Shown: piece by piece, positions 1-44,568 of the stretch
How positions within the stretch are numbered: the first letter of the stretch is position 1
Layout of the letters: each line of letters opens with the position of its first letter
DNA from: an uncultured bacterium
Lineage (GTDB): Bacteria; SAR324; NAC60-12
Direction: 5' to 3'
DNA: 44,568 nucleotides
Assembly: GCA_964010765.1 (NCBI GenBank)
Contig: CAXGMD010000017.1
Coordinates: 1-44,568 of the forward strand
Made by a program: the position numbers and the translations under genes
The notes under the pieces: model-generated
Databases searched by the model: none
What the model was told of the DNA's origin: nothing
What the model saw: only the letters and a program-made list of their open reading frames with translations

Positions 1-10
1 CATAGACACC

Positions 11-1468
11 TCATAGCAGAGACCTCACGGACTCGTTGATGAGTAGGAGAAAGTCATCAGGGAAGATCCCCAAGTACAGCGTAGCGAAGACGGTCAAACC
101 AACTCCGAAAGAAGCCAGTCGTGGTGGAGTTTCTGCAACTGTAGAGGTTTCTTCGCCTGCCTTCAGATACATGCAGGCGATGACTCGCAGGTAATAGTAA
201 ACCGAAAGTGCGCTGTTGAGAACCGCAACGACTGTCAGTAGAATCCAATCGGCTTCTAGCGCAGCTCCGAAGATCCGTAGTTTCCCAACAAACCCACCCG
301 TCAGGGGCAGGCCGATCAACGAGAGCATCATCAAGCTCATACCCAGAGCAAGCATCGGGTTGGTTCGCGCATAACCGTGCAGGTCTTCGTAAGTCTCCAG
401 AATCCGCCCACGATTGCGAATAGCCAGAATGCCAAAAGCACCAGTGCTAACCACAGCATAAGCCAGCGCGTAAAAGAGAACGCTACCAATCGCAGCAGTT
501 GTGCCTACAGCAATGGCTACCATCATGTACCCGGCATGTGCAATAGAAGAATAAGCCAGCATGCGCTTCACATTTTGTTGCTGCAAAGCAACCAGATTGC
601 CGAGAGTCATCGTGAGCATGGCAAGCCAACCAAGGATGGTTTCCCAGCCCTCAACTTGCTCCAAGGGAATCCCAACCAGCAAAATTCGGATCATGATTGC
701 AAATCCTGCTGCTTTGGCAGCTGCAGACATGAACCCGGTGACTGGTGTTGGTGCGCCACTGTAGACATCCGGTGTCCACATGTGGAAAGGAACGATCGCC
801 ACCTTGAAACTCAGGCCGATAGTTAGCAGTGCAATACCTGCAAGAGCTAGCGGAGTCTCCACAGCCCCCAGGCGTAGTTGCTGCAGCATATCTGGGAGGT
901 AGGTACTTTCGGTTGCGCCATAGAGCAGTGAGATACCGTACAGCAGAAATCCGGTGGAGAAAGCGCCCAACAGCAGGTACTTTAGTGCGGCCTCACCTGA
1001 TTCAGGCACCTTGCGTTTCATGCCAACCAGGATATAGCTGGAAATCGACATGATTTCGAGCCCGATGAAGATCACCAGCAACTCGAGACTTGAAGACATC
1101 AGCATCATCCCAATCAACGCGCTCAACAGCAGGATGTAGTATTCACCGAAGTTCATCTCGTTCTCGGTGATGTAATGCCGCGAGAGCAGGATGGTCATCA
1201 GTCCGATTAGCAGGTACACCAGTTCCAGCAAGATCGAGAAGTTATCTGCTACCACGGTGCCGTAGAAACCTGTGTAACCAGCGCCGTACAACTGCAACTC
1301 AGCAAGCATGGTCAGCACGATTCCTCCCAGCGAAACGCTGACGAGTACGTCGTTGCGGCGGTTGGACGGAACAAAGAGATCTGCCAACATCGCCACCACT
1401 AAGGTCAGAAACAGGATCAGTTCCGGAATCAGTGGCAGTAAATCGACCAGCGAGATGAAGTTGGGCAT
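11..1468 (-). CDS. nuoN: NADH-quinone oxidoreductase subunit N
   Basis: Multi-TM antiporter-like subunit with motifs GLEIMSISSYIL, EAALKY and FKVAIVPFHMWTPDVYSGAP. Start placed at ATG 1468 (MPNFIS), trimming 33 aa from the ORF call. Confidence 0.92.
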   Translation of the reverse strand: MPNFISLVDLLPLIPELILFLTLVVAMLADLFVPSNRRNDVLVSVSLGGIVLTMLAELQLYGAGYTGFYGTVVADNFSILLELVYLLIGLMTILLSRHYITENEMNFGEYYILLLSALIGMMLMSSSLELLVIFIGLEIMSISSYILVGMKRKVPESGEAALKYLLLGAFSTGFLLYGISLLYGATESTYLPDMLQQLRLGAVETPLALAGIALLTIGLSFKVAIVPFHMWTPDVYSGAPTPVTGFMSAAAKAAGFAIMIRILLVGIPLEQVEGWETILGWLAMLTMTLGNLVALQQQNVKRMLAYSSIAHAGYMMVAIAVGTTAAIGSVLFYALAYAVVSTGAFGILAIRNRGRILETYEDLHGYARTNPMLALGMSLMMLSLIGLPLTGGFVGKLRIFGAALEADWILLTVVAVLNSALSVYYYLRVIACMYLKAGEETSTVAETPPRLASFGVGLTVFATLYLGIFPDDFLLLINESVRSLL

Positions 1469-1643
1469 GCGGGGCTCTACCTGGGATTGGATAGCGAACA
1501 AAAATGTGCAAAACGGCACGAATATGTAAAGGAAGCACTGAAAAGACAAGTCACAAACTGGAATCATTCAACATTTTGCAGGCCTTGGAAAAGGCAAAAA
1601 TACTACTCATATTTCTGATTGAATAAAGATACTAAAAATCATT

Positions 1644-2894
1644 ATGCAGTCTAACATCATCTCTTCGCCAGAATTGGCCAGTCAGGGCCATCAAAAGATT
1701 GAGTGGGTACGACGCAACATGCCGATCCTGAATCAGTTGGAGGATCAATTTGTTCAGGAACTTCCTTTTGCGGGCAAGCGGGTGACGGTCTGTATTCACC
1801 TGGAAGCCAAGACCGCCTACCTGGCACTGGTACTTCGAGCCGGTGGGGCAACGGTTTCCGTTACAGGTAGTAATCCTGAATCAACTAAAGACGATGTGGT
1901 GGCCGCACTTGCTGCAGAGGGACTGCATGTCTATGCTCGTCATGGTGCCAGTCCGGAGGAGATGCGCCGGTACATGAGCATTGCGCTGGAGCTACAACCG
2001 CATGTAGTGATTGACGACGGAGGAGATCTAGTCGAGCTACTCCATGAGTCGCAGCGTCAACATGGAGAACAAATGCTGGGAGCTTGTGAAGAAACAACTT
2101 CTGGAGTACTCCGTGCCAGAGCCCGTGCCAAGGCTGGACAACTAGACTTTCCAGTGATGCTGGTCAACGATGCACGTTGCAAGTACCTCTTCGATAATGT
2201 ACATGGCACGGGGCAGTCAGCCTGGGATGCCGTGATGCGCTCCACCAACCTGGTATTGGCTGGCAAAACAGTAGTGATCATCGGTTATGGCTGGTGCGGG
2301 AAAGGATGTGCACTGCGGGCCCAAGGACTGGGTGCAAACGTAGTGGTTTGTGAGATTGATCCAGTCAAGGCCGCCGATGCCATGATGAATGGCTGTCGAG
2401 TCTTGCCACTCAGAGACGCCTGCCCAATCGCTGATGTAGTATTGACCGTTACCGGAGGGCGTCACGCCTTGCGCAGGGAACACTTCCCCTTGTTGAAGAA
2501 CAACGTCCTATTGGCCAATGCTGGTCATTTCTGGGAAGAAATTGATGTGGAGAGCTTGGCGGAAATGTCGATAGAGCGTCGAGAGTTGCGCACCAACATT
2601 GAAGGATTCCATCTCTCCAACGGAAATTGGCTGAATCTGTTGGGAGGTGGAAACATCGTCAATATTGCTTGTGGAGATGGTCACCCAGCAGAAATCATGG
2701 ACACCAGCTTTGCCTTGCAGGCTCTTTCTGCACGCTATGTGGTGCAGCAGTCGGGTAGGCTGGCCATAGATTGTCATCCGGTACCCACGGAGATTGATGA
2801 GCAGGTGGCCCATTTGAAACTAAAAGCAGCAGGAGTTTCAATTGATACGCTGACCCGAGAGCAGCAGGATTATCTGGCAAACTGGCAAGTCTGA
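1644..2894 (+). CDS. ahcY: Adenosylhomocysteinase (short, HLEAKT-type; possibly acts on S-inosylhomocysteine)
   Basis: Motifs HLEAKT, DDGGD, EETTSG, KYLFDN, NAD-binding GYGWCGKG and GHPAEIMD. Confidence 0.95.
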   Translation: MQSNIISSPELASQGHQKIEWVRRNMPILNQLEDQFVQELPFAGKRVTVCIHLEAKTAYLALVLRAGGATVSVTGSNPESTKDDVVAALAAEGLHVYARHGASPEEMRRYMSIALELQPHVVIDDGGDLVELLHESQRQHGEQMLGACEETTSGVLRARARAKAGQLDFPVMLVNDARCKYLFDNVHGTGQSAWDAVMRSTNLVLAGKTVVIIGYGWCGKGCALRAQGLGANVVVCEIDPVKAADAMMNGCRVLPLRDACPIADVVLTVTGGRHALRREHFPLLKNNVLLANAGHFWEEIDVESLAEMSIERRELRTNIEGFHLSNGNWLNLLGGGNIVNIACGDGHPAEIMDTSFALQALSARYVVQQSGRLAIDCHPVPTEIDEQVAHLKLKAAGVSIDTLTREQQDYLANWQV

Positions 2895-2901
2895 GCAATT
2901 C

Positions 2902-4224
2902 ATGAAGCTACTGATACGACAAGCCACCCTGGTCACCGTCAACGAGAAAGACGAGGTGTTGGAACAGGCCGACCTAGCGATTGTCGATGATAAAATCGCT
3001 GCGATTGGTGAAATCCCAGAAGACTTTGTGCCTGACCGTATTCTTGAAGGGCAAGACCGCATTGTTCTGCCTGGGTTGATCAATAGCCACACGCATTTGT
3101 CGATGACGCTGATGCGCAACTATGCGGACGATCTGGACTTCTGGCCCTGGTTGATGGAACGGATCAAGCCGCTGGAAGATCACCTGACTCTAGAGGACGT
3201 ACGAATCGGTGCCCGTCTGGGTCTGGCAGAATTGATCGGAGGTGGGACAACCTGTTTTCATGATATGTATTTCCATATGGATCAGGTTGCTGAAGAGGTG
3301 GAAGCTGCTGGCTTAAGAGCCTGCCTCTGTGAAACATTGTTCGATAATGCTGGTCAGGGCGAACAAATGCTCCGTGATGCGGTTGAACTGCATCGAAACT
3401 GGGATGGCCAAGCAGAAGGCCGGATCAGTGTTGCGATGGCCCCCCACTCAATCTATCTCTGCAGTCCGGGTTACTTGCATGAAATTCTGCAGGAATCCTC
3501 GCGGCTACAATGTGGGTGGCACACGCATCTCTGTGAAACAGTGCAGGAGGTGGAGAACTGTCGACAGCAGCACGGCAAAACACCTGTTCAACTGCTGGCT
3601 GATCTCGATTGTTTTGAGGTTCCCGTAGTAGCCGCTCATGGAATCTATGTTGATGAGCAGGATCAGCGCTTGCTACGGGAAGGCAAGGTGAGTATTGCCC
3701 ACAATCCGAGCAGTAACCTCAAGCTCGCTAATGGCATTGCTCCCATCCAGTCTCTGATGCATCAGGGAGTAAATGTTTGCTTGGGAACGGATGGAGCTGC
3801 CAGCAATAACAATCTCAACCTGTTTGAGGAAATGCACATGGCAGCATTGCTTCAGAAGTGGAGAAATCACGATGCCAAGGCTCTCCCTGCTTCAGAGGTC
3901 CTAAGAATGGCTACGATCCGCGGTGCCCAGGCCTTGGGATTGGATCACCAGATTGGATCGCTGGAAGTTGGTAAGCAGGCAGACCTGATCATGATCAACA
4001 CATCCCAACCACATCTGGCTCCACGCCATGACCTAATTGCGCTGCTTGTCTACTCTGCTCAGGCTTCAGATGTCTGCACGGTCATGGTCAATGGGAAGAT
4101 CCTGCTTGAAGATCATGTCTTGCAAACCCTAGATCAATCCTCCTTGCTGGAACAGGCTTCTCAGCAAACTCAGCAATTGCTCCAACGAGCAAAGGCTCAC
4201 AAGCCAAAGCTGACACTGCCATAG
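2902..4224 (+). CDS. mtaD: Amidohydrolase, MTA/SAH/5'-deoxyadenosine deaminase family
   Basis: Motifs PGLINSHTH, HTHLCET, HNPSSNLKLA and GTDGAASNN. Starts 7 nt after ahcY. Confidence 0.8.
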   Translation: MKLLIRQATLVTVNEKDEVLEQADLAIVDDKIAAIGEIPEDFVPDRILEGQDRIVLPGLINSHTHLSMTLMRNYADDLDFWPWLMERIKPLEDHLTLEDVRIGARLGLAELIGGGTTCFHDMYFHMDQVAEEVEAAGLRACLCETLFDNAGQGEQMLRDAVELHRNWDGQAEGRISVAMAPHSIYLCSPGYLHEILQESSRLQCGWHTHLCETVQEVENCRQQHGKTPVQLLADLDCFEVPVVAAHGIYVDEQDQRLLREGKVSIAHNPSSNLKLANGIAPIQSLMHQGVNVCLGTDGAASNNNLNLFEEMHMAALLQKWRNHDAKALPASEVLRMATIRGAQALGLDHQIGSLEVGKQADLIMINTSQPHLAPRHDLIALLVYSAQASDVCTVMVNGKILLEDHVLQTLDQSSLLEQASQQTQQLLQRAKAHKPKLTLP

Positions 4225-4314
4225 CGCAGTCCGTACGCGTTTCCTAGGCATCGCAAGAGGCTCTGAACAAGAGCTTCTTCCTTCTCCTTTCCAACATTTT
4301 TTGGCTGTTTCGGG

Positions 4315-6324
4315 ATGGAAATTCCGCTGTTGCGAGATCTTGTGATCATTTTCAGTCTGTCGGTAGTGGTGATCTATGGCTGCCGACAGGTGAAGTTGCC
4401 GATTCTGGTAGGTTTACTGGTTACCGGGATGCTGGTTGGCCCCAGAAGCTTTGGGCTGATTCACGAGGTACATCTGGTCGAAGTAATGGCAGAGATTGGT
4501 ATCATCCTACTGCTTTTCTCAATCGGAATTGAGTTCTCCCTGAAGAAGCTCTGGCAGATTCGCACACTCGTTCTGGTCGGTGGGACACTACAAGTCGGCC
4601 TGACGATGTTGGGAACCTTTGCCGTGACGCACTACCTGCTGGGATGGGCAGCCACGCAGGCTTGGTTTCTTGGGATGCTGTTATCGTTGTCTAGCACCGC
4701 CATTGTGCTCAAGCTCTACCAAGAACGTGGAGAGATGGAGACAATGCAAGGGCGCCTAGCCCTGGGAGTTCTCATTTTTCAGGATATTGCGGCGGTGCTG
4801 ATGATTCTGGTGACCCCGATGTTGGGAGGAGAAGTTCTCGAAACATCGAGCCTTGATGTGTTTCGCCTGGTGTTGATTGGTCTTGGTGTCCCGTTATTCA
4901 TTTGGCTGGGATCTCAGTACGTTCTCCCCTGGATGTTGCACCGGGTGGTCAGTACCCGCAGTCCGGAATTGTTCTTGTTGAGTATTGTCAGCATCTGCTT
5001 TGCCGTAGCCTGGGGATTCTCACAGATTGGTATTTCCTTAGCGCTGGGTGCCTTTTTGGCGGGTTTGGTGATTTCAGAGTCTGAGTACAGCCACGAAGCC
5101 TTTGAGCACGTGTTGCCGTTCCGGGAGATTTTCACCAGCATTTTCTTTGTTTCCGCCGGCATGCTGCTGGATATTGGTTATCTCTGGGAGCATCTTGGGC
5201 TGGTGTTGTCTGTCTTGCTGGCTGTGTTGGTCTTCAAGTTGTTCATACTTTTGGTGGTGGCGATTCTATTGGGAATGCCACTCCGCACAGCTTGGATTGC
5301 CGGATTTGGTTTGTGTCAGGTGGGTGAGTTTGCCTTTGTGCTCAATACAACGGGTAGCCGCTACCAGCTGTTGAGTCCTGACAATGAACAACTCTTCCTG
5401 ACCGTTATTGTCCTGACGATGATGCTCACCTCTTTCCTGATTGCTGGAGCTCCTCAGTTGACGCAGTCCCTGCTACATCTACCCTGGCCTAGACGTCTGC
5501 GAGCTGGGCTTTACAAGGGCTTGCGTCTACAGATTCGTTCTTCTCGCTATGATCTGCAGGATCATCTGGTGATTGTTGGTTATGGCATCAATGGGCGTAA
5601 CGTGGCTCGAGCTGCCAAACGCGCACAGGTACCCTATGTGGTTTTGGAGACCAACCCTGATACGGTTCGTAGTGAACAAGCCCTGGGTGAGCCGCTAGTT
5701 TATGGTGATGCTACCCAGAAAGCGGTATTGAACCGAGTAGGAATTCGGCAGGCAAGAACGGTTGTGGTAGTGATCGCAGAGGCAACGGCAACTCGACGGA
5801 TCGTTTCAGCAATCCGGGAACTCAATCCCAGTGTTTACTTGATTGCTCGAACTCGTTATGTGCGCGAGGTGGAAGAACTACGCCGCCTGGGTGCCAATGA
5901 GGTGGTTCCTGAAGAATTTGAAACGGCACTGGAAATCTTTGATCGAGTGTTGACGCAGTACCTCGTACCCCGTCCAGAGATCGATCATCTCGTCGAGGAA
6001 ATGCGCTCCGGGAATTATGGTCTGTTGCGTCAGGAAGTTCTGCCTGAGACCACTGAGGTTGCTCAGGAACCCAACCTTCATCCAGAAATTCAAGTAACGA
6101 CCTTGCTGTTGAATGCTGCCTGCTCCTGGAATGGTCATTCTCTACAAGACATCCATCTTCGTGCAGAACATGGAGTGAGCTTGGTGGCTCTTCGCCGACA
6201 GGGGAAAATGCTGCTGGATCTTTCGAGTGAAACAATTCTTCAAGCAGATGATGAGCTGTTTCTGATTGGCCCACCGGAAAAAATGCGACAGGTGGCTCAG
6301 TTGCTACGGATTGAGGTGATCTAG
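4315..6324 (+). CDS. CPA2/Kef-type cation:proton antiporter with TrkA-N (RCK) and TrkA-C domains
   Basis: TM domain with SLSSTAIV, LIFQD, LGAFLAG and QVGEFAFV, then VGYGING and GDAT RCK motifs and a C-terminal TrkA-C-like domain. Confidence 0.9.
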   Translation: MEIPLLRDLVIIFSLSVVVIYGCRQVKLPILVGLLVTGMLVGPRSFGLIHEVHLVEVMAEIGIILLLFSIGIEFSLKKLWQIRTLVLVGGTLQVGLTMLGTFAVTHYLLGWAATQAWFLGMLLSLSSTAIVLKLYQERGEMETMQGRLALGVLIFQDIAAVLMILVTPMLGGEVLETSSLDVFRLVLIGLGVPLFIWLGSQYVLPWMLHRVVSTRSPELFLLSIVSICFAVAWGFSQIGISLALGAFLAGLVISESEYSHEAFEHVLPFREIFTSIFFVSAGMLLDIGYLWEHLGLVLSVLLAVLVFKLFILLVVAILLGMPLRTAWIAGFGLCQVGEFAFVLNTTGSRYQLLSPDNEQLFLTVIVLTMMLTSFLIAGAPQLTQSLLHLPWPRRLRAGLYKGLRLQIRSSRYDLQDHLVIVGYGINGRNVARAAKRAQVPYVVLETNPDTVRSEQALGEPLVYGDATQKAVLNRVGIRQARTVVVVIAEATATRRIVSAIRELNPSVYLIARTRYVREVEELRRLGANEVVPEEFETALEIFDRVLTQYLVPRPEIDHLVEEMRSGNYGLLRQEVLPETTEVAQEPNLHPEIQVTTLLLNAACSWNGHSLQDIHLRAEHGVSLVALRRQGKMLLDLSSETILQADDELFLIGPPEKMRQVAQLLRIEVI

Positions 6325-6337
6325 TTTCACTAATTTT

Positions 6338-6976
6338 TTAAAAAGTTTCTTCTGAAAATAAGAATTTGTAGTCTTCTTGCGCTGTCAACTCCGTTGCGAA
6401 AGTATCTTCTTTGAGTTTAGTGATGACAGCACAACCAGAACTCCAATGCAGATGGCTTATAGCAAAGGAGTCTAGCTGATTGAAAAAGGACAGGAGAGCA
6501 TCAACTTTTAATTGGTGATGATTTGGCCAATTGCTCTGGGGTAGTAAATCATCAATGAAGTAGATGCCACCAACGATTAATGTGTTCAGTGCTAAATGTA
6601 GGTGGCTGTACTTACCAGGCCAAGCATCAGCAAAAATAAAGTTGTATGTTTGAGGCTTACAAGAGCTCAAAAAATCTCCACCATCCTCAACGATAAATTG
6701 TAAGCCTTTCTTTGGACCAATGACTGATTGAGCTGCTTTGGATTACTCTTCATTAACATCAACAGTATCTAATCGACCTGCTCCCAGTACTTCGGCTAAA
6801 AACAGGGTGGAAAGTCCTGTACCTGTGCCCAGCTCTAGCGAGTTTCCATGGCATCCTCTAGCCACTATGGCACATAGATTTGCCACCTCTAGATCACATG
6901 ACATTTCAAAGCCCAACCTATGGCTTATCGTCTTAATTTTTTCGATCTGAGGTTGAAGCTTTTGAATCAGATCCAT
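6338..6976 (-). pseudogene. SAM-dependent O-methyltransferase interrupted by an in-frame TAA at 6743-6745
   Basis: ORFs 6743..6991 and 6338..6670 share a frame. Reading through gives LELGTGTGLS...VDVNEE*SKAAQSVIG...EDGGDFL...FIFADAWPGKY. Confidence 0.8.
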
Positions 6977-7123
6977 TTCACTCCCTGACAACAGAAGATG
7001 ATTTTATAATAATGTTGATGGTTTCTGATTGGTATTCTAGCAGCTTCCTGAGCGGCAAGCTTTGAACAACCCAAGACTCACCGAACTCAGAAAAGCAACA
7101 GAGGTGCTATTTCAGCAAACGAG

Positions 7124-8446
7124 TCAACTCTGTTGCTCCCAGAGCCACTGGGCGACACGCAGTAGCCGAGCATCGGCTCCACGAGGGGCGACTAACTGCA
7201 TCCCGATTGGCATGCCATTTTCTGCCTGAAAGAGGGGAAGGGTCAACGAGGGGGTGCCGCAGAGGGTCCAGATTCCGTTGAAGACGGGGTCTCCGGTAGT
7301 GTTGCGGTCTTGGGGTGCATGATCCGGAGCCGAAGGCATCACCAGTACATCAGCCACGGCAAAGAGGGGTTCTAGTGCGCGGTTGAGAACTTCTCGACTA
7401 GCAAGAGCGGCTAGATATTCGACGGCTGTGCGTTGTCCCCCCTGCTCCATCGCTCCCTGCACCTGCGAACTCAAGGAAGCCTGTCCTCGCTCAGCGTAGT
7501 GCCCGTAGTGATGCACCATCTCCACAAAATTGAGCGTTTCCCGTTGCCGGATCGAATCCTGGAAGGCGGACGGCAGGTTTAGGTTGACAGCTTGATTTCC
7601 CAGGGATGACTGGAGTTGCTCCAGCTTGCTGAGGGTTTGTGCAGAGGCTCGTTCCCAGTAAGGAAGGGTGACAAAACCAAAGCGAGGAGCACTGACAATA
7701 GGTTGTTGACAGCTTTCCAGCAGCGAGAGTGTTGGTTGGGTTCCTGGAACAGGTTCTTGTCGCAATAAATCGGTGACAAGTGCGAGATCTGCCACGGAAC
7801 GAGCAAAAACTCCAAGCGTGTCCAGTGTGTGTGACTGCATCAACACCCCGTCCGTGGGCAGCAGATCAAAGGTGGGCTTGAAGCCAAAGACCCCACAGTA
7901 GGCAGCCGGTCGAATCACAGAACCCCCAGTTTGGCTACCCAGCGCAACCGGGACCATCCCTGCTGCTACTGCTGCTGCCGAACCAGCCGAAGAACCCCCA
8001 GGAGTGAAATCCACACCATGCGGGTTGCCTGTCCGAGCTGGGCACATGAAAGCCAACTCTGTGGTGACCGTCTTGCCAAAGAGCACGCCACCCGCTGCCA
8101 GCCACCGATCCACAACAGCTGCCTGACGAGTCGGAATCCGACCAACATCTAGTACTGTGCCGTTCTCAGTGGGAATCCCTGCGGTGTCAATGATGTCCTT
8201 GAGCGCCAGTGGCAATCCGTGGGCTGGTCCAACAGGACTACTCCGGGCGAACTGAGCATCCAGTTGTTGAGCCTGCTGGCGAATGTGTCCAGGTCCCAGC
8301 CAGGCAAAGGCTTGGAGTTGGGGATCACGGGTAGCGACTTCTGTCAGCAATTCTTCACAAACGCTCTCCACGTTGCGATCGCCACTTTGCAGGGAAGTAC
8401 GCAGGCTGTTTGCGTCTGGTTGAGAAGTCAGGAAAGCAGGAGACAT
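7124..8446 (-). CDS. Amidase signature (GatA-like) family amidase
   Basis: LKD, PGGSSAGSAAAVA and GSQTGGSVIRPA motifs (Ser-cisSer-Lys triad). ATG 8446 follows a GAGG SD. Confidence 0.88.
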   Translation of the reverse strand: MSPAFLTSQPDANSLRTSLQSGDRNVESVCEELLTEVATRDPQLQAFAWLGPGHIRQQAQQLDAQFARSSPVGPAHGLPLALKDIIDTAGIPTENGTVLDVGRIPTRQAAVVDRWLAAGGVLFGKTVTTELAFMCPARTGNPHGVDFTPGGSSAGSAAAVAAGMVPVALGSQTGGSVIRPAAYCGVFGFKPTFDLLPTDGVLMQSHTLDTLGVFARSVADLALVTDLLRQEPVPGTQPTLSLLESCQQPIVSAPRFGFVTLPYWERASAQTLSKLEQLQSSLGNQAVNLNLPSAFQDSIRQRETLNFVEMVHHYGHYAERGQASLSSQVQGAMEQGGQRTAVEYLAALASREVLNRALEPLFAVADVLVMPSAPDHAPQDRNTTGDPVFNGIWTLCGTPSLTLPLFQAENGMPIGMQLVAPRGADARLLRVAQWLWEQQS

Positions 8447-8475
8447 AGAGTTTTCCTCGGCAGAATAACAGACGC

Positions 8476-10008
8476 TCAAAGCATAGAGAGCAGTACACCA
8501 GCAGCAACAGCAGAACCAATCACTCCGGAGACGTTGGGCCCCATCGCGTGCATCAATAGGTGATTCTGTGGGTTGGCTTGTAAGCCAACTTGGTTGACAA
8601 CTCGAGCAGCCATCGGCACGGCTGAGACTCCTGCTGCCCCAATCAACGGATTGATCGGAGCCTCAGAGAGACGGTTCATTAGCTTGGCCATCAGTACTCC
8701 TGTTGCAGTACCAATGCCGAAAGCAATCATTCCCAGAATCAGGATGCCGACGGTTTCCAAATTCAGAAATCGAGTAGCCAATAGCTTGCTGCCCACACCG
8801 AGTCCCAGGAAGATCGTGACGGTGTTGATCAGCGCATTCTGCATCGTGTCAGATAGTCGGTCCACTACCCCACATTCCCGAGCGAGATTGCCCAGCATGA
8901 ACATGCCGATCAGTGGTGCGGCGGAGGGAAGTAGCGCAGCACAGAGAATCAACACCAACAATGGAAAGAGGATCTTCTCCCGACGAGAGACGTAGCGTAG
9001 CTGCTTCATCACCATCCGACGTTCCTCCTCGGTCGTGAGCAGCTTCATGATCGGTGGCTGAATTAGAGGAACCAGGGCCATATAGGAATAGGCGGCAATC
9101 GCAATGGAGCCCAACAGCCGTGGCGAAAGCTGACTGGAGAGGAAAATCGCGGTCGGTCCGTCTGCTCCACCGATGATGCCGATCGAGGCTGCGTCTCGCA
9201 GGCTGAAGTCAATACCCGGAACGACATTCAAAGCCAGCGCACCAAGCAGGGTGGCAAAGATGCCAAACTGGGCAGCTGCTCCTAGCAGGGCGGTCCGGGG
9301 ATTGGCGAGCATTGGCCCGAAATCGGTCATTGCTCCGACTCCCATGAAGATCAGTAGCGGAAAGATCCCGGTGGTAATGCCCATTTCATAGACGTAGTAG
9401 AGTAGTCCTCCTGGTTCCCCCATCCCAGCTCCGGGAATGTTTGTCAGGATTGTACCAAACCCAATCGGTACCAGCAGCAGGGGTTCAAACTTCCGATTAA
9501 TGCCCAGGTAGAGCAATCCCATGCCAATCAAGATCATCAGGAGCCGACCGATCCCCTCTGACCAATCCAGGTCCTGTCCCTGAAAAATCTTAGTAACCCC
9601 TGTGGAGTTCCGCAGCTCCTTCAGCATGCCACTGAGCGTTGGTTCCTTGGTAATCGCGGGGGCGGTGTTCCCAGACTCGATGAGCAGGGGTTGGATTTCC
9701 AACACCCCCAGTGACTCCTTGTCTTCGAAGTAGAGATACGGGGAAGGTTTCCACTCGCGGAGGACACCCGAAGCACCAGCACGTAGGGTGAGCTTGCCAC
9801 CATCGGTTTGCTTCATCACGGCGAGGATGTCGCCAGCCACTACGTTATCGCCCTGCTTGACTCGGACTTCCAGCACCTGCAGTCTGCCTTGGGCGGAGAT
9901 GGTGACCTGATTCGGATCGGTCTGTGCGCTGGCAGTAAACGGCAACACCAGCAGCCAAAGACTGATTGGCAGGAACCACAATCGGGAGAATCGTTGATAG
10001 CTCAGCAT
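8476..10008 (-). CDS. oadB: Na+-translocating decarboxylase beta subunit with an unusual N-terminal extension
   Basis: Motifs [30 protein letters not shown] and [14 protein letters not shown]. About 125 extra N-terminal residues. Confidence 0.93.
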
Positions 10009-10048
10009 CCCTGTTTTCGTTATGGAAGTGTTGGGGAAAAGAGCAATT

Positions 10049-11860
10049 TCAGTTAGAGATCGTCAGCAAGGGCTCACCCGCTTGTACTGTGTCTCCGGTG
10101 GATACTTGCAATTCTGAGATCTTACCGGCAGCAGGAGACTTGACCTCGGACTCCATCTTCATTGCCTCCATTACCAACAGCGTTTGGTTTTCACTGACCT
10201 GATCGCCTACCTTGACCTCAAGGCGCAGAATGTTACCAGGAGTCGGGGCTTCAACCACTTGACTGGCGGTGCTGGGAGCAGGGATTGTTGCAGGTTGCGC
10301 AGCAGGTGCGGGACTGGCCGTTTGCACAACGGGGGCAGCCCCTCCTTCTGCAACATGAACCTGATAGGCCTTGCCATCAACGGTGATCGTGTAGTCACGT
10401 GGACCCATTGCCGCTGGCAGGGCAGCTGGTACAGAGACCTTGGCCTTCTGGGTCTTGGCTTCTTCCACGCTCTTGCGGCGGATGTTTTCCTTGGCCTTGC
10501 CCTGTAAGAAGTCAATTCCTTTGCTTTCGCAGCTGGAGACAATGAAGACATTCTCATCATTGATTGGTAGACCATGTTCCTGGAGCTTCTTCTCAGCAGC
10601 AGGTCGGCCATCCTCAAGGATATCCAGTGGATCACCATCGAAAACAGGCTTATTCAGTTGTTCGGAGGCCAGCTTGATGATCTCCGGATCGGGTGGCACT
10701 GGGGTTTTGCCGAAGTAGCCGAGGACCATGTTCCCATATTGTGGATTGAGCTTCTTCCAGCGTCCCTGGGTAGCGTTGAGGTAGGCTTGTTGAAAATAAA
10801 ATTGGGAAACCGGAGTGACTGAAGTACCAAAGCCTCCCAGCCGAATGACTTCCTCCATCTCCTTGATCACCTGGGGGTAGAGGTGCAGTGTGCCAGTGTC
10901 ACGCATCATCATCGTGTTGGCGGTCAGTGCTCCACCTGGCATTGGTGAGAAGGGGATCAGTGGGGAGACCATCCGGGATTCGGGTGGAATGAAGTAATCA
11001 TGCATCGCATCCTCAAAGACCTCCTGTGCCTTGACATACTTGAGTGGATCGATATCCAGCGTGTAGTCGGTACCCTTCATCGCATGCCACATCGTGAGGA
11101 TGTCGGGTTGGGCTGTTCCACCACTGACGGGGCTCATCGCCAGATCAATTCGATTGATTCCGGCTTCGATAGCGGCCATGTATTGGTTGATGCCAATCCC
11201 TGCGGTGTCATGAGTGTGCAGATGCAGCACCATGTCTTCCGGTACAACCTTGCGGGCTGCTTTGATTGTATCGTAGACCTTACGCGGGTGAGCGGTTCCA
11301 GTTGAGTCCTTGAACGAAATCGAATCGAAGGGAATATCCGAATCCAGGATGTCCTGTAGCAGCTTGGTGTAATCTTCTGCACGGTGAGCCCCTTCACAAC
11401 CTGGAGGCAAATCCATGATGGTGATTACGATCTGGTGGTGCAGACCAGCGGCAGTGATCCGTCCTCCGGAGTAACGCAGGTTGCGCAGATCATTCAGGGC
11501 ATCGAAGTTCCGGATGGTGGTGATTCCGTGCTTCTTGAACATCTGCGCATGCAGATCAATCATGTCCCGCGGTTGCTGGTTCAAGGCAACGACATTAATA
11601 CCCCGGGCTAGCGTTTGTAAGTTGGCTTCGGGCCCGACAGTCTTGCGGAAGGCGTCCATCATGTCGAATGCAGATTCGTTGCAGTAGAAAAAGAGACTCT
11701 GGAAACGTGCACCACCTCCAGCTTCGAAGTGGGTAGTTCCAGCTTCTACTGCAGCTTCCAGCGCTGGTAGGAAGTCCTTTGTCGCCACACGTGCACCAAA
11801 CACGGACTGAAAACCATCGCGGAAGGACGTGTCCATGAATTCAATGCGTTTTTTTGCCAT
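10049..11860 (-). CDS. oadA: Oxaloacetate decarboxylase alpha subunit / PycB-like carboxyltransferase with biotinyl domain
   Basis: RDGFQS, HTHDT and PGG motifs, C-terminal EAMKM biotinylation site. Lies between oadG and oadB. Confidence 0.88.
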
Positions 11861-11873
11861 GATTGGTTGTTGA

Positions 11874-12119
11874 TTAGGTGTTGATCAGTTGCTGTCGCTC
11901 GGCTTCATACGCAGCAATCGCTGCAGCCAGGACAACGGTCGGGACTTGTGGTTCCTGAGGCGTTGGTTTCTTTGAGGGTCGCCGCTGTCGCTCGGCTTCC
12001 TGCTGGGTATGTAATCGGTTCAGGATCTCGATCAGCTTGATGAAGGCAATCATCAACAACAGAAATAGAAATACCGTCAACATGCCTACAACCATTAACT
12101 TGAGTCCGGTGCTGAACAT
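11874..12119 (-). CDS. oadG: OadG family gamma subunit
   Basis: N-terminal TM helix (GMLTVFLFLLL), Pro-rich linker, VLAAAIAAY motif. Immediately upstream of oadA. Confidence 0.85.
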   Translation of the reverse strand: MFSTGLKLMVVGMLTVFLFLLLMIAFIKLIEILNRLHTQQEAERQRRPSKKPTPQEPQVPTVVLAAAIAAYEAERQQLINT

Positions 12120-12400
12120 CTGAGTCGTTCTCCAGAAGATACGGAAAGCGTGAACCAGGAGCCGTTGGCTAATTCATCTGAGAGGCACTAAGATAGTGAT
12201 TTTTTTGCAAGTTGACATCCGGAATTTAACAAAAATGTCGAACTTATGATTTGGGGCGGAGAAATTAGACAGGATTTCCAGAAGGAGCAGATCATGAATC
12301 GTCAAGAATCTGCTCCACCCTCTTCAAGAAAAAATATCAGGAGAATAGATAAGGAGAGTGCTGATAGCTGGTGTAGCACGACCTCATCCACTTTCCAAAA

Positions 12401-12829
12401 TCACGATGCTTTGTCTTCTTGTGATTCAGCCATAATCTCATACGAATGTGTTACCTCTGCACCGGAGCGTCCCATGATGATTGAGGCAGCGCAATACTTT
12501 TCCTGGGATAACTGAATGGCTCGTTGCACCTGGTGCTCACTAAGATTGGTACCATTCAGAATGAAGTGCAGATGGATTTTGCGGAAGATACGAGGATAGT
12601 CATCTTCTCGTTCAGCTTCCACCTGAACATTGCAGTTTTGAACTTTTTGGCGGGCTTTCTTCAGAATACTGATCACATCAACACCTGTGCAGCCTCCCAT
12701 CCCCATCAGCAGCATCTCCATCGGACTGGGGCCCTTGTTGGAATCCGGAGTGTCGAGCACTACGGAGTGCCCTGTCCCAGACTCTGCAACAAACTTTGAT
12801 TCTTCCAACCATTTGACTTCTGCTTTCAT
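12401..12829 (-). CDS. OsmC/YhfA family protein
   Basis: Motifs GPSPMEMLL, GGCTGVDV and SQEKYC. Confidence 0.9.
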   Translation of the reverse strand: MKAEVKWLEESKFVAESGTGHSVVLDTPDSNKGPSPMEMLLMGMGGCTGVDVISILKKARQKVQNCNVQVEAEREDDYPRIFRKIHLHFILNGTNLSEHQVQRAIQLSQEKYCAASIIMGRSGAEVTHSYEIMAESQEDKAS

Positions 12830-13077
12830 AAATTCTGCTTCTGCGATGGGTTACAAAGAGACAATAAAGCGAACATCAACCAGCATAGCACCAAGAGCAG
12901 AAACAGAAAGCGCCTGTGTTTCCATTGCTTGTGAAACGCTAAACGGGTACAAGGAGTGGACAGTTCATAGGATGTTGCTAGAAGTTCAAATCATCGTTAA
13001 TCCGGGAAATTCGTTGGATGTCTGTTGGAAGGCTTGGATCTAGACACCCGATATGTGAAAGCAGGAAGGAGTGAGAA

Positions 13078-14046
13078 ATGTCTCGCATTATGATCATTGG
13101 TGGCAGTGGTCACGTAGGTAGTTATCTCGTACCTATTCTGGTTACAATGGGACACGAGGTCGTCAACGTGAGCCGTGGGGTTTCAGCTCCCTATTGTGCC
13201 CATTCCGCTTGGGAGCAAGTGGAAAGCGTGATCCTAGATCGTACTGCTGAGGAAGCCAAGGGAGAGTTCGGGACAAAGATCGCGGCTCTACAGCCAGATA
13301 TCGTGGTGGACATGATCTCCTTCGATCTGCCCAGCATGCAGCAGCTCGTTGAAGCACTTCACGGGAAGATTGATCACTACCTCTTCTGCAGTACAATTTG
13401 GGTCTACGGAAGCTTCACAGCAATTCCATCAACGGAAGCAGATCTGCCGAATCCGATTGAACCCTATGGACGAAACAAGGCAGAAATGGAAGCCTGGCTG
13501 GGAGAACAGGCGCGTCGCAGAGGCTTTCCGGCAACGAGCTTCCGACCCGGTCATATCGTTGGGGAAGGCTGGCTGCCGATCAATCCGCTTGGGAACCTGA
13601 ACCTGGAGGTGTTTTCACGGATTGCCCATGGAAAGGAACTGATGCTGCCCAACCTGGGTCTGGAGATGATGCACCATGTTCATGCAGATGATGTCGCTCG
13701 TTGGATTCTTTGCGCCATTCACCATCGACAGGCGACGATCGGGGAAGCGTTCAACACGGTCTCTGAGCAGGCGCTGACACTCAAGGGCTACGCAGAGGCG
13801 ATGTATCGCTGGTTTGGTCAGCAACCACGGCTCTCGTTTCAGCCTTTTGATGAATGGTTAGGTGGTATGAGCGAGCAGGACGCAGCCGCTTCTCGTGGAC
13901 ACGTGATCCGCAGTTCCTGCCACTCCATCGAAAAGAGCCGTCAGCGTTTGGGATACCATCCGCGCTACTCCAGCCTCGAAGCGATCCAGCAAGCAGTCCA
14001 GGTACTGATTGCCCAGGGAAAAGTGGCGGTTCCGACATCAAAATGA
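13078..14046 (+). CDS. NAD-dependent epimerase/dehydratase (extended SDR)
   Basis: GGSGHVG, YGRNK (YxxxK) and HVHADD motifs. Strong GGAAGGAG SD. Confidence 0.88.
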   Translation: MSRIMIIGGSGHVGSYLVPILVTMGHEVVNVSRGVSAPYCAHSAWEQVESVILDRTAEEAKGEFGTKIAALQPDIVVDMISFDLPSMQQLVEALHGKIDHYLFCSTIWVYGSFTAIPSTEADLPNPIEPYGRNKAEMEAWLGEQARRRGFPATSFRPGHIVGEGWLPINPLGNLNLEVFSRIAHGKELMLPNLGLEMMHHVHADDVARWILCAIHHRQATIGEAFNTVSEQALTLKGYAEAMYRWFGQQPRLSFQPFDEWLGGMSEQDAAASRGHVIRSSCHSIEKSRQRLGYHPRYSSLEAIQQAVQVLIAQGKVAVPTSK

Positions 14047-14085
14047 ACTACTGAAAAGACTACTTTTGGACAACCAACTGAGACC

Positions 14086-14808
14086 TTGATGCCGATGGGA
14101 ATGGTTCCTCTCTTCTTTGATCTTGACCACACCCTGTGGGACTTTGTTAGCAACTCTCGCAAGACGCTGCGTGAGGGCTATGAGGCCTTTATACTACGCG
14201 ACGTGGGTGTGACCGACTTTTCTGAGTGGGTCCGTGTGTTTGAACGCACGAACGACTGGTGTTGGGAAGAGTATCGTCAGGGACGAATGGACAAAACGAC
14301 TCTGCGCTCAGCCCGTTTCGAGATGGCTTTGCAGACAATCGGTAGCACAGCTCCATCAGAACTCGCAAAGGAGTTGGACATTCACTACATCCAGTATTCT
14401 CCACAGCAGACGGGTCTGATCGATGGTACCCTGCCCTTGCTGGAAGAACTGCAGCGACGTGGTCACCAGATGTGGATCTTGACGAACGGTTTTGAGGAGG
14501 TACAACGAATCAAGCTTCAATGCTGTGGACTGTCTCCCTTTTTCGAAGCGATGTACACCAGCGAAGAGTTGGGTGTGAAGAAGCCTCATCCCGATGCCTT
14601 CCACAAGGCTGCAGCTGCTGCAGGTCTATCTGAATCAGAGGATGTTGTGATGATTGGGGACAGTTGGCAGAGTGACGTTGAGGGTGCCCAGAATGTGGGC
14701 TGGCGTGGAGTTCACTACAACCCGGAAGGTGAACTGAAACTAGCAGCGTGGCGCACCGTCCGCAACCTGCATGAAATCCTCGATCTGCCACTGAATTCAA
14801 GACCCTGA
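14086..14808 (+). CDS. HAD-superfamily YjjG-type pyrimidine nucleotidase
   Basis: FDLDHTLWDF, LTNGF, KKPHP and MIGDSWQSD motifs. True start may be ATG 14095 or 14101. Confidence 0.85.
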   Translation: MMPMGMVPLFFDLDHTLWDFVSNSRKTLREGYEAFILRDVGVTDFSEWVRVFERTNDWCWEEYRQGRMDKTTLRSARFEMALQTIGSTAPSELAKELDIHYIQYSPQQTGLIDGTLPLLEELQRRGHQMWILTNGFEEVQRIKLQCCGLSPFFEAMYTSEELGVKKPHPDAFHKAAAAAGLSESEDVVMIGDSWQSDVEGAQNVGWRGVHYNPEGELKLAAWRTVRNLHEILDLPLNSRP

Positions 14809-14882
14809 GGCTTTTTCTCTGCAACTGGATGAAGTGGCTGTGAAATCCAAGGGCTTTCCGAAAAACCAATGTGAAAGGAGTG

Positions 14883-15203
14883 ATGGGAGTTTTCAACTGT
14901 GACGAATGTGGAGGAAAGCTCTCCTACTTGGCGAGATCTTGTCCTCACTGTGGCAAGCGCTTCAAATCCAACCTGCTAGCAGCAGACTGGAAACTAGGTG
15001 GCAAGCCCACTCTCTTTGCGGCTTGTGGCGTAGCAGTTATCTGGTTTGCCGTGATTGCAACTTCGATGATCTGGGTCGTGTCGCTAGCCAATCCTACGTT
15101 GCTGATCCCTGTGATCATCCTGCTCTCGTTGATCTTCCTCGTCTTGGTTTATGTCTTCAGCCGGGCATTTCGGAAACACAAAAAGACACCAACAGATTCC
15201 TGA
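14883..15203 (+). CDS. Hypothetical membrane protein with N-terminal zinc ribbon
   Basis: CDEC...CPHC followed by two hydrophobic helices and a basic tail. AAGGAG SD before ATG 14883. Confidence 0.7.
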   Translation: MGVFNCDECGGKLSYLARSCPHCGKRFKSNLLAADWKLGGKPTLFAACGVAVIWFAVIATSMIWVVSLANPTLLIPVIILLSLIFLVLVYVFSRAFRKHKKTPTDS

Positions 15204-15282
15204 AGGTTTGGTCTGGGCTTCTGAGAGTGTAGATACCGCAACTTCCAAGGTGTTTGTGGTTGGTCCAAGAGGAACTGCCAGA

Positions 15283-16128
15283 TCAGCTTGAACGCACCAA
15301 CGATCGAAGCACTTCTTCCAGTTCAGGCAATTCTTCATGATCCTTGAAATGAGCCATTCGCTGGTATGTATCTGCAGCAGATTTGTGGAAGCCATCTGGA
15401 AGCCCTGCAAAGTCAAGAGTGGAAGCGATCTCCTCCATTTCACCGGAAAACCTCCAGGCCTTGGCAGTAACTTTCCGGATATCTTCGACAGTTTTTCTAC
15501 CGGCACCACTCACCTCAGCCGACCAGTGTCGCTCCAGGTCTTCCCACACTCCCAACTCGTTAGCGGTGGCCACAATGGAGCAGAGCAAAGCGGTCATTCC
15601 CTTCGTCTTGGCTGCGTAGCACATCTTCATTGCTGAGGCCCTGCCGATTTCCTCCCCAATGATTCGGGTGACCAGCGGGCCCTGCTCGAAACAGTCGGCC
15701 ACTTGTGCAGATTGGAACCCAGAGAGATAAAGAAAGGTCGAGTTTTCCTGCCAGGCAGGGCCACCGATGATCCCACCATCCACATACTCAACCCCTACAA
15801 GAGCCATCTGCTTGCCAATTTCTTGAGAGCGCATTGGAGAGATGGCGTTAGCGTCCAAAAAGATGCCCTTGAAGCCTGCCTGCAACACCTGCTGGCTCAG
15901 TTCACCTGCATATTTGGGCGGACAGACACTGATGATCATGGAGCAAGTTTCACATAGTTCTGAAAGACTCCGCAACTCACGCAGATCGAACCGTTCCGCT
16001 CTGGCGCGTGTAGCCTCGCTTCGACCCTGCGACACCCAGAAAACCGAATGTCCAGAATTTTTTGCAGAAGCAGCAACAGATATCCCCATTTCACCAGGGT
16101 GCAGGATGCCTATGTTCTGTGTTGTCAT
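15283..16128 (-). CDS. NAD(P)-dependent oxidoreductase (6PGDH-like NAD-binding domain plus DUF1932-like domain)
   Basis: GILHPGEMG, DANAISP, DGGIIGGP, KMCYAA and KAWRFSGEMEEI motifs. Start MTTQN follows GGAG. Confidence 0.82.
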   Translation of the reverse strand: MTTQNIGILHPGEMGISVAASAKNSGHSVFWVSQGRSEATRARAERFDLRELRSLSELCETCSMIISVCPPKYAGELSQQVLQAGFKGIFLDANAISPMRSQEIGKQMALVGVEYVDGGIIGGPAWQENSTFLYLSGFQSAQVADCFEQGPLVTRIIGEEIGRASAMKMCYAAKTKGMTALLCSIVATANELGVWEDLERHWSAEVSGAGRKTVEDIRKVTAKAWRFSGEMEEIASTLDFAGLPDGFHKSAADTYQRMAHFKDHEELPELEEVLRSLVRSS

Positions 16129-16211
16129 TACATTTTCTCCGGAGATATGAACGAAATTTGAGATAGCATCATGTAGACGATGTTTTCGCAAATACAGCAG
16201 AAAAAGTAGAA

Positions 16212-16664
16212 ATGGAACTCAAATCCATCCCGGCCAGCCTACAAATGAACCAATCCTCCCCAAAAGATCAGTTGAATGTTTTTCTGAAAGTATTTCTGCA
16301 GTGGGTTGATTCTCAGCGCGTAGTGGAGGGAGCAATCATGGTGGGTTCCCATGCACGAGGTGAGGCTCGGCAAGATTCCGACATTGACCTGGTCCTGCTT
16401 TGCACGGAGTACGAAAGTTATCTGCAAGACTTGGGTTGGACAAACGAATTCGGCAAGCCAGTCTCAGTTCGTCTTGAGGACTATGGTAAACTCACTTCTG
16501 TCCGTGCGTTCTGTGAAGAGGGCCCGGAAGTCGAGTTTGGCTTCACTCAACTAGACTGGCTGGCTCAGCCACTGGATGCAGGAACAGTGGGAGTCCTGCG
16601 GGATGGATTTCAAATTGTCTATGATCGTAGTGGAAAATATTCGGCTCTGGATTTACAACTCTAG
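16212..16664 (+). CDS. Nucleotidyltransferase-domain protein (Pol-beta-like, aminoglycoside adenylyltransferase-like N-domain)
   Basis: GSHARG...SDIDL catalytic motif. Start may be ATG 16245. Confidence 0.8.
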   Translation: MELKSIPASLQMNQSSPKDQLNVFLKVFLQWVDSQRVVEGAIMVGSHARGEARQDSDIDLVLLCTEYESYLQDLGWTNEFGKPVSVRLEDYGKLTSVRAFCEEGPEVEFGFTQLDWLAQPLDAGTVGVLRDGFQIVYDRSGKYSALDLQL

Positions 16665-16941
16665 AATTTGATAACCTTTGCATTCTTTCAGTTATAGACT
16701 TGGAAAAACGTTTGTAGAAATTCCTCTCTCATCTTGAGATAAAGTTGATTTACAAATGTTCCATTCCTGGAAATGGCACACCATACAACAAACCTGACTG
16801 TCATAATTCACAAATATTGAGATAGTCTAGGTTACCTAATTGTTGGGCTGGAAGTGCCGAAGTGAATACTAGTCGGAGAGGTTGGCCATGGCCAATTTGG
16901 GATCGGCTGGGTGGAGGAGGAATTGATATAGAAAGAAACTG

Positions 16942-17652
16942 CTAGTTATTCGGGAGACTAATTTCCTGATCTAGCTCTTTGAAGGCGCTTTTACTACCAG
17001 AAGTTGGTCGTTCTAGATCAGCAGGGGTATTCAAATCCAGTTCGGGCTGTTCAAGCTCAGCTTCCAATTCTTCAAATGCTGATTCAGCGCGGTTTTTGGA
17101 GAGTTCAGTTGTGATTTTTTGGAGCCGCTCTTTTTGGTAGGCCACAACGGTCTCTCGACTTAAACAAGCCTTCACAAAAGCTGCTCGGACGTCTTCGTCA
17201 TCCTCGTAGGTGATCTTGAGAAATTGCCGCTGCCCAGTCACAAAGTTTTTCAATTCAGGATCATTTCGGAACTGCTCTACGAGTTGACGCTCCTTCTCAT
17301 CCCTTGGTTTGCGCCGTTGGACCTCATCTCTGATTGCTGATTGAACATACTGTTCTTGTTGTGCAACCAAGTTTTTGGTGGCTTCTGACTTGGCAGCTTC
17401 CACAGAGGCTAGACTTCCTGGAGCATAGCCGAACGCGCAATCCCACTCCGAATCATCATTACGTAAGTACCAATTCGGAGCACCGTCAATGTCCAAGGTG
17501 TTCTCAGTTCGTAGATAAATATCGAAAATATAGCCTGCCAGAGTATTTCCCAAAGAGAGAGCCAGCCCCAGCAACTGAGCAGAGGCAGTATGGATTGTCA
17601 AAATCAGGAAGATCCCAACCAGGAAAACGTGTTTGCTCAGCAATTTCAGCAT
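16942..17652 (-). CDS. Secreted hypothetical protein, LPP20-like
   Basis: Signal peptide (ASA cleavage), APNWY motif, then a G-x-A...AAKSEA helix typical of LPP20-like domains. Confidence 0.65.
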   Translation of the reverse strand: MLKLLSKHVFLVGIFLILTIHTASAQLLGLALSLGNTLAGYIFDIYLRTENTLDIDGAPNWYLRNDDSEWDCAFGYAPGSLASVEAAKSEATKNLVAQQEQYVQSAIRDEVQRRKPRDEKERQLVEQFRNDPELKNFVTGQRQFLKITYEDDEDVRAAFVKACLSRETVVAYQKERLQKITTELSKNRAESAFEELEAELEQPELDLNTPADLERPTSGSKSAFKELDQEISLPNN

Positions 17653-17659
17653 TCCACCC

Positions 17660-18118
17660 TCACGCAGCTAAATCCTCAATAAGAACATAAATGTAGCCTG
17701 CCTCTCGATCACGCCAAAATTCTACAATCCGAAATTGAACAGGAATTTCTTTTCCGGAAATGGTAACGGTCGTGTTGATTGTTGAGGAATTTGTCAGACT
17801 TTCGCGCCCTCCCCTGATGACACTGGTCGTTTTGTTCTGGACGTCGCCACTCACTTCGGCAGTGTTGCCAGCCTTTGCCGCAACCAGCAGACTGACGGCA
17901 GTATTCAAGGCTTTCTCTCGAGCCTGCTTAACCGTTTGCAGAGCGTAGCTCGCCTGTCCCAAGTAGTGCCCAGCAGGAACTTTGTTGATCCAATCTGGTT
18001 TTTGGTTCTGGCTGACGGGCTGGGGAGAATGGGAAGATTGCTGAGAGCAGGAAATAGTCAGAAAGGTAACAAGAAACAGCAGTAAGAAGGTGGGGAGTAG
18101 CCGCTTGGATGGAATCAT
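17660..18118 (-). CDS. LPP20-like lipoprotein
   Basis: Lipobox-like TISC, KPDWI, AREKALNTA and a C-terminal YIYVLI strand. Confidence 0.7.
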   Translation of the reverse strand: MIPSKRLLPTFLLLFLVTFLTISCSQQSSHSPQPVSQNQKPDWINKVPAGHYLGQASYALQTVKQAREKALNTAVSLLVAAKAGNTAEVSGDVQNKTTSVIRGGRESLTNSSTINTTVTISGKEIPVQFRIVEFWRDREAGYIYVLIEDLAA

Positions 18119-18168
18119 CTTTTCTCCGGTTAGAGCTGTTCCTGCTTGCGAAGTTCCGAATGAAATGC

Positions 18169-18194
18169 GTGGGACTCACAGGTGTGAATCCCAC
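18169..18194 (-). other. Intergenic stem-loop within the lipoprotein operon
   Basis: Minus-strand GTGGGATTCACA-CC-TGTGAGTCCCAC. No U-tract, so more likely a stabiliser or processing hairpin. Confidence 0.5.
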
Positions 18195-18207
18195 TCTTCG
18201 AGGAACC

Positions 18208-18843
18208 TTATTGTGGAGCAGCTCCAAATTCGGAGTTGATCATCTTATCCATTTCAGCTTCTAGCTCATTTTGGGCTTTTTCACCAAGGAAACGTTGCCA
18301 CTGGGCCTGCTGATTTTTGTAACTTGTTTGGAGGGCTTGCTTGGCTGCAACAGCTGCTTGCTGAGGATCCATTACTACTAAGGCGTAGGTTGTCCCATCA
18401 GGGCCCTTGCGGTAATTGATAGCTTTAGCACCGAAGAGGATTTCTGCGGTGATTTGCCGCTGCGTGACCGAAGCAACTGCATCAACAGTCTCTTGGTCCC
18501 CCACTCCAGTTGTCTCGGCATGGTTTTTCACCATCGCCCCAACCTTGGCTTTCATCTCGGTGGCCAGCTGTACCCTTCCATCCATCGTCGCTTGGTTTCT
18601 GGCGAAACTGGTGCCTGCTTTGGTATCTCGGAAAGACCCCACCGCAGCAACAGGATATCCCTCAACTGGGGTTCCACAAATCCAATCAGGAGCACGCACC
18701 TCAGTGTTGTCGAAGTAGCAGAGATTCGGATCTTGCTCTAACGCTACAGGTTCAATTTTAGTTGTTCCAGAAGATCCGGAACAGGCCACAACTCCTGTGA
18801 GAATAAGCGCTGCGCCAATTTGGGAAATCACTTTCTTGTTCAT
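18208..18843 (-). CDS. LPP20 family lipoprotein
   Basis: Lipobox VVAC, APDWIC, ARNQATMDGRVQLA and TYALV motifs. AAGGAG SD. Confidence 0.8.
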   Translation of the reverse strand: MNKKVISQIGAALILTGVVACSGSSGTTKIEPVALEQDPNLCYFDNTEVRAPDWICGTPVEGYPVAAVGSFRDTKAGTSFARNQATMDGRVQLATEMKAKVGAMVKNHAETTGVGDQETVDAVASVTQRQITAEILFGAKAINYRKGPDGTTYALVVMDPQQAAVAAKQALQTSYKNQQAQWQRFLGEKAQNELEAEMDKMINSEFGAAPQ

Positions 18844-19019
18844 GATGACTCCTTATTTCTGGAAAGAAATTTTGAGGAAACGTGAGCTTTTTGTTTGGAC
18901 TTTAGGACTCTGGCTATGGTTCTAGCAACAATCAATGTATATTTTTTCATAATTTAAACTTCACAACAAGCATTGATAAGTAGACGAACCCATACTTGAA
19001 TCTGACCAATGAGACCAAG

Positions 19020-19196
19020 ATGTTTCGCAAAAATCAGATCTGCTATCTGTTGGTGAGCCTGTTGCTTGTTCCAGCACTGCAGTCTCAGGAACTAGAGACT
19101 GCATGGCTAACAGATCTGTTCAGATCCAAGATCTACATTACCAGTAAACCTGAATATACTCATATCTCCCTTTTGAAACCCCACCAACAACACTAA
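19020..19196 (+). other. Possible remnant or small secreted ORF (58 aa)
   Basis: Signal-like N-terminus LLLVPALQSQE resembles LLLVPASWSQE of the next gene. KIYITSKPE resembles a PEGA-domain start. Confidence 0.3.
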
Positions 19197-19309
19197 GTCA
19201 ATTGTGATAGCTCCGGGAGAGATGTAGTAACCCTAAGGAGTGGTCAAATTATGTTTACTTTTACGAAAGGGATAATTTGAAAACTCTGAACCAACCAATG
19301 TGGATAAAC

Positions 19310-20725
19310 ATGTCTAGATCAATACTGAGCCTGTTTCTGCTCCTGCTGCTAGTTCCCGCTAGCTGGTCCCAGGAAGTCACTGGAGAAGGTGTAGGCTCCA
19401 CGAAAGAACAGGCAAAGAAAGAAGCCCTGGCCGACCTCTCTCAGAACATCTCGGTTGAGGTAAAATCTGTTCAAACCCAACTTTCTGAACTGATTGGAGA
19501 TAATTTACGCGAGGATGCTAGTAGTATGATTCAGCTGGAATCACGCCTTCCTATTCTTGGAGCAGAGAGTTTTGTGGTGGAAGATGTGGATTACTACTCT
19601 GCCTTGGCCCGTCTCTCAGCACAGGAGGTCAAACCGCTTTACCGCAATCAGCTTCAGCAAATGGAGAGAGAAATCCAGCAGGCCACCCAGCAACTGGAGA
19701 AGGCCGAGAGTAATGCAGAGCGGGAAACACTCCTTCAGGAAATTCTGGAAAAACTAGGGGATTTTAAGCGCCACCAAACCGTCTTGTTGGTCCTTGGGGA
19801 TAACGAGGTGCCCAAACTGCAAATCACAGAAACCGAGATCAAAAGTCAGCTTCGACAGGTTCAGAATGAACCAGATTCGCTGGAACAAGCTGCCAGAATC
19901 CTGACTAGGGATATGCAGGATCGAAGAGGGATCTATGTCTATCCATTTCGCACAGGAAGCTCACAAGAGATCACTCCTTTTGCTGCCGCCTTGAGAGGCC
20001 GCTTGCAGCAGCAGCTCAGCACGGTTCGCCAACCAGATCAGGCAACCCTCTGGCTCTACGGCACCTACTTGATTACAGATCAGGGATTGGAGCTCTCCGC
20101 CCACCTAACCCAGGCGAACAACCACCAAATCGAGCAATCCAGGTCACTGTTTTTGCCAAAGATGGCCTATCAGGGGTTGGAAGCCAAGCCGTCACAGATC
20201 AGTTTTGAAGAGCAGCTTCGCAATAATCCGGATCTTTTGCGCAAAAGAGATTTTCGAGTGTCTGTGCGCAGTAACAAGGGTTCTCAAGATCTGATGTTCC
20301 AGGAAGGAGATAGCCTGGAAATCTACGTTAAGCTCAACAAGCCAGGTTACTTCTACATTGTTGGACACACCTTTGCCGGAGAGGAGCCGTTTTCGTATTT
20401 GCTGGACTTGCAGGAAGAGGCAGATCCACCAAGGCGTTTCGTTCAATTTGTCAATGCAGATGACGTCAATCGATGGATCAGCCTGGGAGAGTTTGAAATT
20501 TATCCTCCGCTGGGTTTGGAGCATCTTCAGGTGATCGCTTCAAAAGAAGACTTGGTTCAGCGCTTGCCCGAATATTATTTTGATGCAGGATCAGAATTTT
20601 ATCTGGTTGGCAAAGATCCCACAGATGGTCTGACCAAAACCCGAGCAGCAAAGCGTCCAAAAAAGAAAAGCCCTGAAAATTACAGCGCAGAAGCCTTGCT
20701 CACTTATACTTCTGTACCACAGTAA
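19310..20725 (+). CDS. Secreted protein with N-terminal LPP20-like domain, coiled coil and C-terminal DUF4384-like domain
   Basis: Signal peptide, G-x-G...AKKEALADLSQNISVEV, C-terminal FQEGDSLEIYV...PPLGLEHLQVIAS. ATG 19310 preferred over TTG 19277. Confidence 0.7.
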   Translation: MSRSILSLFLLLLLVPASWSQEVTGEGVGSTKEQAKKEALADLSQNISVEVKSVQTQLSELIGDNLREDASSMIQLESRLPILGAESFVVEDVDYYSALARLSAQEVKPLYRNQLQQMEREIQQATQQLEKAESNAERETLLQEILEKLGDFKRHQTVLLVLGDNEVPKLQITETEIKSQLRQVQNEPDSLEQAARILTRDMQDRRGIYVYPFRTGSSQEITPFAAALRGRLQQQLSTVRQPDQATLWLYGTYLITDQGLELSAHLTQANNHQIEQSRSLFLPKMAYQGLEAKPSQISFEEQLRNNPDLLRKRDFRVSVRSNKGSQDLMFQEGDSLEIYVKLNKPGYFYIVGHTFAGEEPFSYLLDLQEEADPPRRFVQFVNADDVNRWISLGEFEIYPPLGLEHLQVIASKEDLVQRLPEYYFDAGSEFYLVGKDPTDGLTKTRAAKRPKKKSPENYSAEALLTYTSVPQ

Positions 20726-20748
20726 GTCTCAGAGAGAATTTCCTGATT

Positions 20749-20922
20749 TTATTCCAGAGGCGTTGCACAGAATCCACCGGAGGCCTGGGCTCCTGAGCCA
20801 AAAGCCAGTGGAGGAGGCGCTTGGAAGGGGTCAATCGGAGCACTGAAGAGCAAGTCGAGAAACAGCAACCCAAATAGTCCGAGCAATAGCACACCAATAG
20901 CGTGGGAACGTTGGAGAGTCAT
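20749..20922 (-). CDS. Unannotated 57-aa single-TM peptide with Gly/Pro-rich tail and one Cys near the C-terminus
   Basis: Hand translation MTLQRSHAIGVLLLGLFGLLFLDLLFSAPIDPFQAPPPLAFGSGAQASGGFCATPLE*. ATGA overlap with the yeeE stop and a GAGGAG SD 5 nt upstream. Confidence 0.8.
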   Translation of the reverse strand: MTLQRSHAIGVLLLGLFGLLFLDLLFSAPIDPFQAPPPLAFGSGAQASGGFCATPLE

Positions 20923-22070
20923 CTCTTCTCCTCAAGCAAGTGGTTGCGTAGTCGGACACCAAGCAGGGATCCGGCAAAGGCAGCGATGAACCAGACCCAG
21001 CCATGCAGGCTACCGGTCGAGATGCCACTGAAAAATGCGCCAACGTTGCAGCCATAGGCAAGGCGTGACGCATACCCCATCAGCAGAGCGGCTAGAGCAC
21101 CAACGATCCAAAGCCGAGTGGGAAGAGAAACCTGAGCAGCTAACGGTCCCTTCCAACGAGCAGCAATTCCAGCCCCTAACAATAAGCCGAAGTCTGTCAC
21201 TGATGTGATGTCTAGCAGCAAGCTTTGAGTCAAACGCTCAGCATTGCCGGCACCATTCCAGAAAGCAAAGCCCGCTAGTTCCATCCCCGACCAGTGTGCC
21301 AGCTTGGCACCCCATAAGCCTAGCCCATAAACCACTCCCCAGGGCTGTCCAGCCACCAACAGGTTGAGCACCGCCAATCCTGCCAGGCACAAAGCAGCAA
21401 TCCAGAGTCGACGCGGCAGGGTGCGCTCTGTCACGGGCATCCACTGTCGGAACCACCAGCCCAGCCCGGTCAGGATGGCCAGGGTCAGCAGGATGGCACC
21501 GGAGGTTCCCAGCCAATCGCTCAATGCGATGGGAGGCAACTGGCCCAGGGCATGCCACTCCGGCAGGTGCAGGGTTCCAAGGAAACTCCCGGCAATGAAG
21601 AAGGGCAGGGCCCAGAGACCCATCAGGTTGCCGCTGCCAGCGTTGACAAGGGTCCCGGAACCACAGCCCAGCACGACCTGCATTGCAGCCCCGAAGACAA
21701 AGGCCCCGAAGATCATCGCGACCCCCACTGGAGCTGTGGCTCCTATCAATTCACCCGCCGCTATTTCCAGTAGAAAGAGACTGGGCAGGGCCGTCAGCCC
21801 GATGGCCAGCAGTTGAGCCTGCAAGCCGTGGGTGTTGCGCTGTAGGATCGCTTGCCGCCAGGGACCTGCAAAGCCAAAACGCAGACCCTCCAGGGTGATG
21901 CCGAAGCCCAGCCCGATGGCCAGCAGTAGGCCTTGCCGGAGTCCAGCATAGATCGCCAGTACTAGGACCAGTAGCGTAGTTCCTATTCCAAGTAGGATAC
22001 GGAGTCGTCGTTGCCTCACATCATTGTTAGGGTCAGCAGCAGTTGTGGTGGTGGAACTCATCAGATTCAT
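20919..22070 (-). CDS. YeeE/YedE (TsuA-like) sulfur-compound transporter
   Basis: Multi-TM protein with two Cys motifs (VLGCGSG; AYGCNVGAFFSG). ATG 22070 lies 4 nt after the rhodanese stop. Confidence 0.88.
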   Translation of the reverse strand: MNLMSSTTTTAADPNNDVRQRRLRILLGIGTTLLVLVLAIYAGLRQGLLLAIGLGFGITLEGLRFGFAGPWRQAILQRNTHGLQAQLLAIGLTALPSLFLLEIAAGELIGATAPVGVAMIFGAFVFGAAMQVVLGCGSGTLVNAGSGNLMGLWALPFFIAGSFLGTLHLPEWHALGQLPPIALSDWLGTSGAILLTLAILTGLGWWFRQWMPVTERTLPRRLWIAALCLAGLAVLNLLVAGQPWGVVYGLGLWGAKLAHWSGMELAGFAFWNGAGNAERLTQSLLLDITSVTDFGLLLGAGIAARWKGPLAAQVSLPTRLWIVGALAALLMGYASRLAYGCNVGAFFSGISTGSLHGWVWFIAAFAGSLLGVRLRNHLLEEKR

Positions 22071-22074
22071 TGAC

Positions 22075-23052
22075 TCAGAAGGTATTGGCAAACCACTGCT
22101 TGGTGTTCAGCCAGGCCCACTTGAGGCGTCCTGGCACGTTGTCCATTGGCAGGCCAGCAGCAGACCACTCGACCATTGACTCCGGATAGAGCTTGACACC
22201 TGGCTGGCCAACCACTTCGCTCAGCACGAACCAGTTGGTGGCAGCCCAGTGTCCTGTGTTGCAGAAAGAGACAGTGACTTCTGCTTGGGTCAGGTCATTT
22301 TGCTGGGCCAGGGTCTGCAGTTGTTCTGGGGCTTCCAACAGAGGTCCTCCGGAACGAAACCACTGCTTGTTGTCGAAGTCCTCGGCTCCTGCGATTGTAC
22401 CGGGCTTAGCAGCAGCACCGTGCCATTTCTCACCAGCAAAGAAATCTGCGGGACGGGCATCGAGCAGCTTAGTATTTGTTTGCTTGAGTTGCTGTTCCAC
22501 GTCACTTGTGGAGGCCAGCCAGTCGGCTTGGATCGTGGCTGGATAGCTGCTGGGAGTCACCGTGGCGGTATCCTTAGAGATGGGCAGTCCTGCTTGTTTC
22601 CAGGCCAAGAAACCACCGTCAACAACAGCCAACTGTTGTAGTCCTGCGGTCTTGAGGGTCCAGTAGACTCGAGCCGCTGCACCGAAGTCACTGTAGGAAT
22701 CTCCTTTGTGCAGGACCACGGTCGGGGTTTCTGCATTCAAACCAAGTCCCTGGACGAGTGCGGTCAATTGGGCTTGTGGAAGGAACTTCCCTGGATTTTC
22801 AGCCGGTCCACGCCAGTTACCGTAAGGTGAAGAGAGTGCACCAGGGATATGACCGGCATTGTAGGAGCTATCTGGATCAAGCGCATTTGGTGGACGGATG
22901 TCAATGATGGTGACAGCGTCGGAGTGAGCTTGAAGTATTTGATTTAACTCATTGGCTGAGAGCAACGGCTTCCAGCCGGAGACCGAATTAGCAAAAGCGA
23001 AGCTACTAGCTAAAACCAGCAGTAAAGTAGAGAAAAGAGAGCGTATGTTCAT
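22075..23052 (-). CDS. Secreted tandem-domain rhodanese/sulfurtransferase, copy B
   Basis: Signal peptide (AFA), GHIPGA, AARVYW, LLDARP, active-site loop CNTGHWA and LYPESMVEWS. Confidence 0.9.
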   Translation of the reverse strand: MNIRSLFSTLLLVLASSFAFANSVSGWKPLLSANELNQILQAHSDAVTIIDIRPPNALDPDSSYNAGHIPGALSSPYGNWRGPAENPGKFLPQAQLTALVQGLGLNAETPTVVLHKGDSYSDFGAAARVYWTLKTAGLQQLAVVDGGFLAWKQAGLPISKDTATVTPSSYPATIQADWLASTSDVEQQLKQTNTKLLDARPADFFAGEKWHGAAAKPGTIAGAEDFDNKQWFRSGGPLLEAPEQLQTLAQQNDLTQAEVTVSFCNTGHWAATNWFVLSEVVGQPGVKLYPESMVEWSAAGLPMDNVPGRLKWAWLNTKQWFANTF

Positions 23053-23147
23053 GTTAGTTCTCAGTGAAAAAATCAAAAATAGACCAATTGATTATAGAAA
23101 AGTTATGTATGATTTGAAGGTAGGTAGCCATTAGCCTTCAATACTCC

Positions 23148-23741
23148 TTAAGAAGCCTGCTGAGACTGAATTTTCCTGACGCATTGATAGAGATTTTCTA
23201 ACTTGGAGTCATGAATTTGAGCCTTGCGAAGATACTGAATCGTTTGCTTCAGGTACTCAACACATGGACCCCGTTTTCCTTTGGCTTCCAGAATTCGTTT
23301 TCCTTTGGCTTCCACCTGCATTGTGGGGCAGACGTATTTGGGATGATCCAGTCTGACGACGAAGGCAATCGCTTCCAAGTTCCCTATCTCTGATTCAACA
23401 CGAACCCATTGTGGTTCATAGGCCTCTGTGATCATCTCCCTTTCCCAAATTTGGACCAGTTGGGTGTCCTTCAACTCCGGAGGAATCCGCAATGCCCGAC
23501 CAATACAGGACCCACCTGGTTCAAGTCCGAGGACTAATCCTGGAAATTCCTTGATTCCTCGATGCTCCGTACTCCAAAGACAAAAACTCCGATGGAATCC
23601 TTGAATTGTAGCCAGAATTGATTGATCAAAGGAAATTTCTGGATTCCACATCAAAGATCCGTAGGCAAAAATCCAGATTTCCTGGTCAGGAGGTCGCTGA
23701 TTCAGGATACTTTGGAGAGAGAAATTCACTGGAGTCACCAA
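23148..23741 (-). CDS. chaC: ChaC family glutathione-specific gamma-glutamylcyclotransferase
   Basis: WIFAYGSLMWNP, HRG..PGLVLGL and WEREM motifs. Start uncertain. Confidence 0.88.
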   Translation of the reverse strand: MVTPVNFSLQSILNQRPPDQEIWIFAYGSLMWNPEISFDQSILATIQGFHRSFCLWSTEHRGIKEFPGLVLGLEPGGSCIGRALRIPPELKDTQLVQIWEREMITEAYEPQWVRVESEIGNLEAIAFVVRLDHPKYVCPTMQVEAKGKRILEAKGKRGPCVEYLKQTIQYLRKAQIHDSKLENLYQCVRKIQSQQAS

Positions 23742-23891
23742 AAAAATTTATGAGTAAGATAGGTTTTTCAGCATTGTTGATCAGGTGCCTTTTGAGCAAA
23801 ATTTCTACCTTTGAAGGATACCTTAACTCCTGCTAAGTTGTCACTTTCGTTGGCTGAAAAAAAACTTTGCAGGAGTCTCCTTTTCGAGTGT

Positions 23892-24869
23892 TCAGTTGAA
23901 CTTAGATACGAGCCATTGCTTGGTAGACAACCAGGCCCACTCTAGGCGGTTGGGGACATTGTCCATTGGCAGATTGGCGGTGGACCATTCAACTAATGAT
24001 TCAGGATATAGTTTAACATTCTGCTTACCGGCGATTTCACTGAGCACAAACCAGTTGGTAGCAGCCCAGTGTCCTGTATTGCAGAAGGAAACAGTGATTT
24101 CAGCCTGGCCGAGCTTATTCTCCTGCACCAGATTCTGTAGTCGTTCCGGGGATTCGAGCAAGGGACCACCGGAGTGAAACCAGCGCTCATTATCGAAAGC
24201 CACGGCTCCAGCGATGGTTCCAGGTTTACTGGCAGCTGGATGCCAACTCAGGCCTTCGAAAAAGGAGTCGGGTCGGGCATCCAGTACCTGGAATCCAGGC
24301 TTGTTGAGGTATGCTTCGACCTCAGCTGTCTGTGCCAGCCAGTGAGGTTGGATTTGGGCAGGAAAGTCACTTGGCAGTGGAGTTTCCAACTCCGTCGAGA
24401 TCGGCAGACCCGACTGTTTCCAGGCCTGGAAGCCACCATTGAGGATTGCCAGGTTGGTCAATCCAGCGGTCTTGAGAGACCAGTAGACACGAGCTGCTGC
24501 GCCAAAGTCACTGTAGGAATCCCCACGGTGTACGACGACGACAGGGGTATCAGCCTCCGCCCCAAGTGCCTGGACGAGCCAGGTCAGCTTGTCCTGGGTG
24601 ATGAACTTGCCAGGATTGTCGGGTTGCCCACGCCAAGTCGCATAGGGGGAAGAGATCGCACCAGGGATGTGCCCCGCATTGTAGGAGGCGTCCGGTTCCT
24701 TGGCATCTAGGGCCCGGATGTCAACGACAGTTGCGGCAAAGGGATCTTCTTCGAGAAGTTCATGCAACTTGTCTACGGAGAGGAGAGGCTTCCAGTTGGA
24801 AAGTTCACTGGCGAAAGTTACGCTGGTAATCAAGGTGAGCAGTCCGATGAGCAAAAGACGCAGTTTCAT
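23892..24869 (-). CDS. Secreted tandem-domain rhodanese/sulfurtransferase, copy A
   Basis: Signal peptide (TFA), GHIPGA, CNTGHWA and LYPESLVEWS. AGGAG SD. Clear paralog of 22075..23052. Confidence 0.9.
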   Translation of the reverse strand: MKLRLLLIGLLTLITSVTFASELSNWKPLLSVDKLHELLEEDPFAATVVDIRALDAKEPDASYNAGHIPGAISSPYATWRGQPDNPGKFITQDKLTWLVQALGAEADTPVVVVHRGDSYSDFGAAARVYWSLKTAGLTNLAILNGGFQAWKQSGLPISTELETPLPSDFPAQIQPHWLAQTAEVEAYLNKPGFQVLDARPDSFFEGLSWHPAASKPGTIAGAVAFDNERWFHSGGPLLESPERLQNLVQENKLGQAEITVSFCNTGHWAATNWFVLSEIAGKQNVKLYPESLVEWSTANLPMDNVPNRLEWAWLSTKQWLVSKFN

Positions 24870-25098
24870 CAGTTTTCTCCTGGAGAGAAGTTGGCAAAGC
24901 AGGGCAAAACGATGGCCCAGAACATCAGCAAATGTGGAGAAGCTTTCCCCAGTGGGGAACGTTCTCGGTCAACGAAAACAACAGGCGAGGAGCGTTTTGG
25001 AGAGGAACCTGCGGGAGGCTCTAGAGCAAACGCACTCGCGAAAAATTCAGTGAATGATCAGAATCGGGAAACGAATCAGGAATGTGTGAACAGAGTGT

Positions 25099-25224
25099 TC
25101 AGCAACAGCAGGTAGGACAGCAACAGCAGGGAGTAACAGAGGCAACGACGGCAGCAGTCAGAGAAGTCTGGGAAAGGCTCGAACGCCCGGAGCGGAAAAA
25201 CGGTATATAGGGTAGAGAGTTCAT
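25099..25224 (-). promoter_or_regulatory. Polycysteine leader micro-ORF 2 (41 aa)
   Basis: Hand translation MNSLPYIPFFRSGRSSLSQTSLTAAVVASVTPCCCCPTCCC*. Seven of the last nine codons are TGY, followed by TGA. Confidence 0.75.
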
Positions 25225-25308
25225 CTTTCTATCTGATTCGAAAAAGTTTTTGGAGAAATTGGCGCTAGGGCCAAGGATGCGGCTAGGCCGCTGTGAAGAG
25301 GACCTGTA

Positions 25309-25386
25309 TCAACAACAGGTCAAACGACAACAACAGTAACAATCGGCTAGGGTACCGAATCGAATGTCTTTGCATGAGAAAGGCAT
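25309..25386 (-). promoter_or_regulatory. Polycysteine leader micro-ORF 1 (25 aa)
   Basis: Hand translation MPFSCKDIRFGTLADCYCCCRLTCC*. Seven Cys, six of them in the last ten codons, followed by TGA. Confidence 0.72.
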
Positions 25387-25412
25387 TACTGTTGTCCGAA
25401 AAGAAGGAATTT

Positions 25413-25436
25413 AAAAAATTCGATATCGAAGTTTTT
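25413..25436. promoter_or_regulatory. Near-perfect 24-bp palindrome, candidate operator
   Basis: AAAAA-A-TTCGATATCGAA-G-TTTTT in the divergent promoter region, 26 nt upstream of leader ORF 1. Confidence 0.4.
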
Positions 25437-25625
25437 CGTAGGCCGAGCACAAAGGCAAGCATTTTTTGCAGGTGCGAGAATACTTAGGGTAACGTGTCAT
25501 CGGTTGCCGGCTTTTTTCACCAATCTTTCTCAGGTGTTGAGAATGGTTTGATCTTCTACTGACTATTATCGAAGATTAGAAGAAATCTGGTCTTTCATCT
25601 CAACCACACATGCTTTGGAGGAAAC

Positions 25626-26618
25626 ATGCCCTATGATGCCGCTGATAACCGTTACGAATCTGCTCACTATCGTCGCTGTGGGAAATCTGGACTACACTTG
25701 CCCGAGGTGTCCCTAGGGCTTTGGTACAATTTTGGTGGAGTCGATCCTCTGGAAAATATGCGAGAGATGCTCCGACGGTCTTTTGACCTCGGGATTACGC
25801 ACTTTGATCTTGCCAACAATTATGGTCCCCCTCCTGGTTCGGCTGAAACCAATTTCGGGCGGATCTTTGCCGAGGACTTCAAGCCCTATCGCGATGAATT
25901 GGTGATTTCCAGTAAAGCTGGCTACCACATGTGGCCTGGGCCCTACGGAGAATGGGGCTCTCGCAAGTACCTGGTGGCAAGCTGCGACCAGAGCCTCAAA
26001 CGGGTGGGACTCGACTATGTAGACATTTTCTACAGCCATCGGCCCGACCCGAATACCCCCTTGGAAGAGACGATGGGAGCGCTGGACTACATCGTTCGTA
26101 GCGGACGAGCGCTCTATGCTGGTATCTCAACCTATTCCCCAGAGCAGACACGCGAAGCTTCACGCCTCCTGAGAGAATTGGGAACTCCCTGTTTAATTCA
26201 TCAGCCACGCTACAACATGTTTGATCGTTGGATCGAAGATGGCCTGCTTGATGTACTCAAGGACGAAGGGATTGGCTGCATTGCGTTCTCACCTCTTTGC
26301 CAGGGAATTCTGACCAACAAGTACCTATCTGAAGACTGGAGTGGCACCCGTGCTGATAAACTGAAGAGCGCTTTCCACTGGGGTGATGAAGTGACTCAGA
26401 AGCGCATTGCGCGGGTACGTGAACTACAGAAGATGGCCGATGAGCGTGGACAGACAATGGCTCAACTCGCGATCGCTTGGGTACTGCGTCAGCCACAGAT
26501 GACCTCGGCGCTGATTGGTGCCAGCAAGGTCTCACAAATCGAAGATGCTGTGGGTGCACTCAGCAACACGCAGCTTAGCGAAGAAGAACTATCCAGAATC
26601 GAAACTATTCTCGGTTAG
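25626..26618 (+). CDS. mgrA: Aldo/keto reductase, L-glyceraldehyde-3-phosphate reductase (YghZ/MgrA) family
   Basis: SLGLWYNFG, FDLANNYGPPPGSAE, SKAGYHMWPGPYGEWGSRKY and HQPRY motifs. Confidence 0.9.
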   Translation: MPYDAADNRYESAHYRRCGKSGLHLPEVSLGLWYNFGGVDPLENMREMLRRSFDLGITHFDLANNYGPPPGSAETNFGRIFAEDFKPYRDELVISSKAGYHMWPGPYGEWGSRKYLVASCDQSLKRVGLDYVDIFYSHRPDPNTPLEETMGALDYIVRSGRALYAGISTYSPEQTREASRLLRELGTPCLIHQPRYNMFDRWIEDGLLDVLKDEGIGCIAFSPLCQGILTNKYLSEDWSGTRADKLKSAFHWGDEVTQKRIARVRELQKMADERGQTMAQLAIAWVLRQPQMTSALIGASKVSQIEDAVGALSNTQLSEEELSRIETILG

Positions 26619-26704
26619 TCTGTTGAACGGAGGTACTACGAGGTACCTCCTCTGTCTCAATGAAGTTGGCAGCAAGGGCTGCCAACGCCTCTGAGGGAGC
26701 AGTT

Positions 26705-28855
<2,151 letters not shown>

Positions 28856-28933
28856 CGAGTTTGCAATTCAAGCTCACTAGATTTCGTAGTCCATCCGTTT
28901 CTTGCTAGACTCACCTAGAGTTCCATCCCCACC

Positions 28934-29920
28934 ATGTCAGTCATTCATCCTAGCAGCATCCGACAGGGAGATCGTCGTGCGATGGCCAAGGCAATCACCC
29001 TACTGGAGAGCACACACCCAGAAAAACTTGATCAGGGCCAGACGCTGCTGGAGGAGTTGTTGCCGGAGACCGGCAAGTCCCTGCGAATTGGCATTACTGG
29101 AGTTCCAGGTGTGGGTAAGAGCACCTTCATTGAAGCCTTTGGAATGCGGCTGATCGAAGCAGGGCATCGGGTTGCTGTAATAGCTGTGGATCCAAGTAGT
29201 CCAATCACCGGTGGAAGTATCCTGGGCGATAAGACGCGGATGCAACAATTGTCCTCACACCCACAGGCATTTGTACGTCCTTCACCCTCCTCTGGAGTGC
29301 TGGGTGGGGTCGCTCGTAAAACCCGGGAGACGATGTTGCTCTGTGAAGCAGCGGGCTACGACGTGATTATTGTTGAGACGGTAGGGGTTGGTCAGTCGGA
29401 GACCATGGTTGCTTCAATGGTTGACCTCTTCCTAGTGCTGATGCTACCCAATGCTGGAGATGAGCTGCAGGGAATCAAGAAGGGAATTCTGGAGTTAGCG
29501 GACCTAATCGTTATCAACAAGGCTGATGGTGATCAGAAGACCTTGGCTCAACGAGCTGTGCGAGAGTATCGAAACGCTCTCCATTTGCTCAAGCCGACTC
29601 GGGCTTCATGGCAGGCAAAGGTGCTTCAGTGCAGTGCCCTGGAACAAACAGGGCTGGTTGAGCTTTGGGAGACGATGCAAGACTTTCAAGAGATGCTGAA
29701 GACCTCGGGAGAGTGGGAAGAGCACAGGAGTCATCAGGCTGTTCGCTGGATGTGGAGTCTGATTGATGAAGAGTTGCGCCAAAGTTTTCGCAAGCATTCC
29801 CAGATCCAAGCTGATATCCCCAGAGTTGAGAAGGCCATTCGTCAAGGCAAGCAACTGCCAACTCGAGCCGCCCGATCTTTATTGGAAGTTTGGTTCTCTA
29901 GTAATACCCAAAATAAATAG
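28934..29920 (+). CDS. meaB: Methylmalonyl-CoA mutase-associated GTPase
   Basis: GITGVPGVGKST, DPSSP..GGSILGDKTRM, ETVGVGQSE and NKAD motifs. Confidence 0.95.
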   Translation: MSVIHPSSIRQGDRRAMAKAITLLESTHPEKLDQGQTLLEELLPETGKSLRIGITGVPGVGKSTFIEAFGMRLIEAGHRVAVIAVDPSSPITGGSILGDKTRMQQLSSHPQAFVRPSPSSGVLGGVARKTRETMLLCEAAGYDVIIVETVGVGQSETMVASMVDLFLVLMLPNAGDELQGIKKGILELADLIVINKADGDQKTLAQRAVREYRNALHLLKPTRASWQAKVLQCSALEQTGLVELWETMQDFQEMLKTSGEWEEHRSHQAVRWMWSLIDEELRQSFRKHSQIQADIPRVEKAIRQGKQLPTRAARSLLEVWFSSNTQNK

Positions 29921-30032
29921 TCTAGAGGTTATCAAACCTACTATTAGGACCGCTGATCATGAATCGCTTGGTGTCTTTTTCTGCTATAAGTGAGGTACTA
30001 CTTGTGAGAGAGCAGGAATTTTGGCGTGTTAC

Positions 30033-31955
30033 TTAAAAGCGCTGTCGAAATTTACGTTCCAGTTCAGCAGTGGGTAAGGAAAACCAAAGGGGAGATCCGT
30101 CAAGGGAGCGGTTGTCTGGATCTAGCTGTTCAAGTTGGGCCAGTAACAACTGCTGATCACTTGCGGCAAGCAGTTGCGTTTCTGAGAAAGCCGCTTGTGT
30201 GGCTAAGACATTCCAGAGATCCTGCTGAAGTGCGTCTGGACGACTACGCTTCCCGAAGAGAGCGCTGCGATTAAGCATCTCTCGCAGAAAGGCTTCTGCC
30301 CGAGACAAGGCCAGTAGTCTTGGTTGCTGTTGCAGGGCAAAGGTCCTTCCTCCAAAAGGTTCCCAGACAAACCCACCTTGACGCATCAAAGCTTCTAATC
30401 CCGCCAATAGTGTTGCCTCCTGAGGTGCCAGGTGCAGCAACAACGGAGTACTCCACTCAGAAACTTCAATATTTTCAGCCAGGAAATCAATCCGGTAGCG
30501 TTCATAGAGTAACCGCTCGTGAACACGCTGGCTGTGAAACAGCACCAATCCGTCTACATCCGTAGCCAGTAGATAACAACCCAATACTTGTCCATGTGAT
30601 TGCCATCGAGTTGGAGTTTCCGGAATAGGCCACAGCTGAAGGTTCTCAACGACAACTGGATCACCTATAGTTTCGGCTTTGGTAGGTGCTTCTTCTTTAG
30701 TTGGTGATGAGGGAGCGGTTGTGGCAACAGGAGAAGCTTCTGGTTTGGAATCAGTATTTTTGGTAGGTGTGGGAAGGGTTGGATTGTGCTTGGCTCGGGC
30801 TGGTCGCTCCTTAGCAACTCGTTGCGCAGAGGAGTGCTCCTGAACCTGTTGTTGCAGTGGTAGCTCATCTACTAGTGGCAATTCTGTCTGAGGGTCCCTT
30901 ATTGGTCTAGGTATCGTCTTTCCTTCCCAACCAAATAGGCGCAGCTTGGTCTGTTGCTTAAGGCTTCTGCTCAGCTGATCCTGGAGGATTGTATGCACAA
31001 CCTGGCTGTTGCGTAGCCGAATCTCTGTTTTTGCAGGATGGACATTGACGTCCAACTCACCTGGATCAAGATGCAGCGAAAGGAAGAATGCTGGATGCTG
31101 TGATTTGCTCAGGAAGTTGCCATAGCCCTGGTAGATTGCCCGCTGCACCGCTGGACATCGTACAGAGCGGTCATTGACAAACAGGTACTGCCAACGCTTG
31201 CTGGTTCGTACTTTCTCTGGGATGGAGAGCCAGCCTTGGTAATTTAGGTAATTTTCTCGATGTGAGACTTCCTGCAGGCTATCTCGAAACTCTTCACCAA
31301 AGAGTTGAAAAATTCGCTCTTCTAGACTGTTGGCTGGTCCCAGGTTAAGCAATAGTTGCTGGTTATGAACAAGCTTGAACTGACGTTGCGGGTAGGCCAG
31401 CGCCTGATTGGTCAATCCCTGCTGAATGTGTTGTAACTCCGTGGTGGTTGTCTTCAGAAACTTAAGCCGAGCCGGTGTGTTGAAGAACAGTCGCTCGATC
31501 TTGATGCGCGTTCCTTGCGGAAAGCCTACCTTGCCAATTTCATCCAGTTGTCCCCCCTGCATCAGCAGACGTGTCCCGCTCTCTTGATCATCAGGACAGG
31601 TCAGCAATTCGAAGTGGGAGACTGCGGCAATTGAAGCCAAAGCTTCTCCGCGAAAGCCAAGCGTACCAATGCGGAACAAGTCTTCGTCTGAATAAATCTT
31701 ACTGGTGGCGTGACGTTCCACGGCAAAGCGAGCATCGGTCTCATTCATCCCGCAGCCGTTGTCGAGCACCTGAATCAGGTCTTTTCCTCCATTCTTGACG
31801 GTCACCTGAATCAAGGTAGCTCCAGCGTCCAACGCATTTTCTACCAACTCCTTGACCACAGATGCTGGCCGCTCAACCACTTCCCCTGCTGCAATCTTGT
31901 TGATCAGCGATTCAGGGAGAATGCGGACTTTCTGATTGAGAAAAGAGGAGTTCAT
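30033..31955 (-). CDS. mutL: DNA mismatch repair protein MutL
   Basis: IAAGEVVERPASVVKELVENALDA, HATSK, GFRGEAL and DVNVHPAK motifs. C-terminal nuclease motifs are degenerate. Confidence 0.95.
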   Translation of the reverse strand: MNSSFLNQKVRILPESLINKIAAGEVVERPASVVKELVENALDAGATLIQVTVKNGGKDLIQVLDNGCGMNETDARFAVERHATSKIYSDEDLFRIGTLGFRGEALASIAAVSHFELLTCPDDQESGTRLLMQGGQLDEIGKVGFPQGTRIKIERLFFNTPARLKFLKTTTTELQHIQQGLTNQALAYPQRQFKLVHNQQLLLNLGPANSLEERIFQLFGEEFRDSLQEVSHRENYLNYQGWLSIPEKVRTSKRWQYLFVNDRSVRCPAVQRAIYQGYGNFLSKSQHPAFFLSLHLDPGELDVNVHPAKTEIRLRNSQVVHTILQDQLSRSLKQQTKLRLFGWEGKTIPRPIRDPQTELPLVDELPLQQQVQEHSSAQRVAKERPARAKHNPTLPTPTKNTDSKPEASPVATTAPSSPTKEEAPTKAETIGDPVVVENLQLWPIPETPTRWQSHGQVLGCYLLATDVDGLVLFHSQRVHERLLYERYRIDFLAENIEVSEWSTPLLLHLAPQEATLLAGLEALMRQGGFVWEPFGGRTFALQQQPRLLALSRAEAFLREMLNRSALFGKRSRPDALQQDLWNVLATQAAFSETQLLAASDQQLLLAQLEQLDPDNRSLDGSPLWFSLPTAELERKFRQRF

Positions 31956-32050
31956 GGCAAACAGTGAGTCAAAAAGAGAGGAAGAAAAACTGCGAGCGGG
32001 ACAAAGCAGGGAGAGATTTGGGCGAGAGGGAATCCCGCCCAGGAATAGGA

Positions 32051-32899
32051 TCAGTCCACCAACACGACGACGCGGGCTTCTCTCAAGAAGTTGAGATTAG
32101 CCGCCAGTTGGCGAATGCGAGCTGCATCCTGATCAGCGAGGACAATGTCCGTCTTGTTTTTGCCAGCGACCCCGACAGCTTTGACTGTCAGTGGATTACC
32201 TGCCACTCGGTCGTTGGTTTCAGCTTGTTCCAGATCCTTGACGTAACCGGCCATTCCGTGTTTGAGGACAAATTCCTGTTCCACATAGGCTGAACCATAG
32301 AGTTCATTCCCAGCTTCATCAAAAACCCGTGGTGACATTGCTGGTTGAGCTTCTGTTCCTCGTGCATCGATGATCAAGCCGGTATAAACTCGCCCCATAT
32401 CAATTGGAGCGCCGGATTGGGAATTGGAAGAGAGTTCTACTGGTGGGGCAATTTCCACTGGGATCTGGAAGAGAGCTTGTTGTGGAACCACCTGTTGGAG
32501 TCGGGCTTCCATGCGGACACGAACGCTGCCGTCAGAGAAGTAGCGTGGTGCACCAACAGGGCGTAAGCCGTAGATCATACCCTGAACATTGGAGCGGATT
32601 TGATCATCGGTCAACATCGCGTCTTGTAGCGTGGTATTTGAACTGACGTTGATTCCTTTGATCATCTCCAGAATGTTACGAGCTGCATCCATCCGGGCTG
32701 CTCGTTGGGCACTAGCGTTTTGTTGAGCAGAGGTTCCTGCTTTCTTTGCAGGTACGCCTAGGCCATCGGCAATGACGAGTCCTTGGTTCCAATCGACACA
32801 GGCCGAGTTTCCATCTTGCAGACAACGGTCATCTATCGAAACACCCCAAGCTGTGCTGGCCAGCAACAGTCCAAGGCACGCGCTGATCCATGTCTTCAT
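32051..32899 (-). CDS. Secreted hypothetical protein with LPP20-like N-terminal region
   Basis: Signal peptide, AQRAARMDAARNILE and C-terminal YTGLIIDARG...PAMSP. AGGAG SD. Confidence 0.7.
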   Translation of the reverse strand: MKTWISACLGLLLASTAWGVSIDDRCLQDGNSACVDWNQGLVIADGLGVPAKKAGTSAQQNASAQRAARMDAARNILEMIKGINVSSNTTLQDAMLTDDQIRSNVQGMIYGLRPVGAPRYFSDGSVRVRMEARLQQVVPQQALFQIPVEIAPPVELSSNSQSGAPIDMGRVYTGLIIDARGTEAQPAMSPRVFDEAGNELYGSAYVEQEFVLKHGMAGYVKDLEQAETNDRVAGNPLTVKAVGVAGKNKTDIVLADQDAARIRQLAANLNFLREARVVVLVD

Positions 32900-32929
32900 C
32901 TTGTCTCCTGGCTGAAATCGGTAGGTAGC

Positions 32930-32949
32930 AGCGGCCTAATCCGGCCGCT
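32930..32949 (-). terminator. GC-rich hairpin downstream of pnp
   Basis: AGCGGCC-N6-GGCCGCT. No clear U-tract. Confidence 0.3.
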
Positions 32950-32987
32950 AGGAAAGAGTGGGCGAATGCAGCTTTTGTGCGAATCGC

Positions 32988-35066
32988 CTATACGTCCTTG
33001 ATGCTTAGCTGCAGCTTACCCCGTTTGTCAAGACCCATAGCTTTTACTTTGACAGTATCGCCCTCACGAACGACATCTGTGACCGCACGGACACGGCCTT
33101 CCGCTAAGTTGGAGATGTGTACCAATCCTTCTGTTCCAGGGAAGACTTCTACAAAAGCTCCGAAGTCAACCACTCGCTTGACAAGCCCATCGTAAACAGT
33201 GCCGATTTCGACGGTGCGTGTCAGATCTCGAACAATTTCCAAGGCAGCATCCACCGCCTTGTGATCTCCAGATGCAATGGATACCAAACCGTCGTCAGAG
33301 ATGTTGATCTTCACCCCAGTTCGCTCGACGATGCTCTTGATCATCTTGCCCCCAGGGCCAATGACGATGGAGATCTTATCAGGTGGAATCTTGTGAGTGA
33401 TGAAGCGCGGCGCATAGCTGGACAGTCCAGCACGAGACTGCTCCAAGGTGTCTCCCATGATCTTGAGAATGTGCAGTCGACCTTCACAAGCTTGTTCCAG
33501 TGATGCCTTGACGATTTCGCGGGTGAGTCCCTTGATCTTGATGTCCATCTGCAATGCAGTGATGCCTGTGGTAGTGCCAACAACCTTGAAGTCCATGTCA
33601 CCTAAGTGGTCTTCGTCACCAAGAATATCTGAGAGAATGCTGGTCTGCCCATCATCATAGATCAGCCCCATGGCGATACCGGCAGCCGCTGCCTTGAGAG
33701 GAATACCTGCATCCATCATTGCGAGGGAACCAGAACAAACCGTTGCCATCGAGGAAGAACCATTGGATTCGAGTACTTCAGAGACTAGACGAATGGTGTA
33801 AGGGAACTCTTCTCTAGTTGGAAGTAGATGGCTGAGGCCACGCTCGGCAAGGTGTCCATGGCCGATTTCACGACGTCCAGGACCTCTGGGCGGTCGAGCT
33901 TCACCGACGCAGAAACTTGGGAAATTGTAGTGTAACATGAAGTTTCTGTAGCTCACCCCATGCAACGAATCGATGAGTTGCTCATCTTCTTTAGTACCTA
34001 GGGTTACTACACCCAGTGCTTGGGTTTCTCCACGTGTGAAGAGCGCAGAGCCGTGGGCTCTTGGTAGAATCCGTGCCTCACAATCGATCTGGCGGATATC
34101 TTTTGGGCCTCGTCCATCAATGCGAATCTGATCCTTTAGAATACGCTCTCGCATGACCTTTTTCTTGACCGAACTAATCGAACTCTTGGCCTGTCCAATG
34201 TCATCATTGCTGGGCTCACTGCCTTCAGGAAAGACCTCAGCAAGTACTTCATCGACAACGGCATCCAGTCGCTGATAACGCTCCTGCTTCTCTGTAATCT
34301 GTAGGGCCTCCACTAATTTAGGCTGGCTGGCCGCAGTTACCTTGGTGTGCAACTCTTCATCAATTTCTGGTATAGCGACTTCGCGTTTGGGTTTGCCGCA
34401 GCGCTGCATCAACTCTTCTTGAATTCGAATGATCGGCTGGACCTGCTCCTGACCAAACCAGAGAGCGTCAAGCATCACCTCCTCACTCACCTCTTTTGCT
34501 TCCCCTTCTACCATCAGGATAGCGTCTTTCGAAGCTGCCATGATGATGTTCAACTCACTTTCTTCCAGCTCAGCAGGCGTTGGGTTGACGACAAATTCAC
34601 CATTGATGCGTCCGACTCGGATGCCTCCAATTGGTTGATAGAAGGGAATGTCTGAAACACAGAGTGCTGCCGAAGCACCAATCATGGCTGCGATATCGGG
34701 GGCATTGTCCTGATCGGAGCTGAGCACAGTGGCCATGATCATGGTTTCTGCCAGATAGTTTTCATCGAAGGATGGACGTAGGGGGCGATCAATGAGCCGA
34801 GAGGTTAGGGTCTCTGACTCGGAGAGGCGGCCTTCACGCTTGAAGAAACCACCAGGAATACGCCCAGCAGCGTAAGCTTTCTCAACGTAGTGAACCGATA
34901 GGGGAAAAAAGTCAGCACCAACACCGCTACCTTTGTCGGCAGTGGCGGCGACTAATACAACAGTGTCACCATAGCGAACCAAGATGGAGCCATTGGCTTG
35001 TTTAGCGAGTTTTCCTGTCTCGAGTGTAAGAGTGGCCTTACCGAAGGCCGTAGATACGGTTTCCAT
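32988..35066 (-). CDS. pnp: Polyribonucleotide nucleotidyltransferase
   Basis: RIPGGFFKREG, RREIGHG, SNGSSSMA and GDMDFKV motifs, KH and S1 domains. Confidence 0.98.
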   Translation of the reverse strand: METVSTAFGKATLTLETGKLAKQANGSILVRYGDTVVLVAATADKGSGVGADFFPLSVHYVEKAYAAGRIPGGFFKREGRLSESETLTSRLIDRPLRPSFDENYLAETMIMATVLSSDQDNAPDIAAMIGASAALCVSDIPFYQPIGGIRVGRINGEFVVNPTPAELEESELNIIMAASKDAILMVEGEAKEVSEEVMLDALWFGQEQVQPIIRIQEELMQRCGKPKREVAIPEIDEELHTKVTAASQPKLVEALQITEKQERYQRLDAVVDEVLAEVFPEGSEPSNDDIGQAKSSISSVKKKVMRERILKDQIRIDGRGPKDIRQIDCEARILPRAHGSALFTRGETQALGVVTLGTKEDEQLIDSLHGVSYRNFMLHYNFPSFCVGEARPPRGPGRREIGHGHLAERGLSHLLPTREEFPYTIRLVSEVLESNGSSSMATVCSGSLAMMDAGIPLKAAAAGIAMGLIYDDGQTSILSDILGDEDHLGDMDFKVVGTTTGITALQMDIKIKGLTREIVKASLEQACEGRLHILKIMGDTLEQSRAGLSSYAPRFITHKIPPDKISIVIGPGGKMIKSIVERTGVKINISDDGLVSIASGDHKAVDAALEIVRDLTRTVEIGTVYDGLVKRVVDFGAFVEVFPGTEGLVHISNLAEGRVRAVTDVVREGDTVKVKAMGLDKRGKLQLSIKDV

Positions 35067-35258
35067 AAATTCTCCTGATTTTTCAATATACTAGGGATCG
35101 AAAGAGAGACCAATCGCAGTGCATCGTGGAAAGGTAGCCTTGGGACGAACGACCAGACAAAGGTTGGAGGAGGTGTTGCGTCAGAATGGTGGCTGTTAGG
35201 CAGGCAGCGAATGGAATCAAGGATTGCAGGTTGTTTCCTGAGAGGGGATTGGCGGAAG

Positions 35259-35281
35259 AACGAACCCTCTGTGGGCTCGTT
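35259..35281 (-). terminator. Hairpin 15 nt after the rpsO stop
   Basis: Minus-strand AACGAGCCC-ACAGA-GGGTTCGTT with a weak pyrimidine tail. Confidence 0.45.
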
Positions 35282-35296
35282 CTAGTAGGTGGCTAT

Positions 35297-35563
35297 TTAT
35301 CTGCGGATGCCCAGCTTTTGGATAATTTCCTGGTAGCGATCCACGTTTTCCGCCTTGAGGTAGTTAAGAAAGTTGCGTCGTCGACCAACGAGGCGCAACA
35401 GTCCACGACGAGAGTGGAAGTCTTTTGGTTGTTGCTTGAAATGATCAGTTAGGTAGACGATTCGGGCTGTCAGCAGGGCAATCTGAACTTCTGTTGAGCC
35501 ACTGTCGTGCTCATTCTTGCCATAGGTGCGAATCAGTTCATTTTTCTGTTCCTTGGTCAACAT
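35297..35563 (-). CDS. rpsO: 30S ribosomal protein S15
   Basis: DSGSTEVQIALLT and KDFHSRRGL motifs. Confidence 0.98.
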   Translation of the reverse strand: MLTKEQKNELIRTYGKNEHDSGSTEVQIALLTARIVYLTDHFKQQPKDFHSRRGLLRLVGRRRNFLNYLKAENVDRYQEIIQKLGIRR

Positions 35564-35576
35564 GCAGAGATACTCC

Positions 35577-36470
35577 TCAGATCAATACTTTATTCGGTTG
35601 AAAGCAGGGGCCTCGCTCTCCCAGATGCAGAGAACCGAGTGCCCAGAGTTCTTGTTCATCACCAGCCTGATACCAGGCTTCAGTGGTATGGTCATTAGGA
35701 ACGGCTGATTCTGAAGTTAGGCTCAGCGGGACGGTTTGTCCTTGTCGGATACGTTCCCGGTCCTCCAGAGGCAGATACAGCACAGGGAAGTCGCTCAGCA
35801 CTCTGGAAGAATCCATCCATGGGTTAACTTCCTGAGCCAGTTGCTCAGGAGTTTTGGCTTCCTCGATCACGAATCGAGAGCCACAGCGCAGACGACGCAA
35901 GGCAGATAAATGGGCACCAACACGTAGATCCTGGCCCAATTGCTCAGCTAGTGAGCGAATATAAGTGCCCTTCGAACAATGCACGGTGATCTCTGCTTCT
36001 GGCGACGCGAAGCACTCGAGCTTCAGTTGTTCCAGAAAGACTCGCCGCGTCGGTAACTCTGGTGCTTCTCCACGACGGGCCAGTCGATAGGCCGGTGTAC
36101 CTTGAAGCTTGACCGCTGAGTGGACTGGGGTCTGTTGATCTTGCCACCCCAAGTGCCTCTGCAGCCACTCATTCACCATCGTTTCGTTCACGGAACTTGG
36201 ATCCCGTTCAGCCAGTATCTGGCCTTCTGCGTCAAAAGTATCAGTGCGAATGCCAAAACGAACGGTCGCACGATACACCTTGTCCTGTTCGTTGAACAGG
36301 GAAATCAATTTGGTCGCCTTGCCCAGGAAAACTGGGAGTACTCCGGTCGCCAATGGGTCCAGAGTACCCAAGTGCCCAGCTTTTTTCTCCTGAAACTGGC
36401 GACGAGCCCAGCGAATTACATCAAAAGAAGTCCAGCCACGGGGCTTGTCAATGTTCAGAATCCTCAGCAC
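35577..36470 (-). CDS. truB: tRNA pseudouridine(55) synthase
   Basis: DKPRGWTS, GHLGTLDPLATGVL and CSKGTYIRSL motifs. Confidence 0.96.
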   Translation of the reverse strand: MLRILNIDKPRGWTSFDVIRWARRQFQEKKAGHLGTLDPLATGVLPVFLGKATKLISLFNEQDKVYRATVRFGIRTDTFDAEGQILAERDPSSVNETMVNEWLQRHLGWQDQQTPVHSAVKLQGTPAYRLARRGEAPELPTRRVFLEQLKLECFASPEAEITVHCSKGTYIRSLAEQLGQDLRVGAHLSALRRLRCGSRFVIEEAKTPEQLAQEVNPWMDSSRVLSDFPVLYLPLEDRERIRQGQTVPLSLTSESAVPNDHTTEAWYQAGDEQELWALGSLHLGERGPCFQPNKVLI

Positions 36471-36816
36471 TGTCTGTCTTCTTTACCTTCTGCAATGCCT
36501 GATCGATCTCCATGCTATAGTCAAATCCAGCATCATAGAGAAAGCGTAACTTGGGAGTCAGTCGAGTTTGCAGCACCTTGCCCAGGCAACGGCTGAAGAA
36601 TCCAGCAGCGTGATTGAGCGAGGTGACGACTTCTTCTACTTGCTCACTTGGGAAAAAACTGACGTATATAGTAGCAAAGGAATTGTCTCTGGCGGCTTCA
36701 ACTCGGCTGATAGTCACCAACCGAAAGCGTGGGTCTTTGCTCTCCCGTAACAGGATCTCTGCCAGTTTTCGTTGCAGTAGCACATTGTTTGGCTCTGCTG
36801 ATTTGTTACCACGCAT
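36448..36816 (-). CDS. rbfA: Ribosome-binding factor A
   Basis: KDPR..VTISRV and TPKLRFLYD motifs. Lies between infB and truB. Confidence 0.93.
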   Translation of the reverse strand: MRGNKSAEPNNVLLQRKLAEILLRESKDPRFRLVTISRVEAARDNSFATIYVSFFPSEQVEEVVTSLNHAAGFFSRCLGKVLQTRLTPKLRFLYDAGFDYSMEIDQALQKVKKTDSAEDSEH

Positions 36817-39438
36817 CTAGAGAGTCGCTGCTTCTTCGACTTCGATGAAGGCCTCAATGACATCACCTTGCTGGACATCCTGAAAGTCCAGAACGATTCC
36901 ACATTCGTAATTCTGAGCGACTTCACGAACGTCATCCTTGAAGCGTTTCAAGGAAACAACGTGTCCCTTATGAATTTCTGTTTCATCGCGCAGGACACGA
37001 GCCTTGCAGTTTCTTACAACCTTACCTTCTGTGACCAAACACCCAAAAATATTACCAATACGATTGGCGTTGAAGATCTGATCTACGCGACAACGACCGA
37101 TCACTTCTTCACGAATCTCTGGAGCGAGCATGCCTTGCAAGGCAGCACGGACATCGTCGATAGCATTATAGATTACATCATAGAGGCGTAGGTCGACACC
37201 TTCACGGGCCAGTGTCTCACGAGCCTTTGCGTCTGCCTGAACATTGAAGGCGATGATGATCGCATCCGAGGCAGATGCCAGCACAACGTCCGTTTCTGTG
37301 ACGTTGCCAAGACCTGTGTGCAGAAAGCGCACAGAGATCTTCTCATTGCCCAGTTGCGAGAGAGAGTTGCGCAGAGCCTCGACAGAACCTTGAACGTCTG
37401 CCTTCAGCAGCAGATTGAGTTCCAAACTGCCAGCCTCTTCCAGTTGACTGAAGATATTCTCCAGATTCGTTTTCTGCTGCTGAGAAACATTGGCTTCCCG
37501 TTGATTTTCCAAACGTTGCTGCACCAGTTGTCGGGCAGTGCGTTCATCGTCCATTACGATGAAGGTTTCCCCAGTGGTCGGCACGTCATCAAACCCGGTA
37601 ATCTCTGCAGGAACAGCAGGAGTCGCTTCTTGAATTGGTTGACCGTGATCATTGAACATCGCTCGGACCCGTCCGCAGGTAGTTCCAACCAAGAAGAAAT
37701 CACCGATACGCAGTATTCCCCGCTGGATGAGCACAGTTCCCACCGCTCCCTTGCCACGGCTGATCTTGGACTCGATGATGGCTCCACGGGCTGGCCCATC
37801 GTAGAAGGCCTTTAACTCCAATACTTCTGCTTGCAGCAGGACCATCTCCAATAAGTTGTCGATGCCGTCCCCAGTTTTGGCAGAGACTGGAACCATGATC
37901 GTGTCTCCACCCAATCCTTCGGAGACTAAATTATGCTCTAGCAACTCTTGCTCAATACGCTGTGGACTGGCATCCGGCTTATCTACTTTGTTGACGGCAA
38001 CAATGAGAGGGACTTCGGCTGCTCGTGCGTGATTGATCGCTTCAATGGTTTGTGGTTGCACCCGGTCATCAGCAGCGACCACAAGAATTACGATATCCGT
38101 GACGTTTGCCCCTCTGGCACGCATGGCCGTGAAGGCTTCGTGACCGGGGGTATCGAGGAACGTGATGTTGTGATCATTGTGGCGAACGTGGTAGGCCCCA
38201 ATGTGCTGTGTAATGCCCCCAGCTTCCCCTTCGGTAACTTTCGCTGAACGAATCTTGTCCAGTAGAGAGGTCTTACCATGATCGACATGGCCCATGATGG
38301 TAACGATCGGAGCTCGCCCCCGTTCATCAGTGCCATCGACCACTTCGAAAACCTGCTCTTCAAGATTGGTGGTCTCCTGTTCTACTTCTACATCAAATTC
38401 AGCAGCAATCAGCGCAGCAGTTTCTCCTGGAATGCTTTGATTGATAGAAGCCATGACCCCGTTTTCCATCAGGCGTCTGAGGATATCTGTTGCTTTTATT
38501 CCGATTAGACTAGCGAGGTCTGCAACGGTTATGGCATTGCCAATCTTGATGCTCTTTTTGCGAGGATTAAAGACGTGTTTGGCAATTTCTGTCTGTTCAC
38601 GAACACGTTGGCCTCTTCGACGCTCACTCTTACGTTGTTTTCGTCGAGGTTGGTCGTCATCCTCGTTGTAGCTAACAGCGACAGGCTCGTTGTCTTCTCG
38701 TCGCTGTTTTCGTCGAAGGGCTTCACTCTCGGATTCTTCACGGCGGTGATGGCGAGCTTTGCTTCCTTTTTTCTCAGACTTTCGTTCTCGCTGCTTCCGT
38801 TCCTCTTCCTCTTGTTTTTCTTTACTAGAGGCAGCGGATATGCTGTTAGAATCTGCTGAGGGTAGAGAAGGAGGTGGTAGTGGGGCCGGTGCTACAACAG
38901 TTCCGGCTTCCAGAGGTACCGGTTCAATCTCAGACGCTCCTGCCTGTTCTGCAGTTACTTTTTCTACAGAAGCCTCAGCTGATTGGGCTTCCACTGTAGT
39001 TTCTACAGGAGCTTCTTCGGATTCACTCGCTTCTTGCTGGACCTCAACAATGGGTTCAGGTGGCGGCGGCGGTGCCTCTTGTCGGTCACCACCGACCCGA
39101 ATGATATTTTCTTCTTGTACCTCTTCGGAGCGTCGTCGTCGGATACGTCTTGGGCGTTTGCCTCCGATCAGCGTGCCACTATCAAGTTCAAGAGTTCCCT
39201 CTGGATTTGTATCTTCACGGCGTGTGGAAATGATTTGTGCCGGACTTTCTTTAGCAGGGCGACTTGGCGGCGGACTGGTAGGGCCACCAATTTTCTTACG
39301 AATGATCGCAATCTGCTCGTCAGAGAGCGCATTAAAGTTACTGGAAACAGGGATTCCAAATTTACGGATTCGCTGAAGCAGTTGCTTGGCTGGCAGATTC
39401 ATCTCTTTGGCCAGCTCAAACACACGCATGTTGGACAT
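36817..39438 (-). CDS. infB: Translation initiation factor IF-2
   Basis: RVFELAKE N-domain, GHVDHGKT, DTPGH, NKVD and C-terminal ECGI motifs. Confidence 0.98.
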   Translation of the reverse strand: MSNMRVFELAKEMNLPAKQLLQRIRKFGIPVSSNFNALSDEQIAIIRKKIGGPTSPPPSRPAKESPAQIISTRREDTNPEGTLELDSGTLIGGKRPRRIRRRRSEEVQEENIIRVGGDRQEAPPPPPEPIVEVQQEASESEEAPVETTVEAQSAEASVEKVTAEQAGASEIEPVPLEAGTVVAPAPLPPPSLPSADSNSISAASSKEKQEEEERKQRERKSEKKGSKARHHRREESESEALRRKQRREDNEPVAVSYNEDDDQPRRKQRKSERRRGQRVREQTEIAKHVFNPRKKSIKIGNAITVADLASLIGIKATDILRRLMENGVMASINQSIPGETAALIAAEFDVEVEQETTNLEEQVFEVVDGTDERGRAPIVTIMGHVDHGKTSLLDKIRSAKVTEGEAGGITQHIGAYHVRHNDHNITFLDTPGHEAFTAMRARGANVTDIVILVVAADDRVQPQTIEAINHARAAEVPLIVAVNKVDKPDASPQRIEQELLEHNLVSEGLGGDTIMVPVSAKTGDGIDNLLEMVLLQAEVLELKAFYDGPARGAIIESKISRGKGAVGTVLIQRGILRIGDFFLVGTTCGRVRAMFNDHGQPIQEATPAVPAEITGFDDVPTTGETFIVMDDERTARQLVQQRLENQREANVSQQQKTNLENIFSQLEEAGSLELNLLLKADVQGSVEALRNSLSQLGNEKISVRFLHTGLGNVTETDVVLASASDAIIIAFNVQADAKARETLAREGVDLRLYDVIYNAIDDVRAALQGMLAPEIREEVIGRCRVDQIFNANRIGNIFGCLVTEGKVVRNCKARVLRDETEIHKGHVVSLKRFKDDVREVAQNYECGIVLDFQDVQQGDVIEAFIEVEEAATL

Positions 39439-39461
39439 AGGATTCTGGACTTCTTGGGGTT

Positions 39462-40835
39462 TCAGGAGGGTTTCTCCTCAGTAGTTTCTGATGGATCTGC
39501 TGTTTGTGCAGATGTTTCCGGTTCTGTGTCGGATTCGGTTGGTTCAGTAACCGTGGTCGCTGTTTCGGGATCTTCTATTGCAGGATCAGCCGATACAGTC
39601 TCTGTTTCAATCTCCTCCCCTGGTGAGTCTTCTGATTTAGTTGCTGCTACATCTTCATTCCTGCGAGCTGCTGCTTCAGCAGCAGGAGTTCCCGCAGCAT
39701 GCAGGCCGCTGGTAATGCCGGTGTAGAGCAGTTCTCGCTCTTCCTTGCCTCGTTCCAATTCACGAGTTAGTTGTTCTTCAATGCTGGGTGCTTCTTCTTC
39801 ATCGACAGAGATGTTGATCTTGTAGCCGACAAGTCGAGAAGCCAGACGAACATTCTGTCCTTTGCTGCCGATGGCCAGGGAGAGTTGATCCTGCTTGACA
39901 ATCACGTCAATCTCTCCAGCTTCTTCATCAATTACCAGTTCATCAATCACTGCAGGTGCTAGTGCGTTAGTTGTATAGACAGCCACGTCTTCGTTCCAGC
40001 GGACGATATCGATTTTCTCTCCGTAGAGTTCGTTGACGATGTTCTGCACCCGGCTACCGCGAATACCTACGCAGGAGCCAACAGGATCGACGTCTGGATC
40101 TGTGCTGTAGACAGAGATCTTGGCGCGCTTGCCAGGCTCTCGGGCTGCACTGACGATTTTGACAATACCATCATAAATTTCTGGCACTTCCATTTCGAAG
40201 AGCTTGATCAATAGTCCAGGATGAGTCCTAGAAATCGAAAGCTGGGATGGTTTCTGGGGATTATTGTTCACATCCATCAGATAGACCCGAATGTGATCTC
40301 CGTAGCTGAAGTTCTCTCCAGGAATTTGCTCTCGGCGGAATAGGTAGGCGTCAGTCTTGTCCAAAAAGCGCAGTGCAATCCGACCGTTACTCTCAGTACG
40401 CAGTATAGTGCCAGTCAACACTTCGCCAACTCGTTTCTCGAAGGTGCTGACGATCATCTCTCGCTCTGCTTCACGGATGCTACCGAAGATGATACTGCGC
40501 GCTGATCGGGCAATCCGATTGAACTCTCGTTCGTCAATCAGGTACTCCACCTCATCACCGATTTGTGCTTCTGGATCGATTTCCTGAACTTCATCCAGCG
40601 AGACCTCATTGTCAGCATCATCGACAATATCTACTACTTCCTTGTATTGGAAGAGTTCGATCTGGCCCGTACGTTTGTTGAAGCTGCCTTCAATGGATTC
40701 GTAGGGAAGCTTCCGTTTGGCAGCCTGAACAATGGATTCGACTACCAGACGAATCATGATGTCACGATCCAAGGCCTTTTCCTTGGAAACTTCAGTGATG
40801 ACTTCGAGCAAGTTGTCTCGCAACAGCGACCTCAC
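39462..40835 (-). CDS. nusA: Transcription elongation factor NusA
   Basis: S1/KH motifs SRTHP, AREPGKRAK, GSCVGIRGSR and AIGSKGQNVRLAS. GTG start. Confidence 0.96.
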   Translation of the reverse strand: MRSLLRDNLLEVITEVSKEKALDRDIMIRLVVESIVQAAKRKLPYESIEGSFNKRTGQIELFQYKEVVDIVDDADNEVSLDEVQEIDPEAQIGDEVEYLIDEREFNRIARSARSIIFGSIREAEREMIVSTFEKRVGEVLTGTILRTESNGRIALRFLDKTDAYLFRREQIPGENFSYGDHIRVYLMDVNNNPQKPSQLSISRTHPGLLIKLFEMEVPEIYDGIVKIVSAAREPGKRAKISVYSTDPDVDPVGSCVGIRGSRVQNIVNELYGEKIDIVRWNEDVAVYTTNALAPAVIDELVIDEEAGEIDVIVKQDQLSLAIGSKGQNVRLASRLVGYKINISVDEEEAPSIEEQLTRELERGKEERELLYTGITSGLHAAGTPAAEAAARRNEDVAATKSEDSPGEEIETETVSADPAIEDPETATTVTEPTESDTEPETSAQTADPSETTEEKPS

Positions 40836-40871
40836 GCAGTGAGAAGTAAAGAAAGTCGGCGCCTGAGGAGG

Positions 40872-41336
40872 TCAACCGAACAACATAGGGTCAAGCTGTG
40901 CCTGACGAATTTCTTGAAGCGGGATCTCAAGTAGCGGTCCTTGTTCCGCCTGCAGCACGATGCCCTGATCATTGGTAGTCTGCAGAGTTCCAGTCCAGCG
41001 CTTGTGTCCCTGTTGGCTATTGTGCAGCAGGAGCGTTATGCGCTCTCCCAAAAAACGCTGATAGTGCGCCAAGGTACGCAAGGGACGATCCACGCCGGGC
41101 GTGGAGACTTCTAGTCGATAGGCGCCCCGAATAGGATCTTCATTATCTAGGATCGGCTCGATGGCTCTATTGACCAGCACGCAGTCATCCAGATTGACTC
41201 CCTCCAGACGATCAATCCAAAGGCAGAGGACTTGTTCCTTGCCTTCGCGTCTCCAGTCTAGTTGCAGGATTTCGTAGCCGAGTTGCTCAAGTGGAGGGGT
41301 CAACAGTTGCAGCAGCCGATCGGGCAGACGAGCCAT
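40872..41336 (-). CDS. rimP: Ribosome maturation factor RimP
   Basis: YRLEVSTPGVDRPL motif. Upstream of nusA. Confidence 0.95.
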   Translation of the reverse strand: MARLPDRLLQLLTPPLEQLGYEILQLDWRREGKEQVLCLWIDRLEGVNLDDCVLVNRAIEPILDNEDPIRGAYRLEVSTPGVDRPLRTLAHYQRFLGERITLLLHNSQQGHKRWTGTLQTTNDQGIVLQAEQGPLLEIPLQEIRQAQLDPMLFG

Positions 41337-41418
41337 GCGCAGGTATCAGGACAGAACGCTAAATTGATAAACTGAAATAAATACCACAGCTAATCAGAAT
41401 TGTCGACGGTTTTTCCGT

Positions 41419-43440
41419 CTAGAACTCAAAGGAGGGTCGAGAGAATCCCCAGTTGGCGTGGTTAGGCTCGTGGGTGACCTGCTCATAAAGCCCATCCGGC
41501 AACTCTTCAAGGAAGCGAGAACGCCCACTGTGACTGGGGCCGTAGTAGTTGGCGCTAATAGCTGGAGCGGTCAGGATTAAGCGTCGTTGGGCACGGGTGA
41601 GCGCAACGTAGAACAACCTCCGTTCTTCCTCCAATTGTGCGTTGCTATTCATGCTGCGTTGGTGAGGGAAGAGTCCCTCAGTCAATCCGATCAGAAATAC
41701 GACTTCCCACTCAAGCCCCTTGGCCTGGTGAATCGTGGTCAGGGTCAAGTGCTCCTGATCTTCCCATTCCATCGATTCTCGGTCACTGACCAGGCTGTTG
41801 CCAACCAAGGAGAGTTCATTGAGGAAGGAATCCAGATCTGGATAGTTTCCAGCGAATTCCAGCAGGGACTGCAGGTCAGCCTCACGCTGTGGAGCGTTCT
41901 CGTAGGTATTGCGTAGAACTTCACGATAGAAGTTGAGGTAGACGATCTCGAGCATACGAGACACAGAGGTTTCTGGAACCAGCATTTGTCGAAAACACTC
42001 CTGCAGTTGATTCCAGTCTTCTCTTGCCTTGGCTGGGATCAACTTCTGTAGAGCTTCGTTATTCTGACTCAAGCGGACAGCCTGCTGTTCCTGAAAAATG
42101 TTATAGATCTTGTGGGCCGTGACGTTCCCAATACCACGGACCTGCTTCAGCACCCGCATCCAGGAGATCTCATCCAGAGGATTGAAGAGCACCTTGACGA
42201 AAGACAGTAGGTCCTTGACGTGGGCCTGTTCGAAGAACTTGATGCCTGAATGAATCTGGAAGGGAATGCCAGCTCTGGTCAGAGCAACTTGCAGGATGGC
42301 CGCTTGGGCATGAGTCCGGTAGAGCACGGCCATCTGATCCAGTGGAATCTCCTGGTCGCGGATTTGTAGGATCAGCTCGAGCAGAACATCAGCTTCTGCC
42401 TGTGGATCCCAGACTTGGTGGATCTGAGGGAGTGTCCCATCTGTCAGTTCAGTGAAGAGATTCTTTTCGAACTGCTCCTCGTTGTAATTGATGCTTTCAT
42501 TCGCTACCTGCAGGATCTGCGGGGTACTGCGGTAATTCTGTTCCAACCGGTAAACCTTCGCTTGGTAGTATTCCGGGAAATCAAGAATATTCCGGAAGTT
42601 GGCACCACGCCAGCTGTAGATGGACTGTGCATCATCACCCACCACCATCAGGTTCCGATGAGGACGAGACAGGTAGTCGAGGATCTGAGCCTGAACCCGA
42701 TTGGTGTCCTGGTATTCATCAACCAGCAGATGTTGAATTTGCTGACAGAGTGGCAGTTTGTCGTGATGTTGACGCAGCAGGTCCAGCCAGTTTTCCAATA
42801 GGTCATCAAAATCCATCACCTGATTGCGTCGCTTCTTGGTGCGGTAGCACTTGAGAATTTGGAGCATCGAGTCGAGGTGCTGTTCCAGATAAGCATAGGG
42901 ACTTCGCAGCAGATAGGCTTCCAGCCCAAAATCACGTTCAATGTAAGGTCGTTGTTCCAATAACACAGCCTCACAGGTCGTATTGAAGGCATTGGAAAAG
43001 ACATTGCCGAGTACGGAAGCGTTGGGGAAGTGCTTGGAAGGCTTACCCATCACCTCGGCCAACGCGGCTTTGAGCAAATCCTGTGAGTCGCCACTGTCAA
43101 GAATGCTGAAGTTGTGTTCATACTGCACTTGGGCGGCGTAGCGGCGTAGGAATCGACTGGCAACACTATGGAAAGTGCCGTGTAGCAGTCGAGGTCCACG
43201 ATCCTGCTCGGGCATGAAGTGCGAGGCACGGTGTGCCATTTCATTGGCGGCTTTATTGGTGAAAGTCAGCAGCAAGATTGAGTTGGCGGGTACTCCATTT
43301 CGTAGTAGTTGTCCTACCCGATGAGTAATCACCCGAGTCTTACCACTACCCGCCCCAGCAATCACAAGGGCGGGTCCTTGCTCGTGGAGGACGATCTGGC
43401 ACTGAGCTTCATTGAGGGAATCGAGCAGTGGATTGTTCAT
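41419..43440 (-). CDS. UvrD/PcrA/Rep family SF1 DNA helicase
   Basis: AGAGSGKT, VDEYQDTN, VGDDAQSIY, QNYRST, TIHQAKGLE and EERRLFYVALTRA motifs. Confidence 0.93.
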   Translation of the reverse strand: MNNPLLDSLNEAQCQIVLHEQGPALVIAGAGSGKTRVITHRVGQLLRNGVPANSILLLTFTNKAANEMAHRASHFMPEQDRGPRLLHGTFHSVASRFLRRYAAQVQYEHNFSILDSGDSQDLLKAALAEVMGKPSKHFPNASVLGNVFSNAFNTTCEAVLLEQRPYIERDFGLEAYLLRSPYAYLEQHLDSMLQILKCYRTKKRRNQVMDFDDLLENWLDLLRQHHDKLPLCQQIQHLLVDEYQDTNRVQAQILDYLSRPHRNLMVVGDDAQSIYSWRGANFRNILDFPEYYQAKVYRLEQNYRSTPQILQVANESINYNEEQFEKNLFTELTDGTLPQIHQVWDPQAEADVLLELILQIRDQEIPLDQMAVLYRTHAQAAILQVALTRAGIPFQIHSGIKFFEQAHVKDLLSFVKVLFNPLDEISWMRVLKQVRGIGNVTAHKIYNIFQEQQAVRLSQNNEALQKLIPAKAREDWNQLQECFRQMLVPETSVSRMLEIVYLNFYREVLRNTYENAPQREADLQSLLEFAGNYPDLDSFLNELSLVGNSLVSDRESMEWEDQEHLTLTTIHQAKGLEWEVVFLIGLTEGLFPHQRSMNSNAQLEEERRLFYVALTRAQRRLILTAPAISANYYGPSHSGRSRFLEELPDGLYEQVTHEPNHANWGFSRPSFEF

Positions 43441-43754
43441 GTGGACAGTCATTTATGAATGCAGAGGCGGAGTGTCTTTCGCCTGATGCCCAAGTTCCTG
43501 CAAAAATACATAGATTGAAAATGTACCGGTCCCTGCTAGCGGATCAACTGGGGAACAGCATCGCCTACAGCAATTGCACTTTAGGGTGACATATTAAAGC
43601 ACTTCAGTCTCTCATAACTATAGCCGTTGTGGCAATCCATCACAGAAAATTTAGCAGGGCTCATTGCGGATCTGTAAGGAGATGGTGTTTGTCTAGTTGA
43701 AATGGGTGGGATTGCCTGTGTGCGACCAGCAGAGCTTGGGTAGGGTGAAATCTG

Positions 43755-44495
43755 TTAGGTTCTGATCCAGTAGTACAGGCGGCCGATGTACTCTCGAATT
43801 CCGGATGAGGTCCAGAAGAAGGCTTCTGCATTTGGCAGAAAAGAGAGCCAGTCATATGGGCGATAGAGAAATTTAAAATCGGTTGGATAGGCCTCATTGA
43901 CCACCCCTGCCTGGTTAAAAAGCAATTGGGCCCTTGGTAGATGGAAACTGGAGGTTACGAGGATCACGCTGGAAATTCCATGGGTCTTGGTCAACTCAAG
44001 AACGGCTTGCGCCTCATCTGCGGTGTTCTCGACGATCTCTGTTAAGAGAATCCGATTGGGATCAATTCCCATTTGGATTGCCAGTGTCTTGAGTCTTTCT
44101 CCTTCCGGTGGCAACTCTATCCAGGGGATTTTTCCACGAGTAAAGATGATCGATTCCGCCTTGCCGGCCTCTAGTACCTGAAGTCCTGCAAAGAAGCGAT
44201 CAGTATCATTCCACTGGGTTACCCACTCTTCTTCTGCTTTGAATCCATCGAGCATTCCGCTCAAAACAACCACAGCTTGGTGTTTTTTCAATGCTTCAAC
44301 GGGTTTATAGGGATGCTCTGCTTCTAAGCTTTTCCAGATCAGAAAAGAGGTGAGGGGCAAAGAGAAGATCAGTAGAAAGACTAGCGCCAGTGCGATCCAT
44401 TTGATTTGACGCCACCACAAGCCGATCAGGAGTAGTAGGCAGACTAATCCGAGTGGAGAAACAATGAGCGGTAGAAACTTGTGGAGATAAATCAA
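43755..44495 (-). CDS. YdcF/ElyC (DUF218) family membrane protein
   Basis: N-terminal TM helices, then VVLSG, ENTADEA, LVTSSFHLPRA and REYIG motifs. Confidence 0.88.
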   Translation of the reverse strand: MIYLHKFLPLIVSPLGLVCLLLLIGLWWRQIKWIALALVFLLIFSLPLTSFLIWKSLEAEHPYKPVEALKKHQAVVVLSGMLDGFKAEEEWVTQWNDTDRFFAGLQVLEAGKAESIIFTRGKIPWIELPPEGERLKTLAIQMGIDPNRILLTEIVENTADEAQAVLELTKTHGISSVILVTSSFHLPRAQLLFNQAGVVNEAYPTDFKFLYRPYDWLSFLPNAEAFFWTSSGIREYIGRLYYWIRT

Positions 44496-44568
44496 CGATG
44501 TTTACACGAAGAAGTGACCAATGGATGCAATGCCTTCGAGGAGGACAGATTGGTAACCATCCTCTCTG

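Follow-up and report, generated by a model that had tools for sequence, protein, structure and literature searches.

The 44,568-nt stretch of DNA analysed here (the window) carries what is probably a cysteine-gated operon that scavenges reduced sulfur for biosynthesis, with a core importer made of a rhodanese, a YeeE/YedE-family channel and a 57-residue protein, micro57. Two very small leader genes rich in cysteine codons appear to control the operon, and the marine bacterium that hosts it seems, judging from its gene content, unable to reduce sulfate. The conserved core is the rhodanese-YeeE-micro57 triad, and the micro57 partner is its new part, from a previously unnamed family; Cys-leader attenuators were already known. 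For the substrate and direction of sulfur flow, we infer that a periplasmic rhodanese would load sulfane sulfur from thiosulfate or polysulfide on its active-site Cys, leaving sulfite outside, and that the sulfur would pass to the invariant Cys52 of micro57, whose C-terminal tail would sit in the periplasmic funnel of YeeE, then to the periplasm-side C348 and to C143 of the channel, and so to the cytoplasm, where it would be reduced and consumed by CysK-like enzymes. In this genus a second rhodanese and a ChaC paralogue would have joined the core, as would a sulfonate-type ABC transporter in one species, and the whole unit is preceded by two leader ORFs in tandem, each closing with 5-7 Cys codons.

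Table 1. Features of the sulfur-scavenging locus, in positions of the window.
Feature	Position	Strand	Description	Basis
L1 leader ORF	25309..25386	-	25 codons/25 aa	ORF list
L2 leader ORF	25099..25224	-	41 codons/41 aa	ORF list
L1 helix (predicted)	25329..25396	-		MFE and centroid folds, RNAalifold
Spacer L2-Rhd1	24870..25098	-	229 nt, conserved	Alignments and folds
Hairpin (predicted) UUCUCU-CCA-GGAGAA	24875..24889	-	Over Rhd1 Shine-Dalgarno	Folds and alignment
Rhd1 rhodanese	23892..24869	-		Pfam Rhodanese x2
ChaC-family gamma-glutamylcyclotransferase	23148..23741	-		Pfam ChaC
Rhd2 rhodanese	22075..23076	-	Likely start = ATG 23052	Pfam Rhodanese x2
YeeE/YedE-family channel	20919..22091	-		PF04143 (Sulf_transp)
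micro57	20749..20922	-	57-aa ORF	ORF list and own HMM

All seven ORFs of Table 1 are at these positions and on the minus strand in the program-made ORF list, which together with the Pfam identities bears out the minus-strand cluster of sulfur- and cysteine-related genes claimed in the preliminary description; the scavenging locus is thereby confirmed as an observation, and its earlier interpretation is partly supported. The two intergenic gaps it gave are also correct, with 150 nt between Rhd1 and ChaC and 95 nt from ChaC to the Rhd2 ATG at 23052, while the end of Rhd2 overlaps the start of YeeE by 17 nt. RNA across these gaps was found in part: in 3 of 4 runs the two gaps are spanned by contigs from RNA libraries, the one source bearing on co-transcription, and a single contig extends from YeeE through L2. 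The libraries are unstranded and may contain DNA, and thus suggest co-transcription only weakly. The order L1-L2-Rhd1-ChaC-Rhd2-YeeE-micro57 is retained in three genomes of the same genus (G005, G008 and G007), and a short form of the locus lies on one G003 contig. The G004 locus carries an extra insertion between Rhd1 and ChaC, which encodes an NMT1-type (sulfonate-type) ABC transporter and an OsmC-like peroxiredoxin-family protein.

The neighbourhood survey showed the linkage well beyond this genus: a genome-wide scan gave 80 loci, mostly of Alpha-, Beta- and Gammaproteobacteria, of which 78 have YeeE after the rhodanese, and an HMM search placed micro57 directly 3' of YeeE in 83 of 90 loci. 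The micro57 family comprises 240 database clusters, every one named 'hypothetical', and micro57 matched no Pfam family. Its sequence reads as a single-pass protein with a basic N-terminus, an Asp at the end of the helix and a tail of the form ...PPPLAFGSG....GGFC..., with R5, D23, P36, G42 and C52 near-invariant; of 84 sequences, 83 have Cys52 and the other has a frameshifted tail. In 54 of 81 loci YeeE and micro57 share 4 nt, the start of micro57 lying across the stop of YeeE; in 2 of 81 the micro57 sequence continues in frame from the C-terminus of YeeE, and the database contains one further fused protein. Models of the micro57-YeeE complex gave ipSAE values of 0.80, 0.80 and 0.83 (best of 3 controls, 0.00), with partner pLDDT of at least 78 and at least 88% of contacts shared between runs. 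The ipSAE mark is reached by 116 of 157 solved complexes and 2 of 215 mismatched pairs, figures that are approximate here because our own alignments were used, and the score is the model's own confidence and no measurement; no solved complex resembling this pair was found. In the models, residues 35-57 of micro57 touch YeeE residues 342-343, 346-347 and 351-352, which adjoin C348. Cytoplasmic YeeD is naturally fused to the C-terminus of YeeE (PMC11073785), which puts that terminus in the cytoplasm, so that the added helix of micro57 should leave the tail with Cys52 facing the periplasm, in agreement with the basic N-terminus. The micro-peptide first noted as a part of the locus is thus a YeeE partner by overlap, fusions and complex model.

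The channel matches PF04143 (Sulf_transp) at 2e-41 over profile positions 3-309 of 310, is the only such gene found in its genome (G000) and aligns along its full length with S. thermophila YeeE (StYeeE, 6LEO). C143 and C348, equivalent to C91 and C293 of that protein, are invariant in 76 sequences, and the position of C22 is Gly in 76 of 76, which places the channel in a two-cysteine subtype by sequence. In the crystal structure, C293 binds thiosulfate at the periplasmic side, and the two cysteines retained here are the indispensable ones in StYeeE (PMC7449682). One could thus propose that intact thiosulfate is imported as by the E. coli and S. thermophila YeeE (TsuA), with the rhodaneses and micro57 as accessories for substrate capture or gating, and with Cys-leader control and assimilatory purpose unchanged; the full-length similarity to StYeeE with both indispensable cysteines and the two CysK/CysM-like enzymes, which could take thiosulfate directly, agree with this. 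We nevertheless regard it as a minority possibility, since the cytoplasm-side Cys (C22) is replaced by Gly throughout, the NCBIfam TsuA model scores only 38.8 bits against a cut-off of 400, and no TusA/YeeD-family gene was found in G000 although YeeD is described as essential for TsuA-type uptake (PMC11073785). Moreover, without sulfite reductase half of each thiosulfate would become useless sulfite in the cytoplasm, and the linked, putatively exported rhodanese (78 of 80 loci) is hard to square with plain anion uptake. The missing TusA/YeeD gene also counts against the proposed relay, whose sulfur would need an acceptor in the cytoplasm.

Rhd1 and Rhd2, 63% identical to each other, each contain two Pfam Rhodanese stretches (5e-24, 3e-21). 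The active-site loop of Rhd1 is C-N-T-G-H-W-A, and this C263 loop is invariant in 7 of 7 homologues; its closest solved relatives are 3-mercaptopyruvate and thiosulfate sulfurtransferases, and it falls below the cut-off of every NCBIfam equivalog model. Both rhodaneses are probably exported, as judged by eye from N-termini with a basic start, a hydrophobic core and the endings ...TFA/S and ...AFA/N, features common to 7 of 7 aligned homologues. Instead of serving cysteine synthesis, the triad could provide the cell with sulfane sulfur (persulfides) that protects it from oxidative or cyanide stress or takes part in redox signalling, roles of the kind known from PspE and YedE1E2 in E. coli hosts. 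PspE, a periplasmic rhodanese, converts thiosulfate to sulfane sulfur in the cell and raises peroxide tolerance (PMC10215317), the two-cysteine YedE1E2 imports zero-valent sulfur and lowers reactive oxygen species (PMC10812762), and the OsmC-like gene of the G004 insertion would fit such a role. This reading is unlikely, however, given that Cys-codon leaders would tie expression to charged tRNA-Cys and not to oxidants, that the missing sulfite reductase makes a biosynthetic need for reduced sulfur likely, and that ChaC and the sulfonate-type ABC transporter of one species suit sulfur scavenging.

The genome inventory bears on that need. None of 9 genomes of the genus, one of them 99% complete, yielded a sulfite reductase (NIR_SIR), and in G000 neither ATP sulfurylase nor a clear CysD/CysH was found, the only PAPS_reduct match scoring 22.9 bits; whether sulfate assimilation genes are lacking was one of the checks proposed in the preliminary description. 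G000 has two CysK-like genes and one CysE-like gene. SoxB and SoxY of G000 lie on other contigs (C231 and C189), so a separate energy-yielding thiosulfate system exists, and together with the missing NIR_SIR this fits the assimilatory rather than Sox-type role proposed earlier. A dissimilatory or sensing function, in which a SoxT-like importer feeds cytoplasmic oxidation or a sulfane-sulfur-responsive repressor, might be expected from the presence of SoxB and SoxY in the genus and from the YeeE-like SoxT, which imports sulfur for oxidation and signalling (PMC11582611), but it is very improbable: these sox genes are not on the contig of the locus, a scan of 69 upstream neighbours of the triad gave no match to a Sox family and an ArsR-type HTH domain in just one (L090), SoxT is described with three conserved cysteines (PMC11582611) against two in the triad YeeE subfamily, and Cys leaders would make no sense for an energy pathway.

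The preliminary description also gave glutathione as a cysteine source, and here the identity of ChaC holds (Pfam 1e-38, profile positions 1-175 of 176, no signal peptide; alignment to human ChaC2 at 1.6e-12 with the YGSL(M/I)W motif), whereas GshB (PF02955) and an E. coli-type GshA were not found in G000 (92% complete), where a GCS2-family ligase alone is present. ChaC would free Cys-Gly from glutathione, a substrate that the cell perhaps does not make given these missing genes, and we consider the glutathione arm of the scavenging model weak. A ChaC paralogue is present elsewhere in G000 (contig C10), ChaC is absent from the triad in another genus (g2) and in 80 other loci, and the G+C content around ChaC is 0.43 (positions 23001-24000) against 0.55 on either side.

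Cys-rich leaders ahead of the operon had been claimed as well, and they hold up in the 12 aligned same-genus copies. L1 ends in C-Y-C-C-C-R-L-T-C-C and a stop, with 7 Cys, 6 of them within the last 10 residues, and L2 in C-C-C-C-P-T-C-C-C and a stop, with 7 Cys within the last 9. The start, stop and Cys run of L1 are retained in 12 of 12 copies, and L2 is conserved with 5-7 Cys. Within the Cys runs TGT and TGC interchange synonymously, and the leader N-termini vary while the Cys tails and stop contexts are fixed. Indels inside the leader ORFs (6 nt in L1; 3 and 9 nt in L2) are in frame in 3 of 3 cases, against 0 of 5 outside them (4/5, 1, 1, 2 and 1 nt), and both leaders appear to be under coding constraint. 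Of the 21 intergenic Cys-tailed small ORFs that a scan of the whole G000 genome returned, all but L1 and L2 lack at least one of three traits, namely an ATG start, 6-7 Cys and a downstream gene; L2 is covered by RNA-library contigs. No sequence-family match was found for the leaders, in Pfam for either or in NCBIfam for L1. In genus g5 the same triad stands behind an unrelated leader with six Cys codons at its end, in a region with an 11/12 promoter match and a terminator-like hairpin of 13 pairs. The triad itself does not need a leader, since genus g2 has the triad and no Cys leader, and one is likewise absent at 79 of 80 triad loci of other lineages.

That L1 and L2 are no translational sensors, being Cys-rich metal- or sulfur-binding peptides or TGY repeats that act only as RNA, or that the locus imports selenium, is about as improbable as a dissimilatory role. 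No Shine-Dalgarno of good quality at normal spacing was read for either leader, although Rhd1 has one, the L1 Cys codons are predicted to pair with bases just ahead of the L1 AUG, G000 contains selD, and the top NCBIfam scores of YeeE and Rhd2 are to the selenium-linked YedE/FdhT and ExtH. Those scores are far under their cut-offs (80.9 vs 350 and 67 vs 200), however, and the in-frame indels, variable N-termini and fixed Cys tails and stop contexts form the signature of a regulatory leader. The unrelated six-Cys peptide ahead of the triad in genus g5 also speaks against these readings, and genes for peptide modification or export are absent from the neighbourhood.

As regulatory leaders, L1 and L2 would act when charged tRNA-Cys is scarce: ribosomes would stall in the Cys runs beside the stop codons and relieve a downstream block, while with ample cysteine the leaders would be read through and the operon kept low. 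We infer this regulation, its RNA mechanism and induction by Cys starvation included, and candidates for the block are Rho-dependent termination in a C-rich spacer, a long hairpin with a U tract, and a hairpin burying the Rhd1 ribosome-binding site. The spacer just past the L2 stop is C-rich and G-poor (C/G ratio 2.0-2.2 in 60-nt windows), and further on a U-rich tract (24971-24984) lies just 3' of a long hairpin (24985-25039); the spacer fold is no better than shuffles (z -1.31, not significant). A canonical intrinsic terminator or antiterminator between the leaders and Rhd1 was not found in this genus, terminator-like sites in the region number 4 against 5.2 +/- 2.1 expected, with none within the spacer, and Rfam gave no match for the spacer even at E<=1. 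Both stem halves of the predicted hairpin over the Rhd1 Shine-Dalgarno are invariant in 12 of 12 copies and, for lack of variation, give no covariation evidence either way. In the predicted L1 helix, the bases just 5' of the AUG (GGACAACAGUAA) pair with the Cys codons (UUACUGUUGUUGUC); its MFE and centroid folds are the same (z -2.35), and 4 of 200 shuffles fold equally well. RNAalifold on 12 sequences retained it at 10 bp, with a single compensatory change, from A-U to G-C in G004, and with few broken cells. Over the whole region compensatory changes occur in just 4 of 145 predicted pairs, and the long-range consensus structure differed between the 7- and 12-sequence alignments.

The SoxY arm of the Sox system is a Gly-rich C-terminus ending in a Cys that carries periplasmic sulfur intermediates. 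The micro57 tail resembles this carrier arm by analogy; unlike SoxY, micro57 is membrane-anchored and one third the size, its covalent sulfur loading is putative, and it has no SoxY (PF13501) match, as no Pfam family matched it. With the YeeE-YeeD (TsuA-TsuB) thiosulfate uptake system (PMC7449682, PMC11073785) the locus shares a YeeE-family channel with essential pore cysteines, a small partner gene with an essential Cys after it, and C-terminal fusions of partner to YeeE, but micro57 is predicted to cross the membrane once and to hold its Cys tail in the periplasm whereas YeeD is described as a cytoplasmic TusA-fold protein (PMC11073785), and here the channel is without the cytoplasm-side Cys and a putatively exported rhodanese is an obligate third component. 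The two-cysteine pore chemistry is that of the PmpAB-type YedE1E2, an importer of sulfane sulfur made of two half-proteins (PMC10812762), in contrast to the full-length fused channel with a Cys-bearing microprotein seen here. PspE is likewise a periplasmic rhodanese that turns thiosulfate into sulfane sulfur reaching the cell interior (PMC10215317), and the rhodanese described here differs in being two-domain and genetically linked to a channel.

As for the leaders, the uORFC-8-2 motif upstream of cysS in Rhodobacterales is also a ribosome-mediated attenuator reading Cys codons in a Gram-negative lineage, described with two Cys codons, a clear intrinsic terminator and a tRNA synthetase gene (Brewer et al. 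2021, PMC8632094), whereas here there are 5-7 Cys per leader, no clear terminator and sulfur uptake genes. The closest parallel in layout is found in Actinobacteria, with the polycysteine leader ORFs of the mycobacterial 'Cys ribulon' (Canestrari et al. 2020, bioRxiv 10.1101/834739) and the Cys leaders of Mycobacterium, Propionibacterium and Bifidobacterium (Seliverstov et al. 2005, PMC1262725). As described there, these too have a run of Cys codons beside the stop of a short upstream ORF before sulfur and cysteine genes, including rhodanese operons, and no conserved terminator hairpin, with Rho-dependent or RBS-sequestration mechanisms proposed. The present locus differs in lineage, in showing no evidence of leaderless starts, in its two unrelated leaders in tandem with a conserved 229-nt spacer, and in a cargo that serves uptake, not biosynthesis.

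The ORF listing of the window gives seven co-directional reading frames on the minus strand, spanning 25386 to 20749: two cysteine-rich leader ORFs (L1 and L2), two predicted exported rhodaneses (Rhd1 and Rhd2), a ChaC homologue, a YeeE-family channel and a small ORF named micro57. The preliminary description had read these frames as an assimilatory sulfur-scavenging locus, and this reading holds in outline, with a system that is real, coherent and conserved; the 150-nt and 95-nt gaps it had claimed agree with the ORF coordinates. The operon is a bounded unit, since its 3' neighbour is convergent and its 5' neighbour, an aldo/keto reductase, is divergent. The convergent gene (19277-20725, plus strand) adjoins the operon across the genus and codes for a 482-aa protein with a signal-like N-terminus, which scores 26.4 bits against DUF4384, just under the gathering cut-off of 27, and matches FlgO weakly. 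L1, L2 and micro57 had no Pfam match, and the most interesting element is micro57, previously listed only as a micro-peptide.

Reading frames of the leader-rhodanese-YeeE operon
Feature	Coordinates	Strand	Description
L1	25386-25309	minus	25 codons; Cys = 6 of final 10
L2	25224-25099	minus	41 codons; Cys = 7 of final 9
Rhd1	24869-23892	minus	tandem Rhodanese domains (Pfam)
ChaC	23741-23148	minus	Pfam ChaC 1.2e-38
Rhd2	23076 (or ATG 23052) to 22075	minus	tandem Rhodanese domains (Pfam)
YeeE-family protein	22091-20919	minus	Pfam Sulf_transp 1.8e-41
micro57	20922-20749	minus	57 codons; ATG overlaps YeeE stop

A gene-neighbourhood survey, proposed in the preliminary description, showed that rhodanese, YeeE and micro57 recur together as a triad. 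A scan across genomes with the rhodanese alignment recovered 80 loci, three of which (L031-L033) are the window's own relatives, titled 'Deltaproteobacteria bacterium' or 'uncultured proteobacterium', while the remainder come mostly from Burkholderiaceae, Rhodobacterales/Paracoccaceae and various Gammaproteobacteria, with rhodanese identities of 40-51%. The rhodanese is followed by YeeE in 78 of the 80 loci, the exceptions being one contig end and one locus truly without YeeE, and a micro57 HMM matched directly after YeeE in 83/90 loci, with four of the seven misses at contig ends. In 69 proteobacterial loci the upstream neighbours of the triad are mutually unrelated and include no sox genes, which means that the triad acts as a cassette complete in itself. 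ChaC, the second rhodanese and the Cys leaders lie outside this core: the genus g2 has the bare triad, and among the 80 scanned loci Cys leaders occur at the same-genus locus only. Within the family of the window, the YeeE gene is present in 12 of 45 genomes and 4 of 12 genera; a YeeE-like gene of genome G023, which stands without rhodanese, micro57 or leader, was excluded as a triad member. Among the 69 proteobacterial loci with a scanned upstream neighbour, seven have an aldo/keto reductase in that place, as does the window, where it is divergent from the leaders (25626-26618, plus strand); six of the seven carry the titles Burkholderiaceae or Burkholderiales, the other beta proteobacterium, and the recurrence may be coincidence or may reflect a functional link.

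Two same-genus genomes depart from the arrangement of the window. In G004 (contig C78; L024:1842-5004), Rhd1 and ChaC are separated by an inserted block of the same orientation, which codes for an NMT1-type binding protein, a permease and an ATPase of the ABC type, and an OsmC-like protein, and which resembles a sulfonate/taurine-type uptake system. In G003, one contig carries a short form, L2-Rhd1-YeeE-micro57, without ChaC and Rhd2 (L030; C343:1-3809), and the same MAG also holds a contig with the start of a long-form operon (L033); the two forms could result from a strain mixture or from recombination between the two rhodanese genes. The G004 insertion and the G003 short form indicate that the leader-controlled unit gains and loses sulfur-related cargo.

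The third gene of the triad has a common plan in 84 sequences, consisting of a basic N-terminus (position 5 is R in 69 and K in 4), one hydrophobic helix that ends in Asp in 82/84, and a Cys tail of the form S-x-P-x-N/D-P-F/Y-x-A/E-P-P-x-x-A-L/F-G-S-G-x4-G-G/A-H/F-C. Pro36, Gly42 and Cys52 are conserved in 83, 82 and 83 of the 84, respectively, and the sole Cys-less sequence has a frameshifted tail. In 54 of 81 loci the micro57 start and the YeeE stop share 4 nt, and in 76 of the 81 the start lies within a range from a 31-nt overlap to 23 nt past the stop. Apparent fusions to YeeE from stop-to-stop frames at high-G+C loci were for the most part frame artefacts; a frame check left 2/81 loci, both from gammaproteobacterial MAGs, in which the YeeE C-terminus continues in frame into micro57, and a third fusion, a 446-aa protein with PF04143, is found in the protein database. 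The two MAG fusions (L088:3584-4858 and L107:3587-4840) each have a second rhodanese about 2 kb upstream. Searches at E<=1e-5 placed micro57 in a family of 240 clusters, every named one a 'hypothetical protein' and none with a Pfam domain. NCBIfam returned nothing and the ESM Atlas only unnamed clusters; no Pfam family matched at E<=0.01, and there was no profile match to SoxY (PF13501) nor any to TusA in Pfam or NCBIfam. No description of micro57 or of the triad was found in the literature searched, and other papers or supplementary files might hold one.

The fusions bear on the orientation of this protein. Natural YeeE-YeeD fusions have been reported to carry the cytoplasmic YeeD on the YeeE C-terminus (PMC11073785), and the helix of a fused micro57 would therefore run from inside to outside, leaving the Cys tail in the periplasm, which agrees with its basic N-terminus. 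A model of the YeeE-micro57 complex, built from our own alignments of 76 rows for each protein, gave ipSAE values of 0.80, 0.80 and 0.83, where the highest-scoring of three controls reached 0.00, with a partner pLDDT of at least 78 and at least 88% of contacts shared between runs; these values express the model's own confidence in a putative pairing and do not show binding. The mark used was reached by 116/157 solved complexes and 2/215 mismatched pairs, a calibration that is only rough here because the alignments were our own, and the result is unlikely to reproduce a known structure, since no solved complex resembles this pair. In the predicted interface, residues 35-57 of the micro57 tail touch YeeE 342-343, 346-347 and 351-352, beside C348.

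The YeeE protein itself belongs to the YeeE/YedE family (PF04143; E 1.8e-41; 143 bits, cut-off 27; positions 3-309 of the 310 in the profile) and aligns with S. thermophila YeeE over its whole length. C143 and C348, equivalents of C91 and C293 in that protein, are invariant in 76 subfamily sequences, and the position of C22 is an invariant Gly (76/76) within the motif R-F-G-F, leaving two of the three cysteines of TsuA. The score against the TsuA model (NF052577) was 38.8 bits against a cut-off of 400, and no TusA-fold partner of the YeeD/TsuB type accompanies the channel: micro57 follows YeeE instead, and PF01206 had no match in the 92% complete genome of the window, G000. The missing third Cys, the missing TusA partner and the low score together set this importer apart from TsuA/YeeD. 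The reported crystal structure (PMC7449682) shows thiosulfate bound by C293 towards the periplasm and places C22 on the side of the cytoplasm, and the same report describes a C22A variant of S. thermophila YeeE that still complements. The half-size YedE1E2/PmpAB proteins, as reported, keep just the two other Cys and import zero-valent sulfur, not thiosulfate (PMC10812762, PMC11582611). The importer of the operon probably works more like these sulfane-sulfur importers with two Cys, to which it adds an exported rhodanese and a new partner with a periplasmic Cys.

Rhd1 and Rhd2 have two PF00581 stretches each and are tandem-domain rhodaneses, and their N-termini look signal-peptide-like by eye, from which export is predicted. 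The catalytic loop of the C-terminal domain, C-N-T-G-H-W-A with C263, is invariant in 7/7 homologues and differs from the loops CRKGVTA and CG[ST]GVT. Both proteins reached 72-74 bits against a 3-mercaptopyruvate sulfurtransferase model with a cut-off of 250 (NF008557) and stayed under every NCBIfam equivalog cut-off. A periplasmic rhodanese of E. coli, PspE, has been reported to turn thiosulfate into cellular sulfane sulfur (PMC10215317). In the mechanism we propose, the exported rhodanese would load the periplasmic Cys of micro57 as a persulfide, this Cys would hand the sulfur to the outer pore Cys of the two-cysteine YeeE, and sulfur would pass through the inner membrane bound covalently to one Cys after another instead of as a free anion. 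As a tentative proposal, with the odds somewhat against it in our judgement, micro57 would be the membrane-tethered sulfur-carrier arm of a widespread importer that works by this covalent relay and forms the main sulfur route into biomass in a sulfate-blind marine lineage, metered by ribosomes that stall on tandem poly-Cys leaders. If micro57 is such a carrier arm, the three-part importer would have escaped notice because annotation misses a third gene of this size.

The proposed metering depends on L1 and L2. A scan of the whole 3.86-Mb G000 assembly for intergenic ORFs with Cys-rich tails gave 21 candidates, of which only L1 and L2 start with ATG, contain 6-7 Cys and are followed by a gene. 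Cys-rich small ORFs on contigs C113, C127 and C232 were discarded for want of a downstream gene. A weaker ORF on C9 (locus L111, 10925-12008; TTG start, 5 Cys in its final 13 residues), preceding a GGACT/AIG2 gamma-glutamyl cyclotransferase-like gene, was also set aside, that gene being broken by several stop codons in three relatives (G005, G007 and G004). The small-ORF scan thus gave no evidence for a wider Cys regulon in G000. Both leaders are present in G005, G008, G007, G004 and contig C28 of G003 (the contig of a second G003 copy ends within L1), and a search with a 21-base pattern found both in six more metagenome contigs. In an alignment of 12 sequences their start and stop codons are fixed while the N-terminal parts drift, and the tails retain 5-7 Cys with exchanges of TGT and TGC and occasional one-base losses of Cys to Tyr, Phe, Arg or His. 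Indels within the leader ORFs of these copies measure 6, 9 and 3 nt, all three multiples of three, against 4/5, 1, 1, 2 and 1 nt at the five sites outside, none of them a multiple of three, which argues that the L1 and L2 frames are translated. A Leu-rich alternative frame across L2 was rejected for lack of a start codon. In this respect L1 and L2 resemble leader-peptide attenuators: each is short and conserved, and each repeats codons for the amino acid to which the genes behind it are linked.

A comparable arrangement was found in genus g5, where a 28-codon ORF of genome G012, unrelated to L1 and L2, ends in six consecutive Cys codons before rhodanese-YeeE-micro57, with an 11-of-12 promoter match on its 5' side and a 13-pair terminator-like hairpin on its 3' side (one found against 0.3 expected). 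Rfam had no family in the whole window at gathering thresholds nor in the leader region at E<=1, and hence no known riboswitch or leader motif is present there. No canonical terminator was found at the leader region of the genus of the window, and scans of 20600-25700 gave terminator and promoter counts at chance level, with two promoter-like sites in intergenic gaps set aside. The leader region is C-rich (C 30%, G 20%), with a C/G ratio of 2.0-2.4 directly after each leader stop. The best supported structural element is a predicted helix of 10-12 bp in which bases 5' of the L1 AUG pair with the L1 Cys codons (one compensatory change, z -2.35); compensatory changes are few in the predicted consensus structure as a whole (4/145 pairs). 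A 55-nt hairpin followed by a U-rich tract shows one-sided base changes only, and an invariant hairpin in the aligned copies is predicted to cover the Rhd1 Shine-Dalgarno sequence. A long-range helix around L2 seen with 7 sequences was replaced by another with 12, and both were held unreliable; a five-base pairing of L2 post-stop bases with the long hairpin, noted by eye, was dropped, as it is not kept in G008-type sequences. Ribosome stalling on the Cys codons of L1 and L2 is the likely sensor, and for the output, Rho-dependent termination or sequestration of the Shine-Dalgarno sequence is provisionally ranked above a classical terminator.

Six RNA-labelled runs, salt-marsh metatranscriptomes by description, contain 53-73% of the sampled locus words; nearly all of these words occur in DNA runs with a marine or aquatic metagenome label. 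The preliminary description had proposed RNA evidence across the two gaps, and RNA contigs bridge both in three of the four runs compared with the window, one contig of 4009 bases stretching from within YeeE to a point 46 bases 5' of the L2 AUG. As these contigs are unstranded, may include DNA carry-over and are no proof of one transcript by spanning several genes, they support co-transcription weakly. Contig depths were not used for ranking genes, and contig ends at 25266-25297 were rejected as a transcript end because they coincide with a polymorphic site.

The preliminary description had also asked whether sulfate assimilation genes are lacking, and our inventory points that way: in G000 (92% complete) no NIR_SIR sulfite reductase, no ATP-sulfurylase and no TusA were found, its only PAPS_reduct match reaches 22.9 bits, and NIR_SIR was found in none of nine genus genomes, one of them 99% complete. 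Strong PAPS_reduct (CysD/CysH-like) matches of about 190 bits occur in three of the nine (G002, G003 and G008) and are absent from G000 and the 99%-complete G005. Two CysK-like genes and one of CysE type are present in G000, and the YeeE of the operon is its only Sulf_transp gene. SoxB and SoxY each exceed their cut-offs in 6/9 genus genomes, and in G000 they lie on small separate contigs (SoxB at C231:646-2328, 868 bits; SoxY at C189:1618-1926). The lineage thus appears to oxidise thiosulfate for energy and to be unable to reduce sulfate or sulfite to sulfide, which would make a separate, cysteine-metered import of reduced sulfur sensible, and splitting thiosulfate outside the cell would avoid cytoplasmic sulfite that cannot be used. 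Elsewhere in G000, a selD gene (C141:3695-4612, 378 bits) has one in-frame TGA, which makes it probable that the organism uses selenium and that its selenophosphate synthetase contains selenocysteine.

Mobilisation of cysteine from glutathione had been ascribed to ChaC. Its product covers positions 1-175 of the 176 of PF04752 and has the substrate-binding motif, with YGSLMW aligned to YGSLIW of human ChaC2 (6KY0), so that by its sequence it is a putative glutathione-specific gamma-glutamylcyclotransferase. In G000, GshB and an E. coli-type GshA were not found, and only a GCS2-family ligase is present. The gene is a paralogue of a second ChaC (C10:40819-41325; L112:1266-1889), which follows a 352-aa ORF directly and lacks a Cys-rich leader. 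The segment holding ChaC (23001-24000) has a G+C of 0.43 against 0.55 in the flanking rhodanese genes, which suggests a recent insertion of the paralogue.

Transport by the YeeE family is partly understood, and the cytoplasmic YeeD is the one solved partner. A second, unrelated, periplasm-facing Cys partner would define a new sulfur-import architecture and make it possible to test directly if sulfur passes the membrane as a covalent persulfide. Of micro57 there are at least 240 protein clusters; it is either coupled to the channel or fused with it, and an exported rhodanese is always linked to it. Its likeness to SoxY is one of functional analogy only. The operon offers a concrete answer to how marine bacteria without sulfite reductase get their sulfur, and indicates that a Sox-bearing organism can keep a separate cysteine-metered assimilatory branch. 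Cys-codon leaders are already known, among them the cysS uORF reported in Rhodobacterales (PMC8632094) and the actinobacterial Cys leaders, in which Cys runs likewise abut the stop codons. For the latter, the reports give no terminator and propose Rho-dependent termination or RBS sequestration (PMC1262725; bioRxiv 10.1101/834739). L1, L2 and the G012 leader fall outside the sequence family of the mycobacterial polycysteine leaderless sORFs, matching no NCBIfam family even at E<=10. What is new here is the tandem form, in another lineage and before an uptake operon, and this extension of cysteine-codon leader control supports the view that ribosome-based cysteine sensing has arisen repeatedly.

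Follow-up and report, generated by a model that had tools for sequence, protein, structure and literature searches.

In bacterial sulfur metabolism, the periplasmic carrier of the Sox system, SoxY, has a C-terminal Gly-Gly-Cys-Gly-Gly arm. Membrane transporters and oxidases can have small single-helix subunits, such as KdpF, AcrZ and CydX, which are shorter than 100 amino acids and whose genes lie in the same operon as those of the complex to which they bind; to our knowledge, none of the subunits of this type has a conserved extracytoplasmic cysteine arm. In the transporter TsuA (YeeE), the order of the relay cysteines from the periplasm to the cytoplasm is C293, C91 and C22, and in E. coli TsuA the arginine provides the main positive charge within the periplasmic funnel, as given in the available sections of PMC7449682. 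The 2024 study of SoxT, in the portion available, poses the question of how YeeE/SoxT-type transporters receive sulfur from the periplasmic side and which chemical form crosses the membrane (PMC11582611). The same source includes a 56-aa single-helix membrane protein, Hden_0678, encoded near soxT1A in Hyphomicrobium denitrificans, to which it assigns no function (PMC11582611).

The present study concerns a short reading frame that ends a group of genes for a YeeE-like transporter and exported rhodaneses in the DNA of an uncultured bacterium. The whole stretch analysed, 44,568 nucleotides long, is referred to below as the window. The original prediction described this frame as a small membrane peptide with a tail cysteine, which might shuttle persulfide between the rhodaneses and YeeE. 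The features of the locus are collected in Table 1.

Table 1. Features of the rhodanese–YeeE–peptide locus in the window
Feature	Coordinates	Strand	Details
Small-subunit gene	20749..20922	(-)	57 aa; stop codon included in the span
Pro/Gly/Ala-rich tail, residues 27-57, predicted periplasmic	20752..20844	(-)	GSG motif and invariant Cys52
Predicted transmembrane helix, approximately residues 8-26	20845..20901	(-)	Contains invariant Asp23, codon 20854..20856
ATGA, yeeE stop overlapping the peptide start	20919..20922	(-)	Putative translational coupling
Shine-Dalgarno GAGGAG	20928..20933	(-)	5 nt ahead of the ATG, within the yeeE 3' end
YeeE-like transporter, distinct subfamily	20919..22091	(-)	PF04143 (Sulf_transp), E 1.8e-41
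Exported two-domain rhodanese, directly upstream of yeeE	22075..23076	(-)	PF00581; loop CNTGHW
ChaC-like gene, between the two rhodaneses	23148..23741	(-)	PF04752
Second exported rhodanese paralog	23892..24869	(-)	PF00581; same CNTGHW loop

The 57-aa gene and its family

The peptide encoded in the window begins with a basic N-terminus, continues with a hydrophobic stretch at about residues 8-26 and ends with a Pro/Gly/Ala-rich tail, where its sole cysteine, Cys52, is located (codon 20767..20769). This layout agrees with the description in the original prediction, namely one transmembrane helix followed by a Pro/Gly-rich tail with the only Cys. The overlap of the frame with the yeeE stop codon and the GAGGAG ribosome-binding motif, which were also part of that description, were both located where they had been placed; the ATG of the peptide occupies positions 20922..20920 and the TGA of yeeE positions 20921..20919. 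The scan of the region 20400-25700 for promoters and terminators was uninformative, because the number of promoter-like sites, three, was close to the expected 2.7, and no terminator was found 3' of the peptide gene. No Rfam family matched anywhere in the window at the gathering score.

An alignment search with YeeE, limited to one genome per species, revealed 585 relatives, and the best 80 of them were examined. According to the record titles, these loci belong to Rhodobacterales (many of them), Stappiaceae, Salinarimonadaceae, Hoeflea, Granulosicoccus and Pseudohongiella, together with three 'Deltaproteobacteria' MAGs, which are the nearest to the window (68-84% YeeE identity), and one Limisphaerales MAG. 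A match to the peptide profile was found directly 3' of yeeE and on the same strand in all of these best 80 loci of the 585, as well as in the window. The E-values of these matches in the 80 loci ranged from 4e-27 to 4e-12, and all other matches had E-values of at least 3.1.

The arrangement of the two genes is tight. Among the 75 loci where they are separate, 62 have a 4-nt overlap between the start of the peptide gene and the yeeE stop and four have a 1-nt overlap, and in the remaining nine the start lies 1-14 nt downstream of the stop. Of the same 75 peptide genes, 70 begin with ATG, and 61 are preceded by one of the motifs GGAG, GAGG or AGGA, ending at a distance of 3-12 nt from the start. 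As judged from these sequence signals, translation of the peptide together with YeeE by stop/start coupling is strongly supported. At five of the 80 loci (L012, L014, L018, L032, L046; Pseudohongiella-type) the peptide and YeeE form an in-frame fusion, in which no stop codon separates the two and the YeeE sequence passes through a linker of about 20-30 aa into the helix and the Cys tail.

The word-indexed protein search found 27 close homologs, 24 of which retain the whole tail with its Cys at 77-95% identity. In the other three (P0024, P0026 and P0027) the tail is frame-shifted and the Cys is gone; these sequences may represent assembly errors or decayed copies. More distant relatives were found by a HMMER scan of 1.84 billion representatives, which gave 18 proteins at E<=1e-3. 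The distant matches, 54-101 aa in length, share 38-54% identity and are aligned across both the helix and the tail, and all 20 aligned sequences of this set have R5, D23, P36, A40, S43, G44 and C52 in common.

The comparison of the unfused copies from the yeeE loci gave the same picture. Asp23, Ser43 and Cys52 do not vary among the 76 aligned copies; in all of them the Cys follows the Ser at a distance of nine residues and the N-terminal segment has a net charge of +1 to +3, and 74 of the 76 contain a single Cys. The residue that precedes the Cys is Phe in 39 copies and His in 37. When the fused copies are included, Cys is present in the tail at all 80 loci and in the window, so the tail cysteine on which the original prediction turned proved to be conserved, and at a fixed distance from Ser43. 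The family can be described by a length of 54-68 aa, a basic N-terminus, Asp in the helix, an Asn/Asp-Pro-Tyr/Phe motif, GSG, Cys nine residues after Ser and the position of the gene directly 3' of a YeeE gene of the subfamily found in the window; the window copy has every one of these traits. The peptide motif is conserved over Alpha- and Gammaproteobacteria and the lineage of the window, at identities to the window copy down to 30%.

The mode of selection was assessed with 24 pairs, hand-chosen as close relatives. Their dN/dS values lie between 0.04 and 0.48, and the pooled value is 0.17 (pS 0.42, pN 0.10). Together with the conserved Shine-Dalgarno motif, the ATGA coupling and the in-frame fusions to YeeE, this suggests that the frame is translated, as had been supposed from the beginning. 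An ORF present by chance in the 3' part of yeeE, kept only through conservation of the DNA, might be suspected from the number of ORFs in the window (192 of at least 60 aa) and from the three close relatives with frame-shifted tails. Against it stand the excess of pS, which is far above pN, the conservation of the motif down to the lowest peptide identity and the five fusions. Since short ORFs are so common in the window, a 57-codon ORF alone carries little weight, and the case for a gene therefore rests on comparison, that is, on the 80/80 loci, purifying selection and the five natural fusions. The linkage, the fusions and the dN/dS value refute the chance-ORF explanation, the probability of which is practically nil, and it is virtually certain that the 57-aa ORF is a real gene.

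The family is poorly represented in annotation. A profile search gave 319 peptide clusters at E<=1e-3; among the 120 of them that were listed, the source names are only hypothetical, conserved hypothetical or uncharacterized, with one exception, and a Pfam domain is present in none of these 120. The exception is one JGI label, ribosomal protein L11 methylase PrmA, which looks mis-annotated. The window peptide sits in one cluster together with unrelated proteins of about 370 aa, and in at least one plasmid record (H6) the peptide gene was left unannotated. The Pfam search with the window peptide gave 0 families at E<=0.01. In NCBIfam, the search with the window peptide and eight related copies gave no family at E<=1 for the former and for six of the latter, and the remaining two copies gave chance-level E-values of 0.12 and 0.16 with unrelated families, far under the cut-offs. 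The ESM Atlas returned only clusters named 'hypothetical protein' with no Pfam. The literature found on YeeE/TsuA, thiosulfate and periplasmic rhodaneses does not describe a small Cys peptide beside YeeE, and the available sections of PMC13047784, PMC3390766 and PMC11034169 add nothing on such a peptide.

The rhodanese and the YeeE-like transporter

A rhodanese ortholog is located immediately upstream of yeeE at 77 of the 80 loci. Its active-site Cys is retained in all 77 cases and the full CNTGHW loop in 75; its relatives in the PDB are tandem-domain sulfurtransferases. The three loci lacking an upstream rhodanese are L015, L039 and L059, where the upstream sequence present amounts to 256 nt, 986 nt and 4.5 kb, respectively; no rhodanese Pfam match was found in the 4.5 kb upstream at L059. 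Both rhodaneses of the window have N-termini resembling signal peptides, as judged by eye, and with the two PF00581 matches this bears out the earlier claim that exported rhodaneses are encoded near yeeE. The ChaC-like gene, found at only one of the 80 loci (L002), is a lineage-specific addition. In the wider context, covered by Pfam searches with 95 of 152 ORFs from 13 loci, nothing beyond the rhodanese, YeeE and the peptide is conserved.

A search in the reverse direction, starting from the peptide, led to the same neighbourhood. The tblastn search of 72,556 plasmids gave eight records, and in all eight the match lies beside YeeE/YedE; in six it overlaps the annotated YeeE/YedE gene and in two YeeE/YedE is the adjacent gene. 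Three of the plasmid regions were inspected, and each contains a rhodanese or sulfurtransferase, YeeE/YedE and a hypothetical protein in this order. Thus the homologs of the peptide are linked to yeeE, at all 80 loci examined and in all eight plasmid matches, and, at 77 of the 80 loci, to the rhodanese, as the original prediction implied. It is strongly supported that the peptide completes a compact three-part module, inherited together, which also includes an exported rhodanese and a YeeE-like transporter.

The active-site loop of the rhodaneses deserves attention. In canonical thiosulfate rhodaneses this loop contains basic residues. The CNTGHW loop contains no basic residue, and thiosulfate may therefore not be the donor of the rhodanese of the module.

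The original identification of the gene upstream of the peptide as yeeE was confirmed by the highly significant match to the Sulf_transp family (Table 1). Its likely start is Met11 (position 22061), which gives a protein of 380 aa, and the homologs are also 380 aa long. The structural model of a relative, L018, matches the structure 6LEO with a target TM-score of 0.75, that is, it has the YeeE fold. Cys133 and Cys338 of the window YeeE, both invariant, are the counterparts of Cys91 and Cys293 of S. thermophila YeeE (St). The position of St Cys22 is occupied by Gly, within the motif Arg-Phe-Gly-Phe-Ala-Gly-Pro-Trp-Arg, according to the profile alignment, and the position of St Arg215 by Val, within the motif Gly-Gln-Pro-Trp-Gly-Val-Val-Tyr-Gly, where the confidence of the alignment is moderate.

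The comparison with NCBIfam models also sets this protein apart. The window YeeE scored 38.8 bits with the TsuA model against a cut-off of 400, and its best partial match, YedE/FdhT, reached 80.9 bits against a cut-off of 350. The best partial matches are linked to selenium (YedE/FdhT, ExtH), and all are under their cut-offs. The labels 'YeeE/YedE thiosulfate transporter' given to the peptide-linked YeeE subfamily are probably too specific. The Pfam scan, which covered at least 40 of the 41 non-overlapping ORFs of at least 60 aa, including 35186-35452 on the (+) strand, and the 57-aa peptide, found no TusA/YeeD-like family in the window; the statement of the original prediction that YeeD/TsuB is absent from it holds for the ORFs scanned.

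These features bear on the direction of transport. The same complex of YeeE and the peptide could work outwards, with the periplasmic rhodanese as the recipient of sulfane sulfur or selenium, for instance for cyanide detoxification or for the benefit of a periplasmic acceptor. Such a role would be consistent with the loss of the cytoplasmic Cys22 and the periplasmic Arg215, which TsuA uses in thiosulfate uptake, with the low score against the TsuA model and with the fact that no cytoplasmic YeeD/TusA partner is encoded nearby. However, the characterised YeeE-type proteins dealt with in the available parts of PMC7449682, PMC11073785 and PMC11582611 all act in uptake, and the neighbourhood, the flanks of which are not conserved, does not indicate any cytoplasmic sulfur donor. 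Outward transport is thus regarded as improbable.

Predicted docking on YeeE and the proposed role of Cys52

The complex model of the peptide with YeeE gave an ipSAE of 0.77 (0.76, 0.77 and 0.81 in the individual runs) against 0.00 for the best of three controls. In the benchmark, 116 of 157 solved complexes attained the ipSAE mark, as did two of 215 mismatched pairs; these counts are only rough ones, because own alignments were fed to the complex model. The runs share at least 96% of contacts, and the pLDDT of the partner is at least 77. The matches in the PDB comprise YeeE alone and YeeE-YeeD only, and no complex of YeeE with a small membrane peptide, so the score is unlikely to be a recall of a solved complex. 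In the model, the peptide helix touches YeeE residues 141-152, 250-257 and 280-298, and invariant Asp23 is placed against invariant Lys253 of YeeE with an expected error of 1.5 Å. Tail residues 35-56 all belong to the modelled interface, which on the side of YeeE also takes in residues 235-245 and 332-346, including Tyr-Gly-Cys338.

The natural fusion L018 (439 aa) was modelled with AlphaFold2, with a mean pLDDT of 88.5 and a pTM of 0.88. The added helix, residues 389-410, has block pLDDT values of about 86-88. In the fused tail the block values fall to 66, 47 and 44, and residues 420-426 and 431-439 are below 50. Because of this low pLDDT, the docking of the helix is indicated by two methods and the position of the tail by one predictor; a mobile arm would fit the results of both. 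It is highly likely, on the evidence of the models and with the natural fusions in support, that the peptide is a bound subunit of YeeE, and the association with YeeE that the original prediction assumed thus gained support from the complex model, including its controls.

The orientation of the peptide can be approached through the fusions. The C-terminus of YeeE is cytoplasmic, as evidenced in the available text of PMC11073785 by natural YeeE-YeeD fusions and by a structure with YeeD on the cytoplasmic face. The basic N-terminus of the peptide and its fusion to the cytoplasmic C-terminus of YeeE both argue for an N-in orientation, which would put the tail in the periplasm. The models, taken with the charge pattern and the fusions, suggest a cytoplasmic N-terminus and a tenth transmembrane helix docked on YeeE. 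The uncharged tail would then occupy the periplasmic face, above or inside the outer YeeE funnel, close to Cys338.

The hydrophobic segment might also be a cleavable signal peptide, and in this case cleavage would release into the periplasm a soluble mature product of some 30 aa containing one Cys, either a free carrier or the precursor of a modified peptide. The basic N-terminus and hydrophobic core do resemble those of a signal peptide, and a site obeying the -3/-1 rule (Ala-x-Ala-like) is found 3-6 residues past Asp23 in 64 of the 76 copies. Yet the five natural fusions carry this segment internally as an extra helix, and four of the five fused copies break the -3/-1 rule at the site examined, as read from the sequences. 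In addition, two predictors confidently place the helix against YeeE, where the invariant Asp23 within it is paired with the invariant Lys253 in the model. Cleavage is consequently considered very improbable.

A bound peptide might be a structural or gating subunit, whose helix stabilises YeeE and whose tail plugs or lines the periplasmic funnel. Cys52 would not be a sulfur carrier in that case; it could form a regulatory disulfide with Cys338 or, in the His-Cys variants, bind a metal together with the neighbouring His. The modelled position of the tail, which touches YeeE residues 336-338, is compatible with this, as is the Cys22-Cys91 disulfide formed by purified St YeeE according to the available part of PMC7449682. 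Another argument comes from the alternation of His and Phe ahead of the Cys. At position 109 of YeeE, which belongs to the predicted interface, 31 of the 37 modules of the His type have His, and none of the 39 of the Phe type does; this column shows the highest covariation with peptide residue 51, its mutual information being 0.90 bit and that of the second-ranking column 0.57. However, the His/His association corresponds to only 2-3 independent contrasts on the tree and has no statistical weight; as evidence of a contact, the covariation at position 109 was set aside for this reason and is kept as a lead. Moreover, the His is variable while the Cys is invariant, and the constant pairing with an exported rhodanese is better explained by a hand-over of sulfur. 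A purely structural or gating role is accordingly judged unlikely.

The preferred reading is that of a small YeeE-bound subunit whose Cys52 takes part in the hand-over of sulfur, and the chances of this reading as a whole are about even. According to this scheme, the exported rhodanese would accept sulfane sulfur at its active-site Cys from a donor in the periplasm, for which thiosulfate is an example, and would then transfer it to Cys52 on the flexible tail. The sulfur would then pass inwards from Cys52 to Cys338 of YeeE, the counterpart of TsuA Cys293 and thus the outermost relay cysteine, and further to Cys133. The peptide would represent a periplasmic, membrane-anchored mirror of the cytoplasmic 'fourth cysteine' of YeeD/TsuB, serving a YeeE that has lost the cytoplasmic cysteine and the anion-binding arginine. 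The element carried may be sulfur or selenium. That Cys52 acts in the hand-over of either element in the proposed way is plausible, although its probability falls slightly below one half. A covalent 'bucket brigade' of sulfur across the inner membrane, with the rhodanese loading the Cys52 arm and YeeE rebuilt for persulfide and not for thiosulfate, is a more tentative and rather doubtful extension of this scheme. As for the membrane-tethered persulfide shuttle of the original prediction, its outline stood, with an undescribed family, a conserved Cys, linkage to yeeE and rhodanese and modelled binding to YeeE; the persulfide chemistry is something that we infer.

If true, the scheme would provide the first defined entry device for protein-bound periplasmic sulfur into YeeE/SoxT-type proteins. 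The three-gene module is a concrete and testable candidate for the missing step of sulfur entry. It pairs a subunit of 54-68 aa, with an invariant Cys predicted to face outwards, with a YeeE lacking two residues required by TsuA, and is found in marine Rhodobacterales, Stappiaceae, Salinarimonadaceae, Granulosicoccus, Pseudohongiella and the 'Deltaproteobacteria' lineage of the window.

Comparison with known systems

The transporter of the module shares with TsuA/YeeE proteins the Sulf_transp domain and the fold, and differs from them in lacking the complete set of three cysteines with Arg and in its score below the TsuA cut-off. The likeness of the peptide to KdpF, AcrZ and CydX is one of kind only, that of a small single-helix subunit, and implies no homology.

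Like YeeD/TsuB, as the latter is presented in the available text of PMC11073785, the peptide is small, is encoded by the side of yeeE and is sometimes fused to the YeeE C-terminus; this YeeD-type gene arrangement was found in the form of adjacency to yeeE at 80/80 loci and of fusion at 5/80. Each has one conserved Cys, which in YeeD/TsuB is the proposed 'fourth cysteine' extending the cysteine line of YeeE (PMC11073785, same sections). The two differ in that YeeD, as far as the source was available, is a soluble cytoplasmic protein of the TusA fold that binds at the cytoplasmic exit, whereas the peptide is single-pass with a Cys tail predicted to be periplasmic. Besides, the peptide gives no match to a TusA/SirA-like domain, and its YeeE lacks the cytoplasmic Cys22.

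With SoxY, the peptide shares a single carrier Cys (a putative one in the peptide) close to the C-terminal end of a periplasmic segment that is rich in Gly and probably flexible. Unlike SoxY, it has no SoxY domain or SoxZ partner and is anchored in the membrane. The motifs differ as well, the tail of the peptide having GSG, eight residues and then Cys after Phe or His. No match to a Sox-family Pfam entry was found among the neighbours scanned, which included the window ORFs and a sample of ORFs from 13 loci. The likeness to YeeD/TsuB and SoxY would be a functional analogy only, and the peptide belongs to neither family.

Judging by the available part of PMC11582611, Hden_0678 is the nearest published case found. 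It resembles the peptide in size, in its predicted N-in single helix and in the position of its gene beside that of a YeeE-like transporter. The two were compared by description only, and they differ in that Hden_0678 is reported to contain no cysteine (PMC11582611). To summarise the comparison, a YeeE with a cysteine partner is known, and the peptide family is new, being described neither in Pfam and NCBIfam nor in the literature found. What distinguishes the case of the window, according to the models, is that the cysteine partner appears to be membrane-anchored and periplasmic.

Covariation with the transporter and the reading frame of the peptide tail

A correspondence was observed between residue 109 of YeeE (window numbering, 380 aa) and residue 51 of the peptide, the position preceding its Cys. 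Where residue 51 is His, YeeE 109 is also His in 31 of 37 modules; where it is Phe, His is found at YeeE 109 in none of 39, both counts reflecting only two to three independent changes on the tree. YeeE residue 109 lies within the predicted YeeE–peptide interface.

The tails of three of the 27 close relatives of the peptide (P0024, P0026 and P0027) agree with an alternative frame of the window and, because they follow that frame, lack the Cys of the tail. The switch looks as if one base had been lost or gained within the Pro-rich stretch, and these three may represent assembly errors or decayed copies.

Phylogeny of YeeE and distribution of the module

The topology of the YeeE tree is discordant with taxonomy, as seen for loci L004, L073, L039, L059 and L012 among the best 80 of 585 related YeeE loci. 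Granulosicoccus sequences are nested within Alphaproteobacteria, and the nearest neighbour of a Limisphaerales MAG in the tree is a Gemmobacter MAG. The Pseudohongiella-type in-frame YeeE–peptide fusion is present on a contig whose record title names a Klebsiella MAG, and large plasmids also carry the module (matches H1–H8 of the peptide-first search). Together, these observations suggest horizontal transfer and/or mis-binned contigs. The 90% cluster that includes the 57-aa peptide of the window also contains unrelated zinc-finger-type proteins of Pseudophaeobacter (about 336–383 aa), which looks like a clustering artefact.

The rhodaneses and their upstream neighbourhood

Only in the window and in locus L002 is the core module preceded by a ChaC-like gene, whose family degrades glutathione, and by a second paralog of the rhodanese, an arrangement that gives a hint of a connection with glutathione in this lineage. 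The intergenic gap of the window demonstrated no Rfam matches and no ORFs with a Pfam match, and is a possible regulatory region. In several alphaproteobacterial and Granulosicoccus loci, ORFs of about 94–168 aa adjoin the 5′ side of the rhodanese gene.

Coordinates of the alternative frame, the rhodaneses and the upstream features
Feature	Locus	Positions (strand)	Remark
Alternative-frame ORF	window	20700..20897 (-)	
Rhodanese	window	22075..23076 (-)	
Rhodanese	window	23892..24869 (-)	
ChaC-like gene and second rhodanese	window	23148..24869 (-)	
ChaC-like gene and second rhodanese	L002	4336..4974	
Intergenic gap	window	24870..25625	756 nt, between divergent rhodanese and aldo/keto-reductase genes
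ORF without Pfam match	L004	4151..4657	just upstream of rhodanese
ORF without Pfam match	L005	4591..5061	just upstream of rhodanese
ORF without Pfam match	L026	4775..5059	just upstream of rhodanese
ORF without Pfam match	L076	4638..4967	just upstream of rhodanese

Both window rhodaneses possess the active-site loop CNTGHW, which has no basic residue. Since the loops of canonical thiosulfate rhodaneses, unlike this one, do contain basic residues, the loop sequence implies that the sulfur donor of the window enzymes may be other than thiosulfate.

Follow-up and report, generated by a model that had tools for sequence, protein, structure and literature searches.

Tandem polycysteine reading frames before a sulfur-scavenging operon of SAR324 bacteria: candidate cysteine-sensing leader peptides

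A SAR324 bacterium carries, ahead of an operon for two rhodaneses, a ChaC protein and a YeeE-type membrane protein, two short reading frames that each close with a run of cysteine codons. We propose, with a probability of roughly 0.75, that both frames (sORF1 and sORF2) encode ribosome-stalling leader peptides that sense Cys-tRNA for the rhodanese-ChaC-rhodanese-YeeE mRNA. This interpretation was first put forward from the letters of the window alone (the window being the whole stretch of DNA analysed, 44,568 nt). It is now supported by the conservation of in-frame Cys runs among congeneric leaders and by poly-Cys sORFs that stand before sulfur operons of sister genera, a second tandem pair among them.

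The two frames, their operon and their conservation

Re-reading of the sequence confirmed what the original prediction had described, namely two ATG-started micro-ORFs on the minus strand with seven Cys codons each and Cys-Cys-TGA ends, at the coordinates given for them (Table 1). One of the Cys codons of sORF1 is at codon 5 and six are within its last ten codons, while all seven of sORF2 are packed within its last nine. The frames are 84 nt apart on the same strand, and a promoter scan of positions 24600-25800 found no promoter-like site between them. Both lie inside a 756-nt gap (24870-25625) that is bordered by an aldo-keto reductase gene on one side and the minus-strand operon on the other. 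They are short, unannotated frames of the kind that gene callers miss, and a search with the sORF2 peptide against 5.8 billion predicted proteins returned no entry sharing words with it.

The placement of the micro-ORFs upstream of, and co-oriented with, the genes for rhodanese, ChaC, rhodanese and YeeE was likewise borne out by the coordinates and by Pfam and NCBIfam assignments. YeeE/TsuA-type proteins are thiosulfate importers, rhodaneses transfer sulfane sulfur, and ChaC-type enzymes convert glutathione to Cys-Gly. By these known roles of the families, the operon looks like a unit for the scavenging of sulfur and cysteine.

Table 1. Features of the polycysteine leader and its surroundings in the window
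Feature	Position	Strand	Remarks
sORF1	25386-25309	-	25 codons + TGA; tail Cys-Tyr-Cys3-Arg-Leu-Thr-Cys2-stop
sORF2	25224-25099	-	41 codons + TGA; tail Cys4-Pro-Thr-Cys3-stop
Aldo-keto reductase gene	25626-26618	+	Divergent from the operon
Rhodanese (first)	24869-23892	-	Pfam/NCBIfam; N-terminus signal-peptide-like
ChaC	23741-23148	-	Pfam/NCBIfam
Rhodanese (second)	23076-22075	-	Pfam/NCBIfam
Sulf_transp/YeeE membrane protein	22091-20919	-	Pfam/NCBIfam; start overlaps the preceding rhodanese gene
Presumed regulated operon	20919..24869	-	Four genes: rhodanese, ChaC, rhodanese, Sulf_transp/YeeE
Possible 5' end of leader RNA	25397	-	End of an X10 contig, 11 nt before the sORF1 ATG; one run only; weak hint
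-10-like hexamer	25407..25412	-	A at position 2 in 12/13, T at position 6 in 13/13; weak
Near-invariant block upstream of leader	25438..25467	-	Alignment of 13 congeneric sequences
Helix 1, 9 pairs	25388-25396 with 25326-25334	-	Putative RNA 5' end pairs with sORF1 Cys codons 18-20
4-pair helix enclosing the sORF1 ATG	25384-25387 with 25363-25366	-	Consensus fold
Hairpin, loop with last Cys codons and stop of sORF1	25301..25321	-	5 core pairs invariant, hence no covariation
Helix inside sORF2	25154-25160 with 25103-25109	-	Consensus fold; second strand is the last Cys codons
Hairpin starting at the sORF2 stop codon	25087..25101	-	6 pairs; 100% of lettered cells paired; L106 form shortened
Long-range pairing enclosing sORF2 (helices 6 and 7)	25220-25237 with 25057-25075	-	sORF2 ribosome-binding region paired
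Spacer from sORF2 to rhodanese	24870..25098	-	229 nt untranslated, pyrimidine-rich; C 31%, G 20%
Small hairpin over the rhodanese Shine-Dalgarno	24876..24888	-	5 pairs, invariant

Five other species-level genomes within the genus carry orthologues of the rhodanese, with 86-96% identity; the gene is in fragments in G006 and gives weak matches in G001 and G002. A metagenome scan contributed eight more contigs with DNA upstream of the rhodanese. With one duplicate removed, 14 distinct leaders were compared, of which that of G003 is cut inside sORF1. A search upstream of orthologous operons for in-frame Cys runs with TGT/TGC exchange, which had been proposed as a check together with the original prediction, was run and found such runs in the congeneric leaders. 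The first frame is intact in 13 of 13 leaders and the second in 14 of 14, with ATG and stop unchanged, and the tails of both hold at least five Cys within the last ten codons in every leader. The Cys codons swap synonymously between TGT and TGC, and single Cys codons have also changed to codons for Tyr, His, Arg or Phe. As the tails stay Cys-rich through these replacements, it is the run that is kept and not each position within it. The other residues of both peptides, compared by eye, change freely within the genus.

Insertions and deletions, counted by eye as events in the leader alignment, follow the reading frames. The four events inside the sORFs measure 6, 3, 3 and 9 nt, all multiples of three, and the four in the remaining transcribed leader measure 1, 1, 2 and 1 nt (0/4 multiples of three). 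All 14 leaders belong to one shallow clade in which the adjacent rhodaneses are at least 83% identical. Given so shallow a clade and conservation that extends over the entire intergenic region, conservation alone discriminates weakly, and the weight is carried by the frame-keeping indels and the turnover of Cys codons rather than by identity as such.

The most telling evidence comes from other genera of the family, where poly-Cys sORFs also precede sulfur genes. In G024 (genus g11), a 30-codon and a 34-codon sORF, which end in Cys7-stop and Cys2-Leu-Cys6-stop, lie behind a promoter that matches 10 of 12 consensus positions, and the gene for a 749-aa NIR_SIR sulfite reductase follows them. The two units can be aligned with each other over ~190 nt, including ~60 nt past the stop, which indicates a tandem duplication of the whole module; this independent duplication suggests selection for the doubled layout. 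Single sORFs stand before the orthologous sulfite reductase in G011 (genus g4; 39 codons, tail Cys4-Pro-Pro-Tyr-Ser-Cys2-Arg-Cys-Ser-Gly-stop) and before the sulfite reductase in G042 and G048 (genus g11; 37 codons, tail Cys2/3-Pro-Ala-Cys2-Arg/Cys). The tails of G042 and G048 closely resemble the sORF2 tails of the window's genus, and the form Cys3/4-Pro-Ala/Thr-Cys2/3 is common to two genera. In another genus, represented by G012 (rhodanese 40% identical), a 28-codon sORF ending in Cys6-Ser-stop lies just before rhodanese-YeeE and is flanked by a promoter, with 11 of 12 positions matching the consensus, and a terminator-like hairpin of 13 pairs. Five TGY codons are matched 745 times in the G012 genome, and 493 times by the reversed control; since this DNA is rich in such repeats, its sORF provides weaker support. 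At G045 the Cys tract is present in a frame other than that of the ATG.

In genus g2 the orthologous operons (G009 and G020, 65-67% identity) are not preceded by a poly-Cys sORF, and none was found at G047, at G041 or at any of the 11 more distantly related sulfite-reductase loci for which upstream DNA was available. The 80 loci of alpha- and beta-proteobacterial rhodanese homologues gave no convincing upstream poly-Cys sORF, and a candidate among them, L025, proved to be an out-of-frame reading of a signal peptide. When 41 related genomes were searched for five consecutive TGY codons, the matches examined were mostly out-of-frame Leu, Ala or Gln runs, and G024 was the sole real new case. One of the out-of-frame readings, L129, falls inside a signal peptide, and L140 of G012 was rejected as low-complexity DNA. 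Among the loci searched, poly-Cys leaders have a patchy distribution and are limited to four genera, all in one family.

With the G024 protein as query, sulfite reductase was found in 0 of 8 genomes of the window's genus, and PF01077 has no match in the window's own genome, where CysK-like genes are present. With no sulfite reductase found, scavenging of reduced sulfur would be the likely route to cysteine in this genus.

The leader RNA and its possible output

Metatranscriptome assemblies of several studies contain the leader stretch, and contigs from four runs (X1, X2, X3 and X10) were examined. One X2 contig (record 18, 24288-25297) bridges sORF2 and the first rhodanese gene, the X10 contigs tile 24889-25397 and cover both sORFs (record 14 spans 25295-25397), and contigs from X1 and X3 reach upstream to about 25680-25700. 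Overlapping RNA contigs cover both frames, yet no one record spans the two, and contigs cannot prove starts or strands. X2 is almost without contigs over 25354-25649 and X10 is without them over 25428-25945, a distribution in which contigs cannot show absence.

The -10-like hexamer of Table 1 would weakly fit a transcription start near 25397. The alignment holds no conserved -35 at 17 nt from it, and the hexamer is not called by a consensus scan. The near-invariant block farther upstream may belong to the promoter or serve as an activator site.

A consensus fold was computed for 13 leaders, and pairs were then counted on that fold. It places the Cys tracts of both sORFs in helices and also pairs the sORF1 start codon and the sORF2 ribosome-binding region (Table 1). 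In helix 1, 98.3% of cells are paired and two pairs have changed on both sides; one of these double changes combines a synonymous TGT-to-TGC exchange with a change in the 5' UTR. The internal helix of sORF2 contains a position (columns 243/290) that is G-C in 7 of 13 sequences, A-U in 5 and G-U in 1. At the hairpin over the end of sORF1, an extra outer pair in L108 is kept through a change on both sides. Support for helices 6 and 7 is moderate, with both-side changes in two pairs and three sequences that break two pairs. Over the whole structure, 97.6% of cells are paired, and both-side changes affect five pairs, a count reached by 12 of 500 shuffles, and 10 cells, a count reached by none of 500. 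As the fold was derived from the same related sequences on which the pairs were counted, these statistics amount to modest support. The fold of the leader is somewhat better than that of shuffled sequences (z = -2.06).

We searched for an element that could turn stalling into gene expression. The promoter and terminator scan of 24600-25800 yielded nothing above chance, and no intrinsic terminator with a competing antiterminator was found downstream of the sORFs; a single terminator-like match falls inside sORF1 and is at chance level (0.9 expected). A weak hairpin with a T5 run at 25065-25041 was rejected as a terminator, its outer pairs being broken in G008, L104 and L106. No Rfam family reaches its gathering score in the window, and the matches within 24800-25700 all have E > 1. 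With the stall masked on neither, either or both Cys tracts, the unpaired probability of the rhodanese Shine-Dalgarno was 0.27 in all four states, as judged from equilibrium folding only. On this constancy, sequestration in the mycobacterial manner, where the Cys tract pairs at the downstream gene's ribosome-binding site, was rejected for this leader; the constrained folding is equilibrium and not co-transcriptional. The Cys tracts pair instead with upstream RNA. Each sORF comes with a hairpin at its stop codon and a separate pairing partner for its Cys tract.

The leader RNA is rich in pyrimidines, and its base composition is skewed towards C over G (30% versus 20%), with a C/G ratio of up to 2.2 after sORF1, and the genome contains a rho gene (712.7 bits). 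Judged from its composition, the untranslated spacer between sORF2 and the rhodanese gene is a candidate Rho loading region.

On these grounds we hypothesize that, when Cys-tRNA is scarce, ribosomes would stall on the terminal Cys tract of each sORF, and that when it is plentiful they would run through and terminate. A stalled ribosome would block the Cys tract from its upstream partner, which is the RNA 5' end for sORF1 and a mid-ORF segment for sORF2, and would melt the small hairpin at each stop codon. Most likely, the stall would shield the following C-rich, G-poor RNA from premature, probably Rho-dependent, termination or silencing, and the sulfur-scavenging genes would then be made. Translation of sORF1 may fall mostly to the first, co-transcriptional ribosome, given that its Cys tract pairs with the RNA 5' end and a helix encloses its ATG. 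Two serial sensors would multiply their separate probabilities of read-through, and the response would be steeper. The sensing half of this scheme is well backed by analogy and by the comparative data. Translation of the frames, ribosome stalling, the sense in which regulation runs, the involvement of Rho and the multiplicative character of the gate are inferred.

A true two-stage gate formed by the pair is a tentative reading, to which we give a little less than even odds. More speculative, and on balance doubtful, is a wider picture in which an old, homologous cysteine-leader module would be the switch of the family's sulfur regulon, placed before rhodanese-YeeE or sulfite reductase according to genus and duplicated in tandem at least twice. 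Such a module would have no intrinsic terminator; the first co-transcriptional ribosome would read the supply of cysteine a single time before the start site is closed by the Cys tract, a stall would shield the C-rich RNA from Rho, and units in series would multiply the effect. In the window's genus, where no assimilatory sulfite reductase was found, it would govern the main route by which sulfur is acquired.

Other readings of the pair

It is conceivable, if improbable, that one sORF is the working sensor and the other a decaying duplicate or a frame with a different job, such as the loading of the first ribosome, and that there is no two-stage gate. One sORF suffices in G012, G011, G042 and G048; no clear Shine-Dalgarno sequence precedes sORF1, whose start is enclosed in a helix; and neither the scan nor the constrained folding revealed a separate expression platform for either frame. 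A decaying copy should however show losses, and both frames keep their ATG, in-frame stop and Cys-rich tail in every leader that covers them. The second tandem pair, in G024, likewise has both copies intact.

A role for the peptides themselves is quite unlikely. The sORFs would then encode functional Cys-rich micropeptides acting together with the rhodaneses, for instance as carriers of metal or sulfane sulfur or as precursors of modified peptides, a view in keeping with the adjoining sulfurtransferase genes, the conserved Cys-rich tails and the fair similarity of the N-terminal parts within the genus. Outside the Cys run, though, the peptides have accumulated many replacements at about 85-95% DNA identity as well as in-frame deletions of 1-3 codons, the number and position of the Cys residues vary, and the peptides of G012 and G024 have nothing in common with them except the run. 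The Pfam and NCBIfam assignments of neighbouring genes include no modification enzyme near the sORFs, and the protein search described above gave no look-alike of sORF2.

Even less probable is that the leader acts purely as RNA, as a structured 5' UTR or a small RNA in which the frames are incidental. The folding score relative to shuffles and the several conserved helices, some with compensatory changes, are what such an element would be expected to have. It leaves unexplained, however, why indels respect the frame in 4 of 4 events inside the sORFs and in 0 of 4 outside them, and why start and stop codons are invariant. The unrelated leaders of other genera share only the in-frame Cys run before the stop, and Rfam offers no match.

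A six-frame scan of stop-to-stop segments over the whole 3.86-Mb assembly (92% complete) shows how rare such frames are. It returned 153 segments with at least five Cys in some 10-residue window, mostly coding DNA read out of frame, and 187 short segments (at most 100 aa) with at least four Cys in the last ten residues. Fourteen of the 187 lie less than half inside open frames of at least 120 aa; among these non-coding segments sORF1 and sORF2 are the richest and the sole ones with an ATG and at least five tail Cys. The candidate next in rank, on contig C113 (5 Cys), was rejected because it lies antisense to a poly-Gln stretch within a DnaJ-like gene. Two such ORFs at this spacing on one strand are far beyond chance. 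The poly-Gln artefact is relevant here because the plus strand opposite the Cys tracts of the sORFs also reads as Gln runs. We regard an origin by chance, or as the by-product of a plus-strand poly-Gln coding frame, as barely credible, since, although the same artefact made false candidates elsewhere in the scans, the antisense frames are not conserved, with variable ends and a start codon lost in several congeneric sequences, whereas the Cys frames are constant and the non-coding DNA of the genome holds no counterpart.

Relation to known leader systems

The classical leader-peptide attenuators are those of trp, his, leu, thr, ilv and phe in enterobacteria, and to our knowledge cysteine is not among these classical cases. 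The proposed SAR324 leader is like them in that a translated leader would be rich in codons of the supplied amino acid and the codon tract takes part in RNA pairing. It is unlike them in that the window has no terminator/antiterminator pair, although the relative G012 has its terminator-like hairpin. For protection from Rho there is a precedent in the tna operon of Escherichia coli, where a ribosome held at the end of the leader shields the RNA.

Closer parallels exist in mycobacteria. The excerpted text of Canestrari et al. (10.1101/834739) describes mycobacterial polycysteine leaderless sORFs, Ms5788A/Rv0815A, as a 'Cys ribulon', in which Ms5788A of M. smegmatis controls an operon with the thiosulfate sulfurtransferase gene cysA2. 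Such sORFs have been demonstrated by experiment in M. smegmatis. The SAR324 sORFs share with that system the 3'-terminal Cys run, the position as first frame of a sulfur or cysteine operon, the presence of a rhodanese in the operon, and the occurrence of the device at several operons in one lineage. They differ in belonging to SAR324-type bacteria and not Actinobacteria, in standing two in series, and in an RNA that probably has a short 5' leader (about 11 nt) instead of being leaderless. Furthermore, the mycobacterial tract pairs with the following gene's ribosome-binding site, whereas masking of the stall in the SAR324 leader does not open that site in silico.

Cysteine leader peptides that lack a terminator were predicted before cys/cbs operons of Mycobacterium, Propionibacterium and Bifidobacterium by Seliverstov et al. 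in 2005 (PMC1262725), who, in the excerpted text, proposed Rho-dependent termination for these actinobacterial leaders. The likeness lies in a Cys-codon run close to the stop, no conserved terminator hairpin and the suggested part of Rho. As far as that text extends, the earlier cases are single sORFs, come from Actinobacteria only and precede genes of cysteine synthesis, whereas the SAR324 pair precedes a scavenging operon. The original prediction knew of no earlier account of two such sensors in series, nor of this mechanism in such an organism. This holds against the literature found, where published poly-Cys leaders are from Actinobacteria only and two-sORF leaders as such are known from mgtCBR.

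What would be new here, provided that the frames are indeed Cys-sensing leader peptides, as we think probable, is the occurrence of a leader-peptide sensor for cysteine in a new lineage, in two serial copies, terminator-less and with a different pairing logic. Ribosomal sensing of cysteine on poly-Cys leaders would then not be peculiar to mycobacteria, and an abundant uncultured marine lineage would control its acquisition of reduced sulfur in this way. With no terminator and with a Cys tract that pairs with the RNA 5' end, the output would be unlike both the classical and the mycobacterial mechanisms. The repeated tandem duplication, in the window's genus and in G024, would furthermore provide a natural test of whether stacked identical translational sensors sharpen a response, a sharpening that has so far been explored mainly for riboswitches.

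Serial arrangements as such have precedents. The leader ORFs of Salmonella mgtCBR presumably answer to different signals, whereas both SAR324 sORFs carry the same Cys signal and the G024 pair are clear duplicates. The mgtCBR attenuators, mgtM and mgtP, are described in the excerpted text of PMC3641672 as arranged in tandem, a pair of sORFs sharing a leader. Tandem riboswitches and tandem T-boxes are covered by a review (PMC9481103) whose excerpted text has serial sensors of the same signal altering the dose-response; those devices are RNA aptamers and tRNA-binding leaders, unlike the SAR324 sensors, which would be translated sORFs.

Leader modules in front of sulfite reductase

In two genomes of genus g11 (G042 and G048, loci L182 and L188), the sORF that precedes sulfite reductase ends in Cys2/3-Pro-Ala-Cys2-Arg/Cys-stop, a tail nearly identical to those that sORF2 has in the genus of the window. 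Because of this likeness, the sequences hint at a single leader module that would be homologous both between genera and between different operons. At the corresponding locus of G045 (L181), a Cys tract also lies upstream of sulfite reductase, and this tract is in a different frame from the ATG with which the sORF of G042 and G048 begins; initiation at TTG, decay of the leader, or an error in the assembly could explain the mismatch. The promoter region before sulfite reductase in G047 (L180) is common to G042, G045, and G048, and inspection of the upstream DNA found no poly-Cys sORF there; judged from this comparison, the locus looks like a case of leader loss in one species.

Positions of the features discussed
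Sequence	Position	Strand	Feature
Window	25099-25131	minus	sORF2 tail
Window	25438-25467		Conserved block
Window	26660-29920	plus	Methylmalonyl-CoA mutase and its MeaB GTPase
G004, contig C78	6768-7715		Second rhodanese copy
G045, locus L181	~300-180 nt upstream of sulfite reductase		Cys tract

Sulfur supply and the repeat-rich relative

Assimilatory sulfite reductase was found in 0 of 8 genomes of the window's genus (g1) when searched with the 749-aa NIR_SIR protein of G024, and the window's own genome, a 92%-complete assembly, has no match to PF01077. CysK-like genes are present, and members of the genus may rely on sulfur in reduced form. A search of 41 related genomes for five consecutive TGY codons returned far more matches in G012 than in every other relative, with 745 in this 12-Mb assembly versus 493 for the reversed control. 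Simple repeats are abundant in G012, and the DNA at its locus L140 appears to be AT-rich and of low complexity.

Conserved upstream block and neighboring genes

Alignment of 13 congeneric sequences reveals an almost invariant block of ~30 nt, flanked by variable DNA, upstream of the putative leader promoter. This conservation pattern may mark a transcription-factor binding site, a second layer of control, or a piece of the divergent reductase promoter. The genes that follow the aldo-keto reductase, encoding methylmalonyl-CoA mutase and its GTPase, are ordinary. In G004, two TAG codons fall in the reading frame of the second rhodanese copy, and ~5 kb separate this copy from the first one, a larger spacing than in the other genomes.
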